In this document: positions 1 through 64,000 of the stretch, in pieces | Layout of the letters: every line of letters begins with the position of its first letter | Numbering within the stretch: position 1 is the stretch's first letter | Assembly (NCBI GenBank): GCA_021513695.1 | Contig: CP084166.1 | Coordinates: 2,976,001 to 3,040,000, forward strand | Length of the DNA stretch: 64,000 nucleotides | Direction: 5' to 3' | From: Candidatus Heimdallarchaeum aukensis | GTDB taxonomy: Archaea; Asgardarchaeota; Heimdallarchaeia; Heimdallarchaeales; Heimdallarchaeaceae | Translations under genes and position numbers: made by a program | Notes under the pieces: generated by a model | The model's input: only the letters and a program-made list of their open reading frames with translations | Databases searched by the model: none | Told to the model about the DNA's origin: nothing

Positions 1-849
1 AAGTATTAACCCTATTCCTTGATATTTAAAAGCAATTAGTACTATTACCACTACATAAAATAAGCCCATTAGAACGATATTTATTATTCTTGCATTTTTT
101 TCTCCTATAATGACAGGTAAAGTCTTTATTCCTTTTTTCTTATCTGGATCATGTTTATCTATATGCTTTCCAAATAGTATTGTTGTAACGATTAAAGCGT
201 AGGGTATTGTTGCTATCCAGACCCAATAGGGAATTTGGCCTAAAGTTGTAACATAGAATGTTCCACCTATCATTAAAGGTCCCCAAATGATGAATACTGC
301 TGGCTCTCCCAATCCATGTTTCTTCAAGTTTATAGGCGGTGCAACATAAAATACACTAATAAATATTCCAGCTAAAGCAAAGAATAAGACGTACCAGTTT
401 ACTGTGAGCATAAAGTAAATTAAAATTCCAACATCTATAAGATTTAGAGCTAAAGCTAGAAGAATTAGATTTCTTTTTGAAATAAGTCCTGCTAAGATAG
501 GATGAGGAGCATACATTGCTCTTGCATATTCGTCGTCATCTACACCTTGTTGTAGATCAAAGAAATCGTTGATTATATTATTTACAGCATGGGCAATAAC
601 AATTCCTATAGTACTCAGTACCCAGTTTAACCAGCTTATTTGTTTTGTAAATGAAAGAGCTAATAATCCTCCGATAATTCCTGACATTAAAGTCATAGAA
701 AAAACGCAGGAGCGGATAATAAGAAGAAATTTAGAAATAAGATCCATTTCAGCGTTTTCAGGTAAATTACATGAGTTAAGGATAGTTGACCACTTTTTCA
801 AAAGTGAAGGTTTATTTGTTTTTTTTCTTGTATTCTCTTCTTCTGCCAT
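1..849 (-). CDS. UbiA-family membrane prenyltransferase (MenA/DHNA-prenyltransferase-like), C-terminus truncated by window edge
   Basis: Minus-strand ORF open from the ATG (complement of 847-849) to position 1; the ORF track omitted it because it has no stop in the window. Translation MAEEENTRKK...AHAVNNIINDFFDLQQGVDDDEYARAMYAPHPILAG carries the NDxxDxxxD prenyl-diphosphate motif and about 8 predicted TM helices. The + strand ORF 569-889 overlaps it and looks spurious. Confidence 0.55.
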   Translation of the reverse strand, partial: MAEEENTRKKTNKPSLLKKWSTILNSCNLPENAEMDLISKFLLIIRSCVFSMTLMSGIIGGLLALSFTKQISWLNWVLSTIGIVIAHAVNNIINDFFDLQQGVDDDEYARAMYAPHPILAGLISKRNLILLALALNLIDVGILIYFMLTVNWYVLFFALAGIFISVFYVAPPINLKKHGLGEPAVFIIWGPLMIGGTFYVTTLGQIPYWVWIATIPYALIVTTILFGKHIDKHDPDKKKGIKTLPVIIGEKNARIINIVLMGLFYVVVIVLIAFKYQGIGLIL

Positions 850-929
850 TTTGCTATTCATGTTGGTTAAAAAAAAAATAGTACGTTAAAAAGATTATTA
901 GATAAAAAAAAAGAAAAGAGAAAGAATCA

Positions 930-2795
930 TCATCTTTTTTTTCTTCTTGAAACTAGAGAAACTCCAACAACTGAAAATATTACAACCAGAAATGTCCATC
1001 CAGGTAGATCAAATGTTATTGTAGTAGTTCCTGTTTCGGTGTCTTCATTGTTTTTTATCTCGAATGGTTTATCTGACATATCCTCGGCCATCAAACCATC
1101 TTCAGTCTGTGCTACAACCTTAATAAGATAATTTTCTCCGTCTTCAACTGTTGTTGTGTCCCACAAGAGTAAAGGAACAACAGCTCCTTCAGATAATAGA
1201 TTCCAGCTTATTCCTTTATCTCTAGAGTAGTAAACATCATAAATTATGTCTTTTCCAAAAGAATCTTTTGCTTCTATCCATTCTATCCTAGCTGTTCCTG
1301 ACAAGATCTCTCCCCCATTCGGACTCACGATTCTTGGTGGAATTAAGTAATGTTCTTGTGTTCTATTGTTTATTATTGTAATTATAGGGTAATAGTCAAA
1401 ATTGTTAGCTGAACCATCAATTAAATAAGGTTCGTCAGCAATATTGTCGTTATTTTCATCTTGATTGGAATGATCTGACCAGTAATTATTGCTAAAACTA
1501 TTGCTATTGCCATTGTCTGCTGCCTGAGAGAATCCGAATTCCTTACTATTATTTATAAAATCATTAAAATAGACGGTAATGTCACCTTGTTCATTTTCAT
1601 CAACAATTTGAAGACCTCTATCATCGGAATTTTGAATAACATTGTTAGAAATTGCAACATCTCCTGTATCAAATAATGATATACCTATTTTATTGTCAAC
1701 AATTATGTTATCAAAGATGGTAACATTATCGCAGTTAGAACCAAGATTTATAGCAGAACCACTTCCTTTCTCGTTACCCACATCTATTCCATTATTAAAC
1801 AGGAAATTATTGTAAATGAGCAGATTCTTAGCTTCATGGAATGACAAAGCAGAGAATGGATCTGGAGCACCTGACATTGTATTGTTGAAAATTGATGTTT
1901 CGCCGTTAGAATCAACAAGAACAAAACAGTCTTTTATGGGATCAATTATTATATTATTGTAAATTTTGATTAATCCTTGAATTGCATAGAACATTCCTGT
2001 TTCAGCATTTTGAACATAATTACCTTCAACTAAGGCATAGAACTCCTCTCTAGTATGGACTTCAATTCCATTGTATCCTGCGTTTGTAACATAATTATTC
2101 GAGACTTTGGAAACTAAAGTACGTGTTCCTCTGTTCCCAATTTTTTCTTTTATATTAGCTTTCTCTTCTATTTGTTCAAATTTATTATAATAGGCTGGAT
2201 GGCAAACAATTCCGCTTTCAGAGACATCATTTATTTTATTGTTGTTAATTGTTATATCTTCACAATCAACACTGTAAATACCAATTGAAGATTGTACTAT
2301 TGAACATTTTTCAATTACAATTTTATTACAATATTCAATGAGTATTCCTGCATTCTCTGTTTCAGAAGCAACTACATTAACTATCTTTGCATTTTCTAAA
2401 TTAGAGAATTTTATAGAGTGTTTTCCTCCTGAAATAGTGCAAGAGTCAATAATAAAGTATACCTCTGTATTAACAATGAATATCCCTATCTCATTTTCAG
2501 GAGTCGATATGTTTAATCCTGAAATAATAAAGGGATCCCCAGATGTTCCACTTCCTGACCAGCTTTCATTTTCTGCTTTGTTGATAAAGTCAACATCTCC
2601 ATTAATATAGATTGTAGAAGAAGAAAAAGAAATCTGCTCAATTGGACTATATGAACAGTTACTTTGATTATAATCAGCTGAAGAAAAGAAGATGCTACAA
2701 CAGAGAAATGAAACAGAAAAGAGTAAAACAAGTTCCAATTTAAGAATAGAAGAAAAAAAAAATTTTTTATTTTTATCTTTTTTTATTGATTTCAT
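930..2795 (-). CDS. secreted cell-surface protein with right-handed parallel beta-helix (pectin-lyase/NosD-like) repeats and a PGF-CTERM-like C-terminal anchor
   Basis: N-terminal signal peptide (MKSIKKDKNKKFFFSSILKLELVLLFSVSFLCCSIF). Repeated NxxI/VxNN...GI beta-helix repeats and many N-x-S/T sequons. C-terminus has a Thr-rich linker, then DLPGWTFLVVIFSVVGVSLVSRRKKR (PGW + TM + basic tail). Confidence 0.7.
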   Translation of the reverse strand: MKSIKKDKNKKFFFSSILKLELVLLFSVSFLCCSIFFSSADYNQSNCSYSPIEQISFSSSTIYINGDVDFINKAENESWSGSGTSGDPFIISGLNISTPENEIGIFIVNTEVYFIIDSCTISGGKHSIKFSNLENAKIVNVVASETENAGILIEYCNKIVIEKCSIVQSSIGIYSVDCEDITINNNKINDVSESGIVCHPAYYNKFEQIEEKANIKEKIGNRGTRTLVSKVSNNYVTNAGYNGIEVHTREEFYALVEGNYVQNAETGMFYAIQGLIKIYNNIIIDPIKDCFVLVDSNGETSIFNNTMSGAPDPFSALSFHEAKNLLIYNNFLFNNGIDVGNEKGSGSAINLGSNCDNVTIFDNIIVDNKIGISLFDTGDVAISNNVIQNSDDRGLQIVDENEQGDITVYFNDFINNSKEFGFSQAADNGNSNSFSNNYWSDHSNQDENNDNIADEPYLIDGSANNFDYYPIITIINNRTQEHYLIPPRIVSPNGGEILSGTARIEWIEAKDSFGKDIIYDVYYSRDKGISWNLLSEGAVVPLLLWDTTTVEDGENYLIKVVAQTEDGLMAEDMSDKPFEIKNNEDTETGTTTITFDLPGWTFLVVIFSVVGVSLVSRRKKR

Positions 2796-2909
2796 AATTT
2801 ACCACCATTCAAAATTTAAATATTTCAGAAAAAGAATGGTTTACAGTAAACATGTTGGGAAATATTATATAACTTTTTTTAAAAAAATAGTTGTTCTTAA
2901 AAAAGAGAG

Positions 2910-3470
2910 TTATTTTCCTCTCGTTACTGCTGTAGAAAGTTTAATTCCTGTTTTTCCTAAAAAGAGAGAACCAACATTCATCAAAATGTTAATCAAAATT
3001 AGTATAATATACAAAGTTTTTGAACTATCAAAAACAAATATTAAAACTGAGCTAATAATAGAGAGAACTAAAGCTGAACTTCCTACAGAGATTTTCAACT
3101 TTAGAAAAGGGGTTTTTAGTTTTTTGTATCTTGTTTTTGCGTCAAATATCCCAGTAAAAATGGCTAGTAGGAAAACTATATCTAATAATAGATATGCAAT
3201 TCTAATTATAATATCTATAGTTGTAAGTGTTTTTTCAATAAGAATAAATCTCACTACTAATAATAGTAAAAGCGTTGGTACATATGATTGAGGGAAATGA
3301 ACGATAATTTGATGAAAATGATAATCGAGCATCTTCTTTCTTTTTTCAGAGATCGTTAGCTCATAGGGTTCAAATGCCTTTGCCTTTGCTCCACAAGTAG
3401 GACAATAATCTTTTATTTCCCCTTCTGTTGTTATATAACCACAAACTTTACAACGAATATATTTAGTCAA
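2910..3470 (-). CDS. membrane protein with N-terminal rubredoxin-like zinc ribbon
   Basis: CKVCGYITTEGEIKDYCPTCG (CxxC..CxxC) followed by about 4 hydrophobic TM segments. Function unknown. Confidence 0.5.
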   Translation of the reverse strand: MTKYIRCKVCGYITTEGEIKDYCPTCGAKAKAFEPYELTISEKRKKMLDYHFHQIIVHFPQSYVPTLLLLLVVRFILIEKTLTTIDIIIRIAYLLLDIVFLLAIFTGIFDAKTRYKKLKTPFLKLKISVGSSALVLSIISSVLIFVFDSSKTLYIILILINILMNVGSLFLGKTGIKLSTAVTRGK

Positions 3471-3562
3471 AGTTAATCGTCATAGAATCCTTTTTCATAA
3501 TTAAAAAATATTTGGATTAGACTTTTTGTTCTGTGCTTTGAAATAGAAAAATGAAAAAAAGA

Positions 3563-4819
3563 CTAAATTTTGTCTATTATCCAGAAAACCCAATAAACTA
3601 TTATGAAAATTACTCCTATTACACTCACTATTCGTTTTTTACCTTCTAAAAGTTTGATTGCAGACAAATTCACAGCTCCAAAAATAAGCATAAATATCAA
3701 ACTAGCTGCAGTAGCTACTGTTTCAATGTCGAAGAACAAAATGAATATTATGCTCATTACTCCTGAAATAATGATTGCTCGGGTGGGTACTCTAGTTTTG
3801 CTATTTATTTCTGCAATTTTTGCAGGTATAACTCCTTCATGACTTAGCATGTATGATAGACGGGAAGAACCTAGTAATGTTGCATTTATTGCTGAGGCTG
3901 TGGATATTATTGCAGCTCCGGCCATAAGAAACGTTCCTGCAATTGGCAGAAAAGATTGAGCTGAGACAGTGAGAATTACCTCTCCCATTTCTTCATCAAT
4001 ATTTCCCATTCCTAAAACGCCTACAGTAACAATTGCAACAGAAACATAGATTATAAGGACTATAATTATTGAAACGAACATACCTATGGGTAGATCTCTT
4101 TGAGGATTTTTCATCTCTTCTACAGAATTTGTAAGAATCTCAAATCCTTCCATTGCAACGAAGATTAATACAGAGCTAATTAAAACCCCGTAAACTCCAG
4201 CATCACTAAAAAAAGGTTGAAAGTTTGAACTCTTAACTGCAGTTAATCCCATAATAACGTAAATTAACAAAATTGTTACTTTTAGAAAAACAAGAAAATT
4301 TTGCATTTTTGATGATTCTTTTACTCCTAGGAGATTAATTGCTATGAAAAGGGTTATACTCAATAATTGAAATGCAAAAGCAAGTATTGGTGTATTTAAA
4401 AAAGCTGGAAAAAGGATTTTTGGATTTAAGAAAGGTTTATGACCAAAATTAAAAATCTCAGCAAAATACCTGCCAAAAGTCATTGCGTATAAACTGACAG
4501 AAAAGCTATAACCTAACCACAGCAGAATGCCTAGACTTCCAGAAAAGATCTTGGATTTAAAAGCTTCTTTAGCGTAGATGAAAGCTCCTCCTGCTTTAGG
4601 ATATTTTAGAGCTAAAAAAGTATAACTATACGCTGTAAAAGTACTAACAACACCAGCAAGGATAAAAGCTAAAAAAGCGGCAGGCCCACTTTTAATAATT
4701 ACCAGACCTAGAATTGAAAATACTCCACCACCGATGAGTGCTCCAATAGCTATTCCTAGTGCCTCTTTTAGGCCTAGCTCTTTAGATAACTCAATCGGCG
4801 CTCCTTCTTGTGTGTCCAT
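3563..4819 (-). CDS. amino acid permease (APC superfamily transporter)
   Basis: About 12 TM helices. N-terminal GxG-rich region (LGIAIGALIGGGVFSILG) typical of APC transporters. Confidence 0.8.
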   Translation of the reverse strand: MDTQEGAPIELSKELGLKEALGIAIGALIGGGVFSILGLVIIKSGPAAFLAFILAGVVSTFTAYSYTFLALKYPKAGGAFIYAKEAFKSKIFSGSLGILLWLGYSFSVSLYAMTFGRYFAEIFNFGHKPFLNPKILFPAFLNTPILAFAFQLLSITLFIAINLLGVKESSKMQNFLVFLKVTILLIYVIMGLTAVKSSNFQPFFSDAGVYGVLISSVLIFVAMEGFEILTNSVEEMKNPQRDLPIGMFVSIIIVLIIYVSVAIVTVGVLGMGNIDEEMGEVILTVSAQSFLPIAGTFLMAGAAIISTASAINATLLGSSRLSYMLSHEGVIPAKIAEINSKTRVPTRAIIISGVMSIIFILFFDIETVATAASLIFMLIFGAVNLSAIKLLEGKKRIVSVIGVIFIIVYWVFWIIDKI

Positions 4820-4956
4820 AAAATCAACTATGTTCGCAAATATTTACGATTTAAGAATTTTGCGATAATAAAAAATATAGTGCTAAAATTTGAATTTTAG
4901 TAGATTAAAAAAAGAGGAAGTGTAGTTTATGAAAAACCACACTCTTAATAAATGAA

Positions 4957-5301
4957 CTATAAACCAGCAATTACTAGAAGTATTCCTGCGATAAGAACTA
5001 GTATTGCTACTAGTCCTCCACCTATAATACCTAATATTATAAAAATTATTCCTGTAACTAATTCTTTAAGTCCGAATCTGCCTAATGAAATCAATATTGT
5101 TATAGCACCGACGGCTATTAAAATAATAGCTGCAATAATTGCATTTGCTAGGTTTCCCCCTAATGATAATGATGTAAATAAACTTACGATACTAGAAAGG
5201 ATATCTCCTAATAGCATAAGAACTCCGAGTGCGACCCATAAAATCCCACCAATTAAAGCTAGTATTCTCCCCCACTTCGCTATGTTAGCTTTTTTTGCCA
5301 T
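4957..5301 (-). CDS. small glycine-rich integral membrane protein (hypothetical)
   Basis: 114 aa with 3-4 clean TM helices. Preferred over the overlapping + strand ORF 4952-5323, whose translation is proline/isoleucine low-complexity. Confidence 0.35.
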   Translation of the reverse strand: MAKKANIAKWGRILALIGGILWVALGVLMLLGDILSSIVSLFTSLSLGGNLANAIIAAIILIAVGAITILISLGRFGLKELVTGIIFIILGIIGGGLVAILVLIAGILLVIAGL

Positions 5302-5382
5302 TGTAAATAAAACTATATTTTAACTGTTAAAAAACCTTTCTCGATGAAGGTTTCTTCCAATTTTTTTTATAAACATGTTGTT

Positions 5383-6270
5383 TTATGATTGTTGCATATG
5401 ATGGATTACTATACTTGGATTTAATAGCTTATCTCTGATCTTACAAGATAATGGACGTGAAAGAAAATTAAAAAATGATTCTTTTTTTGTTCTTCCAATT
5501 ATTACCAAATCGGGCTCATCTTTTTCAAAAATATATTCTAAAGTGCTAAAAACATCATGTCCTATTACTATTTTTGTTTTTAGTATTCTACCGAATATTT
5601 CCTCATATTGGTTGACATATTTTTCAAATTCCAAGTTTTCCTTTTTAATTTCTTTTTCATTTACTGCTTGATCAAGAGGAATGACTTCAGGGACAATATT
5701 TACATGGTATACATTAATTGTAGCACTTCTTTGGGGAGCAGCTATTGCTGATGCCCATCGTAAAAGAAAAGGATCTCGATTGGAGTAAGGTAAAAGAATA
5801 GCTATTTTTTTCATTTTTGTTGCTAGTTTTTCTAATTTTGGAGGGAAAACCTGTAAAACTTCTGCTTCGATATTTTTTATTACTTGATTAGAAACGCTGT
5901 TAACAACTATTTTATCAAAAAAAGATGGTTTTCGTCTTGCAGCCATAATAACTAATCTATATTTATGTTTGTTCCAATGTTCAATAATTGCTTTTGCAAT
6001 TTGTTTATTTTTAATATAAGTTAGATCGTAATTTATTTTGTACTTATTGAGTTTAGCGAGAAATTTATCAATGAAGGAATTTAAAGGTTTTCCAACATGA
6101 ATAATATCTAATTTTGCTCCATATTCATGAGCAATATAAAATGCTACATCCATTGCTGTTTTCTCAAAATTTTTCCCACCCAGTGGAAGCAAAATTTTGT
6201 CTAAAGTAATGAAAAATTCGTCTTGAAAATCAGGTTTTATTTTTCTTATAGTTTTTGCTTTGTTACTCAT
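5383..6270 (-). CDS. tandem universal stress protein (UspA-domain) protein
   Basis: Two UspA-like halves (…DIIHVG…, …LVIIGRT…), ATP-binding-type motifs. About 295 aa, typical of tandem Usp. Confidence 0.7.
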   Translation of the reverse strand: MSNKAKTIRKIKPDFQDEFFITLDKILLPLGGKNFEKTAMDVAFYIAHEYGAKLDIIHVGKPLNSFIDKFLAKLNKYKINYDLTYIKNKQIAKAIIEHWNKHKYRLVIMAARRKPSFFDKIVVNSVSNQVIKNIEAEVLQVFPPKLEKLATKMKKIAILLPYSNRDPFLLRWASAIAAPQRSATINVYHVNIVPEVIPLDQAVNEKEIKKENLEFEKYVNQYEEIFGRILKTKIVIGHDVFSTLEYIFEKDEPDLVIIGRTKKESFFNFLSRPLSCKIRDKLLNPSIVIHHMQQS

Positions 6271-6424
6271 TCATTGCTCCCAATAAAGAGGGACTTTGAT
6301 TTTATTTAAATTTATTCCTACATATGTAAGAATTATTCAACTAATTGAAAAAAGACTTTTCTACCTATTGTTTTTTTAAAAATCTACACAGAATATTTAA
6401 ATAAAAAAAAAGAATTAGGCTCTT

Positions 6425-7066
6425 ATGTCTTCGACAATTGTAAATCTATATCTGGGAGGATTAACTTTTAATAAGATTAAAGTTGATGAAACTGTTTCAA
6501 ACAAGTCAGTCACTTTACTATCATGGTTCGCTTTGTTTATTTACATGCTGCTTGAAGCAATTTTTTCAGTAATCGCGGGTAAACCTGCAGGACACAGTGC
6601 TTTTGCTCGTTATACAAACCTTTCTGGTTTTTGGTTATTTTTTGCTGTAATTGTTAGCTCGTTAATAGCTACAGTTGTTTTTGCAGCAATCTTATTAGGA
6701 CTCTTCAAACTATTCGAATTGACATGTGTCCTTATAAGACGATTATTTAAAACTGAGAAAGAAAGCAAAGAAGAAGTTAAAAAGATTAGTTTGACTTTTA
6801 ACGGTTTTATTAGAGTTGTTGCTGTGGGTGTAGTTTGGAAATATATTTCAGCAATAGGCGTTCTTTTCAGTGGCACCCCAAAAACTATAATAACGGGGCT
6901 AGGATACTTTATTTCACTATTTTGTATTGGCTTTGCATCAAAACGTTATAGTAAAAAATCAGTTTTTGTTGTAATCATAATTATGATTCTAGCATTCTTC
7001 ATAAGTTTCGCTTTAGGTGTTGTATGGAGCGACATATTAGAAAAGCTATTAGGTCTGACAAAATAA
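6425..7066 (+). CDS. polytopic membrane protein (possibly Yip1-domain-like), hypothetical
   Basis: 213 aa with 5-6 TM helices. No recognisable catalytic motifs. Confidence 0.5.
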   Translation: MSSTIVNLYLGGLTFNKIKVDETVSNKSVTLLSWFALFIYMLLEAIFSVIAGKPAGHSAFARYTNLSGFWLFFAVIVSSLIATVVFAAILLGLFKLFELTCVLIRRLFKTEKESKEEVKKISLTFNGFIRVVAVGVVWKYISAIGVLFSGTPKTIITGLGYFISLFCIGFASKRYSKKSVFVVIIIMILAFFISFALGVVWSDILEKLLGLTK

Positions 7067-7121
7067 TAGAAAAAAAAAAGATATTTTTCATTCTACCTTT
7101 TTTAATACTTTTTTCTTAAAG

Positions 7122-7231
7122 TAGTACTTCCGAATTATCTCAAAAAGTATGAATTGAGAACACGCCAATGATAGTATGAACTCCTATAATTTTAACCTAT
7201 AGAAATCAGTCAACTTATTGCGGAAGTACTA
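7122..7231. mobile_element. MITE-like non-autonomous element, copy A (110 bp, 11-bp perfect TIRs TAGTACTTCCG/CGGAAGTACTA, flanked by 6-bp direct repeat TTAAAG)
   Basis: Seen directly: TIRs at 7122-7132 and 7221-7231; TTAAAG at 7116-7121 and 7232-7237. Internal palindrome ctataattttaacctatag. 100% identical (reverse-complemented) to 41507-41616. Confidence 0.7.
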
Positions 7232-7254
7232 TTAAAGAAAAAAAATTGTGAAAA

Positions 7255-8265
7255 CTAAATGTTCTCTCTAAGATCAATTATATGCTCTGAAGAAGGACCT
7301 GTACCGATTAAACTCACTTTAACCTTTGTTTCTTGTTCTACTCTGTCAATGAACTCTTGAGCTTCTCCTTTAATTTGATCAATTGATGTTGCTCCTTTCA
7401 ATTCAGGGAAAACTATATCAAATTTAGTTAAAGCAATCTGTGTAGCTCCATTTAGTCTTACTGACTTTTTTGCGAGTTCAAAATTAAATGGCGCTGCTCT
7501 TCTAGGACGACCTGTTACTGCTCCGTATTCTACCCATCCTCTTTTTTTCATTTCGTCTAAAGAGAGCTCTCCTGGAAGTTCTCCTTCTCCAACTCTAGTT
7601 ATAAAAGCTTTCATTACTACTAACACTTCGTCAACTTTTGTTGGGCCCACGCCCAGATCAGAACAAATACCAGCAGCACAAGTGTCGTGTGAAGTGACAT
7701 AAGGATATGAACCATGATAGAGAGATAAAAAGGCAGCTTGACTTCCTTCTGCAATAACACTTTCACCTGATTCAAGAACTTTGTTTATTTCAAAACTTAC
7801 ATCAGTTAAGTATTGTTTTAATTCAGGGATATCTCGAGCTAACTTTAATGTTCTCATTGCTCTGTCCATGTTAGCTGGTCCACATCCACTTCCAGTTGTC
7901 CCAATTTTTCCCGATAAATGTTTGTCTTTTGTATCCATATCAATGTGCTTTTGTTCAATTATTCCCGATTGAAAGTCTACTTTTAGTCTATCTTCAGTTT
8001 TAGTATTCTTTATCTCTTGAAGTAGAACAGTAGGATTTACAAGCACTCCTGCTCCTATAAGCAATTTTGCTTTGTTGTTAACAAAGCCAGAAGGAACCAT
8101 TCTTAACTTGTATTCTATCCCTTCATGTTGTATAGTATGTCCAGCATTGGGTCCTGTTCCCGCTCTAGCAATTATTGAAGGTTCATCTTTTATTGCCAAA
8201 TAGGAACAAATTTTTCCTTTTCCTTCGTCTCCCCAAAATCCTCCAGCTATGATAGTAAATGTCAT
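7255..8265 (-). CDS. purA: adenylosuccinate synthetase, short archaeal type
   Basis: N-terminus GGFWGDEGKGKICSYL (P-loop GDEGKGK), …GTGPNAGHT…, 336 aa as in archaeal PurA. Confidence 0.9.
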   Translation of the reverse strand: MTFTIIAGGFWGDEGKGKICSYLAIKDEPSIIARAGTGPNAGHTIQHEGIEYKLRMVPSGFVNNKAKLLIGAGVLVNPTVLLQEIKNTKTEDRLKVDFQSGIIEQKHIDMDTKDKHLSGKIGTTGSGCGPANMDRAMRTLKLARDIPELKQYLTDVSFEINKVLESGESVIAEGSQAAFLSLYHGSYPYVTSHDTCAAGICSDLGVGPTKVDEVLVVMKAFITRVGEGELPGELSLDEMKKRGWVEYGAVTGRPRRAAPFNFELAKKSVRLNGATQIALTKFDIVFPELKGATSIDQIKGEAQEFIDRVEQETKVKVSLIGTGPSSEHIIDLRENI

Positions 8266-8439
8266 TTGTGGAAGGGAGAAAATTTAATATTTTAAATTAA
8301 TTGATAGGTAATAGCTTTATTTTTTCTAAAAATCAATTTTTCTCTCTTTTTGCTTATTTATTTTCTCTCTTTTTCTTATTTCATTCTCATACTTTTTTTG
8401 CAAATCTACGAAAAACTAATAAAGTTAGAATATAATTAA

Positions 8440-9009
8440 TTGATTATGTCAGCATTTGGTGTCGTCAAAATTGTACTACTTGGAGACTATGCTGCAGGAA
8501 AAACAACTCTAAAAAGAAGTTTTATGGGTCTTCATTTAGATGAAGTATACTTAAGCACTTTAGGAGTTGATCTAGCTTCTTATCATTTCGTTGATGATAA
8601 CTTTGATTTAAAGTATCAAATATGGGATCTCGGAGGGCAACCAGAATTTAAGACTATACGTGTTCAACAATATAAAGGTACAGAAGGAGGGTTACTTGTT
8701 TTTGATAAAGCAAGAGTTGAGACTTTCGAACATTTATCTGATTGGTTAGAAGAGCTTAGTAGCTCAATCTCTAATCGTGTTCCTATTTTCTTAATAGGTA
8801 ATAAATCAGATCTTCTTTCTCATGAAGAAAATGCTGAAATGGATAGAAAGGCAGAGAAATTTATAGAAGATAATCAAAATACTTACCCCGAGATTGATCT
8901 TAAAGGTTATTTTGCAACATGTGCTTTAACTGGTGAAAACGTTAGAGAAGCTTTTTTAGCTCTTGGTAAAGAAATAATTAAAATAAAGAGCGATAGAATG
9001 CTCATTTAA
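8440..9009 (+). CDS. Rab/Ras-like small GTPase (eukaryote-signature, Asgard-type)
   Basis: G1 GDYAAGKT; switch I YLSTLGVD (Rab TIGVDF-like); G3 WDLGGQ; G4 GNKSD; G5 TCALTGENVREAF (compare Rab ETSAKTGENVEEAF). No C-terminal CAAX/CC prenylation motif. Confidence 0.85.
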   Translation: MIMSAFGVVKIVLLGDYAAGKTTLKRSFMGLHLDEVYLSTLGVDLASYHFVDDNFDLKYQIWDLGGQPEFKTIRVQQYKGTEGGLLVFDKARVETFEHLSDWLEELSSSISNRVPIFLIGNKSDLLSHEENAEMDRKAEKFIEDNQNTYPEIDLKGYFATCALTGENVREAFLALGKEIIKIKSDRMLI

Positions 9010-9102
9010 ATAGTAAGTAATTTTGTTCTTTCTCAATTTGCCATAGAATAGAACACAACATTCTTATTGATAATTTTTTAAAGCCTTATAACATTAAATA
9101 AT

Positions 9103-19405: not shown

Positions 19406-19798
19406 ATGAGTTCAACAAATTTCTCTGATGAAAAAGAAGTAAAAGAAAAAATCAAATCTCTCGTTCCATTAGATAAAAAACTTTCTCCAGTTTTACCCAA
19501 ACATGTGAGTGGAACTGTTAAGTGCTACATTGATGGTTGTAATAAACAATCATATTACACGCTTGGAGCTTTATTACCAAGTGTTTGGTTTACTCAAGAA
19601 ATAAAGCAGAAGCTAGTTCCTGTAATTGTTACTTCTTGTTTAGAGCATAGAAATGCCCTGATTGATAATCTCCCAGAAAAAACTGTTTCAGTTATAATTC
19701 GAGATGTTTCTCGGGATTCTTTTGAAATTGTTTCTGATATGCTTAAGCAAGCTTTAATCTCGAAAGAAGATGAATTAATAGTTTTCTATAGTTCCTGA
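19406..19798 (+). CDS. small hypothetical protein
   Basis: ORF 19346-19798; internal Met at 19406, preceded by GGGGA, avoids overlap with the upstream gene. Contains CYIDGC…C…H. Confidence 0.35.
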   Translation: MSSTNFSDEKEVKEKIKSLVPLDKKLSPVLPKHVSGTVKCYIDGCNKQSYYTLGALLPSVWFTQEIKQKLVPVIVTSCLEHRNALIDNLPEKTVSVIIRDVSRDSFEIVSDMLKQALISKEDELIVFYSS

Positions 19799-22395
19799 AT
19801 TTTTGGATTTTCTATTCTTTTTCCAATATTCTTTGATGTTTTTTCTATTTCTATTTCTTTCAAAACTGAAGATAATCTTTTTACAGCTTCTAAGCTGTGA
19901 ACAATCTGATCTAACCAAGAATAAATGTCACCAGGGTAAACTTGAATGTTCAAATTTTTTCTTATCTCTGTTGATATTCTAGTAGGATTGTATCCATTTA
20001 ATCTATAATTAACAATGATTTTGGAAAAAGTCTTCTCACCGCAATCACAAAAAGGTTTTTCAGGACAATCGCATACAAATATTTCTTTAGTCCATTTTGA
20101 AAAAGTGTCTAATATGAATGAACTGGGTTTTCTATCTATACCCCACGATTCACCAGAATACAAATCAAGAATTGCGCCTGAGAAAACACTAGTAGATATT
20201 GTTGACTTTAATAACCGTTCTACTTCTGCTTGCAATCTAGAAGATAAATAAGCAGCAGTAAAAGGTCTAATAGAAACAGCTAAATCTAAAACTAACTCTT
20301 TACTTTTGATATTTTTCTGCCTTCTCTTAATTTCTTGAACTAAGCGTAAGGCAAAAGGAGGGGCTAGGAAAGATAGAGAAGTAGCTTTTCCTAATTTTGT
20401 AGGATAAATGGTTTTATCTTTAAATTCGAGCATTTCCATTTTTACTAAATCTTTTATAATGTTGCTTAACTTGTTTGTTCTTCCGAGCAAGTTTGAAAAT
20501 ATCATTTTATCTCTTGTATCAATTTTAACTTTGGAAACAGCATTAATTATAGCGAGTACTTCTTCTTGTTCTTCTATTGTATCTAAAACTGGTTCTACGG
20601 GTTCTATCGGTTGTGTAAGTAATTTGAAGGCAATTTGCTCCTCTGTTAAATCTTGTCTAGAGTAAATTTTTCTTCCTGGTTCAACTAATAAGTAAACTTT
20701 ACCTTTATCATGAAACCCAAATCTTCCAGCTCTTCCTAACATTTGATGGAATTCTGCAACTGTTAACCATTCTGCCCCCATAGCTAAATTCTCAAAAATA
20801 ACTAGAGAAGCCGGAAAATCTACTCCAGCTCCTAAAGCAATAGTAGTAACAACAGTGGAAAAAGCTCCTGTTTCAAATTTACTTTCTATTCTTTTTCTTT
20901 GTGAGTAAGTTAATCCAGCATGATAATGTGTTGCTCTAACTCCTTTTTTAGTTAATAGACTGGCTATCTTTTCGCATCCTTTCCTTGAATTTGTAAAAAC
21001 TAAAGTCTGTCCTTTATATCCCATTGAAGACTTTACTCTTTCTTCTTTTCTGCAGAGATCAATCAGAAAATTAATTCTTTGTTCTTCAGAATCAGTAAGG
21101 ATTACATGTCTTTCTAGAGGAATAGGACGATCAGTATAAATTACAGGTTTAGAATTTAATTCCTTTGCCAGTTCTTTTGGGTTGCCAATTGTTGCTGAAA
21201 GATAAATAAATTGAGCCCTTGGAAAAAGAGCTTTTAATCTAGTGATTAAACCATTTAGCCTAAACCCTCTCTCTTTTGCCATTAACATCTGAATTTCATC
21301 AATACAAATAGTACCAACATTTCCCAATTCTTTAGCTCTTCCATCCCTAAGAACAAAATCAAGTGCTTCATACGTAGCAACAATAATATCTGATTGTAAA
21401 CTCCCATCAACAATCGGTTTTTCAATGTCAGTTAGTATTCTACTCATACCTACTTTAATTGAAGTTTTAAAACCGATTTTACGATATCTTTTTCTAAATT
21501 GTTCATATTTCTGATTTGTAAGGGCAACTAATGGAGACAGATAGATAAATTTCTTTTTTTCTTTTATAAGATTGGTAATCCCAGCTAATTCTCCTATCAG
21601 AGTTTTTCCTGAAGAGGTTCCAGCTACAATTAACAAATCTTTTTTTTCTAACAACCCTGATTCAAGTGCGAGCTTCTGAGCTGGAAGAAAATTTTTCACT
21701 CCTTCTTTAATCAGAAGTTCTTTGAATCTTGAAGGAATTGTTTTTAGATCTTCTACTTTTAGTGAAATATCTGGTTTAGAGGCTCGAATAATATCGAATA
21801 ATGTACTTTCTTTGTCATTAATATTTGATTCAACACCTAAAGTTATAGAGTTTAAAACCTCATCTAAAGAACCCTTTCTTCGAGCTTGTTGTTCATAGAA
21901 TTTTATTATCCCTGCAGAAAAATTGATTGAAGTTCTTTTTATTTCAGTAATTAACTCTCGTCTAATGCACAATTTACAAATGCTTTTCCCCTTAAAACGA
22001 ACATTATCTTCTTCACTTAATTCAGTCCATTTTTGCTTATTTAAACAATATCTACAAATGTTTGCTATTTTTGGTTTTTTTATTTTAAAAGTATTAAAAT
22101 ATTCAATAAATCCTTTCTGGTCAAAGGGAAGATCACTTTTTTCTACAACTAAATATGATGCATTTTTTAGATCTTCTGTTGCTTCTTTAGGACGTATGTA
22201 TTTTACCGTGTTTCTTCCTAATTTTAAGTATTTATAAACTCGAAGAAGGTTTTTTTCGTAAATGAACTGAAGTCTGCAGTGTGCAACTGCTTTTTTGTCT
22301 TTTTTCCCAGAAATATAAAAGTAAATTATATCAGTTGACAGTTTTTCTTTATTAAAGTTAAATAACACAGCAATGTATGGTTTAGGAATTTTCAT
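19786..22395 (-). CDS. Ski2-like superfamily-2 DEAD/DEAH helicase with N- and C-terminal zinc-finger modules (ASH-Ski2-like)
   Basis: Walker A AGTSSGKT, DEIQ box (ICIDEIQML), motif III SAT. N-terminal CRYC…CKLC and C-terminal CDCPEKPFCDCGEK zinc clusters. Start moved to Met42 of the track ORF, downstream of the stop of the upstream gene at 22418. Confidence 0.8.
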   Translation of the reverse strand: MKIPKPYIAVLFNFNKEKLSTDIIYFYISGKKDKKAVAHCRLQFIYEKNLLRVYKYLKLGRNTVKYIRPKEATEDLKNASYLVVEKSDLPFDQKGFIEYFNTFKIKKPKIANICRYCLNKQKWTELSEEDNVRFKGKSICKLCIRRELITEIKRTSINFSAGIIKFYEQQARRKGSLDEVLNSITLGVESNINDKESTLFDIIRASKPDISLKVEDLKTIPSRFKELLIKEGVKNFLPAQKLALESGLLEKKDLLIVAGTSSGKTLIGELAGITNLIKEKKKFIYLSPLVALTNQKYEQFRKRYRKIGFKTSIKVGMSRILTDIEKPIVDGSLQSDIIVATYEALDFVLRDGRAKELGNVGTICIDEIQMLMAKERGFRLNGLITRLKALFPRAQFIYLSATIGNPKELAKELNSKPVIYTDRPIPLERHVILTDSEEQRINFLIDLCRKEERVKSSMGYKGQTLVFTNSRKGCEKIASLLTKKGVRATHYHAGLTYSQRKRIESKFETGAFSTVVTTIALGAGVDFPASLVIFENLAMGAEWLTVAEFHQMLGRAGRFGFHDKGKVYLLVEPGRKIYSRQDLTEEQIAFKLLTQPIEPVEPVLDTIEEQEEVLAIINAVSKVKIDTRDKMIFSNLLGRTNKLSNIIKDLVKMEMLEFKDKTIYPTKLGKATSLSFLAPPFALRLVQEIKRRQKNIKSKELVLDLAVSIRPFTAAYLSSRLQAEVERLLKSTISTSVFSGAILDLYSGESWGIDRKPSSFILDTFSKWTKEIFVCDCPEKPFCDCGEKTFSKIIVNYRLNGYNPTRISTEIRKNLNIQVYPGDIYSWLDQIVHSLEAVKRLSSVLKEIEIEKTSKNIGKRIENPKIQEL

Positions 22396-22417
22396 TAAAA
22401 TCACAAAGACTAAAAAA

Positions 22418-22900
22418 TTATGTTTTTGAAAAGTTATATCCACAAGTTGGGCAAAAATTGACATTAACACCAACTTTTTCTTCACAATGTGGGCATTCTT
22501 TAAATAGCGGAGAACCACAATATTTGCAGAATTTAGTTTGCTTTACTTCATTTTTACATGTTGGACACATTACAGTTTTTTCTTTTGTTTGACTAGCTGT
22601 TCTATCTACAGGAGTAGAAATTTGGGGTAAAGTTGTTGGAACATATTCTTGATATTTGCTTGATGAGGGTGGATATCTATCACTTTTTGCTGGTTCTATC
22701 TTGCTAATAGTAAGTTCTGGGTCTATTTTATGAAGAAAATTTTTGATATTTGTGTTAGATTCTATAGAAAGAGGTTTCCTTTTTTGGGCTAATAGGGCTA
22801 GCTTTAGATACTCTACTACATCTTCTTGTTCTGCTCCACAATGAGGGCAGACCTTTAACGATTCTTCAATTTCTTCCCAACAACTTAAACATTTTTTCAC
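22418..22900 (-). CDS. double zinc-ribbon protein (hypothetical)
   Basis: CLSC…CPHCG at N-terminus; CPTC…CKYCG…CPHC…CPTCG at C-terminus. Immediately upstream of, and co-oriented with, the helicase. Confidence 0.6.
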   Translation of the reverse strand: MKKCLSCWEEIEESLKVCPHCGAEQEDVVEYLKLALLAQKRKPLSIESNTNIKNFLHKIDPELTISKIEPAKSDRYPPSSSKYQEYVPTTLPQISTPVDRTASQTKEKTVMCPTCKNEVKQTKFCKYCGSPLFKECPHCEEKVGVNVNFCPTCGYNFSKT

Positions 22901-23043
22901 TGCATATCGCCTAATTCTTCTGTTTTTGAAAAGTTTTACAAGCTTATAAAAGTAGCTATTTTCGTATTTTATTTTTCTTTTTTTGCTAACGTAGAATTAT
23001 CGATAATTATATAAAGAAAAATAATTTTGTTTTCAAGATACAA

Positions 23044-23436
23044 ATGGCCAAGAAAAAAAAGATTAAGTGTAAGAAGTGTGGAGCTGAATGGTTACCAAAT
23101 GAGGTTGAAACAAAGAAAGAGTGGAACATGATTAGTCCAATGCCTGATAAAGACGGAAATGTAACCATAACAAGAATGGCATCTTGGAATTGTCCTTCTT
23201 GTGGTAAAAATGTAACTGGAGCAAAAGGTAAAACTAAGGGTGAATTCAGAGTAGAAGATACACCTAAATATAAAATTGAACATGCTTTAGACTCAGGAGA
23301 AGAAGTTGATCTCGAAGAATTGGCTGAAGAAATAGGGTTCAAAGTTGAAAATTTGATAAAAATTATTCCCGCTTATATGAAGAAGAAGGGATTAAAAGGA
23401 GAAATAAAAGGAAATAAATTCATTCCAAAGAAGTAA
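23044..23436 (+). CDS. zinc-ribbon protein (hypothetical)
   Basis: CKKCG…CPSCG pairs; lysine-rich. Preferred over the antisense ORF 23007-23342. Confidence 0.55.
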   Translation: MAKKKKIKCKKCGAEWLPNEVETKKEWNMISPMPDKDGNVTITRMASWNCPSCGKNVTGAKGKTKGEFRVEDTPKYKIEHALDSGEEVDLEELAEEIGFKVENLIKIIPAYMKKKGLKGEIKGNKFIPKK

Positions 23437-23546
23437 TTTGTTTTACAAAAATTTTCTTTTTTTTAAATATCAGAATGGCAAAAATTTTTAAAGAGAAAAA
23501 TAGACAGAGGTCTGAAAACAAAAAGAAACAATGGAGCAGATAAATT

Positions 23547-23774
23547 ATGGTATACACAGCTTTTGATGGGATAATTTCAAAAAATGGATGGCTTATATTT
23601 TGGTTAGTACTTTTTACGATATTGACAATTTTTGGTATAATATTGGCATATTTGTATTTTAAATCGTCCCAAAATAAAACAAGAAAGGCTACAATATCTA
23701 TTATACTTTTCAATATTCTTGTAATAGCTTTTGAGTTGCAGCTTATTTTTATTAAAACAAATATTAATTTTTAA
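23547..23774 (+). CDS. possible small two-TM membrane protein
   Basis: 75 aa with two hydrophobic helices. Weak support. Confidence 0.25.
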   Translation: MVYTAFDGIISKNGWLIFWLVLFTILTIFGIILAYLYFKSSQNKTRKATISIILFNILVIAFELQLIFIKTNINF

Positions 23775-23903
23775 TACTCTTATTTTTCTCTCTTGATTTT
23801 TTAATTTTAGGTTCTTTCCTACACAGTTAGAATTTCAAAAAGGTTAAATAATCTAAAATGAATAAAAACAAGATAGCTAGTTATTTAGTGGTAGAATGAT
23901 ACA

Positions 23904-24752
23904 ATGAACTTCTTTAGTTATTTACCTTATTTAAACAGAGAAAATATAAGCTGGTTATTTAAAAAAAGTGAAAAAATAGATGAGATTACAGATGAAGATT
24001 TTGTCTTTCGACTAAAGAAAGTTCTAAACTCTGATACTCTAACTAGCTCTCAAAAAAGGAAAATCTGGCAAATCTCAATGGAGAATTTATTTTTTAATGA
24101 AATGCATCGTAGTTTCATCTTTACTCCAACTTCGAAATTTCCCAAAACAACTGAGATAAAGGCTGCAATAAGTAAAAAACTTCAAGTAATTGTTAAAGAA
24201 GAAAAAATAGCCTGTTCTCCCATTTATGTTTCAATGATGGAAAAAACCCCGTTACACTTTTTAATTTCATTCTCTTTAGAAAAAGTTACTAATTTTGAGA
24301 AATTTCTTGAACTACCCTTAAATAGACATTTGGTTTTTAATATTTTTCCAGAAAAAGGTTTTTGCACTTTTTGGCCACTAGATAGAGATGTTAAACTTAA
24401 AGTTGCATTGAAATTGATTAATGAACTCTTCGCTGATACCAAAGAGATAAAAGTAAATGCTCTACTCTTGCGCAAGTTTTCTACTCAAGATCAAATGAAA
24501 AGAATGGTTATTTCAACTCCTCCAGAAATAGCAGGTTTTTCTGGTTTGGATTCTATAGAATTTTATGGTTCAGATGTGATGTTAGGATTATCAGGATTAA
24601 AAAGAAGACATGATGCTGACGTAGAAAAGATTACTCGAGTTGGACCATTAACAGATTTAGAATCGGATAATATAAGGTTAAAAGCAGGAAAGGGTATACA
24701 AGTCAAAAACTATTCTGCTATAGATAAACTTCTTGCTGTTGTTAAAACATAA
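23904..24752 (+). CDS. hypothetical protein
   Basis: 282 aa ORF with no recognised motifs. Confidence 0.5.
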   Translation: MNFFSYLPYLNRENISWLFKKSEKIDEITDEDFVFRLKKVLNSDTLTSSQKRKIWQISMENLFFNEMHRSFIFTPTSKFPKTTEIKAAISKKLQVIVKEEKIACSPIYVSMMEKTPLHFLISFSLEKVTNFEKFLELPLNRHLVFNIFPEKGFCTFWPLDRDVKLKVALKLINELFADTKEIKVNALLLRKFSTQDQMKRMVISTPPEIAGFSGLDSIEFYGSDVMLGLSGLKRRHDADVEKITRVGPLTDLESDNIRLKAGKGIQVKNYSAIDKLLAVVKT

Positions 24753-24870
24753 TATTTATTTGTGCGGTTCCATTCTTTTTTCTAATGATAAGCTTGAAAT
24801 AAAAGTATAGGCATATCGAAAGTTTTTTTATAAAACTACTAAATGTAAAACAAAAAAGGAGTAAGATAAT

Positions 24871-25425
24871 ATGATTGAACTACTTCAAATAAGTAGAGGT
24901 GGATCTGGAGGAGTAACTGGAGCTAAAATTTTAGCCGAGGCTGCAATGTATGAAGGACTAGACTCACAAGCAATTCCTAAATATGGGGCTGAAAGAAGAG
25001 GAGCTAAAGTTGAAGCTTATGTTCGTTTTGATTCTTCCCCTATAAGGATACATAGTCCAGTCTATAATCCAACACATGCTATGGTATTAGATTCATCACT
25101 CATTAAGGCTTTAGAGATAGACAAAGTTAGTAAAGATGGAATTATAATGATAAATTCCTCACATATTCCTGATTTTCTTAAAGGAACAAATAGAAAAGTA
25201 GCTTATGTAGATGCTACTAGTATTTCAAAGGAACTAGGCTTAGTTGTAAGTGGATTTACCCTTACAAACGTGACGATGTTAGGTTGTTTTGCGAAGGCAA
25301 CAGGAATAATAAAAATGGAAAACATAGAGAAAGCTATTGAAAAAACACTAGGCGCGAAAATTGCACCAAAGAATATTGAGGCTGCAAGACGCGCTTATGA
25401 ACAAACAAAGGTGGAAACAGCATGA
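24871..25425 (+). CDS. porG: 2-oxoacid (pyruvate/ketoisovalerate):ferredoxin oxidoreductase gamma subunit
   Basis: N-terminus RGGSGGVTGAKILAEAAMYEG; about 184 aa; first gene of a gamma-delta-alpha-beta operon. Confidence 0.8.
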   Translation: MIELLQISRGGSGGVTGAKILAEAAMYEGLDSQAIPKYGAERRGAKVEAYVRFDSSPIRIHSPVYNPTHAMVLDSSLIKALEIDKVSKDGIIMINSSHIPDFLKGTNRKVAYVDATSISKELGLVVSGFTLTNVTMLGCFAKATGIIKMENIEKAIEKTLGAKIAPKNIEAARRAYEQTKVETA

Positions 25426-25697
25426 CAGAAAAAGAACCAAGTATGCCAATTTTATATCCAATAGAAGGCGCTGCAGGATTAACTGGAGATTGGAGAACAC
25501 AAAGACCAATTGTTGATCCAGAAAAATGTAAAATGTGCAATATTTGTTGGCAATATTGTCCTGATTTAGCAATAACTGCAGCAAATAAAGAAGAAAACAA
25601 AGTAATTGTATTTGATTATACATTCTGTAAAGGGTGTGGAATTTGCGCTAGAGAATGTCCTTTTGGCGCAATTCATATGGAAAAAGAGGTGGACTAG
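25422..25697 (+). CDS. porD: 2-oxoacid:ferredoxin oxidoreductase delta subunit (2x[4Fe-4S] ferredoxin)
   Basis: CKMCNICWQYCP and CKGCGICARECP motifs. Start overlaps the porG stop (ATGA). Confidence 0.85.
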   Translation: MTEKEPSMPILYPIEGAAGLTGDWRTQRPIVDPEKCKMCNICWQYCPDLAITAANKEENKVIVFDYTFCKGCGICARECPFGAIHMEKEVD

Positions 25698-26828
25698 ATG
25701 GCTGAAGAAGTAGTAATGTTAACTGGTAATCACTCTGTGTCAGAAGCAGTAAAGAGGGTTAAACCTGATGTTATTGCTGCTTACCCAATAACTCCACAAA
25801 CAGCAATTATAGAATATTTAAGCAGAGTGGTAGATTCTGGAGAACTAGATAGCCACTTTATTAGAGTTGAGTCTGAACATTCTGCTCTAGCAGCCGTTGC
25901 TGGAGCATCATGGGCTGGAGCAAGAACTTTTACAGCAACAAGCAGCCAAGGATTACTATATATGGGAGAATGGGTTTTCTGGACAGGTTATGCTCGCTTA
26001 CCCGTTGTAATGGCTGTTGTAAATAGATGTTTAGCTCCTGGATGGAGTATATGGGTAGATTTACAAGACTCAATGGCTTTTAGAGACGCAGGTTGGATAC
26101 AAATTTACAATAAGAATAATCAAGAGGTATTTGACACAACAATTCAATCCTATAAAATAGCAGAGAGTAAAGACATAGCTTTGCCTGTTATGCCATGTTT
26201 AGATGGATTTGTTCTCAGCCATACGAGTTCTAAAGTAATATTAAGTGACCCTGAAGAAGTTTATAATTTCGTAGGTGATTATTCAGATCCAATTATCGAA
26301 ATTGATACTGGTAAGCCTTTTGCTTATGGTTCCATAGTTATGCCTGATAAGTACAATAAGGATAGAAAAGATCTAATGGAAGCAATGGAAAGAGCTAAAG
26401 CTAAAATTAAAGCTGTAAACAAAGAATTTTCTGAAACCTTTGGAAGATCTTATGGAAATGGTCTAATTGAGAAATATGGAGATGATGACGCAGACTTAAC
26501 AATTGTAGGAATAGGAACTCTAGCTGATGAAACACAACAAGCAATTGACATGCTAACTTCAGAAGGGTTGAAAGTAAACTCTGTCAGAGTAAGAACATTT
26601 AGACCTTTCCCAACAGAAGATATAATTGACATTGCTAAAAAGAATCATAAGCTACTCGTAATTGATAGGTCAGTAAGTTTTGGTCACGAAGGACATTTAC
26701 AAATGGAAATTGAGTCAGTTCTAAAGAGAAATAATATTGACACTCCTGTTATTGGAAAGGTAATGGGATTGGGCGGAGAAGACGTTCCATATACTCGTAT
26801 CGCTAAAGCAGCGAGGGAGAATCTGTGA
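25698..26828 (+). CDS. porA: 2-oxoacid:ferredoxin oxidoreductase alpha subunit
   Basis: 376 aa, N-terminus GNHSVSEAVKRVKPDVIAAYPITPQT, typical of PorA/VorA. Confidence 0.85.
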   Translation: MAEEVVMLTGNHSVSEAVKRVKPDVIAAYPITPQTAIIEYLSRVVDSGELDSHFIRVESEHSALAAVAGASWAGARTFTATSSQGLLYMGEWVFWTGYARLPVVMAVVNRCLAPGWSIWVDLQDSMAFRDAGWIQIYNKNNQEVFDTTIQSYKIAESKDIALPVMPCLDGFVLSHTSSKVILSDPEEVYNFVGDYSDPIIEIDTGKPFAYGSIVMPDKYNKDRKDLMEAMERAKAKIKAVNKEFSETFGRSYGNGLIEKYGDDDADLTIVGIGTLADETQQAIDMLTSEGLKVNSVRVRTFRPFPTEDIIDIAKKNHKLLVIDRSVSFGHEGHLQMEIESVLKRNNIDTPVIGKVMGLGGEDVPYTRIAKAARENL

Positions 26829-26829
26829 G

Positions 26830-27741
26830 GTGAAAAAAATGCCAACAACAATTAAAGATTTAATGAATAATCCCAAAGAAGCATTGCTTAAAGGTCATTT
26901 TGCATGTGCAGGATGTGGAAGCGCTTTAGCTTTTCGTCATGCAATCGGTGCTATTGCTGATAAAGCTGTTGTAGTAATTCCTGCCTGTTGTACTTCAGTA
27001 TATCAAGGATTTGGAAGAGGAGTAGCTTTTGATGTTCCAACAATTAATGTAGCTTTTGCTTCATCTGATGCAGTTGCTGCAGGAATTAAACATGCAATGG
27101 ATAAAAAAGGAAAAGAAGCACATGTAATCGCTTGGGCTGGAGATGGAGGTACAGCTGATATAGGTATTGCTACTCTTATTGGTGCTTGTGATAGACAAGA
27201 TAATATCTTGCATATAATGTATAGTAACAATGTCTATAGTAACACCGGTGGGCAAAGAAGTGGAGATACTCCTATTGGTGCAAGAACAACAACTACACCT
27301 TTTGGAAACAAAACACAGAGGAAAATGGTTCCTTTCATAATGATGGCTAATAACGCTAGCTATGTTGCTACAGCTTCAGTAGCTTATATTCCTGATCTCG
27401 TTGATAAAGTGAAAAAGGCACTAAGCTATGATGGTTTCAAGTTTATTGAAATCGATGCTAGCTGCCCAGTAGCATGGAAATCAGATTCTGCTGACTCTAT
27501 TCATGTTGCAAGACTAGCTGTAGAAACTGGTGTTTGGCCACTATTTGAGTGGGATAGTAAATCAAACAAAGCAGTTCTAAGTAAAAGAGGAAGCAAATAT
27601 AGGAATAAAGAAAACAGAAAACCAATTGAAGAATGGTTAAATATTCAAGGAAGATTCAAAGGAATGTCTGAAGAAGAGATCAAGAACTTATATGCTGATG
27701 TTGATCGTCAATGGACTTTCCTCGAAAAATTCCTAGAATAA
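26830..27741 (+). CDS. porB: 2-oxoacid:ferredoxin oxidoreductase beta subunit (TPP-binding)
   Basis: CAGCG…, TPP motif GDGGTADIGIATLIGA, about 303 aa. Confidence 0.85.
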   Translation: MKKMPTTIKDLMNNPKEALLKGHFACAGCGSALAFRHAIGAIADKAVVVIPACCTSVYQGFGRGVAFDVPTINVAFASSDAVAAGIKHAMDKKGKEAHVIAWAGDGGTADIGIATLIGACDRQDNILHIMYSNNVYSNTGGQRSGDTPIGARTTTTPFGNKTQRKMVPFIMMANNASYVATASVAYIPDLVDKVKKALSYDGFKFIEIDASCPVAWKSDSADSIHVARLAVETGVWPLFEWDSKSNKAVLSKRGSKYRNKENRKPIEEWLNIQGRFKGMSEEEIKNLYADVDRQWTFLEKFLE

Positions 27742-27742
27742 C

Positions 27743-27750
27743 TTTTTTTT
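27743..27750 (+). terminator. oligo-T archaeal intrinsic terminator after the por operon
   Basis: T8 run starting 2 nt after the porB stop codon. Confidence 0.3.
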
Positions 27751-27801
27751 CTATTTACCTTTATCGATGTTTTTTAATAATGATTAGAAAATTTAGAATT
27801 A

Positions 27802-28449
27802 GTGTCTAATTTGGATAACAATTCTAAAACAGAAGAGCTCTACAATATGATTATTGGTTTTATTGAAAGTGCAATAAAACTAAAAAGCCTTCCAAGACAA
27901 GGTTGGATTAGAGTAGGAATTCCACTTTCAGTAGTCGAAAGTGTAGCTGATCACTGCTATAATACGGCAATGTTGTCTTTGCTTTTAGTAGACTTGCACA
28001 ATGAATTATACAAGGATGAACAATTATCTTCAGAACTAGTAATGAGAATAGCTATTGTTCATGATTTACCAGAATGTAGATATCAGGATTTTGACAAACA
28101 AGTTGAGATTTTGGTGGGAAAAGATCATTATCTAGAATTCAAAACGCAGATTCTAACAAATGCAAGTAATGAGTTGCTTTCACTAATCCTAAATGAAAAT
28201 GTGAAAGATTTATGGAAAAAAACTTTAGATGATGTTATTGTTAAGTCCTCACGAGAGGCAAAATTTGTTAGTTACGTAGATAAACTTGAAGTAATTGTTC
28301 AAGCTTTAGCATATGAAAAACAAGGATATAACCCGCGTATTTTCGATGACTATTGGAAAACCTCACTAGACTATCTTAGTTCTTGTCCATTTGAGGTGAT
28401 AAACAATCTTGTCCCTCAATTAAAACAAGCTAGATCACAAAACTTCTAG
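27802..28449 (+). CDS. HD-domain phosphohydrolase (YfbR-like 5'-deoxynucleotidase family)
   Basis: …VADHCY… (H), IAIVHDLPE (HD), about 215 aa. Confidence 0.75.
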   Translation: MSNLDNNSKTEELYNMIIGFIESAIKLKSLPRQGWIRVGIPLSVVESVADHCYNTAMLSLLLVDLHNELYKDEQLSSELVMRIAIVHDLPECRYQDFDKQVEILVGKDHYLEFKTQILTNASNELLSLILNENVKDLWKKTLDDVIVKSSREAKFVSYVDKLEVIVQALAYEKQGYNPRIFDDYWKTSLDYLSSCPFEVINNLVPQLKQARSQNF

Positions 28450-28571
28450 TCTTTTTTTAAATAAATTAGAATAGATTTGTTTCCTTCTTAAATAATTTTA
28501 AATAGCAAAAAAGTTTAATAGTTTTAGATAAAATTTAGTTTATCGTTAATTATAATAATCGATGATGAAAC

Positions 28572-29753
28572 ATGGACCTAGAAGATAAATACAACGAACT
28601 TCAAGTTTCTCCTTTTAATATTCCTTTTCTTCGTGATTTGGGAATTAAAGCAGTAGCTATTGTAAACTTTGACATACTCTATGGTCCAGTCTGTTATTTG
28701 AAAGAACTTTCGAACTCCTCTTTTAGCGAGAAATTAAAAAAAGTAGATACATTAGCAGAACTCTATACTGGTTTTGCTAGAACTGAAATTGATGTTATAA
28801 CTACTCTAGATGAGAAAGTAATTGTTAGTAGTTATACAGAAAAACTTGAAACAAGTGAGGTTACTTCTCTTCTTTTTCTAGTTTGTGTTCTTTCTGCTGA
28901 TACTGAAAAACTAGTACAGTATTGTCGTTCTTTGACTAAAAGAATAAGAGGAGATCCTGAAAGATTTAATTCTGCATTATCTTTTATTATAGAACAAGAA
29001 AGAAAGAAGAGTCATGCATTAATTATAGAACGAAATGGAACTAGAATAAAAGGATTAAACATTAATGATGAAAGTATTGTTTCAGGTAATGAGTTTCTGA
29101 ATTTTAATGGATTTCTGTTTATTGATTATAACCGTGCAGAAGTAGACGGAAGATTTTTCCCAAAAAGGATAAACGAAAAAAAAGTTGATTTTAGAGCGTT
29201 AGTAAAGTTTATTGACACACAGAAAAATGAAGCTGAATTATCTTTTGGAGAGTTAATTACTCTTTACTATAAAGGCTTAGAGTTGCTCATTTATTTGCAT
29301 AATTCTGGAGCAATTATGGTCGGAACAAAAAAAATGAGATCGAGGATTAATTACAATTTTATTAATAAATGGTTTTTCAACTTTTTTGATGTGTATCTAG
29401 ATGTACATGGAATTCCAGAAGAAAAAGGGACTTTGGAAACCCTGAAATATTTAGATAGAGAAATATCTGGTGAACCTAAAAGATTTATTATTTCAGAGCT
29501 CATTGATTTAATGATCAATTCGGAGAAATCTACCCCAGAACTTTTAGTTAAACCTTCTTCAATAAAGAAAAGAGGATGGATAAGCTTAAGAACAGAATAT
29601 GAGCTCTTCTTGGAGTATCTCGAACTTTTTGATGGAAGTCTTTCAATATATAAAATTTCTCAAGAAATGTCTGTACCCCTTTCAAAAGTTGTAGAATTTA
29701 TTATTTTTCTGAAATCGAGAAATTTACTTGAAGTCTATAAGAAGAAAAGATAA
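28572..29753 (+). CDS. hypothetical protein, possible N-terminal roadblock/longin-like module and C-terminal winged-helix
   Basis: N-terminus AVAIVNFDILYGPVCY…TSLLFLVCVLSAD pattern; C-terminal …SIYKISQEMSVPLSKVVEFIIFLKSRNLLEV wHTH-like. Confidence 0.45.
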   Translation: MDLEDKYNELQVSPFNIPFLRDLGIKAVAIVNFDILYGPVCYLKELSNSSFSEKLKKVDTLAELYTGFARTEIDVITTLDEKVIVSSYTEKLETSEVTSLLFLVCVLSADTEKLVQYCRSLTKRIRGDPERFNSALSFIIEQERKKSHALIIERNGTRIKGLNINDESIVSGNEFLNFNGFLFIDYNRAEVDGRFFPKRINEKKVDFRALVKFIDTQKNEAELSFGELITLYYKGLELLIYLHNSGAIMVGTKKMRSRINYNFINKWFFNFFDVYLDVHGIPEEKGTLETLKYLDREISGEPKRFIISELIDLMINSEKSTPELLVKPSSIKKRGWISLRTEYELFLEYLELFDGSLSIYKISQEMSVPLSKVVEFIIFLKSRNLLEVYKKKR

Positions 29754-29768
29754 AAGAATTTTTATAGT

Positions 29769-30815
29769 TTGTCGAAATTATTATTAACATTAAAAAAACT
29801 TGAAAAGTGTAGACTAATGAGCAGATTTTCTCTTAAATTAGAAACAACAGAACAAGAATTAATCAATAAAATTGAAACTTTAAAGAAAATTTCCGCTCTT
29901 ATAGCTTCTAAAATACTAAAAGAACTGAAAATTTATGATTCTCTTCAAAGACCAAGGTCTCCTGAAGAAGTTTTCCACATGAACAATTATATAGGGCTAG
30001 AAAAAGAATTTCATTACATCTTTGAAATTTTAGCTGATATGAAACTCCTAGAAAAACAAGGAGAATTTTATCAAGAAGGGCCAACGAGGATTAGTTTGGA
30101 AAAAAAGTATCAGACTGAAATTTTAGAAGAAAATAATGATATTTTTGGTTCTATAAACTATCTTTTTGAGAAGATAAGTTCAAAATATATAAGTATCTTG
30201 AAAGGAGAGCAAGGAAAATTAAATTCTAAGGAGTTAATAAATTTTCTAGATTGTTTGCATGGCTCAGAATTTGTATTCATGATACGAGAATTGTTTTTCA
30301 AACAGCTAACAACTAGAGTAAGTATTTTTTCTGAAACTACTAAACTTAATATCTTGAACTGGGGAGTGGGATCAGGATATGATGCAGTACATATAGCTGA
30401 CTTTTTTGGTTTAAGGGCTTCAATTATAAGTATTGAACCTGATAATGAAGTTTATAGAGGAAAAGTTTTGCAAGATTTATATGAAATTTATAATCTGGAT
30501 TTTGTTGAAAGATCTCACTTAGAAATTTCTCTTTTGTCTGGAACAATTGATTTATTTTTTGGAAATGGGATATTCTTTTTTGAAAGCTTTTCTGAAATTG
30601 TGAAAGTCATTAAGAAATTGCTCAAAGATGAGGGTTTCCTTGCATTAATCATCAATAAGGATATAGACTTAGCTACAAAATGGGTTTTCTCTGTGTTTGA
30701 TAAATATAAAGTTGCAGAAGATAGAGATTCCTTAATAGCAAAATTCAAACATAGTGGTCTATCCAGAGTAAAATATGTAGGATTGAATGACAGTTTTGTA
30801 CTTTTACAAAAATGA
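29769..30815 (+). CDS. class I SAM-dependent O-methyltransferase-like protein
   Basis: N-terminal dimerisation-like region; Rossmann motif ILNWGVGSGYDAVHIA; acidic residue after beta-2 (SIEPD). Confidence 0.6.
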   Translation: MSKLLLTLKKLEKCRLMSRFSLKLETTEQELINKIETLKKISALIASKILKELKIYDSLQRPRSPEEVFHMNNYIGLEKEFHYIFEILADMKLLEKQGEFYQEGPTRISLEKKYQTEILEENNDIFGSINYLFEKISSKYISILKGEQGKLNSKELINFLDCLHGSEFVFMIRELFFKQLTTRVSIFSETTKLNILNWGVGSGYDAVHIADFFGLRASIISIEPDNEVYRGKVLQDLYEIYNLDFVERSHLEISLLSGTIDLFFGNGIFFFESFSEIVKVIKKLLKDEGFLALIINKDIDLATKWVFSVFDKYKVAEDRDSLIAKFKHSGLSRVKYVGLNDSFVLLQK

Positions 30816-30865
30816 AAAAGAAAGGAAGAATCTTAAAATAAAAAAAAGATAAATTACTTTTTTGT

Positions 30866-32044
30866 TTATTTCTTTTTCTGTTCTGCAAGTTTAGACTTTT
30901 CAGCTAATTCAGGTATTATTTGTAGGAAAGGTGCAATAGAGTTAGCGATTGTTGAAAAAGCATCTTCTTTAGAGCCTGTAATAATCATTTTATCAATTTC
31001 TAAGTTCTGGTAAATCTCTGGTAATCTTGCAATAATCATTTCTTGGAAGAAGCGACTATCTGCTTTTGCTAGAGCTTGTATTCTAGCTAATATACCTTCT
31101 GCTTCTGCTTTTCTAGCCTCTAAAATCATAGCAGCTTCACCTTTGGCTCTAGATTCAAGCTCAAATTGCTTTGCTGCTGCCATTCTACGGATTTTTTCAG
31201 CTTCAACGTCAACTTCTGAGGCAATTTTTCTGTATTTCTCTGCATTAGCTTCGATTTCAACCTTTGTTTGATAAGTTTTGGCTTCTACTTCTGTTCTTTT
31301 CTTTTCAAGTTCTTGGATTTTAATCTCTCTATCTTTTTGCTTAGTTTCAATGTCTAATTGTACTCCTTGTCTTTCCATTTCGACCTTTCGTTGAACTTCT
31401 AAGTCTCTAAGTTTAGTGGTTTCCTCCATATCTGCTTTCTTTAATCTGGCTAGTTTCTCCTGTTCAATTTTCATAATAGCGCTGACATTCTCCTTTAATT
31501 TAGGATCTATGATCTCTATTTCTCTAATTTCAACGCTTTCGATAATCAAACCCCAATCTCTTGTTAATGTGTGTAATTCTTTGACTACAGACTCAATTAT
31601 TGCTTGTCTGTCGCGTATTATTTTCTCTAGTTGCATGTTGGCAGTAACAGTTCGAATAATTGATTCTGTGGCGTTTTTGATTATATTTTCGACATAAGCA
31701 GGCGAGGACTGATCCCATACAACCCTAGCAAAAGCAACTTCAGGGTCAACAACTCTCCAAAAAACAAAAGCTGTTACTGATATCTCTTGAAATTCTCTAC
31801 TAACTACTTTTTCTTTTGCTTCCAAAAAAGTAGATTGTGTAGTTACTGGAATAGTTCTAATTTCGTCGATCAAAGGTAAAACAACAGCTTTTCCACCTTG
31901 TCCTGCTCTGATAACCTTTCCTCCACGAAAGTGAATGACGTAAAAACTAGTATCGAATTTACGATAACGTGACGCATAAAACATCAATCCAAGAACAATT
32001 AAAACGACTATTCCAATAATTAAATATACATACCATTCTGCCAT
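30866..32044 (-). CDS. SPFH/band-7 flotillin-like protein
   Basis: N-terminal TM, SPFH core, long Ala/Glu-rich coiled coil (EAEGILARIQALAKADS…). Confidence 0.8.
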   Translation of the reverse strand: MAEWYVYLIIGIVVLIVLGLMFYASRYRKFDTSFYVIHFRGGKVIRAGQGGKAVVLPLIDEIRTIPVTTQSTFLEAKEKVVSREFQEISVTAFVFWRVVDPEVAFARVVWDQSSPAYVENIIKNATESIIRTVTANMQLEKIIRDRQAIIESVVKELHTLTRDWGLIIESVEIREIEIIDPKLKENVSAIMKIEQEKLARLKKADMEETTKLRDLEVQRKVEMERQGVQLDIETKQKDREIKIQELEKKRTEVEAKTYQTKVEIEANAEKYRKIASEVDVEAEKIRRMAAAKQFELESRAKGEAAMILEARKAEAEGILARIQALAKADSRFFQEMIIARLPEIYQNLEIDKMIITGSKEDAFSTIANSIAPFLQIIPELAEKSKLAEQKKK

Positions 32045-32233
32045 TTTCTTTCTCCTCAGTTAGATTCAAGATGGATTTAGTAATACGCTTTTTTAAAGGT
32101 ATTCAAATGAAAATCACACATGAGGTTAAAAAAATAGAAAATTTAGTTTTTCACCATTTGTTAAAATAGCTTTAATGTTTATATTTTTTAACTTGATTTT
32201 ACTTTAGAAAGAAAGAAAAAAGAAAAATTAAAA

Positions 32234-32995
32234 TTATAAACTATCTACCAGATAAGTGTTGTTTTTGAAAGCTACAATCCTTACTTTTTCTCCTTTCTTG
32301 AATTTATCAAAAGGACTGAAAGTTTTAGCATGCAGTTTTGTTAAACCTATATTTTGCCCTAAATCAACGACAATTATTCCTCCTTTTACATCTACAGAAA
32401 CGAAAACCTCACCTATCTCCCCAACAAGCTGTTCTCCTTTTGGAACAATAATTGAAGTAGTAGCAGAAAGTTTTCTCCATGTTTTAGATAAAATCCAAGC
32501 TAAAAAGTAGGGAACAACAAAAACACTTACTATACGTACGATTCTTAAACTAAGATCATCAGAAGAAATTCGAAGTGTTGAAACCCCTAAAATACCAAAG
32601 ATTAGGAAATAGGTAGACATTAATAGGAATAAAGGAGCTGAAGAACGAGTAATATCAATACTTTCAACTACGGCTTTCGAAACTTTATGAGGGGTAAGAT
32701 CAGAGACGTCTCCACTTTCACTGCTGACTTCATGGTCACCTACATCATGATCTCCAATATCATGGCTCACATCATGTCCCCCTATGTCATGATCTCCTAC
32801 ATCATGGCTTATGTCATGCCCTCCAATATCATGATCTCCTATATCATGGCTTACATCGTGTCCTCCAAAAGCCTCTGTAATATTTTCAATGTTGAGAACA
32901 AATGAAAGAATTACTAACAATGCTCCACTAATTAATAAAGCTAAAGCTATATTCCATAGTATTGTTTCAAAATTAAGTAAAAATTCAGGATTCAA
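32234..32995 (-). CDS. NfeD-like membrane protein (SPFH partner) with His/Asp-rich pentapeptide repeat insertion
   Basis: TM helices plus C-terminal OB-fold (VGEIGEVFVSVDVKGGIIVVDLGQ…VRIVAFKNNTYLV). Upstream and co-oriented with the flotillin gene. Confidence 0.7.
   Translation of the reverse strand: MNPEFLLNFETILWNIALALLISGALLVILSFVLNIENITEAFGGHDVSHDIGDHDIGGHDISHDVGDHDIGGHDVSHDIGDHDVGDHEVSSESGDVSDLTPHKVSKAVVESIDITRSSAPLFLLMSTYFLIFGILGVSTLRISSDDLSLRIVRIVSVFVVPYFLAWILSKTWRKLSATTSIIVPKGEQLVGEIGEVFVSVDVKGGIIVVDLGQNIGLTKLHAKTFSPFDKFKKGEKVRIVAFKNNTYLVDSL
32705..32869 (-). repeat. about 10 tandem degenerate 15-nt units encoding an HD[IV][GS][DG] pentapeptide repeat inside the NfeD CDS
   Basis: Protein stretch GGHDVSHDIGDHDIGGHDISHDVGDHDIGGHDVSHDIGDHDVGDHEVS; DNA periodicity catgatctcctacatcatggc… visible. 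Confidence 0.6.
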
Positions 32996-33181
32996 TTTCT
33001 TCTTCCTCTTTTTCCTTTTCGATTAAAAATAGGACATGGTGATTTAAAAATCTTGATAAATAAATTCTATTAAAAATTAAAAACTAGTTTTTGAAAATCT
33101 ACAAAATGTAATAAAATAAAAAGGTACATTTGATAAATACAAAAATTTATCTTTAGAAAATAAAAGTTGGACTTGAAATAA

Positions 33182-34573
33182 TTGCGTTCTCTAAGTGTGT
33201 GCACAAAAATTTTGGAAGAGCAAGGAATAAACTATTCTATATACGAACTTGATTCTAAGTCGTTTAGCATAATAGACCCAAGAGTAAAAAAAAGAATAGA
33301 ACAAGTGAAACAAATAGCTGAGAGCTTGAATTGTGTAGTAGGAATAGTTGGTGGATTTATTCGAGACTTGTTATTAAAAAAACCGAGTAAAGATGTTGAT
33401 TTTGTAGTTATTGAAGGTGATTTAGAAAAATTAACAGAAGAAATTGCAAAAAAACTAAAGGCAAAAAAGGCTATAATTCATAACCAAACCTTAACTACGC
33501 AAATACGCTTCGGAGAAGGAATAGTATTTGAGTTTAATGCACCTAGAGTGGAAAGTTATGAGCCTTTGTCTCGCGTCCCAAAGGTAAGAAGAGGAACAAT
33601 AATAGATGATTTAACAAGGAGAGATTTCACTATCAATTCTTTTATACTTTTTGAAAACAAATACTTAGACATTTTTAACAGTAAAAAAGATCTTCTTGAA
33701 GGGATCATTAGAACTACAAGAGAACCATCAATTGTTTTCTCTGAAGATTACTTAAGAATATTTAGAGCAATAAGATTCGCATGTTTACTGGATTTTAAGA
33801 TAGAAGAGAAAACAAAGAAAGGAATAATAGAGAATGCACATCAGCTTAGTTTTGTAGCTAAAGAAAGAATAATTGAAGAGATAAGATTGACAGCTAAAAA
33901 GGATATAGTTTGCTGTTTCAAATTAATGACAGAACTGGCAATTATTCATACTCTTTTTCCTGAATTGAAAAACGAAAAAATAAATGATACTTACATAGTT
34001 TCTTTAAAATATGAAAAAATAGAGAAAGAGCTAGAACTTGTCAAACAACAAAAAGGGATAAACTATTTCCTTTGTTTTTTTGCTTTAGTAATGAAAGAAC
34101 AATTTATTGAAAAGGAAAATTATCTGGCAAAAATCAAAAATGAATTAAAAAAATTCAAGTTTTCAAAAAAAGAGATAGAAAAAATTTTGCTTATTATTAA
34201 ATATTCAAATACTCTAATACACCACATTTTTTATCCTGTTTCAAAAAAAGAATTAGGATTATTGTTAAGAGAAATATTTGAAATTAGAGAAGAAGTTATA
34301 GCTATAAATATTGCAGAAAACAAACTCTTAAAGAAGAAAAATAAAAATTTAGAAAAAATAATAGGCGATTTAAGAGAATTAAGTAAAGATAAAGAACTAA
34401 TTTTTATAAAACCTGCAGTAAATGGTAATGAACTAATGGAATTGGGAATAAAAAAAATGGAAATAAATCAATGTAAAGAATTTTTAATACATGCCTTGAT
34501 GGATGAGCAGCTAGAAAACACAAAGGAAGAATGTATTAAATATGTTAAAAGATATTATCTCCAGAAACGATAG
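33182..34573 (+). CDS. class II nucleotidyltransferase (bacterial/eukaryotic-type CCA-adding enzyme / poly(A) polymerase head domain) protein
   Basis: GIVGGFIRDLLL…DVDFVV (GGxxRD…DxD pol-beta NT motif), RRDFTINS motif; 463 aa. Confidence 0.7.
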   Translation: MRSLSVCTKILEEQGINYSIYELDSKSFSIIDPRVKKRIEQVKQIAESLNCVVGIVGGFIRDLLLKKPSKDVDFVVIEGDLEKLTEEIAKKLKAKKAIIHNQTLTTQIRFGEGIVFEFNAPRVESYEPLSRVPKVRRGTIIDDLTRRDFTINSFILFENKYLDIFNSKKDLLEGIIRTTREPSIVFSEDYLRIFRAIRFACLLDFKIEEKTKKGIIENAHQLSFVAKERIIEEIRLTAKKDIVCCFKLMTELAIIHTLFPELKNEKINDTYIVSLKYEKIEKELELVKQQKGINYFLCFFALVMKEQFIEKENYLAKIKNELKKFKFSKKEIEKILLIIKYSNTLIHHIFYPVSKKELGLLLREIFEIREEVIAINIAENKLLKKKNKNLEKIIGDLRELSKDKELIFIKPAVNGNELMELGIKKMEINQCKEFLIHALMDEQLENTKEECIKYVKRYYLQKR

Positions 34574-34636
34574 TCATATCACATAAAATTTGTTTTTTAT
34601 GAATTTTAAATTAGTACATTTAAGCTCTAATCAAAA

Positions 34637-36556
34637 ATGAGATTTTCTGTTTTAAGAAATCCGATAACTTTTAATAGAATAAATGGTTGGTTTAATAATA
34701 TGATTAAATATCAATATGATATTTCCAATTATTTGGCAATTGAAACAGCTGGAGGAGTTGATTGGCATCCAATTGAACGAAAACTAGTTTTTACTTATAA
34801 TGCTCCTGGTTTGTTTCAGATATTTGAAACCAGAGTAAAAGAAGGAGTAACTGGGAGTGTTATTCAATTATCATCTGATGAAAATCGTAGTACAGATCCT
34901 TGTTTCTTGAGTGATGGTTCAATAGTTTTTCATAGAGATTTTGGTGGGAATGAGAATTTCCAACTTTTTGTTCTTAACAATTCAAACAAGGAGCAGAAAA
35001 TAACTTCAGACTATAATGCTAAGCATATTGTTTTATTCACTTCAGAGTCATATTTGTATTATAGAGCTAATATCACAAACAAATCTAAATTTGAAATTTT
35101 TAGGCAAAAAATACCCGTTTTACATAATCCTCCTGAAAAGATTTTCTCTCCCGAGGAAGGATTGCCTACCTCTTTACTTACTAATGATGATAATTTGTGT
35201 GTTATAGTTATTTCCTACGGAAATACAAATGAGAAAGTTATACTTTATGATGTTAATTCAGGAGAAGTGACTAACTTAACAGAATCACTTAAAAACGGAG
35301 AAAAGGAAACTTACCGTTGGGAAACCATTCGCTGGATAGATGATTCGCATTTACTTGTCGCAACTGACTTTAACAGTGATATCATAAGACTAGGAGTCCT
35401 TGATATTAATGGAAATTTCAATGAAATTAGTAATTTAGAACAAAAATACGAATTTAATGTTGCTACTTACAGAAAGGGAAGTAAAAAAACTTATTTCTCC
35501 ATTAATAAAGAGGGGTTTGATGAGCTGTTTTGTTGTGAATTTACAACTAAAGAGGCCCAGAATATAGAAAAAGTAGATCTTCCTTCCAAAGGAGTAATAC
35601 TTTATGGTGATACAAGATCATTTTCTAAAGCTATGTCATTATCTTACGATGGAAAATTTCTAGCAATATCTTTTTCTTCATCAACAATCCCTTCATCTCC
35701 ATGGCTAATAGATCTGGAAACAAAAAAAGCCTGGCCTGCAATTGAAGTAAGAACTGCAGGGATACCAATACACTCATTCGTAGATTGTAAACTAGAAAGG
35801 TTTTCAAGTTTTGATCAATTGTCTGTTCCCTACTTTATTTATTATCCTAACATCGAAAAACCAAAAAATGGTTTTCCAGCTTTGATTCTCATTCATGGAG
35901 GACCAGAATCTCAAATCAGACCTTATTTTAACCCAGTTATTCAATTCTTTGTTGCTGCAGGGTACGTAGTAGTAACACCTAATATCAGAGGAAGTTCAGG
36001 ATATGGACGCAAGTATATGGACCTTGATAACGTAGAAAAAAGGTTGGATTCAATAAAAGATATCGCATTTCTTGCTGAGGAGCTTAAAAAGAATGAGCAA
36101 ATAGATCCTTCAAAACTGATTGTTTATGGAGCAAGCTATGGTGGATTTGCAGTCTTATCTTCTTTAACAGAATATCCTGATATATGGGCCGCAGGGGTTG
36201 ATATTGTAGGAATTTCTAATTTCGTTACTTTTCTGCAAAATACAGCTAGTTGGAGAAGAAAATTGCGAGAAGCAGAGTACGGTAGCCTAGAAAAAGATTT
36301 AGACGTGCTAAAGTCTATTAGCCCCATAAATAAAATTGAAAGAATTAAAGCCCCCCTGTTTATTGTCCATGGAGACAATGATGAACGTGTTCCTCTATCT
36401 GAAACGTTACAAATGTATGAAAAAATGAAACAAAAAGGACTAAATGTAGCTCTTCTTCGTTTCTCAGATGAAGGACATGGTATAACAAAATTACCTAATA
36501 AAATTAAAGCTTATACTAAAATCCTTGAATGGTTAAATACTCTTCTAAAAAATTAA
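34637..36556 (+). CDS. S9 family serine peptidase (prolyl oligopeptidase/acylaminoacyl-peptidase-like) with N-terminal beta-propeller
   Basis: Catalytic Ser GASYGGF, Asp HGDNDERVP, His DEGHG; 639 aa. Confidence 0.85.
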   Translation: MRFSVLRNPITFNRINGWFNNMIKYQYDISNYLAIETAGGVDWHPIERKLVFTYNAPGLFQIFETRVKEGVTGSVIQLSSDENRSTDPCFLSDGSIVFHRDFGGNENFQLFVLNNSNKEQKITSDYNAKHIVLFTSESYLYYRANITNKSKFEIFRQKIPVLHNPPEKIFSPEEGLPTSLLTNDDNLCVIVISYGNTNEKVILYDVNSGEVTNLTESLKNGEKETYRWETIRWIDDSHLLVATDFNSDIIRLGVLDINGNFNEISNLEQKYEFNVATYRKGSKKTYFSINKEGFDELFCCEFTTKEAQNIEKVDLPSKGVILYGDTRSFSKAMSLSYDGKFLAISFSSSTIPSSPWLIDLETKKAWPAIEVRTAGIPIHSFVDCKLERFSSFDQLSVPYFIYYPNIEKPKNGFPALILIHGGPESQIRPYFNPVIQFFVAAGYVVVTPNIRGSSGYGRKYMDLDNVEKRLDSIKDIAFLAEELKKNEQIDPSKLIVYGASYGGFAVLSSLTEYPDIWAAGVDIVGISNFVTFLQNTASWRRKLREAEYGSLEKDLDVLKSISPINKIERIKAPLFIVHGDNDERVPLSETLQMYEKMKQKGLNVALLRFSDEGHGITKLPNKIKAYTKILEWLNTLLKN

Positions 36557-36914
36557 TCTTCTTTTTTCTTCTATTTTTTTGTGTTTTTTAGAAACTAATC
36601 AACTTTTATGCTTGAAGCGGAAGACTTAAATTTCTTTCGTTTTTATACATTGATGCTAATTGTTTGTTTTAGGCTCTTAAACTGGAAATTTCGACTTTCT
36701 CTATTTATTTTTTTAAAAACTTTTTCCGAAACATTTATATATTATAAACACAATTTAAAATACGGACACCTAAAGTGGTTATGGCAGATTGGTTCTCTAT
36801 TTTGGATAGAAGAAGAAAGTAAAGAAGAGGAAAGAATGTACTAGGGTAGAGGAAGGATTCAAACATTGAAAGAATAATATAGAGAATCACACAGAAGCTT
36901 TAGTGTTTAAATAG

Positions 36915-37868
36915 GTGATAGAAAGAATGAGTCATGGTAATTCATCTAGAGGATATGAGGAAGAGCAAATTACATGTCCTGAGTGTGGAAGTACTGATGT
37001 AGTATTGGATCAAACAAGAGGAGAGCATATTTGTAGAGAGTGTGGAACAGTAGTTGAAGATAAGTTAATAGATGATGGACCTGAGTGGAGGGCATTTACT
37101 GCAGAAGAGCGTTCAAAACGTTCAAGAGTTGGTTCTCCAACAACAATTACAATTCACGATAAAGGTTTGAGTACACAAATTGGTTGGGAAGATAGAGACG
37201 TTTATGGTAAGAAATTATCTCCAAAACGAAGAGCTCAGATTTATCGTCTTCGTAAGTGGCAAATACGTACTAGGGTACATAGTTCAATCGATAGAAATCT
37301 TGCTTATGCCATGTCTGAACTAGATAGACTGGCTTCACAGTTAGGTCTTCCTAGAAGCGTAAATGAGACTGCTGCAAATATATACAGAAAGGCAATAGAA
37401 AAAAGGTTAATTCGAGGACGTTCAATCGAGGCTATGATTGGTGCTACAGCTTATGCTGGAGCAAGAATAAGACGTGTTCCCCGAACTTTGGACGAGATAG
37501 CTCGTCATTCCAGGATTTCAAAGAAGGAACTAGGAAGATGTTACAGATTAATTATTCGTGAGTTAAATATCAAGATACCATTAGCAAACCCAAGAGATTA
37601 CATTGTTCGTTTTGCTGCTGAATTAAGGTTGAGTGGTAAAACTTCTCAAAAAGCTGTTGAACTATTAGAACGAGCTAAAGAGCACAATTTAACAGCAGGA
37701 AAAGATCCTACTGGTTTGGCTGCTGCAGCGATATATATTGCAGGAATAACAGAAGGCGAAAGGAGAACCCAACGAGAAATAGCTGAAACAGCTACTGTAA
37801 CAGAGGTTACTGTAAGAAATAGGTATAAAGAACTTGTAAGAAAGTTGAACATAGAAGTAACGATATAG
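36915..37868 (+). CDS. tfb: transcription initiation factor IIB (TFB)
   Basis: N-terminal Zn ribbon CPECGS…CRECG, B-finger/linker, two cyclin-fold repeats; 317 aa. Confidence 0.9.
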   Translation: MIERMSHGNSSRGYEEEQITCPECGSTDVVLDQTRGEHICRECGTVVEDKLIDDGPEWRAFTAEERSKRSRVGSPTTITIHDKGLSTQIGWEDRDVYGKKLSPKRRAQIYRLRKWQIRTRVHSSIDRNLAYAMSELDRLASQLGLPRSVNETAANIYRKAIEKRLIRGRSIEAMIGATAYAGARIRRVPRTLDEIARHSRISKKELGRCYRLIIRELNIKIPLANPRDYIVRFAAELRLSGKTSQKAVELLERAKEHNLTAGKDPTGLAAAAIYIAGITEGERRTQREIAETATVTEVTVRNRYKELVRKLNIEVTI

Positions 37869-37955
37869 ATTATCCAAACATTCAGAATATGTATTTACTC
37901 TTTTTTTTCTCTCTCTTTTTTCAAAGAATTTAATAATATGATTGATTTTCTGTAA

Positions 37956-39506
37956 ATGAGCTCTATGACTGAAGAAAATAAAATAGAAAAAGTAATTGAT
38001 GTTTGTCTCCGTAGAGGTTTCGTTAACCAAACTGCAGAAATTTATGGTGGAGCTTCAGGTTTTTTTGATTTAGGGCCTTTGGGTACCCTAATGCGTCAAA
38101 AACTAGTTGATTTTTGGAGACAATTATTTGTACTTGATAATGATAACGTCTTTGAAATTGATGGTTCTTTGCTACTACCAGAAAGTGTCTTCAAAGCTTC
38201 AGGGCATCTAGATTCTTTTGAAGACCCTCTAATCCAATGTAAAAATTGTAAATCTATGTACCGAGCAGACCATATAATCTCTCAAAATACAGGTATAAGT
38301 GCAGAAGGTTTGTCATTAGAAGAACTTGATAAAATTGTAGAAGAAAATAAAATTGTCTGTCCAAGTTGTAAAGGAGAGCTTGACAAAGCAAGACAGTTTA
38401 ATCTAATGTTTAGCACTGGAATTGGCCCTGTTAGTGGAAATAAAGGTTATCTTAGACCTGAAACAGCACAAAATATTTTTGTTAACTTTAAACGCTATGC
38501 TTCTTTCATGAGGAATAAGCTTCCTTTTGGAATTGCACAAGTAGGTAAGTCATTTAGAAATGAAATCTCTCCTAGGAACTTTCTCATAAGAGTTAGAGAG
38601 TTTGAGCAGATGGAAATTGAAATGTTCTTTGATCCTGAGCAGGCAAATGATTTTTCTCTCTTTGATTTTGTTGAAGATGTTGAAATTAATGTGGTAACAA
38701 AAGAGATGCAAGAAAAAGAGTGGTCTAAACCTCTATTAATTAGTGTTAAGGAAGCAATAGAAAAGGGAATAATACCAAACCAAGTTATGGGTTACTTTAT
38801 TGCTATGGAGAGTGAAATGCTACAAGCTTTGGGTATTCCCAAAGATTCTTTCTGGTTTAGATACATGCTACCACATGAAACACCACACTATTCTGGTGGT
38901 AATCTAGACCTTGAAGTAAAATTGTCTATTGGCAAAGTAGAAATAATAGGAAATGCTTATAGAACAGATTACGATTTAAAGAAACATCAAAAAGCTTCTA
39001 AATCTACCTTTACAATTGTATCAAATAACAAGAAAGTTTTACCCCATGTCGTAGAACCATCAATGGGTGTAGGTAGAATACTTTACACAGTTTTGGAATA
39101 TTGTTATAGAGAAGATGAAAGTAGATCTTGGTCTTGGTTCAAATTCCCAGCATCAATAGCTCCGATAGAGATCGCTGTTTTTCCATTAATGAAAAAAGAT
39201 GGACTTGCGGAATATGCTCAAGATTTACATTTAGATCTAAAGGACGCTGGTTTTGTTTCCTTTTATGATGATACAGGGAAAATAGGAAAAAGATATGCAC
39301 GAGCAGACGAGATTGGAATATTATACTGTATAACTGTTGATTATGAAAGCTTAGAAAAAGATACAGTAACGATCAGAGATAGAGATTCAACTAAACAAAT
39401 AAGAGTGTCTATTGAAGACCTTGAAGATGTTTTGGATGCACTTTTAGAGGAAGAGTTAACCTTTGAAGAACTAATTGAAAATCAGAAATATTTAATAGAG
39501 CAATAA
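37956..39506 (+). CDS. glyS: glycine--tRNA ligase, archaeal/eukaryotic alpha2 type
   Basis: YGGASGFFDLGPLG, VFKASGHLD, YLRPETAQNIFVNF (class II motif 2), anticodon-binding C-terminus. Confidence 0.85.
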   Translation: MSSMTEENKIEKVIDVCLRRGFVNQTAEIYGGASGFFDLGPLGTLMRQKLVDFWRQLFVLDNDNVFEIDGSLLLPESVFKASGHLDSFEDPLIQCKNCKSMYRADHIISQNTGISAEGLSLEELDKIVEENKIVCPSCKGELDKARQFNLMFSTGIGPVSGNKGYLRPETAQNIFVNFKRYASFMRNKLPFGIAQVGKSFRNEISPRNFLIRVREFEQMEIEMFFDPEQANDFSLFDFVEDVEINVVTKEMQEKEWSKPLLISVKEAIEKGIIPNQVMGYFIAMESEMLQALGIPKDSFWFRYMLPHETPHYSGGNLDLEVKLSIGKVEIIGNAYRTDYDLKKHQKASKSTFTIVSNNKKVLPHVVEPSMGVGRILYTVLEYCYREDESRSWSWFKFPASIAPIEIAVFPLMKKDGLAEYAQDLHLDLKDAGFVSFYDDTGKIGKRYARADEIGILYCITVDYESLEKDTVTIRDRDSTKQIRVSIEDLEDVLDALLEEELTFEELIENQKYLIEQ

Positions 39507-39564
39507 ACTTAAACCTTAAAAACAATGTAATAAATGTCAAAATGAATTATAGAAAGTGAGTAAA

Positions 39565-39711
39565 ATGACCAAATATATCTGCCAAAATTGTAAAACAGAA
39601 ATTACACCTAATGATTTAAGACTTCTTCCAGGTGTAAAGTGTCCTAAATGCAGTCATAGAATATTAATTAAGAAACGTTCTCTTATAGCAAAGCCAGTGA
39701 AGGCTCGATAA
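39565..39711 (+). CDS. rpoP: DNA-directed RNA polymerase subunit P (Rpb12/RpoP homologue)
   Basis: 48-aa ORF not in the track: MTKYICQNCKTEITPNDLRLLPGVKCPKCSHRILIKKR… The CxxC…LRLLPGV…CPxC pattern is characteristic of RpoP. Confidence 0.6.
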   Translation: MTKYICQNCKTEITPNDLRLLPGVKCPKCSHRILIKKRSLIAKPVKAR

Positions 39712-39752
39712 TCTTCTTTTTATCTATTTTTTATCTATTTTTATTTAATTAA

Positions 39753-41357
39753 TTATTGTAGAAGTTCAACAACTTCAGCTTTTACTAATTTATCTGAGAG
39801 AGCATCAGTTATTTTTACTCTAGCTACCCTTTTTAGTATATCACTTTCGAATTCAATACTTACAGCAGGACCTGCGTTAATGAAATATCCAATGTAAGTA
39901 TTCTTTCTTTTGAAATCTTTCTCTGCGATAATAACAGTTTCTGTTTTTCCAATTAATTCCTTCTTTTTCTCCTTATTGAATGAAATAATAGTCTGTTTCA
40001 ATTCTTCTCGCTTTTTATGTAAAAGATATCTTTCAGGAGGAGAAGAAACATTCATTTTAGTAAAAGGGCTGTTGGGAAGAGCTAAATATTTGTATACTGT
40101 AACTTTATCTGCAACGTTCCATAAGCGTTTTCTTATTACATCAGTTGTTTTTTCAAGGGCTGATACTGTTTCCCCTGGTAAGGAATGAATAAGATAAATT
40201 TGTGGTTTCAATCCTGCTTCTGTTAAGAGTTTAGCTGCTTTCATTGCTCTTTCAGGGGAAGAAGGTCTTCCTAATTTTCTACTTAATTCTTCATCAAAAG
40301 TCTCACAACCTATAGAAATGGGAGTACCTGGTAGGTATTTGCCTAGAATTTCAGCTACTTGTTTATTTATTAGAGTAGGTTTAACATTTTCAATTATAAT
40401 AGATCTATTGGGTTTCTCATCTCTTATTTCTGCTAGTTCAGAAAGTAGTTGTTCTATCGCTTGTATATTAGGTTCTGGATAAGATGGAGAAACAACTTGA
40501 CCATCTTTCCCTCTCATATAGTCCAAAAAACCAGGAGCAGAAAGAACTATCCTATTTACCCCTAGATCAAATAATTCTCTTATTTCTTTTACGATTAATT
40601 CATGAGGACGACTGATTGGAGCTCCGAAAGTTGTGGGGACACTGCAAAACCCACAACCTGGTGGAATATTAGCAGGACAGTCTATTAGCTCTACTTCTCT
40701 CTCTACTGAGTCAGTACAAAATCCGCAATCAGGGCATAAACCTTTATCTTGTACTAATTCTCCTCTTATAAAGTTTGAACATCCTCTGACAGTTTCCACA
40801 TAAACTCTAGCAAACCAATATTCTTCATAGTCAGTTATAACTTTAGTAGAGGGGTTGTAATTAAAAATATAATATCCTTTTGCCTTCTTCTCTTTTATAA
40901 GATAAGTTTTTCCTATTTTTTCTATCTCAAACTGTTCTCTGTTGTTTTCAATGAAACTTAGAATTTCGAATTTGTTCTCAATCAATTTGTCAAGAAATAA
41001 TTCTCCTTGTCCTTGAACAGCTGCTGTGACTTTTAATTGAGAAACGAAATCAACATCAGAAGTAACAGGTCCACCAACGAAGATTTTTGGTAGCATTACT
41101 TCTGTTTTTAACATTCTTACTATTTCTATTACAGCGATTTCGTCAACACTCATTCCACTAATTAAAAAAGCATCAAAGGAAGTTAAATCATAGTTGTGAT
41201 TTCTAGAGAGTAAATTTTCAGCTCTAATTACCTTAGAGTAAATGTTTTTGTATTCACATATACCAGCAAGTAATCTCGGTCCTACTCCAATTACATCTCT
41301 AGTAAATTTTCTTTTTCCATCATTTGAAGCAAGAGCATCAACAATTAGAATTTTCAC
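39753..41357 (-). CDS. MiaB-like/radical-SAM-like protein with C-terminal TRAM domain and non-canonical cysteine clusters
   Basis: N-terminal flavodoxin/MTTase-like domain; central TIM-barrel-like region with CPDCGFC and CPANIPPGCGFC but no CxxxCxxC; C-terminal TRAM-like beta-barrel. Confidence 0.55.
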   Translation of the reverse strand: MKILIVDALASNDGKRKFTRDVIGVGPRLLAGICEYKNIYSKVIRAENLLSRNHNYDLTSFDAFLISGMSVDEIAVIEIVRMLKTEVMLPKIFVGGPVTSDVDFVSQLKVTAAVQGQGELFLDKLIENKFEILSFIENNREQFEIEKIGKTYLIKEKKAKGYYIFNYNPSTKVITDYEEYWFARVYVETVRGCSNFIRGELVQDKGLCPDCGFCTDSVEREVELIDCPANIPPGCGFCSVPTTFGAPISRPHELIVKEIRELFDLGVNRIVLSAPGFLDYMRGKDGQVVSPSYPEPNIQAIEQLLSELAEIRDEKPNRSIIIENVKPTLINKQVAEILGKYLPGTPISIGCETFDEELSRKLGRPSSPERAMKAAKLLTEAGLKPQIYLIHSLPGETVSALEKTTDVIRKRLWNVADKVTVYKYLALPNSPFTKMNVSSPPERYLLHKKREELKQTIISFNKEKKKELIGKTETVIIAEKDFKRKNTYIGYFINAGPAVSIEFESDILKRVARVKITDALSDKLVKAEVVELLQ

Positions 41358-41506
41358 AAAAGAATAGTTTTTTCACTTTTTAAAAAGATTAGTTTTGTTA
41401 AAATAATTCAGAAATTAGAATTGAATTGCTTTTAAAATATTCACACTGCTTTTAAAAAAATATATAGAAAAAAAATATTGTTTAATTGTTGTTTTTTTGT
41501 ATATTA

Positions 41507-41616
41507 TAGTACTTCCGCAATAAGTTGACTGATTTCTATAGGTTAAAATTATAGGAGTTCATACTATCATTGGCGTGTTCTCAATTCATACTTTTTGAGA
41601 TAATTCGGAAGTACTA
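41507..41616. mobile_element. MITE-like element, copy B (inverted relative to copy A; flanked by 6-bp direct repeat ATATTA)
   Basis: TIRs 41507-41517 and 41606-41616; ATATTA at 41501-41506 and 41617-41622; internal sequence 100% identical to the reverse complement of 7122-7231. Confidence 0.7.
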
Positions 41617-41662
41617 ATATTAACAAAAAAATATAAAAAGGATTGGAAGTAACTTTTTATGA

Positions 41663-41974
41663 ATGGAAGAAGATTTGTGTCCAGTATGTGGTTTACCTCA
41701 AGACCTTTGTGTCTGTGAGGGGTTAGCAAAAGAAGTGCAGATAATTAGAGTTTATTTAGAAAAAAGAAGATACGGCAAGAACTATACGTGCATATCAGGG
41801 ATTGATCCAAAAGAAGTCGACTTGGGAAATTTAGCGAAAAAACTTAAGACCCAACTTGCTTGTGGAGGAACGTACAAAGATGGAAGAATTGAGTTGCAAG
41901 GAGATCATAGATTTAAAATAAAAGATTTACTTGTAAACGCAGGTTTTCCCGCGGAAAATATAGAAGTGCAGTAA
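41663..41974 (+). CDS. translation initiation factor aSUI1 (eIF1 homologue)
   Basis: N-terminal CPVCG…CVC zinc knuckle, then the SUI1 fold (…ISGID…QLACGGT…); 103 aa. Confidence 0.85.
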   Translation: MEEDLCPVCGLPQDLCVCEGLAKEVQIIRVYLEKRRYGKNYTCISGIDPKEVDLGNLAKKLKTQLACGGTYKDGRIELQGDHRFKIKDLLVNAGFPAENIEVQ

Positions 41975-42057
41975 GAAAGCTTTTTCTATTTTTTTATATC
42001 TTTATTAAAACTCTTAACCCATATTCTTAAATTAGTCTAAATTTTATTTTCTTAATA

Positions 42058-42309
42058 ATGAAGAAAAAAAAGAAAGAGAAAAAAGAAAAGCCAATGCGAG
42101 ATAGAGTGGAAGTTTGTCCGATTTGTTTTTCAATTGTAAAAAGATCTCCCCAAATCTTTGATGTCAACAGTACTTTTCACTGTACTAATAGTGATTGTGG
42201 ATGGAGTGGTTCTTTTGCTGTGGAAGTAGATATTAACGAGTATAAGCAATTTGTTAAGGATAGACAAAACAAAAATGAAAGTGATAAGAATAGTAGAGAT
42301 GAACCATAA
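42058..42309 (+). CDS. small zinc-ribbon protein (hypothetical)
   Basis: CPIC…HCTNSDCG; lysine-rich N-terminus. Confidence 0.45.
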   Translation: MKKKKKEKKEKPMRDRVEVCPICFSIVKRSPQIFDVNSTFHCTNSDCGWSGSFAVEVDINEYKQFVKDRQNKNESDKNSRDEP

Positions 42310-42348
42310 ATTTATTTGATAATATTGTATAAAGAGAGTAGTGAGATA

Positions 42349-43188
42349 AAAATGGAAATAGCAATTGTTACTGATACAAGTAGAGCACTACCTTCCCAAT
42401 TATATAAATTATACAATGTCTATCCTTTAGGTTATTATTTAGAGGATTCTAAAGGAACGATCTTTGCAGAAAGAGTTAGTGCTCAAGAAGTTCAAACAGA
42501 TAAACTTCTAACAATTGCTGAAAAAGATAAGAATGCCCAACTTTACTCTCCGACTGTAAAGGACTTTGTAGAGTTATACACCTTTTTAGAGGAAGATTTT
42601 GATCATATAATTAGCTTTCATTCTTCGTTATTTACTCCAACTGTTTTTGAAAATGCTATACTTGCAAAAAAGGTAGTTTCTGATATAACAGTTGATGTTC
42701 TGGATACTTATTCTTTTGAGTCTTCCTCAGGATTGATTTTAAATCAGCTAGCTAAAAAAATTCAAGATGCAGAATCAATCAATGAAATAAGAAAAGAAAG
42801 TTTTTCTCTTCATGGTAGAATACATAGTCAATTATTAACAAAAAATGACCAATTCAACAAAATAGGATTAAGAAGAGTTACATTCCTTTCAAATATAAAA
42901 TCAGCTTTTGTTCCTTGGAATCTTTATTTGTTTAAACAAAGTAACTGGGATCTAGTCAAAAATTCTCGTTCAATAAAGACTCTACAATCAGAAATGGAAA
43001 CAAGACTAATCTCTCTTGAAAAATCCAAAGATTTGAAATTTTGTTATTATTCATCTTCAAAAAGACTGAACAAAGAAGTAAAAGAACTTCTAGAAAAATT
43101 GGATAATTTATATGTTGAAGAAACTCCTCAAACTTTAGTCGCCTATTTTCTCACTTCAGAATACTCAATGAATATTTCTGTTCTTTAA
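42349..43188 (+). CDS. divergent DegV-family-like protein
   Basis: MEIAIVTDTSRALPSQ… resembles the DegV N-terminus (IxIVTDSxxDLP). Start chosen at Met12 of the track ORF. Confidence 0.5.
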   Translation, partial: KMEIAIVTDTSRALPSQLYKLYNVYPLGYYLEDSKGTIFAERVSAQEVQTDKLLTIAEKDKNAQLYSPTVKDFVELYTFLEEDFDHIISFHSSLFTPTVFENAILAKKVVSDITVDVLDTYSFESSSGLILNQLAKKIQDAESINEIRKESFSLHGRIHSQLLTKNDQFNKIGLRRVTFLSNIKSAFVPWNLYLFKQSNWDLVKNSRSIKTLQSEMETRLISLEKSKDLKFCYYSSSKRLNKEVKELLEKLDNLYVEETPQTLVAYFLTSEYSMNISVL

Positions 43189-43982
43189 CTCTCTTCTTTT
43201 ACTGTTTTTATTCTATAAAAATTTGAAACATTTTCTGTTGTAATATCTGCCAGTTTTTTTACATCCACTTTAATTAATTCTGCAGCTTTTTTTGTTGATA
43301 TTGCTATGGCAGAAGGTTCGTTTTTTTCTCCTTTTCTTAAGCTATGATATGGACTATCAGTTTCAAACATTAACTGAGTTTCCGGAATCAAAGACAAGAT
43401 TTTTTGGAAATTTTTTCTGTAAACTAAACTTGTTGGGACTGTAACAAACCAACCATTATCAACTACTCTTTCAATCTCATTTTCTGTTCCTGTAAAACAG
43501 TGCATTAAAACGTTTTCTAGATTATATGATTCAAGAATATTGATTGCATCTGTTTCTGCAGCTCTCGAATGGATTACAATTGGTTTGTTATTTTTATTTG
43601 CGAGTTCAATAAGACGTCTGAAGAAAACTTTCTGTTCTTTTCTTTTTTCTTCTTCTTTAACCCAATAGTAATCTAATCCAATTTCACCTATAGCTACTAT
43701 AAATTCTGAATTTTTTAATAAAAATTCTTCAATTTTCTTGAAGTTTTCTTCTTCTACTTCTGTTGGTTGCATTCCAATGGTTAGATGAGTCCCATAGTTT
43801 TTTGTTAAAAATACTCCGAATTCAAAGTGATGAGGGCTTAAAATACTATTTATAATTATTTCAACGTTATTTGATCTAGCTCTTTGAACAATTTCTGGTA
43901 TACTTTTTTTTGAGAAAAAAGGAGGGTAAAGGTGACAATGAGCATCTGCAAAAATTATTTTCTGATTTGACATATAATTCAC
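43185..43982 (-). CDS. TatD-family metal-dependent hydrolase/DNase
   Basis: FADAHCHL N-terminal motif, about 265 aa TIM-barrel hydrolase. Confidence 0.8.
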   Translation of the reverse strand: MNYMSNQKIIFADAHCHLYPPFFSKKSIPEIVQRARSNNVEIIINSILSPHHFEFGVFLTKNYGTHLTIGMQPTEVEEENFKKIEEFLLKNSEFIVAIGEIGLDYYWVKEEEKRKEQKVFFRRLIELANKNNKPIVIHSRAAETDAINILESYNLENVLMHCFTGTENEIERVVDNGWFVTVPTSLVYRKNFQKILSLIPETQLMFETDSPYHSLRKGEKNEPSAIAISTKKAAELIKVDVKKLADITTENVSNFYRIKTVKEES

Positions 43983-44959
43983 TATTTACAAATTATATCT
44001 TTTAGCTTCTTGAGCATCTTTATTCCGCGAATTTCTTGGTTGAAAGCTTCAACAGTAGTTACATCATGGTTTGGAAAAGCTTGTTTGATGTACTCTAAAT
44101 TAGCTAAATGCTCTTTTCTTCTATTCATACAGTAAGGACAACTTTTATTTTCTGGATTAATTTGATTGACAACTATTTCTTTATTCGGAATATAATGTTC
44201 TTTTAATTCTTCAAATAGTCGTTCTGACTCAAAAATAGACATAAGTGTAGGAATTCCAACAATTATAAATTGTGTCTTTTCATCATCCATTAGTGTTTCT
44301 CTGGCTATAAGTATCTTCTCTTTTAATTTTTCTAAGTTCTCTATTGTTCTATCTTTTTCTACATTTCCGCCAAAAAGAGATTTAATCATTGCCATTGTAT
44401 TAGAAATGAAGGTTTTCATTTTCAACATTCTACCAATAAAAGAATCTAAAAATTCTGGAATGTTGAGTAATCTCAATGTATGTCCTGTGGGCGCAGTGTC
44501 AAGTACAATCGTGTCGAATTCTTCATTATCCGCATACTCAAGGATTTTAGCAAAAGATAGAGCTTCATCCATTCCTGGTGGAGGGATTGATTTTAGATCT
44601 TGATCTATTCCCTTCATTGCTTCCATTCCTGGAATAGACATCAAACTAGAGAATTGATCTGCATCAAAGGAATCTCCTAATGCTTTTGTTAGTTCATCTC
44701 CTGATGATTCTGGGTTGATTTCTAAAGCGTACAATTCTCCTTTTACACCTTTAACTTTAGTTACAGTTCCAGATGAAAAATCCAAATCAAAAGAATCTGA
44801 AATGCTGTGTGCAGGGTCTGTTGAAACAAGTAAAGTTTTTTTACCTTTTTCAGCTAAAGCAATAGAAATTGCAGAAGCTATAGAAGTTTTCCCTACTCCT
44901 CCTTTTCCCCCTACCAAAATGAACTTTAGGTCCTTCTCTAATAAATCCTTGATAGTCAT
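43982..44959 (-). CDS. ArsA/Get3-family ATPase (tail-anchored protein targeting factor-like) with CxxC motif
   Basis: P-loop GGKGGVGKTS, TDPAHS, DTAPTGHTLRLL signature, CPYC motif near the C-terminus. Confidence 0.8.
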   Translation of the reverse strand: MTIKDLLEKDLKFILVGGKGGVGKTSIASAISIALAEKGKKTLLVSTDPAHSISDSFDLDFSSGTVTKVKGVKGELYALEINPESSGDELTKALGDSFDADQFSSLMSIPGMEAMKGIDQDLKSIPPPGMDEALSFAKILEYADNEEFDTIVLDTAPTGHTLRLLNIPEFLDSFIGRMLKMKTFISNTMAMIKSLFGGNVEKDRTIENLEKLKEKILIARETLMDDEKTQFIIVGIPTLMSIFESERLFEELKEHYIPNKEIVVNQINPENKSCPYCMNRRKEHLANLEYIKQAFPNHDVTTVEAFNQEIRGIKMLKKLKDIICK

Positions 44960-45073
44960 TAATATAGAAAAAAATCGACTCTTATTTAAAGATAAATATT
45001 AGTGATTAATAGAACTTTTAAGTAAAATAAAAAAAACTCTCGAAAAATAAAAATAGATAAAGAAAACAAATTT

Positions 45074-45838
45074 TTACTTTCTACGTTTTCTTTTCTTAAT
45101 TTTTCTTTTTTGTTCTTGTTTTGTTTTATGTGGTTTTTTAACCAATGGGGAAATCTTTCTTGAACTTCTTCTTCGTTTATGAACTTTCTGTATAGCGAAT
45201 AAATCTACAATGATTATAGTAGTGAATACTCCAACGATACCCAAGACAAAATAGAATAAGTTTAACCATTTTTCCGAGTCTATAACTTCTACATTTTCAG
45301 GTAATACGACATTTAACGAGTATCTTTGAGAATAAGACTTGTACATAACACTATTTTCATCATAGTATTTTATCTCTGTGGCTTCTAAGGTAAAGTTTCC
45401 TTCAAGTAAAGGTTGGATGTAATAAGTATAAACGAAGCTAGCATTTATTTCAACTTGTATATACTTTTGCTCTGTCAAATTAAAAGTTGAAACTGCCCAC
45501 TCTTCAAAGCTTGGTTCTGTAATAGAAAGATTATACGCTGTTCTGTTTCCAATATTGGTTATATTTAGGTCAATTCTAATCCATTGCAAAGGCTCAAGTT
45601 CAGTAACGTTAATTACCTTCTTTATAGCTAAAAGTGGTCTGCTAGGTAATGTATCATTAGTGTCATTTAATGCTAAATATGGTCGATAGTAATTTCTCTC
45701 TGGTTCCTGAATTTTTTGAATCTGGTCATTGTTGTTTATTACACTGTTGGAACCACTAATAAATGATGAATTTACAGCTAAAACTAACATCACAACTAAT
45801 ACAAATCGTAAATACTTTCTTCCGGGCATATGTTTCAT
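45074..45838 (-). CDS. secreted N-glycosylated surface protein with C-terminal TM anchor and long basic tail
   Basis: Signal peptide, many NxT/S sequons, C-terminal TM, then KVHKRRRSSRK…KRKIKKRKRRK. Confidence 0.55.
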   Translation of the reverse strand: MKHMPGRKYLRFVLVVMLVLAVNSSFISGSNSVINNNDQIQKIQEPERNYYRPYLALNDTNDTLPSRPLLAIKKVINVTELEPLQWIRIDLNITNIGNRTAYNLSITEPSFEEWAVSTFNLTEQKYIQVEINASFVYTYYIQPLLEGNFTLEATEIKYYDENSVMYKSYSQRYSLNVVLPENVEVIDSEKWLNLFYFVLGIVGVFTTIIIVDLFAIQKVHKRRRSSRKISPLVKKPHKTKQEQKRKIKKRKRRK

Positions 45839-46045
45839 TATCCTTTTATTGCTTATGGAGCATGAAATAATCTCGTTTAAATATTTTGCTCTTGGAACTA
45901 GAAATAAGCTAGCGCTTTATTTACTTATCGCCTATTTTTTTCCTTATATTTAGATGTTATTTTAAGAATTCTAGGTAACAATATTTTATGGTAAAAGAAC
46001 ATAGTAACAATTATAAAAAGGTGGATTTGTTTTAAATTGAGAGCA

Positions 46046-46936
46046 ATGACTGTTAAAATTCTATGTGATACTAGTGCAGATTTGAATCTTCCCACTGATC
46101 AAACAATCTATGACAAATATAACATTGGAACTTTTCCCATGCATGTTATTTTTGGAACGAATGATTATAGAGAATTAGTTGACATAAAAACTTCTGAATT
46201 CAGGAAAAAGATCTATGAAACAGATGTTCATCCCACCACTTCTCAACCAACACAATTTGATATCTTAACACAATTTGAGAAGTTTGGAAAAGACTACGAT
46301 GAAATCATATCATTTCATATCTCATCAAAATTAAGTGGGAGCTATGCTAATGCAAAAATAGCTAAAAAAATGTATGAGAAATCAAATAAAGAACATGCTA
46401 AAGTGTATTTAGTTGATAGTTTATTAGCTAGTTCAGCTTTTGGACTTGTAGTTATTAAAGCCGCTAAGTTAGCAGAAGAAGGTCTGTCTGGACAAGAAAT
46501 AGTTGATAAAATAAACGATTGGAAAAAAAATAATATAGTTGTTTATTTCACTGTAGAGAACTTAGAGTGGCTTTATCGCGGAGGTAGATTAAGTAAAACT
46601 AAGTACTATTTAGGTAGCATGTTAAACAAAAAACCAGTTTTAACATTAGTTGATGGAGAAATTGTGAGTGCAAAGACTGTTACAGGAATAGAAAAAACTT
46701 TTGATACTATAATTGACCTTGCCTTTAAACGCTTTCCAGAAGTTGAGCAGGAGAGAATAATGTACAATATTATCGAATTTGATTACAAAGATGTAGTAGA
46801 TGATGTAATTCAGAAAACGAAAAACAAGTATCCTAATGCTAAAGAAGGAAAAGTGTTTGAAATGGGAGGAACAATTGCAGCTCATACTGGTCCAAAAACT
46901 CTAGGGTTTATTGTTACCAAAGATTTTGAATTTTAA
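46046..46936 (+). CDS. DegV-family protein (tandem paralogue 1 of 3)
   Basis: MTVKILCDTSADL… (track ORF starts 9 nt upstream, at 46037). Confidence 0.8.
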   Translation: MTVKILCDTSADLNLPTDQTIYDKYNIGTFPMHVIFGTNDYRELVDIKTSEFRKKIYETDVHPTTSQPTQFDILTQFEKFGKDYDEIISFHISSKLSGSYANAKIAKKMYEKSNKEHAKVYLVDSLLASSAFGLVVIKAAKLAEEGLSGQEIVDKINDWKKNNIVVYFTVENLEWLYRGGRLSKTKYYLGSMLNKKPVLTLVDGEIVSAKTVTGIEKTFDTIIDLAFKRFPEVEQERIMYNIIEFDYKDVVDDVIQKTKNKYPNAKEGKVFEMGGTIAAHTGPKTLGFIVTKDFEF

Positions 46937-47003
46937 TTTCTTTTTTTTCTTTTCTTTTTTGGAAAAAGATTTATTCAACACATTTTAAGTTAGTTTGAAA
47001 TAG

Positions 47004-47912
47004 ATGACAATAAAGATTTTGTGTGATACTTCAGCTGATCTTGTCTTACATCCAAATAAGCCACTGTATGACTCGCTAGGTGTTGGAATTCTTCCCATGA
47101 AAGTTTTTTTTGATGAGAATGATGTTTTTTTAGAGCAAAAAAATATTAGTAACATACAGTTTTATGAGTTAATAAGACTCTCCCAGACCCAACCTAAAAC
47201 CTCTCCTCCTTCAGCAGATGATATATTTAAAGAATTTCAAAGATATGGAAGAGAATATGATGAACTAATTTCTTTACATATTTCTAAAGATTTAAGTCAT
47301 ACATATTTTAACGCTGTTGAAGCAAAGAAGAGATACTTGAAAACTGAATCAAATCCAGCCAAAATAAATATAATTCATAGTGGTGTTGCAAGTTTAGCTC
47401 TGGGAAAACTTGTATTGAAAGCTGTTGAACTTAAAAATAAAGGTTTTGAAACTTCTGAAATTATAAAACAACTTTATTCTTGGAAAGAAAATAATGTTAA
47501 AGCAGCTTTTACTGTTAGAGATTTAAATTGGTTATATGAAGGAGGAAGACTTACAAGGTCACAGAAAACAATAGGTACAATATTAAATAAAAAACCTGTT
47601 CTTACTTTTGATCATGGAAAAATCAATGTAATTGGTTATTCAACAGGATTGGAAAGAACATTGAGATTTATGGTTAAATATCTCTTATCACAGATGGAGG
47701 AGGAGAAAATAAACAAACTTACCTTGTCTTTTATCACAGCACAGAATTTTGGTTTAATAGATGACTTCTCAAGAGTAATAAAGAAAGAATTTCCGAAAAT
47801 TAATTTAGGTCCTAAATTTGAGCTAGGTGCAACAATTACTAGCCATACAGGAATGGAGACAATAGGTTTTGTAATTTCAAGTAATCTTAAAATAGATCCT
47901 TTAATAAAATAA
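47004..47912 (+). CDS. DegV-family protein (tandem paralogue 2 of 3)
   Basis: MTIKILCDTSADL…; …LYEGGRLTRSQ… conserved with its neighbours. Confidence 0.8.
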   Translation: MTIKILCDTSADLVLHPNKPLYDSLGVGILPMKVFFDENDVFLEQKNISNIQFYELIRLSQTQPKTSPPSADDIFKEFQRYGREYDELISLHISKDLSHTYFNAVEAKKRYLKTESNPAKINIIHSGVASLALGKLVLKAVELKNKGFETSEIIKQLYSWKENNVKAAFTVRDLNWLYEGGRLTRSQKTIGTILNKKPVLTFDHGKINVIGYSTGLERTLRFMVKYLLSQMEEEKINKLTLSFITAQNFGLIDDFSRVIKKEFPKINLGPKFELGATITSHTGMETIGFVISSNLKIDPLIK

Positions 47913-48035
47913 TTAACTTAACTTTAATGTTTTCTTACGTGTTGGCTATATTTGCCACTATAAAACAAGAATCTTTAAAGATTTTTTTCTTAAAAAAGAT
48001 TTAAAAAAAAGCGTTTTATATACAATTGAACACAA

Positions 48036-48926
48036 ATGACAGTAAAAATAATGACCGATAGTGCAGCAGATATTCCCGAATATCTCCTAAAGGAGTATGA
48101 TATCTCTACAGTCCCCACAGTAATCAGATTTGGTGATGATGTCTATTATGAAAACAAAGATTTGACTTTGGATCAATACTATGAACTATTTCATTCTCAT
48201 CCAGAACCACCTCAAACAGCTAATCCTACTTTAGCTGATGACTTTGAATTATACAAAAAACTAGGAGAAGAAGCTGATGAAGTGATAAATATTGTTATTT
48301 CTAGCGGTATTTCTGGTTCATTCAACACTTCTAATGCTGCTTTGAAAATGTATGAAAAGAGAGTAAAAGATGGTGCAAAAGTATATGTCTTTGATTCACA
48401 TTTTGCTACAATGGGTATAGGTGTCCAAGCTTTAAAGGCTTCAGAGATGGCTAAAGAAGGACATAATGCAGCTGAAATATTGGCAATGTTAGAAGAATAC
48501 AGAGACAAATTAGCTGTTGCTTTCACAGTAGATAATTTAAAGTATCTCCATAGAGGAGGAAGATTGTCAAAATCTAAATTTTGGATAGCCAAACTAGCTG
48601 ACTTACATCCTGTGATTACTTTTATTGATGGAAAAATGGAAGTTGAAAAGACTTCTAGAGGTTATGATAATGCAATGGAAAAAGCTTTTGATCTATCTTG
48701 GGAAAAAACGAATAAAGCTAAGAAATTCAATGCCTATATCTGTTATGGAGAAAATAAAGAACACGCTCTATACATGAGAGATTATATCCAAGATAAAGTA
48801 GATGCAGAATTTAATATCGAGATATATCAAGTAGGAGCAACAATAATTACCCATACAGGTCCAGAAGTAAGTGGAATACTGCTTGATCCTTATAATGAAA
48901 AACTCTATAAAGCATCAGAAAAATAG
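48036..48926 (+). CDS. DegV-family protein (tandem paralogue 3 of 3)
   Basis: MTVKIMTDSAADIP…; …LHRGGRLSKSK…. Confidence 0.8.
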   Translation: MTVKIMTDSAADIPEYLLKEYDISTVPTVIRFGDDVYYENKDLTLDQYYELFHSHPEPPQTANPTLADDFELYKKLGEEADEVINIVISSGISGSFNTSNAALKMYEKRVKDGAKVYVFDSHFATMGIGVQALKASEMAKEGHNAAEILAMLEEYRDKLAVAFTVDNLKYLHRGGRLSKSKFWIAKLADLHPVITFIDGKMEVEKTSRGYDNAMEKAFDLSWEKTNKAKKFNAYICYGENKEHALYMRDYIQDKVDAEFNIEIYQVGATIITHTGPEVSGILLDPYNEKLYKASEK

Positions 48927-48927
48927 G

Positions 48928-49665
48928 ATGGATTGTATGATATCCTTTGATGCTTTTTTCTTTGACTTAGATGGGACTTTAATAGACTTTAATCCCAATA
49001 ATTTTGTAAAAATCTATTTAGGAGCTGCTGCAAAGTATTTTAAGGATTTGATACCTGATAGTGACTATTTTATTCAATCAATATTAGATTCAACAAATGT
49101 AATGGAAATGGCTGAAACTCCAAAGAAACTAGCTTTATACGACTTTTTTGATGATTTTTGTCAAAAGTTCGATCCTGAATGTTCAACTATAATTCAGAGA
49201 TTTAGAAATTTCTATAATGAAGGTTTTAATGTAGTAGAGAAAATTATAAGACCTATTCCTTACGCTGAAACTGTTCTTTCATTTATTAGAGACAATTATC
49301 CAAAAAGCAAAATTGTTCTAGCAACAAATCCGGTTTTTCCAGAAGTAGCTATTATTAAAAGATTGAACTGGGGGGGATTGTCAGAAAATCTTTTTGATTA
49401 CATTACCCATGCTGAAAATAGCTATTATTGTAAAGGTTCTTTAAATTATTGGATAGACTTAGCAAAAAAACTTGATGTGAAACCTGAGAAAACATTGGTT
49501 GTAGGAAATGATGGAGAACGTGATATGATTGCCAAAAAAGCTGGTTTCAAGACATTCTTTTTGACACAAACTGCTGAAAATGAGCACTCCATAGAGAAAT
49601 ACAAACCGGACTACAAAGGGAGCTTGGAATCACTATTAAATTTATTAAATGAAAAGAAAGACTAA
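48928..49665 (+). CDS. HAD-superfamily hydrolase
   Basis: DAFFFDLDGTLID motif I; …VGNDGERDM… motif IV-like. Start chosen at the ATG right after the DegV stop. Confidence 0.7.
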   Translation: MDCMISFDAFFFDLDGTLIDFNPNNFVKIYLGAAAKYFKDLIPDSDYFIQSILDSTNVMEMAETPKKLALYDFFDDFCQKFDPECSTIIQRFRNFYNEGFNVVEKIIRPIPYAETVLSFIRDNYPKSKIVLATNPVFPEVAIIKRLNWGGLSENLFDYITHAENSYYCKGSLNYWIDLAKKLDVKPEKTLVVGNDGERDMIAKKAGFKTFFLTQTAENEHSIEKYKPDYKGSLESLLNLLNEKKD

Positions 49666-49711
49666 TAAGTTGTAAAAATAGCTTTTTCTTAGTTTATAAA
49701 ATTATGATTGC

Positions 49712-49782
49712 ATTCGCCTATGATGATGCAACGGTCTGCGATTCGAAAGAAAATGAACGCTGATGGGCGGGCTGAGGCGAAT
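49712..49782 (+). ncRNA. candidate C/D-box sRNA (2'-O-methylation guide) with 7-bp terminal stem
   Basis: GC-rich island in an AT-rich intergenic region. 5' stem attcgcc; C box aUGAUGA (49720-49726); 12-nt guide; degenerate D'/C' (…aUGAacg); 12-nt guide cugaugggcggg; D box CUGA (49772-49775); 3' stem ggcgaau complementary to the 5' stem. Confidence 0.4.
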
Positions 49783-49839
49783 TAAATATTTTCTTTAATT
49801 AAAAAAAGAAAGTAAATTGATTTTGTAAAAGAAATTTTC

Positions 49840-51543
49840 TTATTCTTTTACTGCTTTAATAACTTCTTTGTATTTGTAGAAGGCTAGTCTTTTGTGGCCA
49901 TTTTCTGCTACTAAACCGTTTAAATTAGCAGTAATAGTTCTATCCATCAAAGGATCACATATGAAACCAGTTATCTTCTGGTTATTTACCACTATTTCCA
50001 GCTGTCTAGCTAGGGTTCCTGCTTGAATTCTTTCTCCATACATCATAGGTGAAAAACTTGTTGAACTAATCCACACAGTCTTATTAGCTTGTACAGTTAT
50101 ATTCAGGTATTCATCGAAATTGAGGTCTCTATCTTGATAAACATAAATGTTGATTATTGCTAAATCAATAGTCGTAGAATTCCATAAATTATCGAACAAT
50201 CCGCTATCAATATCATCTAAGGTTACAGAAACTGCAACTTTTGTTTTATTAGAAAGTGAATGAATTAAGTTAGCAGTATTATTTATTGCTTGTGTCCAAT
50301 CGTTATTTGTTATAGTTTCTTCAGGATTCATGAAATAAGTTTGAAAAACAATTGGTTGAGGATAGATTACAAGATAATCTGGTTCATAATTTTCAACTAT
50401 CATTTGAGCCTCCATTTCTATTGTATTACTGTAATTTGCAAATGACTCATAGGGATAGCTCCATGTAGCATTTCCATAGGCAAAAAGAGCAATTTTCAAT
50501 CCTTCTGATTTAAGAGCATTGAGCATATTACCAAAAGATGTTTGATTTGCTAGAATAATATCAGTTAACACATCAATAGATACTGTATCTACTCCTAATT
50601 CTCTTATAAGATCAAGTTCTAGTGAAAAAATTTCTTCATAGTTTGATGGTAAAAAGGTTTGAAAGCTTCCAGTTCTAAGTGAAACAGCAAAACTAAAGTC
50701 TTCTCTTTGTATGTATGTTGGTTGATAATTTTTAGCAGTATATTGACTTAAAGATGATAGCACTCCCACTCCAATCATGCTAAATATTATTAAGAACAGG
50801 ACAATAAAAACAAAAATACCTTTTACTCCATTACTAAGAAAAGTCCCTATTCCTCTTTTTTCTTTCTTTTCTTGTTCTTTTTCTATTCTTTCAAGAAAAA
50901 CAGTACTTTTCTTTCTTGAAACTTTTTCTCCTTTTTTTTCTTGAGAAACAGCTTTTTTAGAAATTTGCTTCTTTTCTTCATCTACACTTTTTATTTTTCC
51001 TTTTTCAAAAAGATCAATAGGTATTGCTATCGGAATCAATATAAATAGTGGATACCAATAAGCTGTTCCTCCTGTAAAGAACAGAGCTTGAAGTAATCCA
51101 TATGAGATAGAAGGAATTGTTAATATCCAATTTAGAAAACGAGGAAGGTTTAATACGGTATAAGAAGCAATTACGTTTAATAATATTAGCGTTGAATATA
51201 AAGCCATAAAACTGAAAATTATTCCTCCCATACGCTTTAGAAAATCTGTTTCACTCTTGAAAATATAGACAGTAGCGATAATGTTGTTTACGCACAAGAA
51301 AAGAAAGCCAAAAAATCCAAGAAAGCCTGTAGACGGTAAATATAATCTTATGAACCATATAAAAGAAGATAGAGTTCCGATTGAAATCAATGCAGATGAG
51401 ATTAATGACCAAATAAACTGTTTATCTCTTTTCTTTCTTGAAAGATTCTTGTAAAGTGTTTTTACTACTATTACCATATTAAAAATAAATGCGAGAAATA
51501 TTAATACTATCGCACCATTTGTCCCAAGTAAAGCTGCCATCAT
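49840..51543 (-). CDS. polytopic membrane protein with large C-terminal extracytoplasmic TIM-barrel-like (glycoside-hydrolase-like) domain, hypothetical
   Basis: About 7 N-terminal TM helices, Lys/Glu-rich linker, about 330-aa C-terminal domain with N-glycosylation sequons. Confidence 0.5.
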   Translation of the reverse strand: MMAALLGTNGAIVLIFLAFIFNMVIVVKTLYKNLSRKKRDKQFIWSLISSALISIGTLSSFIWFIRLYLPSTGFLGFFGFLFLCVNNIIATVYIFKSETDFLKRMGGIIFSFMALYSTLILLNVIASYTVLNLPRFLNWILTIPSISYGLLQALFFTGGTAYWYPLFILIPIAIPIDLFEKGKIKSVDEEKKQISKKAVSQEKKGEKVSRKKSTVFLERIEKEQEKKEKRGIGTFLSNGVKGIFVFIVLFLIIFSMIGVGVLSSLSQYTAKNYQPTYIQREDFSFAVSLRTGSFQTFLPSNYEEIFSLELDLIRELGVDTVSIDVLTDIILANQTSFGNMLNALKSEGLKIALFAYGNATWSYPYESFANYSNTIEMEAQMIVENYEPDYLVIYPQPIVFQTYFMNPEETITNNDWTQAINNTANLIHSLSNKTKVAVSVTLDDIDSGLFDNLWNSTTIDLAIINIYVYQDRDLNFDEYLNITVQANKTVWISSTSFSPMMYGERIQAGTLARQLEIVVNNQKITGFICDPLMDRTITANLNGLVAENGHKRLAFYKYKEVIKAVKE

Positions 51544-51647
51544 TTTGTTTTTTGGTGGATATCTATTAAAATGTTGGGTTTTGCTTCATATTTAGCTTTT
51601 CAGAAAATTTTGGTGTTTAAATAATATGGTGACAGAGTACACTGAAA

Positions 51648-52022
51648 GTGTTAACTATGTTCACTTATGAGCTAGAGGACGAATACTTAACATTCATCAA
51701 AGAGAGCATAAAGGAGCATATATTTCAGTTACTCGATGAAAATAATGGAAAAATATCGTTAATGAAATTATTTGAAAAAATGATACACATAAATAATCAT
51801 TATTTGGCACAGAAATTAAGAATAGATGCGGCATTACATGAATTAGAATTGCAAGGGATAATTGAAATAAAAAATAAGCAAATAAGAAGGTTATCAATGG
51901 GTGTATTTGATGAAACTGGCTTTAAAGAAGAATATGTAAAAAACTTTTACGAAAAGAGGAAAAAGGATGAAGAAATAAGGAGAATGATTAGAGCTCTTAG
52001 TCAAACTATACTTTCAGAATAA
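51648..52022 (+). CDS. hypothetical small protein, possible winged-helix
   Basis: 124 aa, helical, no clear motif. Confidence 0.4.
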   Translation: MLTMFTYELEDEYLTFIKESIKEHIFQLLDENNGKISLMKLFEKMIHINNHYLAQKLRIDAALHELELQGIIEIKNKQIRRLSMGVFDETGFKEEYVKNFYEKRKKDEEIRRMIRALSQTILSE

Positions 52023-52071
52023 TTTTTACTAAAAGTTTTTATTTTGAAATCAGTAATAGTTCTATGATACT

Positions 52072-52950
52072 ATGTCCGAAACAAATATACCTCGAATTGT
52101 TCTGGGTTCTGTATTGTATCCCTATTTTGAGCGCATCCCACAGGATCACATACTAAGAAACAAAGAAGAACTTGTTAAGTTGGTTGAGCGGTGTTATCAT
52201 GCAGGAGCAAAAGCGTTTTTATTTTATCTTTATAACAAAGAAATTGTTGAAATAGCAAACAGTATTACTGAAAGTATTCCTGATATTTTGTCAATGTTTC
52301 TCATAAAGTTTGACAACATGGATTACATATTAAACCTTCTTAAAGAACTCAAGAAAAAGCCCTATATTCTATTTTTGTCTTCTGAAATAAGTGATCAGAG
52401 AGACTCAGAACTTATACAACGGTTTAGGAAAGCTTTGAGCAAACATGCTGAACATATAGGCATATATTCAAGAGAGCCAATAGGCACAGTTTCCCAGTTA
52501 ATTACAAGTAATGGGGATATTGAGCATTTTCTAATACCTTTTAATTTGTTAGGTTATGGTGTCCAAAATAGAGCTTTACTTGAGATGATTGTTAACTCTT
52601 CTGAAAATATTTACTATAGCTCTAATCCCGTAGCTGATGGTAAACTAAAAGTAAGGCAGGCTTTAGAATATATTTCGAATCATAATGTCAGAGGAATTTT
52701 AGTAGAATTAGAAGACGAAGAAGACATGTTAGAAACAATAAAGTACGGGAGATATTTCTTAGAAACAAAAGATTTCTTACAAATAACGCTTGAATTTGAA
52801 GATATTACAGATGTATGTGAGTATTGTGGAATAGGAATGGAAAGATATTATCCACCAAGCAAGAGTGGAGGAAGTTACTTCTACTGTCCTTCATGTGGAC
52901 ATACAAAACAAATAACAGAAGTAACATACCAAGAGGAAACAGAAAAATAA
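52072..52950 (+). CDS. hypothetical protein with C-terminal zinc ribbon
   Basis: C-terminal CEYCG…CPSCGH; no other motifs. Confidence 0.5.
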   Translation: MSETNIPRIVLGSVLYPYFERIPQDHILRNKEELVKLVERCYHAGAKAFLFYLYNKEIVEIANSITESIPDILSMFLIKFDNMDYILNLLKELKKKPYILFLSSEISDQRDSELIQRFRKALSKHAEHIGIYSREPIGTVSQLITSNGDIEHFLIPFNLLGYGVQNRALLEMIVNSSENIYYSSNPVADGKLKVRQALEYISNHNVRGILVELEDEEDMLETIKYGRYFLETKDFLQITLEFEDITDVCEYCGIGMERYYPPSKSGGSYFYCPSCGHTKQITEVTYQEETEK

Positions 52951-53204
52951 TTTCAATTGGAAAAAATAAAAACAAAGATAAAACTTGAGTTAAGAAATAG
53001 TAAAGTAACTTTTATTTAATTAGCAAAGATATCTATTCTTAAAGATAATATTACTGTTATCACTTTAAAATATATTTTTGTAATTTTCAAAAAAATAGAA
53101 ACGATTATCTATGTTATTAGCTGAACTTCAATATCTGACTAATTGATTATATTAATAAAGTACAGTGTTTTCTCTTTGTTAGATAGGAAAGAGTGTTGAT
53201 ACGT

Positions 53205-53792
53205 ATGGCTAGATGTAAATATTGTAACAAAATAATTCCCGATGAAGCTGAATTTTGTCCTTACTGCGGAAAAAAGAAGCCTATAAGAAAAATTGTGGGT
53301 GAAATCGAAGACATAACAAAAAAAGTTAGAGAAAAAATCGAAAAAAGAATTCCCACTATAAGGAAACAAGCTTTAGAAATACTAGACAGATTGTCATCTA
53401 AAGCAAAACAAGCTTCTCTTCCAGATTTTGTGGATAGAACAAAGGTTATCTCAATTCTTAATGATTTGAAAGCTAAATTAGATACTGAAACTGATCAATC
53501 CAAGATACAAGAATACTCTGAATGGGCTAATTTGATTGAGCAGACGATTAGTGGAGAAAATTGTATAATTTGTTATCAACCATTTGATATTCATAAAGAT
53601 GGTCATTTAGACGTCTCTCTCTGCCCTTCATGTCATTATGCCGCTCACGTTAATCATTTTGAAGCTTGGTTAGACAAAAAAGCTGTATGTCCAATATGTA
53701 AGGCTTCAATATCTAAAAATCAACTAGTTCGAGGGTATATTCAACATAAAGAAGGTGAAATTGTTTTTACTTCTTCAGAAAAACAATTTTAA
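53205..53792 (+). CDS. zinc-ribbon + RING/PHD-type (C4H2C2) zinc-finger protein
   Basis: N-terminal CKYC…CPYCG; C-terminal CIICYQPF-x16-CPSC-HYAAH-VNH-x10-CPICK matches C-x2-C-x(9-21)-C-x2-C-x4-H-x2-H/C-x10-C-x2-C treble-clef spacing. Confidence 0.6.
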   Translation: MARCKYCNKIIPDEAEFCPYCGKKKPIRKIVGEIEDITKKVREKIEKRIPTIRKQALEILDRLSSKAKQASLPDFVDRTKVISILNDLKAKLDTETDQSKIQEYSEWANLIEQTISGENCIICYQPFDIHKDGHLDVSLCPSCHYAAHVNHFEAWLDKKAVCPICKASISKNQLVRGYIQHKEGEIVFTSSEKQF

Positions 53793-53815
53793 ATCCTCTT
53801 TTTTTTATAGTTTTA

Positions 53816-54421
53816 ATGATAGTTAATAAATCTGAACTTGCAAGGATTTTAGTTTCAAATAATATCCTCAAATTTGGCTCTTTTACATTAAAATCTGGGG
53901 CAAAAAGCTGGTTCTATGTTGATTTAAGACTCATTCCTTCCATTCCTGAAGTATTCAACTATGTTATTGAATCATATATTAAAAAAATAAATGAATTAGA
54001 CACAGTAGATGCTGTTGCAGGAATAGCTGTTGCAGGAATACCTTTTTCCTCTGTTATAGGTTATAAACTTAATTTGCCTTCTTTAATAGTAAGAAAACAA
54101 TCAAAAGATTATGGATTACAGAAAATGGTCGAAGGGAGAGCTAAAGAGAAAGCAATTATTTTACTTATTGATGATGTAATTACCACTGGAGGAAGTAAAA
54201 CCCCTGCTATTCTCGCTCTTCGAGAAAATAACTATGTGGTAAAGGATCTTTTAGTACTTATAGATAGAAGTGAAGGAAAAGCAGAAGAATTAAAGAAACA
54301 AGGGGTTACAGTCCATTCTGTAGCTAAGATAGAAGAAATTTTTGAAGAATGCTTGAATTTATCTGATGAAGACATATCTCCAAATATTAAAGAAATAATA
54401 AGAAATAATTTCAAAAACTAA
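53816..54421 (+). CDS. pyrE: orotate phosphoribosyltransferase
   Basis: KFGSFTLKSGAKSWFYVDLR; PRPP-binding loop LLIDDVITTGGS. Confidence 0.8.
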   Translation: MIVNKSELARILVSNNILKFGSFTLKSGAKSWFYVDLRLIPSIPEVFNYVIESYIKKINELDTVDAVAGIAVAGIPFSSVIGYKLNLPSLIVRKQSKDYGLQKMVEGRAKEKAIILLIDDVITTGGSKTPAILALRENNYVVKDLLVLIDRSEGKAEELKKQGVTVHSVAKIEEIFEECLNLSDEDISPNIKEIIRNNFKN

Positions 54422-55221
54422 AATCTCACTCTTCTTCTTACTACTTCTTTCTGTTTTTCATTGAACATTTTTTGATACTTTTCAGCTTCTTTTTTAGGAT
54501 CTGAAGAATAAATAATTGCTCTACCTACATTAACCATAGTCTTAGCTCCAAAGTGGAAAAAGAGAGAATCAGCACTTCCACCTTGTGCTCCTACTCCAGG
54601 AACTAAAGCAATACATCTGTCACCTACCTTTTTTCTAATTAAAGCTACATCCTCTTTTGATACATGACCTGTAGCTCCAATCACACAACCATCAGAAGAA
54701 GCTTCTTTGATCTGATTGGCAATATAAAGATAAAGAGGATTGTTATCAATTGTTGCTTTTTTCTGGTATTCTGCTTCAGGATTAGACATAAGTGTAAGTA
54801 CAATTATTCCTAATCCATGTTTATGGGCTGTCTTTGTTGCTTCTTTTGTGTTTCCAGCAAAAGGAGAAAAAGTAAAAGCATCAAATCCCTCTTCTTTAAA
54901 CCAGTAAATAGCAGAATCATTAGTTGAACCTATATCTCCAAGTTTATGATCAATAATAGAAAGCATACCTAAAGAGTGAATAAGTTTGTTTATTTCTTTA
55001 ACCTCATCAATTGTCAATCCAATGATATATTGTCTATTAATTTTTATTACACTTGTATGTTTTTCTACTGCTTTGATTGTGTCTATCATAAACTCTAGTT
55101 TTGTCATCCCTTTAGGAATAGTATTTTTTTCTCTTTGATTTGGTATTGCAGGATCTAAGCCTACACACAAATAGCTTTTCTTGATTTTAGAATGTTCCAG
55201 ATACTTATCTACAAAATTCAT
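54418..55221 (-). CDS. pyrF: orotidine-5'-phosphate decarboxylase
   Basis: LCVGLDP motif, about 267 aa; last gene of the minus-strand pyr operon. Confidence 0.8.
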   Translation of the reverse strand: MNFVDKYLEHSKIKKSYLCVGLDPAIPNQREKNTIPKGMTKLEFMIDTIKAVEKHTSVIKINRQYIIGLTIDEVKEINKLIHSLGMLSIIDHKLGDIGSTNDSAIYWFKEEGFDAFTFSPFAGNTKEATKTAHKHGLGIIVLTLMSNPEAEYQKKATIDNNPLYLYIANQIKEASSDGCVIGATGHVSKEDVALIRKKVGDRCIALVPGVGAQGGSADSLFFHFGAKTMVNVGRAIIYSSDPKKEAEKYQKMFNEKQKEVVRRRVRF

Positions 55222-55234
55222 TCTTTTATTCCTC

Positions 55235-56428
55235 TTATCTCTTCAACATTATCTTTCCATCTTTTATAACGTATTTGATGTTAGCATATAGTGGAAGATT
55301 TTCGAAAGCTGACCATTTAACTTTTGATTTTACCCAGTCTTTATCGATAAAAATGGCTTCTTTAAGGTCAGCAATAATTATATTTCCATCTTCTATACTC
55401 GCATTGTTTATATTAAGTAATTTAGAAGGAAAACTATGATATGCTTCTATTCCTCTATCCCACGTAATTTCTCCTCTTTTTACTAAACTGAAAACAGAAG
55501 GTAATAGCTCTTGCACTCCAGGCATACCACTTAACCTTTTTTCTTTCTTTTCTTCTATGGTGTGAGGAGAGTGATCAGAGCTTATCATCTCAATTTCACC
55601 AGTAGAAAAGGCATCTTTTATTTCTATTCTATCTCCTTCTAACCTCAGCGGAGGATTGACTTTCTTTTTCCATTCTTCAATTTCACTCTTTTCATCAAAA
55701 AAAATGTAACGAGGACAAGTGTCAACTGTTAGATTGTTTCTTTTTGTTACTCTAAGCACACGGAGGGCAAGATAGGATGAAAGGTGAGTAACGTGAAATT
55801 TTAGTTTTGGGTAAATAGAAGCCCAGATACTTATTTGTCTCACAGCTTCTCCTTCTGCTTCTGGAGGACGTTGTTCAAGATGACTTTTCTTGTTTTTGTT
55901 TTCATTTAGAATATCCGGGTCTTCAGCATGAAAAATAATCGGTTTGTCTGTTTCTATGTCTTCAAGAATTGAAAGAGCTTTTTCTATATTTTCTTTAGTT
56001 ATTGAAAGGTTTCCAAAAGATTCAGACATAAAAACTTTGTAAGCATCACATACTTCATCTATTTCTCTTAACTGGTTAATATTTGAGTTAGTTATTGCAG
56101 AGGCAACAAGTATATCGATTTGGCTTTTTTTCGCTAGTTCTTTCTTTAGAATGATATTCTTCACTGAATCAGTAATAGGATTAGTATTAGGCATGTCTAA
56201 GACTTTAACTACTCCACCATTTAGTGCAGCAATTGACCCTGAAACGAAGTCCTCTTTATGTTCATAACCTGGTTGACGAAAATGAACATGAATATCAATT
56301 CCTACGGGTAGACCAATTAATCGTGTTCCATCAATCTTTATATCTTCTTTAGATTCAATTTCTAAATCTTGAATGTAGAAATCTTTTGTTAAATTGTCCC
56401 AACTTTCTATATTTTCTATTTTTATCAA
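55235..56428 (-). CDS. pyrC: dihydroorotase
   Basis: GIDIHVHFRQPG (HxH metal site), amidohydrolase fold; position within the pyr operon. Confidence 0.8.
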   Translation of the reverse strand: MIKIENIESWDNLTKDFYIQDLEIESKEDIKIDGTRLIGLPVGIDIHVHFRQPGYEHKEDFVSGSIAALNGGVVKVLDMPNTNPITDSVKNIILKKELAKKSQIDILVASAITNSNINQLREIDEVCDAYKVFMSESFGNLSITKENIEKALSILEDIETDKPIIFHAEDPDILNENKNKKSHLEQRPPEAEGEAVRQISIWASIYPKLKFHVTHLSSYLALRVLRVTKRNNLTVDTCPRYIFFDEKSEIEEWKKKVNPPLRLEGDRIEIKDAFSTGEIEMISSDHSPHTIEEKKEKRLSGMPGVQELLPSVFSLVKRGEITWDRGIEAYHSFPSKLLNINNASIEDGNIIIADLKEAIFIDKDWVKSKVKWSAFENLPLYANIKYVIKDGKIMLKR

Positions 56429-57283
56429 TCAAATCTCCTCTTTTTTTCCACTTGGTAAACGAGAATAATTACCAAAATCATCCATTTTTTCTAATTGCTC
56501 TCTAGAAAAAACAGGACCGTCGACGCAGATTCTTAGTCCTTCTGGATCTACAACACAAGCACCACAAAGACCAAAGCCACAACGCATGTGTCTATCAGCT
56601 AAACTCATTTGTATGTCAATAATATGGTTATAATTTTTACAGATATCAAACAATATTTTCATCATTTTTTCTGGTCCTGCAGAATATATAACAACACTTT
56701 TCTCATTATCTTTATTTAAATACTCCTTTACCCCTTCAGTAGGAAAACCTTTTTTTCCATAACTTCCATCATCAGTAAATGGGAAAAAATCTATTTTTTT
56801 CTCTTTTTTCCATTTTTCTAGAAGTTCAACATAAAGCAGTTTTTCTTTTGTTCTTGCTCCTTCAAAAACAAAGATTTCATCTTGTTCAGTTCTTCCTTTA
56901 ATTATCTCTTCTATTAAGTACTTAAGAGGGGGCATGCCGTACCCTCCCCCAACAATAATATGTGTGATTGATTTTTTAATCCGGAAAGCTTTTCCAAAAA
57001 ATCCTCTTATCCCTACAAGATCTCCTTGTTCAAGTTCAAACAATGCTTTTGTTCCTTCTCCAACTTTGGCAACGCAAAGTTCTAGTATCTGGTCCTTAAT
57101 CCCTGCGACACCTATTGGAAATTCATCTATTCCAGGAACCCATAACATAACAAATTGTCCGGGTTTAGGTTTTTTTGGTGTAAAAGGAAGTTTAATAGAA
57201 AATGTTCGTGTATCTTCGTTTTCTTCCATTATTTTAATAATTTTACACATCTCTGGTTTAGAGTTGTGAAAATACTTAGTCAT
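56429..57283 (-). CDS. pyrK: dihydroorotate dehydrogenase electron-transfer subunit (FAD/[2Fe-2S])
   Basis: FNR-like fold; C-terminal CGFGLCGACVV…C cluster. Confidence 0.85.
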   Translation of the reverse strand: MTKYFHNSKPEMCKIIKIMEENEDTRTFSIKLPFTPKKPKPGQFVMLWVPGIDEFPIGVAGIKDQILELCVAKVGEGTKALFELEQGDLVGIRGFFGKAFRIKKSITHIIVGGGYGMPPLKYLIEEIIKGRTEQDEIFVFEGARTKEKLLYVELLEKWKKEKKIDFFPFTDDGSYGKKGFPTEGVKEYLNKDNEKSVVIYSAGPEKMMKILFDICKNYNHIIDIQMSLADRHMRCGFGLCGACVVDPEGLRICVDGPVFSREQLEKMDDFGNYSRLPSGKKEEI

Positions 57284-58208
57284 TATGGGCTCCTCCTATT
57301 AATTCAGAAATAGACTCTACCTTTTGTTCATGCATGTATTTCTTTATTTGTTGGATAAATAAGTTAGTTTTATTCTCTGGATATTTTATTCCTATAGCTG
57401 TTCCAACTTCCACTGCAGATGCTCCAGCGAGTAAATATTCTATGACATCATATCCTGAATTTATTCCCCCCACACCTACAATGGGGATAGTTTCTCCAAA
57501 ACGTTCGAATAAGTCATAAACAAACCTAATCCCAATTGGTTTAATCGCTGCTCCAGATAACCCTCCTCTCTTAAAACCCAAAATAGGTTTTTTTGAATAT
57601 ATATCAATAATCATGGCTTTTAAAGTGTTGATTGCTACTAAAGCCGAAGCACCTCCTTTTATTGCAGCTTCTGCAATTTCAAAAATATCTGTGATGTTGG
57701 GAGTAAGTTTAACCCAAATTGGTTTAGAAGTTCTTTTTTGCATTTCTTTTGTAATTTCATAAACAAGTTGGGGGTCTGTTCCTACTGCTAGTCCTTCTTT
57801 TTCAGTATTGGGACAAGAAAGATTTAACTCGAAACAAAGAAAAGGTAAATCATCTAACCCTTCTAATACTTCACTAAATTCATCAATATTACCACCAAAT
57901 ATAGAAACAATGGTAGGGACCTCTTTTTCGATGAGAATCTTTAATTCTTCTCTGTATAGTTTGTAACCAGGGTTAGCTAGTCCAACAGAGTTAATTGCAC
58001 TCTTGATCTCATGTAGAAAAAAAACACTAGGATTAGGGTTTCCTTTTCTCTCATCAATTCCAATACTTTTTGTTATAACTGCTCCAAAACCTGAATTGTA
58101 AATTCTGTTTAGTGAAGAATAGGAAGAACCTAGAACTCCTGAAGCTAGAATCAAAGGGTTACGTAGTGTTATTTTTCCTATTTTTGTTTCAAGGTTCATC
58201 AAAAACAT
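57276..58208 (-). CDS. pyrD: dihydroorotate dehydrogenase catalytic subunit (class 1B)
   Basis: …LILASGVLGS…, NLSCPN, GGI…G motifs; overlaps the pyrK start by 8 nt. Confidence 0.85.
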   Translation of the reverse strand: MFLMNLETKIGKITLRNPLILASGVLGSSYSSLNRIYNSGFGAVITKSIGIDERKGNPNPSVFFLHEIKSAINSVGLANPGYKLYREELKILIEKEVPTIVSIFGGNIDEFSEVLEGLDDLPFLCFELNLSCPNTEKEGLAVGTDPQLVYEITKEMQKRTSKPIWVKLTPNITDIFEIAEAAIKGGASALVAINTLKAMIIDIYSKKPILGFKRGGLSGAAIKPIGIRFVYDLFERFGETIPIVGVGGINSGYDVIEYLLAGASAVEVGTAIGIKYPENKTNLFIQQIKKYMHEQKVESISELIGGAHND

Positions 58209-58394
58209 TTTGTTTAGCTATTATTAAAATTTTAGAAGAAACTATACAGATTTGAATTTTGTAAACTTTTTTAATAAAAGTTTAACTTTATTGTTTAACT
58301 TGACCTAAAGGAAGGAAAAAAGTATTTCTTATAATAATAAAACATTAATACTGAGATGTAAAAGTCCTTTATCTCTCAATTTATATTAAATCTG

Positions 58395-59105
58395 GTGAAA
58401 CAGTTGACACGCATAGCAATTATCTCTGATATTCACGGTAATATCTTCGGTCTTAAAGCATTCTTTGAGGATATAAAAACAAAAAAAATCGATGAAATTA
58501 TCTGTTTAGGAGATGTTGTAGGTTACTATCCCTATCCAAATGAAGTAATAGACCTTGTCAGAGAAAAATGCTCAATAACCATCTTAGGAAATCATGATGC
58601 TGGAGTGATAGGTGTTGAACCAGAATTCAATTTTAATAAGTATGCTTTAGAAGCTCTTAACTGGACAAAGGAACATATAAACGAAGAAAACCTTAACTGG
58701 TTAAAAACCCTAAAGAAAAGGGTTCAAATTGTAAGTGATAATAAAAATCTATATCTAGTTCATGGCTCACCTTATGATGTTTTTGATTATATTTATGTCT
58801 TTGATGAAAGAGATAAAAAGATGATTTTAGAAACTATAGAGTTTTTCAAAACTGATGTTTTGATGGTGGGACATACACATGTTCCAGTAAAAGTAGAATA
58901 TGATAACGGAAAGCTTTTTCTTAATCCTGGTTCCATCGGTCAACCTAGAAATGGACATAAGGGCGCATATTATGCCATTTTAGATACTGAAACTTTTACT
59001 ACAGAGTTTTACAGGCTTTTATACGACTTTAGTGAATTACAAGAAAAAGTGATAGAAGAGGGTTTACCCGAAATTCTTGCAACAAGGTTAGATGAAGGAA
59101 GATAA
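58395..59105 (+). CDS. metallophosphoesterase (MJ0936/YfcE-like)
   Basis: ISDIHGN, GDVVGY, GNHD, VHGSP, GHTHVP motifs. Confidence 0.75.
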   Translation: MKQLTRIAIISDIHGNIFGLKAFFEDIKTKKIDEIICLGDVVGYYPYPNEVIDLVREKCSITILGNHDAGVIGVEPEFNFNKYALEALNWTKEHINEENLNWLKTLKKRVQIVSDNKNLYLVHGSPYDVFDYIYVFDERDKKMILETIEFFKTDVLMVGHTHVPVKVEYDNGKLFLNPGSIGQPRNGHKGAYYAILDTETFTTEFYRLLYDFSELQEKVIEEGLPEILATRLDEGR

Positions 59106-59108
59106 TTT

Positions 59109-59510
59109 CTAATAATCATCAAAGTCGTAAGGTATTAAATCTTCTCCATACTCTTTTTCTAGTTCTCTAAGTTGTGCTTCTTCATTTTCGTGATATAAAT
59201 CATGAAGGATTACTAAAGCTACTCCTGGAGGAGCTCCAATTAAAACACTTAATTCTCTGTAATCTATTCCTGGATTTTCTGGAATAATATTAGTTTGAAC
59301 ATAACCTTTTAAATTTGCATAGTTAGCTATACTTCTTACAGCATCGATTAGATCGTTGATTTTTCCTTGAAAGCCTGGAAAATTTACATGGTTTAGTTTA
59401 TATTGCTTTATTTTCTCTCTAAGTTTTCTTTTTTCTTCTTCTCTTCTTTTCCTAAGTTCTTTTATTTTTCTACCCCTATCTTCATCAATGAAATGAGTTA
59501 AATCGACCAT
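59109..59510 (-). CDS. hypothetical protein
   Basis: 133 aa, charged N-terminus, no motifs recognised. Confidence 0.45.
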   Translation of the reverse strand: MVDLTHFIDEDRGRKIKELRKRREEEKRKLREKIKQYKLNHVNFPGFQGKINDLIDAVRSIANYANLKGYVQTNIIPENPGIDYRELSVLIGAPPGVALVILHDLYHENEEAQLRELEKEYGEDLIPYDFDDY

Positions 59511-59615
59511 TTTTTTACCCCAGCTATTTCCGACGCTCTAAGTTATAAATCGATAATAATAAAAAAAGTTATGTATTGAATTTTTTTCTGAAAGTGAAAC
59601 TTTTTCAGAATGTAA

Positions 59616-61115
59616 TCACTTAATCCAACTTTTACTCCTTTTTACGGCCTCGTGCCATTTTTCTAGCATCTTGTCTTTTTTGTCGGCATCTAGGTGAGGA
59701 GTGAATTCAATATCAATACTAAAATTCTTTTCGATATCTGTTAAATTCTCCCAATATTCGACTGCTAATCCAGCTAGGTAAGCAGCTCCTAGGGCTGTAG
59801 TCTCCTTCACTAGTGGGCGTTGAACAACAGTTTGAGAAATATCAGATTGGAACTGGAGAAGAGGATCGCAATTTGTTACTCCTCCATCGACTCGAAGAAC
59901 AGGAATATCTTTTCCAGAATCCTTCTTCATTGCGTCTATAACATCTTGAGATTGAAAAACAATTGATTCTAGTGCTGCACGTATAATGTGGTTGCTTGTA
60001 GTAGCTTGGGTTAAACCTATGATTATTCCTCTAGCAAATGAGTCCCAGTATGGAGCACCTAAACCAACAAAAGCAGGCACCAAATAAACTCCTTCAGTCG
60101 TCGGAGTTCGATTCATTACTTCTGTAGTTTGTTTTACATCTGGAAGAATACCTATTTTATTCTTTAACCAGTTTAATAGTGCACCAGTGATAAATACACT
60201 CCCTTCAAGAGCATAAGTAATATTGTCATTATCCAACTTCCATGCGATAGTTGACAATAATCCATTTTTTGAGAAAACTATATCTTCTCCTGTATTTTGT
60301 AGGAGAAAGTTACCTGTTCCATAAGTATTTTTAACAGAACCTGGTTGAAAACATGTTTGTCCAAAAAGTGCAGCTTGTTGGTCTCCAGCAGCACCAGAAA
60401 CAGGAATAGAAACAGAAAAAAGATCTTTTTTTGTTTCACCATAGGTATTCTTATCACTTGAAGGTTTAATATCTGGAAGAGCATAAATTATGTCTTCTGG
60501 TAAACCAATTGTTTCTATAAGCTCATCGTCCCAAGTCCCTTTGTGAATATTCATAAGTAAAGTTCTTGATGCATTAGAATAGTCTGTAACGTGATTTCCT
60601 GTTAGGTTATAAATTAACCAAGAGTCAATAGTTCCAATTTGTAGTTTTCCGCTGTTTAACTTATCTCTTACTTTAGGAACATTTTCAATCAACCATTTTA
60701 TTTTTGTTCCAGAGAAATATGGGTCTAGAACCAATCCAGTCTTCTCTTTAAACAATTCAGAATAGTCCTTCCTTAGGTCTTCACAAAAGTTAGCTGTTCT
60801 CCTACACTGCCAAACAATAGCATTGTACAAAGGCTTACCGTTTTCTTTATCCCAAACAACAATAGTTTCTCTCTGATTTGTTATTCCAATTGCAGAAATT
60901 TGAGAGAAATCTATTTTTTCCTTGTTTACTGCGTCTATAATTACCTTTAAAGAATTTTTTAAAATTTCTTCCGGATTGTGTTCAACCCAACCTTCATTCG
61001 GAAAAATCTGTTGATGCTCTAAATAGGAGTTAGAAACCTCCAAACCTTTCTTATTAAATATTATTGCTCTAGTTCCCGTTGTTCCTTGATCGATTGCTAA
61101 GATATAATTATTCAT
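59616..61115 (-). CDS. glpK: glycerol kinase
   Basis: N-terminus ILAIDQGTTGTRAIIF; FGGY kinase motifs; 499 aa. Confidence 0.9.
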   Translation of the reverse strand: MNNYILAIDQGTTGTRAIIFNKKGLEVSNSYLEHQQIFPNEGWVEHNPEEILKNSLKVIIDAVNKEKIDFSQISAIGITNQRETIVVWDKENGKPLYNAIVWQCRRTANFCEDLRKDYSELFKEKTGLVLDPYFSGTKIKWLIENVPKVRDKLNSGKLQIGTIDSWLIYNLTGNHVTDYSNASRTLLMNIHKGTWDDELIETIGLPEDIIYALPDIKPSSDKNTYGETKKDLFSVSIPVSGAAGDQQAALFGQTCFQPGSVKNTYGTGNFLLQNTGEDIVFSKNGLLSTIAWKLDNDNITYALEGSVFITGALLNWLKNKIGILPDVKQTTEVMNRTPTTEGVYLVPAFVGLGAPYWDSFARGIIIGLTQATTSNHIIRAALESIVFQSQDVIDAMKKDSGKDIPVLRVDGGVTNCDPLLQFQSDISQTVVQRPLVKETTALGAAYLAGLAVEYWENLTDIEKNFSIDIEFTPHLDADKKDKMLEKWHEAVKRSKSWIK

Positions 61116-61154
61116 AGTTTTTTTTTTAAAAAAAGTATTAATATGTTTTTTGTG

Positions 61155-62387
61155 CTACTTTAAAACAACAACTACTTGTTCATCTATATCTTCATTTATG
61201 TTCTCTTCGTTTTGTTCGATTCCATTTTTCTCTTGATTACCTTTTTGTGTGTTGATGTATTGTCTGTTTTTCCATTGGATAGGTTTTCCTAGAATTCCTT
61301 GAACGATAGAAGTGATTATTATAAAAACTGTAATAGTCATTCCTAAAGGATGGAAAATGTAGAAAAATAAACTACCATCTCCTCTCTTGTGCCAATAACT
61401 GAAATAGCTTGCTGAAAAACCAAAGTACAATCCTAAATTGAATAAAAGATCTATTGACCAAGCTGGATTATCAACAATGGTTTGCACAACAAAATATGCT
61501 GAAATAAAACTATACACTATCCATAATACAATAAAGAAAATTCTCCAAACAGGAAAGTTAAGTAAACCTTCAAAAATTACCTTCCTAAAACCCTTATAAA
61601 AAGACAAAAAACTATCAGGATACATTCTGGTTGAAACAAGTTTGTTAGGTTCTAGAAAATAGATTTTTTGACCGAACTCTTTCACTCTTTTAGCGAGAGC
61701 AATATCTTCAATTATTGAGCCTTTTACAGCTTCATGTCCTCCAATGCTTTCATAACCTTTTCTTGTAAAAAGAAGATATTGACCAATTGCCATATATGCA
61801 CTTTTATTGTTTTTATCTATGATAGCCTTCATAGGCCCTCCAACAAAATAACTCAAAAAGAAGTAGTATCCCACCATATATTCATACCATTTTTTCGCCT
61901 TTTGGTAAGGGAGCATAGAAACAAGAGTAGATTCAGAACCTAAAAGTTGGAAAATATTTATTTTTAATGAGCGTTCTTCATGAAATGTATCAGCATCAGT
62001 GAATAATAAAATATCTCCTTTTGATTCTTTGTAACCTAAATAACATCCATAGCTTTTCCCTAACCACCCTCTGGGGACTTCAGAATCAACAATAACTACA
62101 TCTGCATACTCATTTGCAATTTGTACTGTGGCATCTTTTGATCCCCCATCAGATACAATAATTTCGATTTTTTCTTTTGGATAGTCCAAATTTTTTAAAC
62201 TTTCTAAACAATTTTTGATGTTTCTTTCTTCATTTAGTGTGGGAATAATTATGCTTACTTTAGGAAGATTGGCATCTGTTACAGGTTTAAGTTGCCAACC
62301 TATAGCGCTTCCCTTTTGAATCCAGATTAGATAAAGAAAACAAATAAGAACTAATAATAAATACAGTCCATTGTACAACAATTTCAT
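61155..62387 (-). CDS. family-2 glycosyltransferase, membrane-integrated
   Basis: VSIIIPTLNEE…, DxD (TDAD), followed by about 4 C-terminal TM helices. Confidence 0.75.
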   Translation of the reverse strand: MKLLYNGLYLLLVLICFLYLIWIQKGSAIGWQLKPVTDANLPKVSIIIPTLNEERNIKNCLESLKNLDYPKEKIEIIVSDGGSKDATVQIANEYADVVIVDSEVPRGWLGKSYGCYLGYKESKGDILLFTDADTFHEERSLKINIFQLLGSESTLVSMLPYQKAKKWYEYMVGYYFFLSYFVGGPMKAIIDKNNKSAYMAIGQYLLFTRKGYESIGGHEAVKGSIIEDIALAKRVKEFGQKIYFLEPNKLVSTRMYPDSFLSFYKGFRKVIFEGLLNFPVWRIFFIVLWIVYSFISAYFVVQTIVDNPAWSIDLLFNLGLYFGFSASYFSYWHKRGDGSLFFYIFHPLGMTITVFIIITSIVQGILGKPIQWKNRQYINTQKGNQEKNGIEQNEENINEDIDEQVVVVLK

Positions 62388-62495
62388 TTATTATCTTCCC
62401 GTTTCAAAGAAAATACAGTTGTATTTATTTTTTCCTACAAAATGCATAAGTGCAGATATAAAAAAATTCAAATTTTGTGTTTAATTTTGAACATA

Positions 62496-63134
62496 ATGCT
62501 AATAATTTTTGATTTAGATGGAACATTAGTTCAGAGTAATATTCTTTACTCTACAATAAAAAGTGAACTTAAAGACTTGCTAAAAAGTATAATTGGTGAA
62601 GAATTATATTCTGAATTTGTTTCAATTCCAAGGTCAATTTTAGAAATATTAACCTTTATCTCAAAACATGATAATTCTGGCTTTTACAGCAAAAAAGCAT
62701 GGGAGATAGTAGAAAAATACGAGATTAAAGGATATGAACATGCTACGATTCATGATGATGTTCTACCTACATTGAAGATTCTTAAAGAAAAGGGAGCAAC
62801 TATTGCTATTTTAACAAATAATTCAAAGAAATTAACAGACTTTGCGATGAAACAGTTTAATTTGAATAAGTACATTGATTATGTTGTAACTAGAGACGAT
62901 GTTGAAAAGGTTAAACCTGATCCTGAGGGCATTTATAAAATAATGAAAAAATTCAACAAAGATAAAGAAGAAACTCTTTTTATAGGCGACTCATGGTTAG
63001 ATGCTGAGTCTGCTTTTAATGCAGGAGTAAAGTTTGCTTACTTTGGAAAAGCAAATGAGGAGACAAGAGAAAAAAAGATACCAGCTAAAATTGAAATAAA
63101 CTCTATTAGTGAAGTCTTAAATTTAAGTTTTTGA
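62496..63134 (+). CDS. HAD-superfamily phosphatase
   Basis: IIFDLDGTLV motif I; LTNNS; GDSWLD motif IV. Start at Met19 of the track ORF. Confidence 0.7.
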   Translation: MLIIFDLDGTLVQSNILYSTIKSELKDLLKSIIGEELYSEFVSIPRSILEILTFISKHDNSGFYSKKAWEIVEKYEIKGYEHATIHDDVLPTLKILKEKGATIAILTNNSKKLTDFAMKQFNLNKYIDYVVTRDDVEKVKPDPEGIYKIMKKFNKDKEETLFIGDSWLDAESAFNAGVKFAYFGKANEETREKKIPAKIEINSISEVLNLSF

Positions 63135-63195
63135 ACTTTTGACTATCCTTTTAAAAACAAATAAATAGTACTTTGAGATTAGTTTGTTGATTGAA

Positions 63196-64000
63196 ATGAA
63201 ACTTAGATTAATGTTTAGAGGAATTCTAACACTTACATTTTTGTGGGGATTAGTATTCGGATTAGTTTTAGCTATTGAAGCAGTTGTATATCTTTCAACA
63301 GATGGTTCAGTTACAGCTGCAGTATTATTCACTTATCTCCCAGTTGTAATCACTCTAGGAATTGTTTTTCTGCAATTTTTACTTTCACCATTCTTTATGG
63401 ATTTGAACCTTCGTTGGTTATATAAAATGACTTGGATTAAGCCACAACAGCTTCCTCCCCATTTGGCCAAATTCATTGCTGAACAAGAAGCAAAACACGG
63501 TATATCAATCAAAAAGGTTGGAATGATTCATGACCAAAATCCCCAAGCTTTTACATATGGCCATTTCAAAAAGAATGCTCGTATAGTTCTTTCTGATGGA
63601 ATACTAAATCTTCTTACTCCAGAAGAACAAGTTGCAGTAGTTGGGCATGAACTTGGACATATTGCTCACATGGATTTCTTATTCATGACAATAGCTGCTG
63701 CTGCTCCTGTTATTCTCTACACTTTTTATGCTTTTTCAAGAGGAGTTCTAAGAACAATGCGATATACTTCTAAAAGTGGAGGAAAAGATTCAGGAAAAAC
63801 TGCTGCAGCTATAGGTCTCACAGCTTTTGTTTTTATGATTATAAGCTATTTGTTTTATATCATTAGTCAATTCTTAGTTCTCTTTTTAAGCAGAATACGT
63901 GAATACTATGCAGATAGTTTTTCCGCTGAAAACACTGAGAATCCTAAAGGTTTGTCGACAGCTTTAGTTAAAATAGCTTATGGAATGGTTCAAAGTCAAG
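63196..64000 (+). CDS. htpX: M48-family zinc metalloprotease (HtpX-like), C-terminus beyond window
   Basis: TM helices plus HELGH zinc-binding motif (VGHELGHIAH). ORF open to the window end, so absent from the track. Confidence 0.8.
   Translation, partial: MKLRLMFRGILTLTFLWGLVFGLVLAIEAVVYLSTDGSVTAAVLFTYLPVVITLGIVFLQFLLSPFFMDLNLRWLYKMTWIKPQQLPPHLAKFIAEQEAKHGISIKKVGMIHDQNPQAFTYGHFKKNARIVLSDGILNLLTPEEQVAVVGHELGHIAHMDFLFMTIAAAAPVILYTFYAFSRGVLRTMRYTSKSGGKDSGKTAAAIGLTAFVFMIISYLFYIISQFLVLFLSRIREYYADSFSAENTENPKGLSTALVKIAYGMVQSQ

Follow-up and report, generated by a model that had tools for sequence, protein, structure and literature searches.

IS-derived MITEs are commonplace, so that another element of this kind is not in itself surprising. 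In the archaea, the Sulfolobus elements SM1–SM4 are reportedly IS-derived MITEs (as described by Redder, She and Garrett in 2001). Among autonomous insertion sequences, members of the ISH3 family are about 1.2–1.5 kb long in ISfinder, and the ISC1217 group (ISNCY, Sulfolobales) presumably resembles the family described below in its size of about 1.2 kb, its target-site duplications (TSDs) of 6–8 bp and its ends starting TAG. With respect to target choice, IS10/Tn10 and IS231A use a symmetric consensus that is centred on the duplicated bases and receives contributions from the flanks, and the same bonds are hit again; Ty3 targets Pol III start sites, and both Tf1 and mPing insert upstream of genes. 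In Halobacterium, the MITEHsal elements and ISH2 are archaeal MITEs derived from IS elements, ISH3 elements make a 5-bp TSD, and the table of elements assigns no MITE to the ISH3 class (PMC7002104). Our literature search found no description of a MITE from an Asgard archaeon, and the paper reporting the Heimdallarchaeum genomes, which gives counts of repeats and of transposase families, mentions neither MITEs nor inverted repeats nor target sites (PMC8813620).

The element that we describe here lies in a 64-kb window of the Candidatus Heimdallarchaeum aukensis genome, by which we mean the whole stretch of 64,000 nucleotides that was analysed. Like MITEHsal and SM1–SM4, it is short, non-coding and multi-copy, has the terminal inverted repeats (TIRs) and TSD length of a resident IS and would be mobilised in trans; unlike them, it has an Asgard (Heimdallarchaeia) host, an ISH3-like partner and an unusually sharp target motif. 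In our assessment it very probably arose by internal deletion of an ISH3-like IS of about 1.22 kb, is mobilised in trans and inserts in a targeted manner. What takes the family slightly beyond the routine is the sharp, oriented, promoter-proximal targeting and the repeated use of sites.

As the first-pass annotation had reported, the window contains two identical, oppositely oriented copies: 7122–7231 (+) and 41507–41616 (−) are one 110-nt sequence with 0 mismatches, and dinucleotide-preserving shuffles give 0 expected matches. The 11-mer TAGTACTTCCG is present at all four element ends, which bears out the perfect 11-bp TIRs, and occurs nowhere else in the window (4 matches versus 0.4 expected with 1 mismatch allowed). 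The TSDs TTAAAG and ATATTA were likewise found where that annotation had placed them, with a length of 6 bp in both copies; extension to 7 bp fails for each. The features of the two loci are as follows.

7098–7115 (+): target-motif left arm of site 1, a TATA-like TTTTTAAT followed by a T-run (24-site position matrix)
7116–7121 (no strand): left TSD of copy 1, TTAAAG, identical to 7232–7237
7122–7231 (+): MITE copy 1, 110 bp; the left end corresponds to that end of the parent IS where the transposase 5′ region lies
7122–7132 (+): left TIR of copy 1, TAGTACTTCCG; this 11-mer is found at the ends of all MITE and IS copies in the family
7176–7202 (+): remnant of the transposase gene start, ATG plus 7 codons plus TAG, MNSYNFNL* (alignment of MITE and IS left ends)
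7213–7214 (+): approximate position of the internal-deletion junction, joining about 92 bp of the IS left end to about 18 bp of its right end (MITE/IS alignment)
7221–7231 (−): right TIR of copy 1, CGGAAGTACTA on the + strand (11-mer scan)
7232–7237 (no strand): right TSD of copy 1, TTAAAG, identical to 7116–7121
7238–7245 (+): target-motif right arm of site 1, an A-run (position matrix)
41501–41506 (no strand): TSD of copy 2 on the radical-SAM side, ATATTA, identical to 41617–41622
41507–41616 (−): MITE copy 2, 110 bp, with its left end facing SUI1
41507–41517 (+): TIR at the MITE-right end of copy 2 (11-mer scan)
41606–41616 (−): TIR at the MITE-left end of copy 2 (11-mer scan)
41617–41622 (no strand): TSD of copy 2 on the SUI1 side, ATATTA, identical to 41501–41506
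41625–41639 (+): predicted SUI1 promoter, an A-run (BRE-like) plus TATAAAAA box (archaeal promoter geometry)

Copy 1 lies between convergent gene 3′ ends, those of a membrane-protein gene (6425–7066, +) and purA (7255–8265, −), and copy 2 between divergent gene starts, those of a radical-SAM gene (39753–41357, −) and SUI1 (41663–41974, +). The purA and radical-SAM products match UJG40766.1 and UJG40796.1 of H. aukensis PM71 exactly. Both copies had been placed in intergenic or promoter regions; they are indeed intergenic, but copy 1 is flanked by gene 3′ ends rather than by a promoter. Two other parts of that description hold in a reduced form. The internal palindrome, CTATA-N9-TATAG, is present but is merely a 5-bp stem, and the element, which was said to have no coding capacity, encodes no protein but retains, at 7176–7202, a 9-codon remnant, stop codon included, that begins with the transposase ATG. 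Neither repeat searches nor low-stringency BLAST revealed another MITE copy, be it complete, partial or degenerate, in the 64-kb window, and tblastn with the family transposase found no transposase inside it.

Further copies, for which a search had been proposed, were found outside the window. We scanned a collection of species-representative genomes, from which H. aukensis is absent, with an IUPAC pattern fitting both element ends, and the matches were confined to a single sequence, CP084167.1 of H. endolithica PR6 (21 tiles). PR6 carries 20 MITE copies, all 110 bp long and with 0–6 nt differences from the window copy, to which one of them is identical. Their TSD is a perfect 6 bp in 16/20 and 7 bp in one, the remaining three having a one-mismatch TSD, a shifted repeat and an unreadable flank. 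Metagenome contigs (JGI) added about 10 copies, most with a 6-bp TSD, and TSDs of 5 or 7 bp occur occasionally in the family; a perfect 11-bp TIR is found at all MITE copies. One of the metagenome copies is a 108-bp variant, MITE-B (contig L034), which is closer to the IS in sequence than the 110-bp form, MITE-A. With more copies at hand and an IS of the same TIRs that encodes a transposase (see below), the original reading of a non-autonomous MITE inserted by a transposase with a 6-bp TSD is upheld.

These data also bear on the possibility that the window pair is a segmental inverted duplication or an assembly artefact rather than a product of transposition, a reading to which we give practically no credence. 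The window does hold just two copies, inverted and 100% identical, as such a duplication would leave them, but the TIRs mark the exact limits of the identity and the 6-bp TSD differs between the copies, which rules out a segmental duplication, the case that had been named as the one to refute transposition. Moreover, in other genomes and contigs more than 30 further copies are found at unrelated sites, every one flanked by a TSD of its own, and independent short-read assemblies show both junctions. In the latter (SRR15988954 and related runs) the contigs end inside the MITE on all four flanks, as expected of a dispersed repeat, and one contig of 34,327 bp is the exact interval between the two window copies; wherever the MITE occurs, assembly from short reads is interrupted. 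Two identical copies in inverted orientation, 34 kb apart, could serve as substrates for inversion of the chromosome. Since gene order at both sites is identical in relatives, the 34-kb interval between them has not been inverted.

The published genomes of H. aukensis and H. endolithica PR6 are circular and have an ANI of 88% (PMC8813620). MITE-A copies in the two species are 95–100% identical (0–6 differences per 110 nt), and none of the PR6 insertion sites corresponds to either window site. Identity of this order at 88% ANI, together with the lack of a common site among those examined, points to activity of the MITE family after the two species had separated and suggests that the family was probably exchanged between them where they co-occur; by the same comparison, the MITE is a marker of mobile DNA recently exchanged between the two. 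When viral contigs were scanned twice for the element ends, the left end was not found and no evidence of a vector emerged. An isolated 18-mer in coding-looking sequence, lacking a second TIR, was the single match in these scans and was treated as chance.

The longer TIR-bearing element with a transposase, which the first-pass annotation had proposed to seek, is present at locus L026. It is an IS of 1217 bp (L026 2447–3663) with 11-bp TIRs identical to those of the MITE and a perfect 6-bp TSD, TTCTAT; its single ORF starts at element position 55 and encodes P0001, a protein of 355 aa that is annotated as 'transposase' in H. endolithica and was retrieved via conceptual translation of a second copy. 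The latter (PR6 tile L020, 4231–5460) is 1230 bp long and has the same TIRs and the TSD GAAAAT, and its transposase gene is frameshifted. Full-length IS copies measure 1217–1230 bp, and their one ORF begins at position 55 and stops 16 nt short of the right end. L027, from an unrelated run, holds a more distant relative of 1222 bp whose 11-bp TIR is identical and whose transposase is 47–48% identical to P0001; the ends are thus conserved across the clade.

The 90% cluster of P0001 also includes the 381-aa P0412, which is found in two PR6 accessions and whose reading frame ends 16 nt from the IS right end, and a protein of H. aukensis itself, P0413 (UJG40423.1, 342 aa). Because P0413 falls in this cluster, H. 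aukensis is predicted to encode a cognate transposase for the MITE. P0413 has the catalytic residues and is encoded outside the window, in agreement with the earlier proposal of a transposase encoded elsewhere; as annotated, it has 39 N-terminal residues fewer than the 381-aa form and, given this shorter N-terminus, may be defective. The family had further been proposed to be an undescribed one, which holds for the MITE and its properties but not for the transposase, already recorded under that name in GenBank.

The transposase matches the Pfam model DDE_Tnp_1. Among NCBIfam profiles the best match of P0001 is ISH3 (NF033541; 134 bits at E 5e-39, the curated cut-off being 225), with the IS4, IS1634 and IS1380 models far behind; ISH3 is also the best model for all of its nearest full-length relatives, each of them below the cut-off, and the distant relative P0003 scores above it at 251 bits. 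D128, D204, E300, Y293 and R296 are invariant in the transposase alignment, and K307 was read directly from the P0001 sequence (RWGIETSYRLLK). The residues D128/D204/E300 together with Y293-R296-E300-K307 make up the catalytic triad and the Y-(2)-R-(3)-E-(6)-K signature of the IS4 superfamily. The partner thus resembles the ISH3 family in its archaeal host, its size of 1.2 kb, its one ORF and its DDE transposase with Y-R-E-K. It differs in the profile score of P0001 (134 bits versus the cut-off of 225), in having only 11 bp of TIR perfect and in its TSD of 6 bp, which lies outside the 4–5 bp of the ISH3 family. In view of the 134 versus 225 bits and the 6-bp versus 5-bp TSD, the partner is best described as a divergent ISH3-like IS (IS4-superfamily DDE) rather than as a certified member of ISH3. 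Only 5 of 1.84 billion representative proteins, several of these 5 being fragments, were found at E ≤ 1e-30 (217 at 1e-10), and for this reason the clade is small and outlying.

The TIRs had been likened to Tc1/mariner-Stowaway-like ends. Small size and TIRs starting TA are features that the element has in common with Stowaway/Tc1-mariner/IS630 MITEs, but that affiliation did not survive: the TSD is a variable 6 bp and not TA, and the cognate transposase is of ISH3/IS4 type, matching only the DDE_Tnp_1, ISH3 and IS4 models.

Alignment of the MITE with its parent supports derivation by internal deletion. MITE positions 1–92, with the ATG at 55, share 77% identity with the left end of the L026 IS, and the last 18–25 nt are 92% identical to the IS right end. 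The remnant MNSYNFNL* is homologous to the P0412 N-terminus, MNNSNFSLLK. Close to its left end the IS bears GTCAAAAGTT, and close to its right end GTCTAAGTT, whereas the MITE has a single hybrid copy of the two; since the junction lies in this imperfect direct repeat, the comparison suggests that the deletion occurred via slippage or recombination between GTCAAAAGTT and GTCTAAGTT. The junction is common to the 110-bp MITE and the 108-bp MITE-B of L034, and because of this MITE-A and MITE-B trace back to a single deletion event. A 543-bp decayed derivative (contig L044) has a separate internal deletion. The element is therefore what a MITE is taken to be: 110 bp long and so below about 500 bp, without a transposase gene, with TIRs and 6-bp TSDs of variable sequence, present in dispersed copies and accompanied by an autonomous partner.

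A host-encoded functional element conserved by selection, such as a small RNA gene, a protein-binding module or a terminator/promoter cassette, would also be intergenic, could stand at a stereotyped distance from promoters as the MITE does, and could be as highly conserved across two species with 88% ANI (PMC8813620). The predicted fold of the MITE is more stable than that of shuffled sequence (z-score −3.2), but this stability comes mainly from TIR pairing, and a search of the element and its flanks against Rfam at a permissive E-value gave no match. The TSDs, the TIRs and the clear IS origin, dead transposase start included, together with an occupancy that varies among close relatives, make selection for a host function a highly improbable origin of the family; individual MITE copies may have been domesticated.

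In the mechanism that we propose for the deletion-derived MITE, the element keeps the left ~92 bp of the IS (TIR, 5′ leader and first transposase codons) and the right ~18 bp (TIR). It is unable to move alone, and the DDE transposase of full-length members would recognise its 11-bp TIRs in trans, presumably with the cut-and-paste chemistry of IS4-superfamily enzymes, to which we argue by analogy. Cuts in the target staggered by 6 bp would, on repair, give rise to the 6-bp duplication. The transposase has a strong preference for an AT-rich, quasi-symmetric TTT-N4-[6 bp]-N4-AAA with TTTWWAAA 9–16 nt outside the hexamer on the MITE-left side, a choice that it may make from DNA sequence and shape alone. 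As a consequence of this preference, the element usually lands directly in front of what is predicted to be the BRE/TATA core promoter of a leaderless gene, the MITE-left end pointing toward the gene, and often just past the oligo-T terminator of the preceding gene. The family is probably still active in H. aukensis.

On the last point, a competing reading holds that the family, though real, no longer moves in H. aukensis, its copies stemming from a past burst or from gene conversion and its resident transposase being defective. This reading, which we regard as possible but doubtful, draws on the N-terminally shorter form of the sole H. aukensis cluster member seen (342 versus 381 aa), on the frameshifted IS copies in PR6 and on the decay of the 543-bp derivative in the L044 lineage. 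The 100% identity over 110 bp at two sites, together with the identical copy in PR6, nevertheless argues for very recent movement, as had been concluded from the window pair at the outset; populations that are 98–99% identical differ in occupancy at common sites, and PR6 has two full 381-aa ORF copies.

All sites that can be compared between related genomes differ in their occupant. Site 2 holds MITE-A in the − orientation in H. aukensis. On a metagenome contig that is 98% identical to the window (L022, JGI 3300033141), the identical junction leads into an IS-type left end of at least 224 bp, 97.8% identical to the L026 IS and including 56 transposase codons, and in a lineage of about 84% identity (L044 plus eight other contigs) the same ATATTA hexamer is occupied by the 543-bp derivative in the opposite orientation. 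At a PR6 site (L019) and its counterpart in L034, MITE-A and MITE-B have the same position and orientation. Between L020 and L041 the position and TSD are alike and the element is flipped, and between L018 and L043/L033 the element is flipped with a 1-nt offset, the TSD being AAAGAA in one and AAGAAA in the other. Because of this offset, the L018 and L043/L033 copies must represent two independent insertions into one hot spot.

The differences in occupant and orientation could have arisen in place, by TIR–TIR inversion or by ectopic gene conversion. The flipped interior of L020/L041 at one position and TSD, and the same junctions with different family members in the L019/L034 and window/L022 pairs, are what such exchange would produce. 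We nevertheless consider this explanation unlikely: the flipped L018/L043 pair with its 1-nt offset is explained only by independent insertion, site 2, which is occupied in three ways, has the highest target score (22.3 bits), and homologous recombination would have very little sequence to work with in an 11-bp TIR. In-place inversion does not account for all flipped copies, since the L018/L043 offset shows at least one independent insertion; in the other cases, inversion in place or gene conversion may have been at work. A small number of very hot sites, struck by independent insertions, is the best account of the re-use.

A candidate empty site across species was seen at site 1, where exactly 116 bp (110 + 6) are missing in the L056 lineage, the flanks being otherwise collinear and the local sequence diverged. 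A same-species empty allele was found for neither window site, the reconstructed empty allele of site 2 had no exact match in metagenome contigs, and the contigs with the four genes flanking both sites all end inside the MITE, giving no empty or spanning alleles.

The preferred target was derived from 24 unique reconstructed pre-insertion sites, oriented by the element. T occupies position −6 in 24/24 sites, −5 in 23/24 and −4 in 18/24, and A occupies +11 in 18/24, +12 in 23/24 and +13 in 23/24. The resulting core, TTT-N4-[6 bp]-N4-AAA, is symmetric, as expected for a two-ended transpososome, and an extra TATA-like box, TTT(−16..−14)-WW-AAA(−11..−9), is present on the MITE-left side only. When a log-odds matrix trained on the 22 non-window sites was applied to the two strands of a window sequence from which the MITEs had been taken out, site 2 ranked 1st of ~127,000 positions with 22.3 bits, while the exact position of site 1 ranked 23rd of ~127,000 and its locus 4th; only about four loci in the 64 kb score as high as the median real site. 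The family thus resembles IS10/Tn10 and IS231A in its symmetric, TSD-centred target and its repeated sites, and differs from them in the AT-tract TTT-N14-AAA, in the orientation-tied TATA-like arm and in the coincidence with archaeal core promoters.

The asymmetry of the TATA-like arm is explained by gene context, since the MITE-left end faces a gene start. The MITE-left neighbour is transcribed away from the element at 22/29 sites (binomial p = 0.008), the corresponding figure for the MITE-right neighbour being 13/31. In 13 of the 22 left-facing cases the start codon is 36–66 bp away (median 46), which places the TATA-like box about 27 nt upstream of it. Given this distance and the established geometry of archaeal promoters, the box would be the predicted BRE/TATA promoter of a leaderless mRNA. 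On the other side, the right-hand A-run is often the oligo-T terminator of the preceding gene on the opposite strand, and at 11 sites the 3′ end of the neighbour lies 5–67 bp away. The motif is also present at sites without an adjacent gene start, window site 1 among them, which argues for a preference of the enzyme rather than selection alone. Selection may sharpen the pattern, and part of the motif could come not from a preference of the enzyme but from neutral insertions having survived where intergenic regions are compact.

A more specific account would make the core promoter itself the landing pad. The element would insert in a fixed orientation, about 4 bp upstream of the BRE and about 19 bp upstream of the TATA centre, through recognition of a TBP/TFB-bent complex rather than of naked DNA, and a few super-hot sites would be re-hit by family members that are exchanged between co-resident Heimdallarchaeum species. 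We hold this to be quite improbable; if true, TBP/TFB-dependent recognition would be an archaeal counterpart of Ty3/Tf1-type promoter targeting. The likeness to Ty3, Tf1 and mPing is one of functional analogy only, with no homology: there as here, insertions concentrate at a fixed position relative to promoters and spare coding sequence. Unlike those elements, the Heimdallarchaeum family may have a preference that is read from DNA alone.

Whichever way the target is read, its sharpness makes it a computational marker for the BRE/TATA promoters of leaderless genes in an uncultivated lineage, and a tractable system in which to study how an archaeal DDE transposase chooses its target sites. Copy 2 in the window illustrates the arrangement. 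The A-run of the predicted SUI1 promoter (41625) begins 3 bp past the copy 2 TSD, the centre of the TATAAAAA box is about 27 nt upstream of the SUI1 ATG (41663), and this spacing agrees with the family-wide pattern.

In related populations, the site between the radical-SAM gene and SUI1, which in the window holds the second copy of the 110-bp MITE (TSD ATATTA), is occupied by other forms of the element. The metagenomic contig L022 (JGI 3300033141 contig Ga0366833_1075312), of ~98% identity to the window, carries at 1-224 the left end of an IS of the full-length type, and its junction is exactly that of the window MITE (41507-41622). This end includes 56 transposase codons and is 97.8% identical to the IS of the sister species H. 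endolithica PR6. Since an IS end lies at the MITE junction, a different family member is present at this site in a near-conspecific population. In the ~84% identical lineage, the orthologous hexamer upstream of SUI1 is the location of a further derivative:

L044 1906-2460 (GCA_054387635.1), orientation opposite to the window MITE: 543-bp internally deleted IS derivative

The ends of this derivative are decaying, with TIRs TAATACTTCCG and CAGAAATACTA and the TSD reading ATATTA/ATATCA. The identical arrangement was observed in L045-L049.

Comparison of PR6 with metagenome populations of 98-99% identity revealed MITEs at the same hot spots in reversed orientation:

L018 243-352 (PR6) versus L043 656-765 and L033 4878-4987 (metagenomic): flipped pair, insertion offset by 1 nt
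L020 2151-2260 (PR6) versus L041 1429-1538 (metagenomic): flipped pair, position identical

The 1-nt offset between L018 and L043/L033 proves independent insertion for that pair.

Within the window, the 34-kb segment between the two identical inverted MITE copies could be inverted through them. A short-read Logan contig (SRR15988954_7995, 34,327 bp) covers exactly the interval between these copies (window 7231-41507) and has its two ends inside them, and no inversion of the interval was found in the gene order of related lineages.

A relative of the IS was recovered from unrelated sequencing runs:

L027 426-1647 (Logan SRR7048225): 1222-bp IS
L028 1-1222 (Logan SRR7048228): 1222-bp IS

The 11-bp TIR of this IS is identical to that of the MITE/IS family, its TSD reads 5 bp (TTTAT), and its transposase (P0002) shares only 47-48% identity with P0001, the 355-aa transposase of the parent IS. 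One contig of the pair consists of nothing but the IS. The MITE right-end pattern also gave a single 18-nt match in coding-looking viral sequence (L058 11430-11447, IMG/VR UViG_3300006927_000185), which we judged to be due to chance because a second TIR was absent.

Elsewhere in the window, an Arf/Ras-family small GTPase gene (8440-9009, plus strand) is followed by a gene at 9103-10029 (plus strand), the product of which has a precomputed Pfam match to CCDC47 (PF07946), recorded on L024 and L025, the contigs that match the window. This match, graded 'faint' in the orthologues L055 and L056, may be compositional, since the protein has a long Lys/Glu-rich tail. A repeat search (family D2) identified three tandem 42-nt units of 76% identity at 32709-32866, probably an intragenic peptide repeat.

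Follow-up and report, generated by a model that had tools for sequence, protein, structure and literature searches.

The window, by which we mean the whole 64,000-nt stretch of Candidatus Heimdallarchaeum aukensis DNA that was analysed, carries on its minus strand a gene for an NfeD-like membrane protein of the YqiJ/YuaF type and, downstream on the same strand, a gene for an SPFH/Band-7 protein (Table 1). A first-pass annotation of the window had named an SPFH partner for the NfeD-like protein, and the Band_7 gene found 189 nt away bears this out. The partner begins with an N-terminal transmembrane (TM) segment followed by SRYRK, and has a long C-terminal coiled-coil region. Its best sequence matches in the PDB are QmcA (8z5g, 9e-13), stomatin and flotillin-1, its only match in NCBIfam is a trivial one to the FloT coiled coil, and QmcA and stomatin resemble it more closely in sequence than FloT or YqiK do. 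Within the 189 nt that separate the genes, the NfeD stop codon is followed at once by an oligo-T-rich tract, and a TTTAAAAA box and a GGAGG sequence precede the SPFH ATG, so that the partner gene may have a putative promoter of its own. Other neighbours encode oxoacid:ferredoxin oxidoreductase subunits, an HD hydrolase, methyltransferase-like and CCA-enzyme-like proteins, a peptidase S9, TFIIB, an aaRS and a radical SAM protein; no gene for a metal transporter, metal regulator or metallochaperone was found within ~9 kb, and a link to metal homeostasis is thus missing from this interval.

Table 1. Features of the NfeD-SPFH locus, with positions counted from the first nucleotide of the window
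Feature	Position	Strand	Details and basis
NfeD-like (YqiJ/YuaF-type) membrane protein gene	32234..32995	minus	253 aa, TTG start; ORF listing
TM1, ~residues 14-36	32888..32956	minus	mean Kyte-Doolittle 2.23; AF2 helix 3-44
Whole TM1-TM2 loop, residues 37-118	32642..32887	minus	pLDDT, charge counts
Core His-Asp array, residues 44-91	32723..32866	minus	ten H-[DE] units; translation, Tandem Repeats Finder
TM2, residues 119-141	32573..32641	minus	AF2 helix 120-142
TM3, ~residues 148-170, then K/R cluster KTWRK	32486..32554	minus	AF2 helix 148-180
C-terminal NfeD-type OB-fold beta barrel, ~residues 186-253	32237..32440	minus	Pfam, PDB profile, Foldseek
Intergenic spacer, 189 nt	32045..32233	minus	between NfeD-like gene and SPFH gene; read from sequence
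SPFH/Band-7 partner gene, 392 aa	30866..32044	minus	Pfam Band_7 E 8e-26

The pairing of the two genes recurs in related genomes. A locus survey made with a narrower alignment (A5), which covers Heimdall genomes only, found the NfeD-like gene followed by an SPFH homologue in 12 of 18 loci; L003 has this arrangement, and in locus L002 the partner gene is there but split by an 82-nt deletion. Within 3 kb of the NfeD-like gene, no SPFH gene was found in loci L008, L009, L011 and L012, and strict coupling to an SPFH cage is therefore not universal.

The NfeD-like protein is a 100% match to K9W45_13255 of the same organism, encoded on a 3.08-Mb contig. A short acidic N-tail is followed by TM1, the His-Asp loop, a TM2-TM3 hairpin and the C-terminal OB domain. 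No lysine or arginine flanks TM1 on either side. TM2 is the best-conserved segment of the family, with the pattern SAPxxLLxST.F..FG..G and invariant columns at P121, L124, L125, L131, G134 and G137. The identity as an NfeD-type protein, also proposed in the first pass, is weak in family models: Pfam NfeD (PF01957) aligns with residues 189-250 below threshold (14.5 bits, with a gathering score of 29.1; E 0.043), matching 6 of 12 orthologues with a best E of 9e-4, and no NCBIfam family matched. The structural comparisons are stronger. The AF2 model has three helices and a beta barrel (strands 194-252, pLDDT ~77-92) and matches 3cp0 in Foldseek with E 5.9e-5, TMt 0.84 and rmsd 1.2; further Foldseek matches are 3wwv (TMt 0.75), 2exd and the YbbJ chain 8z5g_AA (E 1e-4), and a sequence profile also reached 3cp0 in the PDB at E 0.003. 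The NfeD-type OB fold of the predicted structure is thus confirmed by Foldseek despite the sub-threshold Pfam score. The barrel is probably the SPFH-binding domain.

Between TM1 and TM2, just behind the N-terminal TM segment as the first pass had it, lies the array. The peptide that had been reported at 32705..32869 is the exact translation of residues 43-97 of the minus-strand frame, and the approximate count of ten His-Asp units agrees with the number found in the core. The core reads GGHDVSHDIGDHDI / GGHDISHDVGDHDI / GGHDVSHDIGDHDV / GDHEVS, that is, three higher-order units of 14 residues with the form GGHD[VI]SHD[IV]GDHD[IV], followed by GDHEVS. The DNA is likewise periodic, as had been claimed, but not chiefly at the 15 nt then given. 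Tandem Repeats Finder detects a main period of 42 nt (3.0-3.5 copies, 81% matches, score 180) and a weaker period of 15 nt (8.3 copies, 67% matches, 10% indels, score 84); the DNA is a degenerate 42-nt repeat built as 12+15+15, and because this higher-order unit scores better, the 15-nt description is only an approximation. An antisense open reading frame at 32687..32905 mirrors the repeat. Among the 84 long open frames of the 64 kb, where the background is 0.1 H-[DE] dipeptide per 48 residues, the array holds 10 in 48 residues and any other window of that size holds at most 2, a density far beyond chance. The whole 82-residue loop contains 21 Asp and Glu, 11 His and only 3 Lys and Arg.

The loop is predicted to be disordered. 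AF2 gives a pLDDT below 50 over residues 39-117, and the loop scores ~32-45 in each of two models, that of the window protein and that of its orthologue P0008. No sequence similarity was detected between the loop and any solved chain at E <= 10, and no Pfam repeat family matched it. Several ordered repeat folds were considered and rejected. The RTX beta-roll nonapeptide GGxGxDxUx calls for Gly, Asp and a hydrophobic residue at positions 4, 6 and 8, respectively, and the nine-residue unit GGHDVSHDI of P0002 and P0003 has D, S and D at these places; Pfam HemolysinCabind gave no match at E <= 10, and AF2 predicts no beta structure in the loop. By eye, neither the DxDxDG calcium motif nor the hexapeptide of left-handed beta-helices fits the consensus, no Pfam repeat family supports either one, and AF2 predicts no structure in either of two different types of array.

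The side of the membrane on which the loop lies had been left to topology prediction, and from the distribution of charges it is probably cytoplasmic, although the signal is not a clean one. Averaged over the family, Lys plus Arg number 2.19 in the ten residues that follow TM3, compared with 0.25 in the N-tail and 0.06 behind TM1. Together with the positive charge that follows the SPFH partner's own TM segment, the K/R cluster behind TM3 suggests that the C-terminus is cytoplasmic; with three TM segments, the TM1-TM2 loop would then face the cytoplasm, where the OB domain and the SPFH cage also lie. However, the positive-inside signal is blurred by the loop-2 segment, which has about one K/R per 10 residues. 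Strongly acidic loops can also be translocated, and an outward-facing loop may therefore hold.

A different picture from that of the first-pass annotation, which had described the array as inserted into or grafted onto the NfeD scaffold, came from a profile (A2) of TM2, TM3 and the OB domain with the repeat left out. Searched against 1.84 billion representatives, it found 101 protein clusters, extending from Asgard archaea to bacterial members of Pfam YqiJ_N, and almost all of these have acidic tandem repeats of the D-x-D type in the same TM1-TM2 segment. The loop averages 74 residues (18-166) in the 64 full-length clusters, with 19.6 Asp and Glu, 8.3 His and 1.3 Lys and Arg; at least 20% of its residues are acidic in 56 of the 64. 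These alignments argue that the acidic loop is an ancestral, family-wide feature and not an insert in this protein, and the notion of a graft has to be given up. What the window shows is one lineage's form of a feature already present in the family, and no new system.

Nor, judged by the same alignments, is histidine the conserved property of the loop. Loops that are both His-rich and acidic form the commonest class (34/64 clusters), and in 11 of the 64 the loop is acidic with less than 3% His. The Heimdall locus L006, 60% identical in the C-terminal part and with an SPFH neighbour, has the His-free array GVDADV[GS]ID, and further His-free arrays occur in the Loki-type members P0028, P0031, P0048, P0050 and P0051. 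Where histidine is present, the motif is [DG]-H-D-[IVLF]-[SGD] with His spaced 4-6 residues apart, and a hydrophobic residue stands two positions after the His in ~73% of 292 units. In 46 of 62 family loops, acidic residues tend not to stand next to each other, and 17 of the 62 show a significant period-2 amphipathic pattern (z > 3), which the window protein does not.

Among characterized proteins, the closest parallel in organization is the NfeD2 type represented by YqiJ of E. coli and YuaF of B. subtilis, which share with the window protein the three TM segments, the C-terminal OB domain and an SPFH neighbour; operons of this type are reported to be widespread among both bacteria and archaea (PMC11237479; PMC2636767). 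Proteins that pass YqiJ_N also bear an acidic TM1-TM2 loop of the D-x-D type (DADADxD), a feature that serves here as our own operational criterion of YqiJ-type membership and is not a curated one. The A2 profile reaches bacterial proteins in the weak tail of the search (E 1e-5 to 1e-3), and these pass both Pfam YqiJ_N (PF21001, E down to 5e-23) and YqiJ_OB (PF07290, 2e-24). The argument for YqiJ rests on this transitive result, since the direct comparison is weak: hhalign against E. coli YqiJ aligned the OB part only (E 0.012, probability 3.5%), and neither Pfam model matched the window protein; among 12 orthologues YqiJ_N matched 3, with a best E of 0.072. The repeat-free profile thus gives weak support for remote homology to YqiJ-type proteins. 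The E. coli loop retains a remnant, LDAHLDHYD, but we estimate its length by eye at 30-35 residues, compared with 82 here, and the loop of the window protein differs further in being made of regular tandem units with a strong enrichment in His.

YbbJ, the short NfeD partner of QmcA (8z5g), offers a second comparison. Its TM region and OB fold align with our model over 130 columns (E 1e-4); the overall TM-score is low (0.24-0.34), with an rmsd of 7.7 A. To our knowledge, E. coli YbbJ has no long acidic or His-rich loop between its TM helices. PMC13086221, citing Tan et al. 2024, describes a cytoplasmic cage formed by 26 QmcA-YbbJ heterodimers. Our literature search found no paper describing a TM1-TM2 loop of the kind discussed here.

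The first pass had predicted that the repeat would vary in copy number, and comparison among related genomes agrees. Conspecific contigs (L002 and L003), 96-99.7% identical in nucleotide sequence, have 12 units where the window has 10, by way of in-frame indels of 12+12+3 nt, and the gene outside the array differs by silent changes alone. Between Heimdall species the number of units ranges from 7 to 14, always in frame, and His is kept in most species. On/off phase variation can be set aside: all length changes seen are multiples of 3, so that length is altered and expression is not switched. Slippage or unequal recombination in the repeat DNA would allow the length and composition of the loop to drift quickly. 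The same data bear on whether the array is an artefact of assembly or annotation, or a repeat that does not code for protein at all. Short-read assemblies are prone to errors in tandem repeats, and the exact copy number needs reads. However, the gene sits on a 3.08-Mb contig, the length differences preserve the frame between silent flanks, and the antisense frame does no more than mirror the repeat. Absence of the repeat from all orthologues, which the first pass had named as a mark against its reality, is not what is seen, since more than 25 independent assemblies, from this species and its relatives, carry homologous in-frame arrays. An artefact can practically be dismissed.

The best reading of these results places the loop in the YqiJ/YuaF-type branch of NfeD proteins, small partners, with three TM segments and an OB domain, of SPFH (stomatin/flotillin-like) cages. 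With moderate confidence we regard the array as the His-Asp form that a hypervariable acidic loop takes in Heimdall/Asgard archaea, acting as a cation- and proton-binding polyanion on the SPFH cage. The loop would be displayed once per cage subunit, and by analogy with the 26 heterodimers of QmcA-YbbJ there might be ~20-26 copies at one cage, which would bring a few hundred His and Asp side chains to one membrane patch. Such a flexible polyanionic brush could bind divalent cations multivalently, with His and Asp together taking Zn, Ni, Co, Fe or Cu, and Asp alone taking Mg or Ca in the His-free relatives. Where the brush is His-rich, it would in addition be titrated close to neutral pH. Ions and pH might then alter how the NfeD/SPFH assembly is charged, extended or packed.

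One competing idea is that the loop is a dedicated module for sensing or storing transition metals, specifically grafted onto the NfeD protein. His/Asp-rich metal-binding segments are found in HypB, Hpn, the central loop of RcnA, the cytoplasmic loops of ZnT and ZIP transporters, and the loop of ZnuA. Like the array, these segments have dense alternating His and Asp/Glu within a flexible stretch, and those of the transporters lie in a cytoplasmic loop between TM helices, as is probably the case here. Ten H-D pairs in 48 residues, the predominance of His-rich versions among the clusters and the retention of His in 7-14 units across most Heimdall species all speak for such a module, and the snake-venom peptide VDHDHDH binds Zn(II) (PMC9472272). 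The likeness is one of composition alone, though, with no homology in PDB or Pfam searches and no solved chain whose sequence resembles the loop; the host is a scaffold partner rather than a transporter or metallochaperone, each unit has a conserved hydrophobic residue, and some orthologues have His-free equivalents. A graft is contradicted by the ancestral presence of the loop in the YqiJ-type family, and no metal-related gene lies nearby. The His-free array of L006 stands in the same gene context, with others in Loki-type members, and since His is dispensable in so close a relative, the function conserved at the core of the family cannot be one of transition-metal chemistry. By analogy with the known segments, metal sensing or storage by the loop is plausible chemistry without support from genomic context; as a dedicated, grafted module we consider it unlikely.

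Ion binding may instead be incidental to a purely physical role, in which a disordered polyanion serves as an entropic or electrostatic spacer that fills volume, keeps neighbouring loops and the anionic surface of the membrane at a distance by repulsion, or sets the spacing of the cage. What is conserved is the composition (acidic, with K/R nearly absent) and not the sequence, the length varies over 18-166 residues across clusters and drifts freely within one species, and AF2 predicts disorder. The placement of a hydrophobic residue two positions after His and the non-random dispersal of acidic residues, on the other hand, imply more order than a plain bristle needs, and the strong and repeated enrichment in His in many lineages is left unaccounted for, so that a spacer role is in our view rather improbable. 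S. aureus FloA-NfeD is reported to stabilise unfolded proteins without ATP (PMC11222466), and the long, flexible and highly charged loop could by analogy act as a polyanionic holdase element that helps SPFH/NfeD keep unfolded membrane proteins soluble; we consider this very unlikely.

The preferred reading, a cation- and proton-binding loop on the cage, can be carried a step further as speculation, to a version that we offer as a long shot. The ~20-26 loops of a cage might form a dense, cation- or proton-bridged layer under the enclosed membrane patch and serve as an ion-responsive element of SPFH microdomains. Many members alternate acidic with hydrophobic or His residues, and the bridged layer might turn beta-structured; because the period-2 pattern is not significant in the window protein, we keep it within this speculative version only. 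The layer could act as a pH- or metal-gated switch or a local ion sink that controls cage assembly or access to the membrane, and the His-rich loops of Asgard archaea might be tuned to near-neutral pH or transition metals. If this were true, a feature overlooked in the papers searched would offer a mechanism, open to testing, by which the little-understood NfeD partners work.

Although SPFH/flotillin-type cages widely have NfeD partners, little is understood of what these partners do. Cages of a similar kind are built in eukaryotes by flotillin, stomatin and prohibitin. The host clade of Asgard archaea is reported to be phylogenetically closest to eukaryotes (PMC8813620), and for both of these reasons the array matters slightly more here. 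One branch of NfeD proteins, from bacterial YqiJ to the Asgard archaea, appears nearly always to have a long polyanionic loop, quick to evolve and in many cases His-rich, and this loop provides a concrete and mutable experimental handle.

The His-Asp array lies between TM1 and TM2 of an NfeD-like membrane protein, and its core consists of three copies of a 14-residue higher-order unit, GGHD[VI]SHD[IV]GDHD[IV], followed by GDHEVS, giving ten H-[DE] units in total. Ten H-[DE] dipeptides occur within these 48 residues, versus a maximum of two in any other 48-residue stretch of the window's 84 long open frames, where the background rate is 0.1 per 48 residues. The window has a G+C content of about 31%. 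The minus-strand translation of 32705..32869 reproduces exactly the peptide reported by the first-pass annotation, which had also described a 15-nt DNA repeat. That periodicity is present, but Tandem Repeats Finder assigns the main signal to a 42-nt period (3.0-3.5 copies, 81% matches, score 180) and a weaker one to 15 nt (10% indels, score 84); the sub-units measure 12, 15 and 15 nt, which makes the 15-nt unit an approximation. The antisense frame across the array (see table) is unlikely to be a gene; it arises from reading the repeat in reverse complement.

Coordinates of the NfeD-like locus and of related features (window positions unless a locus is named; L002 and L003, conspecific JGI metagenome contigs; L004, H. 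endolithica; L006 and L009, related loci)
Feature	Position	Strand	Remarks
NfeD-like gene	32234..32995	minus	253 aa; TTG start, purine-rich GAGG leader 5' of it
Core array	32723..32866	minus	residues 44-91
Intergenic spacer	32045..32233	minus	T-rich tract (TTTTAATTTTTCTTTTTTCTTTCTTTCT) directly after NfeD-like stop codon; TTTAAAAA box, then GGAGG, ahead of SPFH ATG
SPFH/Band-7 gene	30866..32044	minus	downstream of NfeD-like gene, same strand; Band-7 E 8e-26
Antisense 72-aa ORF	32687..32905	plus	Y/I/M-rich; mirror image of array repeat
Divergent upstream neighbour	33182..34573	plus	PolyA_pol head and RNA-binding domains
Counterparts of divergent neighbour	L002 2423..3799; L003 2043..3419; L009 1079..2509		
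Annotated extension, H. endolithica	32996..33040; L004 2656..2700	minus (window)	MSYFYSKRKKRKKK
82-nt deletion in L002	L002 ~5820..5830; window ~31120..31205		coiled-coil part of SPFH gene
His-free array locus	L006 1..771		uncultured archaeon MAG CAZEQQ010000167.1

K9W45_13255 of Candidatus Heimdallarchaeum aukensis, on a 3.08-Mb contig, matches the protein at 100% identity. PMC8813620 describes two circularized Heimdallarchaeum genomes, of which this is one. A full-protein search recovered eleven relatives, all in Heimdall-, Hod- or Promethearchaeota-type assemblies. The first-pass annotation had raised the possibility of an assembly artefact missing from other orthologues; every relative whose N-terminal half is present, down to 31% identity, has an H/D array at the equivalent position, so the array is a conserved coding feature rather than an artefact. 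The annotation of the H. endolithica orthologue adds an N-terminal extension, probably a mis-called start across a Shine-Dalgarno-like leader, because the matching purine-rich leader in H. aukensis holds an in-frame TAA and other orthologues begin at the TTG equivalent.

The assignment of the protein as an NfeD-like SPFH partner is right at the level of fold and context, with curated sequence thresholds not reached. The Pfam NfeD model matches residues 189-250 below threshold (E 0.043, 14.5 bits versus a 29.1 cut-off) and matches six of the 12 orthologues (best E 9e-4), while a PDB search with a family profile finds 3cp0, an NfeD OB domain, at E 0.003. An AlphaFold2 model built on a 16-sequence alignment has long helices at 3-44, 120-142 and 148-180 and a C-terminal five-strand barrel (pLDDT ~77-92), with residues 39-117 below pLDDT 50. 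The top Foldseek matches of this model in the PDB are 3cp0 (TM 0.84, rmsd 1.2 A), YbbJ of the QmcA-YbbJ cage (8z5g_AA; 130 aligned columns, E 1e-4) and the Pyrococcus STOPP C-terminal domain (3wwv; TMt 0.75). The best PDB sequence matches of the SPFH partner are QmcA, stomatin and flotillin-1.

To avoid repeat bias, a profile (A2) was built from TM2-TM3-OB only; searched against 1.84 billion representative proteins, it gave 101 clusters at E <= 1e-3, the named ones being Sigyn-, Hel- and Loki/Promethearchaeota. Inspection upstream of the matched part revealed acidic tandem repeats in the TM1-TM2 segment of nearly all of them, so that the array is not the insertion it was first taken for; by this comparison the acidic loop is ancestral to the family. 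The loops include DHDVDHDFDHD..., SGHDASGHDV... with 27 H[DE] units (P0068), GHDHDHDMSGHDHDHD (P0073), His-free DVDIDAEIDVDVD... (P0028, P0031, P0048, P0050, P0051, P0062) and, in a few clusters, Gly/His types nearly devoid of Asp (P0061, P0064). Loop length averages 74 aa (range 18-166) among 64 full-length clusters, with means of 19.6 D+E, 8.3 His and 1.3 K+R; 34 of the loops are His-rich and acidic, 11 acidic with intermediate His (3-10%), and another 11 acidic with <3% His. In the weak tail of the search are proteins that pass Pfam YqiJ_N on their own, one also YqiJ_OB, and these likewise have DADADxD loops.

A scan of GTDB species genomes yielded 18 Heimdall loci, the complete genes having 7-14 H[DE] units each, mostly built of 6-aa DHD[IVF][SA][IV] units versus the 9/14-aa units of Heimdallarchaeum. 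A close relative, locus L006 (60% identity in the C-terminal TM2-OB part, followed by an SPFH gene), has exchanged its His-Asp units for about six copies of His-free GVDADV[GS]ID. A consensus drawn from 292 units reads [DG]-H-D-[IVLF]-[SGD], with His every 4-6 residues, and a hydrophobic residue at His +2 is kept in ~73%. Adjacent acidic residues are avoided in 46 of 62 loops, and acidic i,i+2 spacing is favoured (z > 3) in 17, a preference not seen by that test in the window protein's own loop. What is conserved is thus the spread of acidic residues, the almost complete lack of K/R and the repetition itself; enrichment in His varies with lineage, common but dispensable.

The array changes length among close relatives. 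L002 and L003 are 96-99.7% identical to the window across ~9 kb, and outside the array their NfeD-like genes have silent substitutions only, leaving identical protein flanks. In-frame array indels of 12, 12 and 3 nt give 12 units versus 10, and the array also holds four near-perfect copies of a 27-nt unit; H. endolithica has 7 and another relative 13. The proposed slipped-strand variability thus holds for length, but not as an on/off switch, because all changes are multiples of three. Separately, L002 has an 82-nt deletion that frameshifts its SPFH gene (called as 280 + 57 aa); nucleotide identity to the window rises from 96.4% to 99.7% at that point, and the deletion could be a real disrupted allele, a recombination breakpoint or a chimeric assembly join.

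The spacer features suggest that the NfeD-like and SPFH genes may not form a tight operon but be transcribed as separate or attenuated units. The divergent neighbour shares its domain architecture with class II (bacterial/eukaryotic-type) CCA-adding enzymes, and a 2026 bioRxiv preprint on such enzymes in Asgard archaea names H. aukensis. This gene stays next to the NfeD-like gene even in L009, a locus that lacks the SPFH gene and whose downstream genes, on the opposite strand, encode large secreted or membrane proteins. Four Heimdallarchaeota MAGs, representing four species-level genomes (L008, L009, L011, L012), have no SPFH homologue within 3 kb either side of the NfeD-like gene; the partner may be encoded at another site, or this subclade may do without it.

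The strongest positive cluster in the window protein is KTWRK, after TM3, and the family mean K+R is 2.19 in the 10 residues after TM3, 0.25 in the N-tail and 0.06 after TM1. The SPFH partner has SRYRK directly after its own TM, and the QmcA-YbbJ cage projects into the cytoplasm (PMC13086221). Three TM helices and an inward C-terminus would therefore place the N-tail outside and the His-Asp loop in the cytoplasm, on the side of the OB domain and SPFH cage. We consider this placement likely, with some reserve, because the short TM2-TM3 loop carries ~1 K/R and acidic loops can be exported.

Both array types modelled (window protein and orthologue P0008) are predicted to be disordered. The QmcA-YbbJ cage comprises 26 heterodimers (PMC13086221); if the NfeD-like protein were similarly stoichiometric with its partner, each assembly would gather His and Asp side chains, a few hundred in all, at one membrane patch. 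Best supported is a putative role of the loop as a flexible polyanionic brush offering multivalent binding of divalent cations, whose His-rich forms would titrate near neutral pH; D/H motifs bind Zn(II) (PMC9472272). The dedicated metal-storage or metal-sensing module of the first-pass annotation is less likely: the loop is ancestral, His can be lost in close relatives, and no metal-homeostasis gene lies within ~9 kb. The likeness to His/Asp loops of metal transporters and metallochaperones is one of composition only. A pure entropic spacer is possible, as is a holdase-type polyanion (compare FloA-NfeD, PMC11222466). It seems improbable that the loops build a layer within SPFH cages that is gated by ions or pH. 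The array does not match RTX, DxDxDG or hexapeptide-repeat folds.

Among known families the YqiJ/YuaF branch of NfeD comes closest; its members are three-TM proteins encoded with Band-7/flotillin genes in bacteria and archaea (PMC11237479) and treated as very divergent NfeD homologues (PMC2636767). Architecture, context and acidic loop all agree, whereas curated sequence thresholds are not reached and the connection is transitive, through a weak profile match; E. coli YqiJ has a loop remnant, LDAHLDHYD. Literature searches found no paper discussing the TM1-TM2 loop. We regard the array of H. aukensis as the expanded, regular and His-rich version of a loop that already exists but is undescribed.

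Follow-up and report, generated by a model that had tools for sequence, protein, structure and literature searches.

The window analysed here is a 64,000-nucleotide stretch of the genome of Candidatus Heimdallarchaeum aukensis (contig CP084166.1, positions 2,976,001 to 3,040,000), and the gene described below lies on its minus strand (Table 1). The open reading frame, which an earlier note made from the sequence alone had singled out, is real: it begins with a GTG codon and encodes 534 residues, the first of which coincides in the alignment with residue 1 of the homologues. Full-length homologues are 34-96% identical to the protein, with the closest database match at 96% and the protein of Ca. 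Heimdallarchaeum endolithica at 83%. Within the window, Pfam identifies TFB, GlyRS and RpoP on one side of the gene and aSUI1 on the other; its matches to RpoP, SUI1 and GlyRS bear out the earlier placement between rpoP and aSUI1, among translation genes.

Table 1. Position of the gene, its domains and motifs, and two flanking genes (numbering of the window; residue numbers are those of the 534-residue protein)
Feature	Position	Strand	Basis or remark
Whole gene	39753..41357	minus	534 aa + stop; member of the MJ1620-type archaeal radical-SAM family
Rossmann domain of B12-binding type, aa 1-140, no conserved Cys	40938..41357	minus	Pfam, PDB profile matches, hhalign
D21-V-I23-G-V-G26, counterpart of cobalamin DxHxxG, His replaced by Ile	41280..41297	minus	hhalign to MetH
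S67-G-M69, counterpart of cobalamin 'SxL'	41151..41159	minus	hhalign; M69 invariant, at the position of MiaB auxiliary-cluster Cys49
G95-G96, counterpart of cobalamin 'GG'	41070..41075	minus	hhalign; both invariant; P97 at the position of MiaB Cys83
Radical-SAM core, aa 183-443, partial TIM barrel	40029..40811	minus	
C193 in 'VETVRGC', inferred first [4Fe-4S] ligand	40779..40781	minus	aligns with MgmA C185 ('IETHRGC'); 100% conserved
41-residue insertion, aa 194-234, inside the cluster-binding loop	40656..40778	minus	profile break against MgmA; outgroups have 3-7 residues
C208-P-D-C211-G-F-C214, inner CxxCxxC triad, putative accessory metal site	40716..40736	minus	conservation; all-or-none with C227
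C227-P228, distal 'CP', presumed fourth ligand	40674..40679	minus	C227 100%, P228 98% conserved (112 sequences)
C235-G-F-C238, predicted radical-SAM ligands 2 and 3 (CxΦC)	40644..40655	minus	alignments; 100% conserved
C-terminal TRAM domain, aa 468-534, five-stranded beta barrel	39756..39956	minus	
RpoP (PF03604)	39556-39711		Pfam
SUI1 (aSUI1)	41663-41974		Pfam

The protein belongs to a large and ancient archaeal family without a characterised member, referred to here as MJ1620-type because the Methanocaldococcus jannaschii orthologue is annotated as 'Uncharacterized protein MJ1620' (Q59015). HMMER was run exhaustively against 1.84 billion cluster representatives and returned 343 matches, of which about 50 are full-length representatives of the family (E < 1e-56). 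In the same scan, other radical-SAM proteins, mostly with canonical motifs, are matched over their full length only from E ~1e-13 onwards, and the gap between these values marks the family as a discrete one. Among GTDB species genomes, a scan found it in at least 407 archaeal species (407 loci), and these take in most Asgard lineages. The 80 loci listed of these come from Heimdall-, Thor-, Odin-, Hel- and Baldrarchaeota, Bathyarchaeia, Hadarchaeota, Korarchaeota, Desulfurococcaceae and Methanocaldococcus, and further carriers among the protein matches include Lokiarchaeota, Theionarchaea, Methanotorris and Fervidicoccus fontis. Databases label these proteins 'radical SAM protein', 'B12-binding domain-containing radical SAM protein' or 'YgiQ family', and our literature search found no publication on MJ1620 or its family.

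The most conspicuous property of the protein is the distribution of its nine cysteines (residues 34, 193, 208, 211, 214, 227, 235, 238 and 351). Seven of them are packed into 46 residues, compared with a Cys content of ~0.4% in the rest of the protein, and in 112 homologues with identities down to 34% each of the seven is invariant or close to it. This pattern is far beyond chance, and its maintenance by a family present in at least 407 GTDB archaeal species points to purifying selection on all seven residues. Six of the seven had already been noticed, as CPDCGFC at 208-214 and CPANIPPGCGFC at 227-238, and both stretches are indeed present, but the seventh, C193, which lies in 'VETVRGC', a beta-1 strand typical of radical-SAM proteins, had been overlooked. 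The second 'CGFC' described in the earlier note is peculiar to Heimdallarchaeaceae, most homologues reading C[ST][DEN]CG[NS]C. A CxxxCxxC sequence is absent from the protein, as was claimed, and from its 120 best homologues as well.

Radical-SAM enzymes are usually recognised by the motif CX3CX2C. Three independent alignments show that in the MJ1620-type family this motif is interrupted directly behind its first Cys, and is thus split rather than lost. First, a phmmer search of the PDB aligned the segment IETHRGCPGNCTFCQVP of MgmA, the MCR glutamine C-methyltransferase (also QCMT; PDB 9CCB), to IDCPANIPPGCGFCSVP of our protein, with C235 and C238 matching ligands 2 and 3 and Ile231 occupying the position of the first ligand. 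Second, the family profile aligns with MgmA in two segments, profile positions 79-193 and 230-412. The first stops at '...VYIETHRGC185' of MgmA and the second opens at P186 ('PGNCTFC'); C185 and P186 are adjacent in MgmA, yet profile positions 193 and 230 lie ~36 positions apart in the family. Third, in a MAFFT alignment with outgroups, canonical families read 'RGC-PxxC-xFC' and a CX7CX2C family reads 'RGCSR-x5-GGCSFC', whereas the MJ1620-type family reads 'RGCSN-[insert]-PGCG[FY]C', with C193 matching the Cys of the outgroup RGC. The CGFC at 235-238 corresponds in the alignments to C189-T-F-C192 of MgmA, C161-T-Y-C164 of MiaB and CTFC of RimO, and an hhalign alignment to E. coli MiaB opens precisely at C235, opposite MiaB C161.

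A natural variant within the family points in the same direction. Members of a Crenarchaeota subclade (Fervidicoccus fontis and Thermoproteota MAGs) read RGC...GC[AG][YF]C with a Cys-free spacer of 11-26 residues, and so retain C193 in the absence of the inner cysteines. None of the 112 sequences departs from Cys at 193, 235 or 238, and at position 237 all of them have F or Y. Together with this subclade, the three alignments identify C193, C235 and C238, by homology, as the predicted ligands of the SAM-binding [4Fe-4S] cluster, with a spacing of CX41CX2C in place of the canonical CX3CX2C.

The earlier note had left two alternatives: a radical-SAM enzyme with a rearranged cluster motif, or a TRAM-containing RNA-binding protein that keeps the fold and has lost SAM cleavage. 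The missing literal CxxxCxxC is what a radical-dead protein might be expected to show. Against this, the three cysteines homologous to the canonical ligands are fully conserved, also in the clade that lacks the insert cysteines; the aromatic residue of CxΦC and the core motifs are kept; and the match to Pfam Radical_SAM (PF04055) lies well above the curated threshold. This conservation essentially excludes the second alternative, and the first is borne out by the alignments to MgmA and the outgroups. The protein is very probably a working radical-SAM enzyme whose motif is split. Extended first spacers also have a functional precedent in QueE, 7-carboxy-7-deazaguanine synthase, which has CX14CX2C (PMC4389238). 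The QueE insert comprises 11 residues and contains no metal ligands, whereas the spacer described here has 41 residues and four invariant Cys, and the two enzymes are unrelated in fold class and chemistry. Among sequence neighbours that likewise depart from CX3CX2C, the next in line are COG1031-type archaeal radical-SAM proteins (for example, Methanococcus aeolicus WP_011974146), which supply the CX7CX2C sequence quoted above. They share the 'ETxRGCS' start of the motif with our protein, but have a short spacer, a C-terminal helix-hairpin-helix and no inner Cys4, and match only at E ~1e-12.

The four cysteines inside the insertion behave as a unit. C208 and C214, like C227, are conserved in all 112 sequences and C211 in 92% of them, the remainder being alignment gaps. 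In a set of 247 unique family sequences, the complete inner quartet occurs in 238 and is wholly missing from the other 9, which are of the Crenarchaeota type; partial sets of one to three do not occur. (Four of the 238 have a fifth inner Cys, and CX3CX2C or CX2CX3C replaces the inner CxxCxxC in a few members.) This all-or-none distribution is what would be expected of a single metal site, an assignment in which we have good confidence. Since one clade has lost the site while keeping the rest of the enzyme conserved, it is probably accessory and not essential to the chemistry.

Which metal the inner site binds is a closer call, and we lean only slightly towards iron-sulfur over zinc. The insert follows the pattern CxxCxxC...x12...CP, and monocluster ferredoxin [4Fe-4S]/[3Fe-4S] sites are marked by just such a CxxCxxC with a Cys-Pro further on; zinc ribbons, by comparison, usually have two CxxC pairs. 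The site is, moreover, embedded in a loop predicted to hold another [4Fe-4S] cluster, in an enzyme of an anaerobe. The four residues may instead bind a structural zinc, or form a zinc knuckle bracing the enlarged loop, with no iron-sulfur cluster at all. Cys4 sites within short loops are commonly zinc sites, and structural metals are often dispensable, as this site is in one clade. The Pfam models are also compatible with zinc: Fer4, Fer4_2 and Fer4_6 match the CxxCxxC stretch non-significantly (E 0.1-5) in four of eight insert segments, and a zinc-finger model gives a weak match (E 0.016) in the insert of one member. On balance, we regard zinc as somewhat unlikely, though a serious competitor. 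The inner cysteines would then hold one accessory metal centre beside the radical-SAM cluster. The likeliest candidate is a [4Fe-4S] cluster of the ferredoxin type with all its ligands in place, which could serve as a built-in electron relay or as a structural cap.

The N-terminal domain had been described as flavodoxin- or methylthiotransferase (MTTase)-like, and here the comparisons lead elsewhere. Of 22 homologues, 18 are recognised by the Pfam B12-binding model PF02310, with a best E of 5e-10, and PF00919, the MTTase N-domain, gives no Pfam match to the 534-residue protein at E<=1. A profile of the domain run against the PDB finds MgmA, the radical-SAM N-domain 4Q37, B12-binding AerR, TokK and CysS. 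An hhalign alignment to the B12 domain of E. coli MetH (residues 740-896, from the K-12 genome; E 7e-5, probability 62%) places D21, I23 and G26 opposite D757, H759 and G762, S67 and M69 opposite S804 and L806, and G95-G96 opposite G833-G834. D21, I23, G24 and G26 are invariant in one homologue alignment and reach 90% conservation or more in a second, and the other residues of this register, S67 included, are likewise invariant or close to it. By this register the domain keeps the cobalamin signature DxHxxG...SxL...GG in the form DxIxxG...SxM...GG, and the nearest NCBIfam and PDB sequence relatives of the protein are cobalamin-dependent families. Class B radical-SAM enzymes bind their corrinoid base-off/His-off, and the residue that lies beneath the corrin does not coordinate it (PMC11796369, PMC12931638). 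The replacement of His by Ile fits this mode of binding, which we infer for the N-domain by analogy.

The similarity to MTTases (MiaB, MtaB and RimO; 7MJV, 9A6D and 4JC0; TIGR00089) requires separate consideration, because the protein could be a divergent MTTase whose auxiliary [4Fe-4S] cluster now sits in the insertion instead of the N-domain and which still methylthiolates tRNA. In MTTases, three Cys of the N-domain (UPF0004) bind the auxiliary cluster and the radical-SAM motif is canonical CX3CX2C. Our protein has a split motif and a B12 signature in the N-domain, where the B12-binding models match instead. As the earlier note had recognised, the three MTTase Cys are lacking: C34 is the sole Cys of the domain and is not conserved, and an hhalign alignment to the MiaB N-domain, itself weak (26% probability), places M69 and P97 at the auxiliary-cluster positions C49 and C83. 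Scores on the MTTase models fall far under their cutoffs (TIGR00089, 63.2 against 251; MiaB, 55 against 355; RimO, 45 against 357; MtaB, 33 against 357). With four Cys ligands, the inner site would have no iron free to take part in sulfide or methylsulfide chemistry, and it is dispensable in the Crenarchaeota subclade. We regard a relocated methylthiolation cluster as improbable; the accessory centre would not be a sulfur donor. MiaB-like MTTase was likewise rejected as a family assignment, on account of the scores and the replaced N-domain Cys.

Nor does the protein fall within the family of its closest class B relative. MgmA (TIGR04014) and its paralogue family TIGR04013 (MJ1487) have model cutoffs of 360 and 251, on which our protein scores 69.8 and 91.6 and the Methanocaldococcus orthologue 133.7 and 132.7, all of them below the cutoff. 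MgmA has the canonical RGC-PGN-C-TF-C and a peptide substrate, and has no insertion, inner Cys4 or TRAM domain, all three of which are present here.

Behind the N-domain, the usual features of MiaB, HemN and class B cores are kept. The core strand 'LSAPGF' aligns with RimO 'LVAQDT' and 'IHSLPGET' with MiaB 'IVGFPGET', the motifs 'IENxK' and 'GxET' are present, and the hhalign alignment to MiaB runs on through the TRAM domain to the C-terminus. A TRAM domain following a MiaB-type core is the order found in MTTases, and a B12-binding-type Rossmann domain ahead of a radical-SAM core is the class B architecture. Thus, of the MTTase-like domain order originally proposed, the core and the C-terminal TRAM stand and the N-domain does not. 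AlphaFold2 modelled the protein from 22 sequences with a pLDDT of 84.8, leaving the insert below 50, and from 112 sequences with a pLDDT of 93.7, a pTM of 0.92 and an insert at 66-91. AprD4, CysS, TsrM and TokK are listed, behind other entries, under the structure of the protein. Judged from its sequence, the 534-residue protein is best described as a class-B-type N-domain joined to a MiaB-type core and a TRAM domain, whose cluster-binding loop appears to have acquired an accessory Cys4 module.

The TRAM domain bears on the nature of the substrate. In most families TRAM is an RNA-binding module, for example in MiaB, MtaB and RlmD/RlmCD. The best structural match to the TRAM domain of our protein is an rRNA methyltransferase, and that of the rRNA m5U methyltransferase RlmCD (5XJ1) superimposes at 1.4 A over 59 residues. 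RumA, too, has a TRAM domain, together with a [4Fe-4S] cluster that is ligated entirely by Cys and plays no catalytic part, and it is an accessory cluster of this kind that is proposed here. RlmD/RumA and RlmCD, however, are SAM methyltransferases of the classical type: their catalytic domain has a Rossmann fold, they use no radical chemistry, and the cluster lies elsewhere in the protein.

The gene neighbourhood was compared at 82 loci. In 29 Asgard loci aSUI1 is the divergent upstream neighbour (gap of 36-456 bp in 28 of these), and in 17 Asgard loci GlyRS lies downstream. A TatD-family hydrolase is found ~1.3-1.7 kb away in most of 34 loci from Asgard archaea and Bathyarchaeia, and RpoH lies downstream in 21 loci of the Bathyarchaeia type. 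Such synteny blocks of housekeeping genes vary from phylum to phylum, and we draw no substrate assignment from them; the gene context is compatible with a role in information processing.

We moderately favour RNA over protein as the substrate. A protein or peptide, such as a ribosomal protein or a translation factor, would be the alternative, and the two closest characterised profile relatives do modify proteins: MgmA modifies the McrA peptide (PMC11796369), and RimO modifies a protein, with its TRAM domain binding S12 (PMC10702137). The divergent pairing with aSUI1 in the Asgard loci and the RNA-polymerase subunit genes that adjoin in Bathyarchaeia could be read in the same way. Yet this neighbourhood is not conserved across phyla, and the RNA-binding role of TRAM in most families, along with the rRNA methyltransferase as its best structural match, argues against a protein substrate, which we consider unlikely.

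The likeliest way for such an enzyme to work can be sketched by analogy with class B enzymes. The radical-SAM cluster, ligated by C193, C235 and C238, would cleave SAM, and the TRAM domain would present a nucleic-acid substrate, tRNA or rRNA. The 5'-deoxyadenosyl radical would take a hydrogen atom off an unactivated carbon of the TRAM-held RNA nucleoside, and methylcobalamin in the N-domain would give a methyl radical equivalent, in a reaction like that of MgmA or TokK with RNA as the target. The cob(I)alamin would be remethylated by a second SAM, and the nested cluster might pass electrons to the radical-SAM cluster. Cobalamin-dependent methyl transfer is, in our estimation, plausible but somewhat more doubtful than otherwise, and the same tentative standing applies to this mechanism as a whole, from SAM cleavage and hydrogen abstraction to methylcobalamin and the electron shuttle. 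The best overall explanation of the data, an active split-motif radical-SAM enzyme with an accessory metal site that uses cobalamin and acts on RNA, has an even chance of being right when all its parts are taken together.

In its boldest form, this proposal would make the protein the first cobalamin-dependent (class B) radical-SAM enzyme to modify RNA, a C-methylase of TRAM-recognised tRNA or rRNA with an on-board [4Fe-4S] electron conduit. We consider so specific a version unlikely, although, if true, it would account for an orphan archaeal nucleoside modification of unknown biosynthesis. One example is the hn6A/methyl-hn6A series, in which the origin of the extra carbon is unknown (PMC6313347, PMC10702137). 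That the MJ1620-type family supplies this carbon is a guess with very little chance of being correct: Methanosarcinales and Thermotoga have hn6A-type nucleosides (PMC10702137, PMC6313347), and the family was not seen in either group, so that hn6A is kept only as a low-probability example.

In the literature and database labels that we searched, we found no description of the split motif, of the nested Cys4 site or of the combination of a B12 domain with TRAM. If confirmed, the split motif would extend the tolerance of the cluster-binding loop well past the CX14CX2C of QueE, and the inner site would provide a natural case of an accessory metal centre nested in such a loop. The joining of a B12-type domain to TRAM suggests possibly new RNA-modifying chemistry; if confirmed, it would point to corrinoid-dependent radical alkylation, for which our literature search found no example acting on RNA. 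The orthologue MJ1620 comes from a cultured organism, which makes the function of the family testable. The hyperthermophile Methanocaldococcus carries this orthologue, though no family member from its close mesophilic Methanococcus relatives is found among the protein matches listed, and this contrast, together with a cultured hyperthermophile in which to study MJ1620, renders the question experimentally approachable.

The radical-SAM gene has a TatD-family hydrolase gene nearby at 34 of the 82 loci whose neighbourhoods were compared (including L001 and L002), in most cases within about 1.3-1.7 kb upstream. These 34 loci come from both Asgard archaea and Bathyarchaeia, and the genes lying in between are not alike. 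The proximity of the two genes could reflect either ancient synteny or a functional link.

On the Asgard side, 24 loci of the neighbourhood comparison have one DegV-family gene with the SUI1 block on one side and TatD on the other, and four DegV-family paralogues are packed into 7 kb of the window. A small Cys-containing ORF, for which a Pfam search gave no match, directly follows aSUI1, and its position is kept in 22 Asgard loci. Further along the window, a homologue of the eukaryotic-type translocon-associated protein beta adjoins an ArsA/Get3-type ATPase gene. This position is kept in related Heimdall loci (L001), and the two make up a membrane-protein-targeting pair of eukaryote-like kind.

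Features of the window outside the radical-SAM gene
Feature	Position	Strand	Basis or remark
Class-II type nucleotidyltransferase	33182-34573	+	PolyA_pol head + RNA-binding domains
83-aa Cys-containing ORF, zinc-ribbon-like	42058-42309	+	CPICF...HCTNSDCGW
DegV-family paralogues (n=4)	42316-43188, 46037-46936, 47004-47912, 48036-48926	all +	Fatty-acid-binding proteins
TatD-family hydrolase	43185-43982	-	Upstream of radical-SAM gene
ArsA/Get3-type ATPase	43982-44959	-	PF02374, E 1e-83
TRAP_beta homologue	45074-45838	-	PF05753, E 2e-10

The nucleotidyltransferase belongs to the type found in bacterial and eukaryotic CCA-adding enzymes or poly(A) polymerases. Archaea normally carry class-I CCA-adding enzymes, and a class-II type is unusual in an archaeon. 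Across the whole window (1-64000), GC content is uniform at 28-36%, ARAGORN found no tRNA genes, and no Rfam family reached its gathering threshold.

Three members of the radical-SAM family carry bacterial labels: L055 (DATLAV010000204.1; 'Patescibacteria group bacterium' MAG), L081 (DATKWY010000300.1; 'Candidatus Desulfaltia sp.' MAG) and the protein match P0086 ('Zixibacteria' MAG). At L055 and L081 the neighbours are of Bathyarchaeia type (RpoH/Rpb5, OMP decarboxylase and others), so for these two contigs the bacterial label probably comes from mis-binning of archaeal DNA.

Putative tetrapyrrole genes were seen beside the radical-SAM orthologue only in Methanocaldococcus. In Methanocaldococcus sp. 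16A (L053, 4001-7290), two genes come directly after the orthologue in the same orientation, with spacings of 1 bp and overlapping; judged by reading their translations, they would be a precorrin-2 dehydrogenase/siroheme-synthase-like gene and then hemA. This arrangement may point to a tetrapyrrole/corrinoid link.

Follow-up and report, generated by a model that had tools for sequence, protein, structure and literature searches.

The window analyzed in this work, i.e., the whole stretch of 64,000 nucleotides (64 kb), harbors five genes matching the DegV family (hereinafter D1–D5), and this gene set is native to the archaeon, largely inherited, and shared family-wide in the Heimdallarchaeaceae. 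In the reading that we favor, to which we assign a probability of about 0.5, the set would consist of bacterial-type DegV/FakB fatty-acid carriers, with D3 and D4 possibly feeding an unlinked Fak kinase, D1 and D2 working independently of a kinase, and D5 representing a relic. Public records already carry the label "DegV family protein" for these genes; the finding itself is an annotation-level one.

Family membership of the five genes

Three of the genes are organized in a tandem array on the + strand, where D1 (positions 46046–46936, 296 aa) is followed by D2 (47004–47912, 302 aa) and by the core gene D3 (48036–48926, 296 aa). The separate D4 (11819–12676, 285 aa) and the degenerate D5 (42352–43188, 278 aa) are located on the same strand. 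The original prediction had recognized five DegV-like genes in the window and assigned them to the DegV/FakB type, and the profile searches bear this out: all five ORFs exceed the gathering threshold (27 bits) of the Pfam DegV family PF02645, with 226 bits for D1, 172 for D2, 256 for D3, 239 for D4, and about 54 for D5, the last over the N-terminal half only. Moreover, D1–D4 score from 187 to 260 bits (240 for D1) against the NCBIfam model TIGR00762, whose cut-off of 99.7 is not reached by D5 (53 bits). The N-termini that had been quoted for the DegV genes are correct. As for the start codons, the ATG at 42352 is the most likely one for D5 (as in the L001 gene call), rather than position 42349, and the public annotation of D4 has 282 aa, corresponding to a start three codons later than that of the 285-aa ORF. 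D4 is 100% identical to P0190 from Ca. Heimdallarchaeum aukensis, and its gene immediately follows those of a Ras-like GTPase and a CCDC47-like protein.

The tandem paralogues had been described as recognizably different from each other, and their pairwise identities (38.5% between D1 and D2, 31% between D1 and D3, and 29% between D2 and D3) are indeed those of old and diversified sequences. D4 shares 25–29% of its residues with the others, and D5 23–27%, being alignable over about 150 residues only. Matches were retrieved to 25 sequences of solved DegV/FakB proteins, the best one connecting D3, end to end, with the Bacillus subtilis DegV (3fys, E = 6e-37). The cut-off of the FakB1 equivalog NF038249 (350 bits) was reached neither by D1–D4 (133–167 bits) nor by D5 (25 bits); these proteins are not orthologues of the staphylococcal FakB1.

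Like the bacterial FakB proteins (Staphylococcus aureus FakB1 and FakB2, Streptococcus pneumoniae FakB1–3, and B. subtilis DegV; PF02645, COG1307), D1–D4 are of the 280–300 aa class and can be aligned over their full length, and several diverged paralogues coexist in the same genome, as in Firmicutes. Two FakB copies are present in S. aureus, three in S. pneumoniae, and four in most Enterococcus faecalis isolates (PMC12288450). The archaeal proteins differ from the bacterial ones in their Asgard host and in their identity of 25–38% to any bacterial protein.

Conservation of the FakB signature residues

The roles of the FakB signature residues have been described previously (PMC10848957, PMC8892158); the residues are numbered here according to SaFakB1 (Thr62, Ser95, Arg173, Arg205, and His270), and Arg173 and Arg205 correspond to Arg170 and Arg202 of FakB2, respectively. 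The catalytic Arg173 also acts as a ligand latch (PMC8892158). Arg205 is responsible for the docking to FakA and for the encounter with the membrane (PMC9136124, PMC8892158), and this docking arginine has been described as completely conserved in FakB (PMC8892158).

The analysis of the amino acid sequences revealed that the carboxylate network Thr62-Ser95-His270, which D1–D4 share with the bacterial FakB together with the catalytic/latch arginine, is kept in D1–D4, in all the homologues of the D3 lineage, and in 50 out of 51 homologues of the D4 lineage, the remaining one being a truncated fragment of 220 aa. Arg173, embedded in a GGR/SGR motif, was found in D1–D4 and in every lineage member examined. 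D3 harbors all five signature residues, and the pattern T, S, R, R/K, H occurs in 54 out of 54 of its close homologues (P0001–P0054, the named ones all belonging to the Heimdall group). All five residues are also present in D4 in this genome, and the docking position is occupied by R/K in 16 of the 51 D4-lineage proteins (Heimdallarchaeum and some relatives). The pattern of D1 is TSR-T-H, with a Thr in place of the docking/membrane arginine; D2 also has a Thr at this position, and the orthologues of D1 and D2 have either Thr or Ser. Hence, unlike in the bacterial FakB, Arg205 is missing from the whole D1/D2 lineage and from most of the orthologues of D4. The loss of the docking arginine in D1 and D2, together with its limited occurrence in the D4 lineage, argues that most of the paralogues are coupled to a kinase only loosely or not at all; since Arg205 also contacts the membrane, its conservation in D3 is not, by itself, a proof of a kinase.

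In D1–D4, most of the residues at the tunnel positions (121, 158, 162, 191, 263, and 271) are hydrophobic or small, and the tunnel-lining positions differ both among the four proteins and from the bacterial reference proteins. The original prediction suggested that each paralogue may be tuned to a different acyl chain, but residues of this kind are reported not to predict specificity (PMC12288450).

D5, a degenerate copy

D5 had been counted as a fifth, divergent DegV; the family assignment stands, but the protein is a degenerate copy whose fatty-acid-binding residues are gone. The positions of Thr62, Ser95, and His270 are occupied by Leu, Pro, and Tyr, respectively, the GGR/SGR motif is absent (the Arg aligned there is unreliable), and the tunnel positions carry polar or aromatic residues. 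In the comparison performed with hhalign, D5 matches DegV with a probability of 98% over 216 columns vs. 0.9% for FakA. The AF2 model, which was guided by the canonical DegV alignment (pLDDT 80.8), has TM values of 0.77–0.79 to DegV/FakB structures and of 0.46 to FakA_C; the single-sequence AlphaFold prediction has a pLDDT of 36.

FakA_C, the DegV-like C-terminal domain of FakA (PDB 6W6B), lacks the conserved arginine, and D5 resembles it in combining a DegV fold with the absence of the FakB ligand/carboxylate residues. It differs from it in being a stand-alone, full-length, two-domain protein with no DhaL-like kinase domain adjacent, and on the hhalign probabilities and the TM values reported above we rejected the idea that D5 is a stand-alone FakA_C module. 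The 83-aa ORF upstream of D5 was also considered as a possible FakA middle domain; it is unlike that domain and codes for a small Zn-ribbon protein. The D5 family is small, with four representatives at E ≤ 1e-10 among 1.84 billion proteins, and was found in Heimdall-group contexts only. D5, which models as the same fold, would have lost ligand binding and may be a relic with a structural or regulatory role that is maintained by selection.

A native gene set of the Heimdallarchaeaceae

The window embeds Asgard host signature genes (coding for TFIIB, a Ras-family GTPase, and CCDC47-, TRAP-beta-, and Get3-like proteins), in agreement with the archaeal host that had been assumed, and the DegV genes are interspersed among them. 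Their GC content (0.29–0.33) and GC3 (0.17–0.26) are the same as those of the flanking genes. The closed chromosome of H. endolithica (3.33 Mb) has exactly the same gene order, which is also kept in several independent MAGs and metagenomes. All these genes are under purifying selection, with an overall dN/dS of 0.05–0.06 (0.064 for D1 when compared to the H. endolithica orthologue, with which it shares 90% identity, 0.056 for D2, and 0.055 for D5), and each paralogue has about 50 or more named Heimdall-group homologues with 45–74% identity. We also observed that the DegV genes sit near genes of ER-type membrane biogenesis (CCDC47-, TRAP-beta-, and Get3-like).

The original prediction considered the set to be expanded in this archaeon, and this is true of the tandem array alone, which embeds one DegV gene in L140, two in L003 and L004, and three in Heimdallarchaeum. 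Syntenic orthologues of D3, of D4, and of D5 occur throughout the Heimdallarchaeaceae; much of the set is therefore a standard feature of the related archaea, and it is the size of the array that varies. D3 is the sole array member common to every related genome and the only array gene in L140.

Phylogeny had been indicated as the check on an origin of the array by local duplication, and the neighbor-joining tree (100 bootstraps) supports such an origin. The D1/D2 lineage (D1, D2, L003_9019, and L004_3077) and the D3 lineage are both recovered with a bootstrap of 99%, and they are sisters at 77%. The D4 lineage (100%) groups apart from D1–D3; its nearest clade includes P0265, which adjoins the bacterial ribosomal protein bS21. 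The branch of D2 in the same tree has a length of 0.75 vs. 0.38 for D1.

Genes flanking the array

The array is followed by a gene coding for a HAD hydrolase, as originally predicted, and this organization is conserved in every relative examined. The gene (48937–49665, + strand) codes for a HAD-IA-type protein of 242 aa with a DxDGT motif (PF00702, 48.5 bits); its start is most likely at 48937, 10 bp past the stop codon of D3, and it has weak matches to TIGR02253 and PH1655 (2hoq). Its orthologue lies directly after the D3-type gene in L002, L003, L004, and L140, and no HAD orthologue was found beside the bacterial DegV relatives examined.

The neighbor of this DegV–HAD unit is a gene located on the opposite strand (49840–51543, − strand) and coding for a multi-pass membrane protein of 567 aa, which did not retrieve any match from Pfam, NCBIfam, or PDB. 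Its orthologues adjoin the HAD gene in L002–L004; in L140, the HAD gene is followed by a gene for a protein of 584 aa without a Pfam match, a counterpart by position only. The membrane-protein gene has the same orientation as the DegV–HAD unit in L003, L004, and L140 and is inverted in Heimdallarchaeum. The location of D3 beside a HAD hydrolase and an uncharacterized membrane protein is a further difference from the bacterial FakB, since this arrangement is absent from the bacterial relatives examined.

Search for a FakA kinase and pathway context

A FakA-type kinase partner had been proposed as a check on the role of the DegV genes, and none was found: probing all the ORFs of the window, of its two flanks, and of related loci with phmmer, which covered about 229 kb of partly redundant DNA from the Heimdall lineage, did not retrieve any FakA/Dak2 homologue. 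A FakA kinase (K07030/COG1461) combines a DhaL-like N domain, a Zn middle domain, and a DegV-like C domain. The query was the B. subtilis YloV/FakA, which gave 558 bits to the Streptococcus suis FakA (7w7h) and shares 99% identity with P0069. In bacteria, the genes for FakA and FakB are frequently unlinked, so the absence of FakA from about 229 kb is weak evidence. Among the matches listed from the protein-collection search with the B. subtilis FakA there were only near-identical Bacillus proteins. Furthermore, metagenomes were scanned for an AT-rich nucleotide pattern coding for the DGDTGTNM motif; the scan retrieved 120 loci with 137 FakA-like ORFs, mostly from gut and other non-sediment metagenomes, and no locus was Heimdall-like. 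A COG1461/K07030 (FakA) family of nine proteins is listed for the heimdallarchaeial ancestors (Eme et al. 2023, PMC10307638, supplementary file 6), with a copy number higher than 1 in one of two reconstructions and of about 0 in the other; this family is not tied to Heimdallarchaeum (PMC10307638).

No PlsY or PlsX gene is present within the 64-kb window, which harbors a gene for the glycerol kinase GlpK (59616–61115). Just past its 3' end, there are genes for ETF alpha/beta, ETF-QO, and a ferredoxin, whose products typically work together with acyl-CoA dehydrogenases. Archaea lack PlsX, and PlsY is present in some Asgard genomes, including that of Heimdallarchaeota LC_2 (PMC6431249). Both Heimdallarchaeum species are devoid of PlsC (Wu et al. 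2022); a relative of the archaeal-type glycerol-1-phosphate dehydrogenase is encoded in the genome (Wu et al. 2022, supplementary text), and the supplements of the same work contain no mention of DegV, Dak2, PlsY, or acyltransferase. PMC13400652 cites a single lipidomic study of an Asgard archaeon in culture, in which all the phospholipids detected were archaeal. Neither tRNA nor Rfam RNA genes were found in the window, and its scan for sigma-70 promoters and terminators is uninformative for an archaeal host.

Possible roles of the DegV/FakB-type proteins

On the basis of the sequence features described above, we infer that D1–D4 are soluble carriers, each of which would bury one free fatty acid in its hydrophobic tunnel, with the carboxylate held by the Thr-Ser-His hydrogen-bond network beneath the "latch" arginine. 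D3 and D4 may take free fatty acids out of a membrane and hand them over to a FakA-type kinase encoded at an unlinked locus; the surface arginine, with which the bacterial FakB contacts anionic membranes and docks on FakA and which is kept in D3 and, in this genus, in D4, makes membrane extraction and kinase presentation the most likely mechanism. The product of the kinase would be acyl-phosphate, which is the substrate of PlsY-type acyltransferases and would be destined for them. D1 and D2 derive from the tandem duplication of a D3-type gene, followed by the loss of the docking arginine, and are probably kinase-independent buffers or carriers, possibly with another ligand preference. D3 is the core gene, invariably coupled to a HAD hydrolase and a membrane protein.

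A possible, although less probable, scenario is that all these proteins are kinase-independent carriers or buffers of environmental or partner-derived free fatty acids, which would either protect the isoprenoid membrane from their detergent effect or supply acyl-CoA synthetases for beta-oxidation, with no acyl-phosphate being formed. The lack of FakA in the Heimdall-lineage DNA searched, the absence of the FakA-docking arginine from D1 and D2 and its variability in the D4 lineage, the ETF and ferredoxin genes that flank the window on its 3' side, and the lack of PlsC in Heimdallarchaeum (Wu et al. 2022) are all consistent with it. However, a basic docking residue is present in every one of the 54 D3 homologues, and the K07030 family occurs in heimdallarchaeial genomes (PMC10307638); Arg173, which is needed for the bacterial kinase reaction, is also invariant in D1–D4 and their relatives, an observation that is not decisive given its second role as a ligand latch.

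A more ambitious scenario, which we regard as unlikely, involves a functional fatty acid kinase route of the bacterial type, in which D3 and D4 would serve as FakB and, together with a FakA encoded at an unlinked locus and an acyltransferase of the PlsY type, allow the production of ester-linked acyl lipids from partner fatty acids despite the lack of PlsX; D1, D2, and D5 would then be neofunctionalized, kinase-independent lipid-transfer or regulatory proteins.

It is also conceivable, with a rather low probability, that the ligand is another carboxylated or phosphorylated archaeal lipid, such as an isoprenoid acid, and that the HAD hydrolase and the membrane protein process or receive it. This would fit the D3–HAD–membrane protein unit, which is conserved in the archaeal lineage only and absent beside the bacterial relatives, the archaeal-type glycerol-1-phosphate dehydrogenase relative (Wu et al., supplementary text), and tunnel residues that do not resemble those of the bacterial reference proteins; nevertheless, the carboxylate-binding network is unchanged, the matched DegV structures that name a ligand either contain fatty acids with straight, branched, or unsaturated chains or are described as binding lipids/fatty acids, and no result points to a specific alternative ligand.

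Lastly, the DegV genes would have no bearing on the archaeon if they came from contamination with bacterial DNA or from a misassembly, which had been named as what could overturn the prediction, or if they had been inserted horizontally only very recently. The overwhelmingly bacterial distribution of the family and the bacterial origin of the nearest non-Heimdall relatives (31–38% identity) speak for such an explanation, which is refuted by the composition of the genes, their interleaving with the Asgard genes, the same gene order in the closed chromosome, MAGs, and metagenomes, their numerous Heimdall-group homologues, and their dN/dS values, and is to be regarded as extremely improbable.

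Implications for the lipid biology of Asgard archaea

The lipids of eukaryotes are fatty-acyl esters of the bacterial type, and how eukaryotes emerged from an archaeal host whose lipids were isoprenoid ethers is still an open question. According to the surveys, PlsY and PlsC are present in some Asgard genomes and PlsX in none, which leaves acyl-phosphate, the substrate of PlsY, without a known source (PMC6431249). The DegV/FakB genes resemble the Asgard PlsY, PlsC, and GlpK (Villanueva 2017, Coleman 2019, Manoharan 2019) in representing a patchily distributed, bacterial-derived lipid gene family, and they would act directly upstream of PlsY. They differ in lying outside the genes of those surveys and in their conservation, with the same synteny, throughout an entire archaeal family instead of a sporadic occurrence; moreover, no paper linking DegV to Asgard archaea was found in the literature searched.

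To our knowledge, FakB/FakA is the only other source of acyl-phosphate, and therefore a conserved FakB-type set under selection in the Heimdallarchaeaceae provides a concrete and cheap experimental handle. If the kinase is absent, the set would represent the re-use in an archaeon of a bacterial lipid-binding fold, including variants devoid of the "invariant" docking arginine. If the kinase route is true, a part of the "lipid divide" transition would become open to direct testing in an Asgard lineage that is alive today.

DegV-Family Genes of the Window

The five DegV-like genes of the original prediction were all borne out, since each of them is a + strand ORF scoring above the PF02645 gathering cut-off (27 bits). 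Three form a tandem array, that is, D1 (46046-46936, 226 bits), D2 (47004-47912, 172 bits), and D3 (48036-48926, 256 bits), separated by 67 and 123 bp, respectively; a HAD-type hydrolase starts 10 bp past the end of D3. The other two are D4 (11819-12676, 239 bits) and D5 (42349/42352-43188, 54 bits over profile positions 2-158 only). The NCBIfam TIGR00762 cut-off was passed by D1-D4 and failed by D5. The pairwise identities are 38.5% for D1-D2, 31% for D1-D3, and 29% for D2-D3; D4 is 25-29% identical to the other paralogues, and D5 can be aligned with them over about 150 N-terminal residues only (23-27%). These low values show an old divergence. A 126-aa antisense ORF within D3 (48212-48592, -), with a shorter counterpart in H. 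endolithica, most likely owes its existence to the conservation of the sense gene and is not itself a gene.

The window also harbors genes for TFIIB, a Ras-family GTPase, and CCDC47-like, TRAP-beta-like, and Get3/ArsA-like proteins; thus, it is Asgard archaeal. Its GC content is uniform (about 0.31), and the DegV genes (GC 0.29-0.33, GC3 0.17-0.26) do not differ from their neighbours. D4 is 100% identical to a Ca. Heimdallarchaeum aukensis protein on a 3.08 Mb contig, and D3 shares 94% identity with the corresponding protein of Ca. H. endolithica PR6, whose closed 3.33 Mb chromosome has an identical gene order between the radical-SAM gene and the pyrimidine genes (79-98% amino-acid identity). 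The dN/dS values between the two species are 0.064 (D1), 0.056 (D2), 0.051 (D3), and 0.055 (D5), comparable to those of the flanking genes. According to these data (GC/GC3, Asgard neighbours, synteny, and dN/dS), bacterial contamination, misassembly, and pseudogenes were ruled out.

Two further genes of the window deserve mention. The gene at 33182-34573 (+), with a PolyA_pol head domain and an RNA-binding domain (PF01743, PF12627), encodes a class-II (bacterial/eukaryotic-type) CCA-adding enzyme or poly(A) polymerase, a type whose presence in Asgard archaea is discussed in a 2026 preprint mentioning Heimdallarchaeum (10.64898/2026.05.29.728689). The product of 53193-53792 (+) has a double zinc ribbon at its N-terminus, and its C-terminal part matches a RING finger only weakly (PF13639, E=2e-4, below threshold).

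Sequence and Structural Features of D1-D5

In FakB proteins, a Thr, a Ser, and a His hold the fatty-acid carboxylate, and an arginine at the tunnel entrance is needed for the kinase reaction (PMC10848957; PMC8892158); a second one, Arg205 in FakB1, which serves FakA docking and membrane contact, is described as "completely conserved" (PMC8892158). The five positions (62/95/173/205/270 in S. aureus FakB1) were mapped through a MAFFT alignment. D3 and all of its 54 close homologues have T, S, R, R/K, and H. D4 has T, S, R, R, and H in Heimdallarchaeum, while across its lineage R/K occupies position 205 in only 16 of the 51 sequences, the others having T, A, S, or other residues within a gap-free, well-aligned stretch. 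In D1, D2, and their orthologues the series is T, S, R, T/S, and H, and the D5 lineage lacks the Thr, Ser, and His. The tunnel-lining positions of D1-D4 are mostly hydrophobic or small and vary between the paralogues (for D1/D2/D3/D4, 121 A/A/A/G, 158 V/A/V/A, 180 Y/T/W/Y, 191 L/L/I/M, 263 M/L/V/L, and 271 T/T/T/L); those of D5 are polar or aromatic.

D3 could be aligned from end to end with 25 different DegV/FakB sequences of solved structure, matching best B. subtilis DegV (3fys, E=6e-37), T. thermophilus 2dt8, and S. aureus FakB1. Both their sequences and their signature residues place D1-D4 in the DegV/FakB family; D5 is a member by sequence and modelled fold only. No DegV protein of the window is an orthologue of staphylococcal FakB1 (133-167 bits for D1-D4 vs. 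a cut-off of 350).

The profile comparison of D5 revealed DegV homology over 216 columns (98% probability). Its AlphaFold model is confident and two-domained (pLDDT 80.8, pTM 0.82) and best matches DegV/FakB proteins (TM 0.77-0.79), although the input alignment of canonical DegV proteins biases it. A FakA-like identity was rejected (profile probability 0.9%; TM to FakA_C only 0.46). Only four representatives of the D5 type were retrieved at E<=1e-10 among 1.84 billion proteins. D5 is a degenerate DegV-fold protein under purifying selection. In the representative library, some proteins of 590-600 aa (P0314, P0325, P0330, and similar) have a DegV-like stretch at residues ~310-480 and could be tandem DegV-DegV or kinase-DegV fusions.

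Distribution and Origin of the DegV Genes

The DegV set had been regarded as expanded in this archaeon; this holds only for the number of array genes, since D3, D4, and D5 are common to its relatives in conserved neighbourhoods. D3 has 54 close homologues (41-99% identity), the named ones all from the Heimdall group, D4 has about 50 (42-100%), and D5 orthologues were found in three related loci (L002, L003, and L140). Other Heimdallarchaeaceae share the D4 neighbourhood (amino-acid permease, zf-AN1, Usp, PurA, Ras GTPase, CCDC47-like, and D4, with Nnr convergent) and that of the array (SUI1, D5, TatD, Get3, TRAP-beta, DegV(s), HAD, and a membrane protein of 567-584 aa). The array counts one DegV gene, of the D3 type, in L140 ("Asgard group archaeon" GCA_013166775.1), two in L003 and L004, and three in both Heimdallarchaeum species.

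The neighbourhoods show other recurrent features. Homologues of eukaryotic ER membrane-protein-biogenesis factors adjoin the DegV genes (8440-10029, +; 43982-45838, -): D4 is directly preceded by a CCDC47-like gene and a Ras-like GTPase, and a TRAP-beta-like gene, with Get3/ArsA adjoining, is divergent from D1. The same order in several Heimdallarchaeaceae contigs may reflect either a functional link or slow genome rearrangement alone. The 567-aa protein (49840-51543, -), which combines a multi-pass membrane region at the N-terminus with a large domain at the C-terminus, did not match any sequence in Pfam, NCBIfam, or PDB; it always adjoins the DegV-HAD unit and, in L003, L004, and L140, shares its strand. 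A lysine-rich 83-aa Zn-ribbon ORF (CPIC...C..C; 42058-42309, +) between SUI1 and D5 is 85% identical in H. endolithica. In L141, a more distant Asgard contig, a D4-type DegV adjoins a thermosome subunit and is some 3 kb away from an acylphosphatase gene (PF00708; 13729-14016, -), an arrangement that is probably a coincidence.

As to whether the array arose by local duplication or bacterial acquisition, the neighbour-joining tree (100 bootstraps) retrieved a D1/D2 lineage (99%) and a D3 lineage (99%) as sisters (77%), with only 33% for D1 and D2 as mutually closest sequences. Together with the array counts, these groupings imply that a D3-type gene was duplicated locally, in tandem, as the array grew. 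The D4 lineage (100%) stands apart, nearest to a small clade (50%) including P0265, whose gene adjoins that of the bacterial ribosomal protein bS21; D4 was either acquired independently or split off much earlier. The closest bacterial proteins are only 31-38% identical to those of the window, so any transfer must be ancient.

Kinase Partner and Possible Function

A FakA/DAK-type kinase partner was not found: B. subtilis FakA, a query scoring 558 bits against S. suis FakA and 99% identical to public YloV, did not retrieve any match from the window, 10 kb past each end, and all the related loci (about 229 kb in total), and a Pfam scan covering most of the larger ORFs in the window (about 47, ≥110 aa) revealed no Dak2 domain. 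The window does harbor a bona fide glycerol kinase gene, glpK (59616-61115, -; 720 bits vs. a cut-off of 498), whose product forms glycerol-3-phosphate. GlpK was found in only one Asgard genome of the sample of Coleman et al. 2019, who found neither PlsX nor PlsB in archaea and reported PlsY from some bins of Asgard archaea, Heimdallarchaeota LC_2 among them (PMC6431249); according to a 2026 paper, glpK seems to be missing from Asgard archaea. The families listed by Eme et al. 2023 include one of nine members annotated as COG1461/K07030 (FakA), with inferred copy numbers of 1.37 ("Heim" ancestor) and 1.33 ("Skadi") in one reconstruction and about 0 in the other (PMC10307638). According to Wu et al. 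2022, PlsC is missing from both Heimdallarchaeum species, and their genomes encode a glycerol-1-phosphate dehydrogenase relative. The kinase step is thus unproven, with no FakA in these 229 kb, yet plausible from the K07030 and PlsY literature and GlpK. A UbiA-family prenyltransferase gene lies just upstream of the window start (L137, 6289-7353).

We propose, with a probability of about 0.5 for the whole, that D1-D4 would be soluble FakB-type fatty-acid carriers. D3 is the conserved core and is coupled to the HAD and membrane protein genes; like D4 of this genus, it would have kept all that is needed for fatty-acid exchange at an anionic membrane and docking on a FakA-type kinase, the fatty acids of both passing as acyl-phosphate to a PlsY-type enzyme. 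The tandem duplicates D1 and D2, lacking the docking arginine, would probably act independently of a kinase, and D5 would have lost ligand binding. A less probable scenario is that fatty acids are buffered or delivered entirely without a kinase, e.g., towards acyl-CoA and beta-oxidation, which is favoured by the genes for ETF alpha and beta, an ETF-quinone oxidoreductase-like protein, and ferredoxin located ~5-9 kb past the 3' end of the window (L136, 7708-11153). That the ligand is not a fatty acid at all appears rather improbable.

Several DegV/FakB paralogues per genome are normal in Firmicutes (PMC12288450), and public records already label these proteins as "DegV family protein"; no paper linking DegV to Asgard archaea was found in the literature searchable here. 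What is new with respect to the published discussion is a Heimdall-group archaeon as a host, the family-wide synteny, the D3-HAD-membrane protein unit, the degenerate D5 family, and, judging from the alignments, the apparent loss of an "invariant" docking arginine in whole lineages.

Follow-up and report, generated by a model that had tools for sequence, protein, structure and literature searches.

Does the small, cysteine-rich protein encoded immediately upstream of pyrE in Candidatus Heimdallarchaeum aukensis act as a ubiquitin ligase? RING E3 ligases provide the substrate specificity of the eukaryotic ubiquitin system, and eukaryotes encode hundreds of them. To our knowledge, the archaeal RING E3s examined to date are lone, small RING proteins encoded inside ubiquitin operons. 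Heimdallarchaeia, to which this organism belongs, is an Asgard class often placed nearest the eukaryotes. The gene lies on the forward strand of the 64-kb stretch of DNA that we analyzed (the window), and a sequence-only reading had described its product as a protein with a RING/PHD-type finger that could be an uncharacterised E3-like protein.

Domain layout of the protein

The open reading frame reported at positions 53193 to 53792 of the forward strand exists, but its start is probably farther downstream. The GTG at 53193 is probably an in-frame upstream alternative that is not used, and translation most likely begins at the ATG at 53205. We prefer this ATG because the relatives and the NCBI model start at MARCKYC; the N-termini of the relatives read MAR/MAH-CKYC. 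The coding sequence taken from the list of open reading frames would then run from 53205 to 53792, stop codon included, and NCBI lists a Ca. Heimdallarchaeum aukensis protein that is 100% identical to its 195-aa product. From N- to C-terminus, this product consists of a zinc ribbon, a three-helix bundle, a RING domain, and a beta-hairpin. All 10 of its cysteines fall in CxxC pairs.

The N-terminal ribbon (residues 2 to 24; 53208..53276, forward strand) has the ligands C4, C7, C18, and C21 in the spacing CxxC-x10-CxxC. Residues 1 to 25 scored 26.9 bits against the Pfam family Zn_Ribbon_1 (cut-off, 25), and the ribbon scored 27.3 to 30.2 bits against DZR (cut-off, 27.3). The alignment of relatives shows no variation at C18, C21, and G22 and very little at C4 and C7, and the structural model predicts two short beta-hairpins here. 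Residues 1 to 25 are the only part of the protein that combines zinc ribbon spacing, knuckles, and a Pfam score at threshold. There is good support for a separate one-zinc ribbon that is joined to the RING by a three-helix bundle (residues 34 to 114; 53304..53546, forward strand; helices 34-69, 78-94, and 98-114). Both the separate CxxC…CxxC ribbon and the helical middle region expected from the letters are present, as judged from the Pfam scores and the model. The bundle is presumed to be a substrate- or partner-binding module or an oligomerisation module. The C-terminal beta-hairpin (residues 175 to 190, LVRGYIQHKEGEIVFT; 53727..53774, forward strand; model strands 175-182 and 185-190) is found in the Heimdallarchaeaceae subfamily only; P0002-P0004 and P0006-P0012 keep it, whereas more distant members lack it. 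P0005, considered as a shorter relative, was dropped as a chimera with ribosomal protein S3. The family with this ribbon, bundle, and RING layout is uncharacterised and, among the members seen, confined to Asgard archaea, where it is kept across Heimdallarchaeaceae, Kariarchaeaceae, and Hodarchaeales.

The C-terminal finger reads CIIC-x16-CPSC-HYAAH-VN-H-x10-CPIC at residues 120 to 165 of 195. These letters are exactly as described from the sequence, but they are not literally the last 50 residues, because 30 more residues come after them. Across 24 relatives sharing 20 to 87% identity, the eight ligands C120, C123 / C140, C143 / H148, H151 / C162, C165 were invariant. The extra histidine of CPSC-H, H144, was not conserved, so that the ligand set is C4H2C2, with an invariant His as the sixth ligand; the spacing is that of an eight-ligand RING cross-brace in this variant form. 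A generic eight-ligand RING/PHD pattern turned up in 19 of 200,000 shuffles of the Cys/His-rich protein sequence, and the protein is its sole match among the 267 six-frame open reading frames of the window.

Profile searches pointed to a RING as well. The window protein scored 21.9 bits (E, 2e-4) against zf-RING_2, below the Pfam gathering threshold of 27.3, and every one of the 24 family members matched this model at E <= 0.01 (best, 2.2e-7). Several relatives carry a precomputed PF13639 assignment, and "RING finger protein" is the NCBI name of some. The best matches of the family profile in the PDB were EL5 (1e-8), RNF24 (5e-8), and the Listerin RING (4e-7). Structure prediction with four close sequences was poor (pLDDT 60); the model used here is an AlphaFold run with 24 sequences. 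In this model the RING domain (residues 118 to 169; 53556..53711, forward strand) has a pLDDT of 91 to 95 and a strand-strand-helix order, the predicted beta-beta-alpha fold of RING and U-box domains. Foldseek matched it to the RINGs of Rad18, TRIM37, and TRAF6 and to the U-boxes of Prp19 and CHIP, with E values that are modest (best, 8.5e-3) because the domain is short. The cross-brace that structure prediction was to confirm is thus consistent with the predicted core and its RING/U-box matches. Together, these data give good support to a two-zinc cross-brace RING finger of C4H2C2 type, in which site 1 would be formed by C120, C123, H148, and H151 and site 2 by C140, C143, C162, and C165.

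Putative E2-contact surface and the ubiquitin system

Does this RING carry the surface by which a ligase engages its E2? Residues I122, W155, and P163 are putative E2-contact residues, and K166 is a putative basic linchpin; they stand at the four positions by which known RING ligases touch and activate E2~ubiquitin. We counted conservation over 73 retrieved C4H2C2 domains: V or I stands just before the second Cys in 70, Trp four residues past the sixth ligand in 69, Pro right after the seventh ligand in all 73, and Arg or Lys right after the eighth ligand in 58. Three of these conserved positions match I30, W58, and R69 of the small RING E3 (srfp) of Caldiarchaeum subterraneum, mutation of which impaired ubiquitylation (PMC5654768).

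The RINGs of the archaeal srfp proteins of ubiquitin operons, which include Caldiarchaeum srfp and the Helarchaeial RING E3, are homologous to the window RING; in Caldiarchaeum srfp, the canonical third ligand is preceded by an additional Cys (PMC5654768). With the family profile we also found P0118 and P0150, proteins of 79 to 82 aa that carry a C4H2C2 signature identical to that of the window RING and are 28 to 38% identical to it (pairwise BLASTP E, 6e-11 and 3e-12). Their genes adjoin those for ubiquitin, a UQ_con E2, and a ThiF E1 inside Snf7/Vps4/ESCRT-II clusters of the Helarchaeota type; L011 matched a Helarchaeota MAG. An E1/E2/RING E3 cascade from a Helarchaeial ESCRT-ubiquitin cluster has been reconstituted in vitro (bioRxiv 10.1101/2023.07.25.550441). 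The srfp proteins differ from the window protein in two respects. They consist of a RING alone of ~80 aa (roughly 80 to 100 aa), whereas the window protein has 195 aa and adds the ribbon, the helix bundle, and the hairpin. In addition, the srfp gene lies beside ubiquitin, E1, and E2, whereas the full-length genes of the window family never do; the conserved neighbors of the window gene are the orphan gene and pyrE described below.

On this evidence, we put the probability that this Asgard gene specifies a modular E3 ubiquitin ligase of the RING type at roughly 0.6, and it is plausible that the protein is an extra ubiquitin ligase candidate in close relatives of eukaryotes. The proposal of an uncharacterised E3-like protein gained support in this way from the E2-contact residues and from the homology to small RINGs of ubiquitin clusters, from which we infer the activity. 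In such a ligase, the I122/W155/P163 surface would bind an E2 charged with ubiquitin, the gene for which would lie elsewhere in the genome, and K166, directly after the last Cys, would be the linchpin that locks E2~ubiquitin in its closed, reactive state. The zinc ribbon and the helical bundle would hold a substrate, a lysine of which would accept ubiquitin directly from the E2, with the 292-aa protein encoded upstream as a possible adaptor or substrate. More speculatively, the protein may dimerise through its flanking helix and its C-terminal beta-hairpin, in the manner of RNF4, RNF8, and Rad18.

Where, then, would the partners of this ligase be encoded? Searches of the open reading frames of the window with five eukaryotic or bacterial seeds (ubiquitin, UBE2D2, UBC13, MoeB, and Rpn11) found no ubiquitin, E1, E2, or JAB gene. 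A scan of the genome collection with a Helarchaeota-type E2 found E2 loci of Hel-, Jord-, Frey-, Baldr-, Borr-, and Sif-type only, with none from Heimdallarchaeum, and the hits of a protein search with an E2 profile built from both Asgard and human sequences were nearly all eukaryotic E2s. The Heimdallarchaeum genome paper makes no mention of ubiquitin. For Heimdallarchaeota AB125, genes for ubiquitin and for two E2s with a catalytic Cys have been reported (PMC9192718).

One alternative is that the domain has the RING fold but no ligase role and serves as a zinc-stabilised module for protein-protein or protein-nucleic-acid contacts, for example in a complex with the 292-aa neighbor, never engaging an E2. 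The RING fold can indeed be structural and not catalytic, as it is in GATOR2, IFT, and alpha-COP, and IFT122 and GATOR2-type proteins, whose RING-like ribbons are structural, gave weak, sub-threshold matches. The same reading would fit the lack of linkage between any full-length family member and a ubiquitin-system gene (none lies within 6 to 8 kb of any full-length relative) and the tight coupling to the orphan gene, which overlaps the RING gene by 14 nt in L028 and precedes it by 5 nt in L029. However, the conservation of the E2-contact and linchpin positions counted above far exceeds structural need, and the small RING proteins of ubiquitin/E2/E1 clusters carry the same signature. We therefore regard a purely structural role as unlikely and favor the ligase.

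Gene neighborhood

What do the neighboring genes say about the function of the RING protein? In Heimdallarchaeaceae, the gene immediately upstream is always a conserved orphan, which in the window encodes 292 aa with a C-terminal CxxC..CxxC ribbon (52072..52950, forward strand) and is 50 to 73% identical in four other genomes. Besides the two close spacings already given, the orphan and RING genes are separated by 20 nt in L003 and by 66 nt in L001, and we consider the orphan a candidate operon partner of the RING gene. No informative Pfam, NCBIfam, or PDB match was found for the 292-aa protein, a five-sequence profile included, or for a 124-aa upstream protein, and both are unrelated to the upstream neighbors in Hodarchaeales and Kariarchaeaceae. 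On the other side, pyrE (orotate phosphoribosyltransferase; 53816..54421, forward strand) follows directly on the same strand, as had been read from the sequence, and was identified by TIGR00336 (133.7 bits; cut-off, 106.8); the gap between the two genes is 23 nt (53793-53815), not 24.

The window neighbors of the RING gene are thus the 292-aa orphan and pyrE/pyrF/pyrC/pyrK/pyrD, and in eight relatives the locus had either this context or an unrelated one. Five Heimdallarchaeaceae genomes share the order [29x-aa orphan]-[RING]-[pyrE], with pyrF divergent and RING-to-pyrE gaps of 23 to 73 nt, and this order persists where the RING protein is only 34 to 37% identical and the surrounding genes differ. 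Such an arrangement is what one might expect of a dedicated pyrimidine-biosynthesis factor, one that is expressed together with pyrE and regulates the pathway or helps to assemble it, with or without ubiquitin. The other lineages argue against this role. pyrE is a conserved neighbor in Heimdallarchaeaceae only: the Hodarchaeales orthologues, which have the same architecture, lie between a C1orf109/CINP-like gene and arcTGT, and the Kariarchaeaceae orthologues are found in yet another gene context. Furthermore, there is a T8 run (53799-53806) after the stop codon of the RING gene, and a TATA-like TTTTAAAT at 53787-53794, ~26 nt before the pyrE ATG, suggests that pyrE may be transcribed from a promoter of its own. 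A dedicated role in pyrimidine biosynthesis is accordingly quite improbable.

The finger among known RINGs and its meaning

To which class of finger does the domain belong? Among solved structures, the best sequence matches were eukaryotic RING-H2 E3s of the ATL/RNF24/RNF38/Arkadia type (PDB 1iym EL5, 2ep4, 4v3k, and 7p2k), which have in common with the window RING a hydrophobic residue before the second Cys, H-x2-[C/H]-x3-W-L, a CPxC-R/K end, and the beta-beta-alpha fold. The ligands themselves differ. The second pair is C-x2-C in the window RING and C-x-H in RING-H2, the fourth ligand of the window RING being a Cys that aligns with the third ligand of RING-H2, and the sixth ligand is His instead of Cys, which makes the sets C4H2C2 and C3H2C3, respectively. 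In the C-terminal RING of Listerin (Ltn1), pairs two and three are spaced as in the window RING (CxxC-x4-Hxx[C/H]), and W and CPLCR come after them. The family profile aligned with it ligand for ligand over CxxC-x4-HxxC, although Listerin ligand six is a Cys, unlike the His of the window RING. Listerin is a protein of ~1,700 aa with unrelated N-terminal domains that acts in ribosome quality control. The match to Pfam Prok-RING_1 (PF14446) covers only the first half of the finger in the window protein (profile positions 4-31 of 54; 14.2 bits; cut-off, 29.1), and 14 of the 24 family members matched this model at E <= 0.01 (best, 4.3e-7).

PHD fingers, too, space their second and third ligand pairs as CxxC-x4-Hxx[C/H], and the domain could on that account be a PHD-type reader that recognises a peptide tail, for example that of an archaeal histone, and not an E2. 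However, Listerin shows that a true E3 RING can have this same spacing. The Pfam comparison proposed to separate the two classes came out for the RING: zf-RING_2 was found throughout the relatives, and the top 25 Pfam families of the protein and of its 24 relatives held RING profiles but no PHD model. In the PDB, 42 of the 43 matches of the family profile at E <= 0.01 were RING domains, nearly all of E3 ligases, and the remaining one was a weak zinc ribbon match, ArnA (E, 0.0034); every significant match to the C-terminal domain was a RING. The PHD consensus has a Trp two residues before ligand seven, whereas the window protein has K-A-V before C162 and its Trp at the RING-H2 position after ligand six. 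Nor is the C4HC3 set of PHD fingers present, because the invariant His at the sixth ligand makes the set C4H2C2, and in the model a helix is predicted after ligand five, as in RINGs. Thus, of the "RING/PHD-type" description, the RING half stands on the Pfam, PDB profile, and model evidence and the PHD half falls away; a PHD-type reader is highly improbable.

Least probable of all is that the C-terminal cysteines form two independent, DZR-like zinc ribbons or knuckles with no interleaved cross-brace, the outcome named beforehand as fatal to the cross-brace: the N-terminus is truly such a ribbon, and weak sub-threshold matches cover C140..C165 (zinc_ribbon_16, E 1.4e-3; FmdB CxxC_CxxC, E 0.04), but the RING profiles span all eight ligands collinearly, the confident model predicts RING topology with RING/U-box matches, and H148 and H151 are invariant, though two ribbons need neither.

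By its sequence, then, the protein belongs among the archaeal RING E3 ligases, a known kind, with a ligase activity that we infer. Nothing is overturned by this placement: Asgard RING E3s are established, and some orthologues already bear a RING label at NCBI. Tentatively, and with doubt as to the whole, the observations can be joined in a single scheme. A stand-alone modular RING E3 of Heimdallarchaeia, made of a zinc ribbon, a three-helix bundle, and a C4H2C2 RING, might have left the compact ubiquitin/E1/E2/RING operon; in Heimdallarchaeaceae it might have become translationally coupled to the 292-aa orphan as its adaptor or substrate; and other Asgard lineages have related C4H2C2 RINGs in fusions with LRR, Ig-like, and other modules. 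The RING protein and its 292-aa neighbor offer a concrete protein set for testing. The extra domains of the family, its wide conservation, and its distance from ubiquitin genes would point to a dispersed, multi-ligase ubiquitin system in these close eukaryote relatives, and, if the joined scheme is true, substrate-specific E3 ligases would have begun to diversify in archaea before eukaryogenesis.

Reading frame and domain architecture

The open reading frame at 53193..53792 on the plus strand was present, and its product matched, letter for letter, the motif CIIC-x16-CPSC-HYAAH-VN-H-x10-CPIC described in the sequence-only reading. Its placement in the C-terminal 50 residues was slightly loose, as the motif spans residues 120 to 165 and is followed by 30 more residues. 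The true start, from which residues are numbered here, is almost certainly the ATG at 53205 rather than the GTG at 53193, because the NCBI protein and the relatives begin MAR/MAH-CKYC. That NCBI protein, recovered in a large-database search, is a 100% identical 195-aa entry named [quoted passage not shown] which places the window in an Asgard archaeon. All 10 cysteines lie in CxxC pairs, two pairs in the N-terminus and three in the C-terminus. Shuffling the sequence 200,000 times gave only 19 matches to a generic eight-ligand RING/PHD pattern, and the RING protein was the sole match to this pattern among the 267 six-frame ORFs of the window.

Is the C-terminal domain a RING or a PHD finger? 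Pfam zf-RING_2 matched residues 119 to 166 (E 2e-4, 21.9 bits), under the gathering score of 27.3, and Prok-RING_1 was likewise under threshold for the RING protein alone. Across the family, zf-RING_2 was found at E <= 0.01 in 24/24 relatives (best 2.2e-7) and Prok-RING_1 in 14/24; the 25 most frequent Pfam families of these relatives included no PHD model. Searching PDB sequences with the single sequence placed RING-H2 ligases on top (AtRMR at 7.6e-4, RNF24, and EL5). The family profile returned 43 PDB matches at E <= 0.01, 42 of which were RING domains and came almost entirely from E3 ligases (EL5, 1e-8; RNF24, 5e-8; Listerin, 4e-7; RNF165, RNF4, and RNF38, ∼1e-6); the sole non-RING match was a weak zinc-ribbon match, ArnA (0.0034). 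The proposal of a RING/PHD-type finger was therefore upheld for RING by Pfam, the PDB profile, and the model fold, and a PHD finger was rejected.

AlphaFold with four sequences gave a poor model (pLDDT 60); with an alignment of 24 sequences, the mean pLDDT was 82.9, reaching 91 to 95 in the finger. The model consists of ribbon hairpins (residues 1 to 25), three helices (34 to 114), a RING beta-beta-alpha core (strands 135 to 139 and 146 to 148, helix 149 to 158), and a C-terminal hairpin (175 to 190). The three helices correspond to the helical linker anticipated from the sequence, and the separate N-terminal CxxC…CxxC ribbon was recovered by Zn_Ribbon_1 and DZR at or over the Pfam threshold. 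The alternative of two independent zinc ribbons in the C-terminus fails, because the profile matches and the model show a RING. An interleaved pairing of the zinc ligands is predicted from the fold and from profile collinearity. These data show or strongly predict three parts: an N-terminal ribbon binding one zinc, a bundle of three helices, and a C4H2C2 RING binding two zincs. Elsewhere in the window, three zinc ribbons (DZR E 1e-14) occur in a 160-aa protein (22418-22900, minus strand) whose gene lies immediately upstream of that for a 910-aa DEAD/Helicase_C helicase carrying DUF5814 at its C-terminus (19786-22518, minus strand); the two ORFs as listed overlap by ∼100 nt.

The C4H2C2 family and known RINGs

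Word-indexed searching turned up no more than four close relatives (51 to 87% identity), all from Heimdallarchaeaceae, and one chimeric entry. The latter (P0005; ENA, 6-kb contig, 131 aa) was rejected as a relative: its first ∼50 residues are the family zinc ribbon and the remainder is the ribosomal protein S3 C-terminal domain (PF00189), and the entry probably arose as a chimera during assembly or gene calling. When 1.84 billion representative proteins were searched exhaustively with a profile, 350 matched at E <= 1e-3; among the matches listed, ∼35 were proteins of 150 to 260 aa in which a CxxC..CxxC ribbon precedes the finger.

We aligned 24 ribbon-plus-finger proteins (20 to 87% identity to the query). 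Invariant residues were C18, C21, and G22 in the ribbon and C120, C123, C140, C143, H148, H151, C162, P163, and C165 in the finger, while C4, C7, L85, and W155 were near-invariant. H144, the His of CPSC-H, was variable, and the ligand set is therefore C4H2C2. Its signature, CxxC-x(10-22)-CxxC-x4-HxxH-x(10-11)-CPxC, occurred in 73/157 retrieved proteins (lengths 79 to 755 aa), one annotated by JGI as a leucine-rich-repeat protein and another by NCBI as Ig-like domain-containing. All named family members are Asgard (Heimdallarchaeum, Heimdallarchaeaceae, Kariarchaeaceae, and Hodarchaeales); one recorded as Thorarchaeota has the gene context of Hodarchaeales. The same RING signature appears in other architectures in Freyarchaeota and Hermodarchaeota. 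Judging from the named members, most matches carrying no name, the family is likely restricted to Asgard archaea.

In alignments with RING-H2 domains, the second Cys of CPxC, which is the fourth ligand of the family, falls at the position of the RING-H2 third ligand; an upstream Cys replaces the RING-H2 fourth-ligand His, and the family has His rather than Cys as its sixth ligand. The CxxC-x4-Hxx[C/H] arrangement is shared with the Listerin RING, and srfp, the small RING finger E3 of Caldiarchaeum, has been noted to carry an additional Cys in front of the canonical third ligand (PMC5654768). The RING protein is homologous to the srfp E3s of archaea and to the RING-H2 ligases of eukaryotes, and would act in a similar way. 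It is no strict srfp, as it is neither small nor operon-encoded. Some orthologues are already named "RING finger protein" by NCBI; targeted literature searching found no paper describing the ribbon, helix-bundle, and RING architecture.

Predicted ligase competence

In the complexes of c-Cbl, RNF4, BIRC7, and RNF38, a catalytically competent RING is marked by four positions: a hydrophobic residue immediately preceding the second Cys, a helix Trp, a Pro after the seventh ligand, and a basic linchpin after the eighth. Across the C4H2C2 domains, these were V/I in 70/73, W in 69/73, P in 73/73, and R/K in 58/73; the RING protein has I122, W155, P163, and K166. In the small RING finger E3 of Caldiarchaeum subterraneum, reconstituted E1/E2/E3 ubiquitylation was abolished by I30Q and impaired by W58A and R69A (PMC5654768).

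Two small archaeal RING proteins found with the family profile, P0118 (82 aa) and P0150 (79 aa), share the C4H2C2 signature; they were 28% and 38% identical to the window RING and aligned through all eight ligands. Each gene adjoins genes for ubiquitin, an E2 (UQ_con) that has HPN...C, and an E1 (ThiF), inside a Snf7/Vps4/ESCRT-II/UEV cluster. A helarchaeial E1/E2/RING E3 cascade from such a cluster ubiquitylates UEV-Vps23 in vitro (bioRxiv 10.1101/2023.07.25.550441). The window RING therefore falls in one RING class with archaeal E3s that have experimentally tested counterparts. Compact clusters of two Snf7 genes, Vps4, ESCRT-II, UEV/E2, small RING, ubiquitin, E2, and E1 were seen at L009:1322-8496 and L011:1-8123; the latter, one of the P0118 and P0150 loci, is a 99% match to a Helarchaeota MAG, and its ubiquitin extends past GG (GGFLQLAF), indicating a pro-ubiquitin.

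Ubiquitin and two E2s that retain the catalytic Cys are encoded by Heimdallarchaeota AB125 (PMC9192718); the Heimdallarchaeum genome paper makes no mention of ubiquitin. Five seed sequences, a search of limited sensitivity, found nothing similar to ubiquitin, E1, E2, or JAB deubiquitinase in the 64-kb window. We infer that the RING would bind a presumed E2~ubiquitin via I122, W155, and P163, that K166 would stabilize the closed conformation, and that ubiquitin would pass directly to a substrate brought by the N-terminal modules. Dimerization via the helix ahead of the RING and the C-terminal hairpin is speculative, suggested only by family-profile alignments that continue beyond the RING into the helices on its flanks in RNF8, ZNRF3, and RNF165.

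Gene context and a candidate partner

Directly upstream of the RING gene in all Heimdallarchaeaceae loci compared lies an orphan gene, here encoding 292 aa (52072-52950, plus strand). The order orphan (∼285 to 299 aa), RING, pyrE, with pyrF divergent, is kept in five Heimdallarchaeaceae genomes, and the orphan-RING-pyrE order persists with the RING protein at 34 to 37% identity and with different outer genes. The orphan and RING genes overlap by 14 nt in L028 and are separated by 5 nt in L029, 20 nt in L003, 66 nt in L001, and 254 nt in the window. Identity between the orphan proteins of these genomes is 50 to 73%, a stronger conservation than that of the RING protein. The orphan carries a C-terminal CxxC..CxxC ribbon, and searches of Pfam, NCBIfam, and PDB detected no relative. 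Of the neighbors, the orphan is the best functional-partner candidate and would possibly be a route to, or a target of, ubiquitin transfer. Farther upstream, a 124-aa protein (51648-52022, plus strand), conserved before the orphan in L001, L003, and L004, had only weak sub-threshold winged-helix matches (MCM4_WHD, E 4e-3; MarR, E 0.3) and may be a small DNA-binding protein.

The next gene downstream is pyrE, as had been read (TIGR00336, 133.7 bits versus a cut-off of 106.8), at a gap of 23 nt rather than 24 bp; pyrF, pyrC, pyrK, and pyrD lie beyond it on the opposite strand. In a Heimdallarchaeaceae MAG, a homologue of ARPC4 (Arp2/3 complex subunit 4, PF05856) adjoins pyrF (L028:8153-8638). 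Within 53787-53815, the RING stop codon is overlapped by a TATA-like TTTTAAAT located ∼26 nt ahead of the pyrE ATG, and a T8 run follows the stop codon (53799-53806). Judging from these elements, pyrE may have a promoter of its own that yields a leaderless mRNA, and the RING transcript may terminate at the T run.

The RING link to pyrE is weaker than that to the orphan. Hodarchaeales and Kariarchaeaceae orthologues lie in other contexts. In Hodarchaeales (L005:7187-7810, L006:7178-7810, L007:1438-2070), the orthologue sits between a C1orf109/CINP-like gene and arcTGT. The former gene, just upstream of the orthologue, matched Pfam CA109-like (C1orf109 ribosome-biogenesis factor) over threshold (E 9e-11), with a Brr2/Ski2-like helicase just upstream; CINP-like proteins were reported in Asgard archaea in 2026 (PMC12962969). 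The Kariarchaeaceae context differs from both. The family hints that the ubiquitin system of Heimdallarchaeia is dispersed and includes more than one ligase, and the RING protein and the orphan form a testable RING-and-partner pair.
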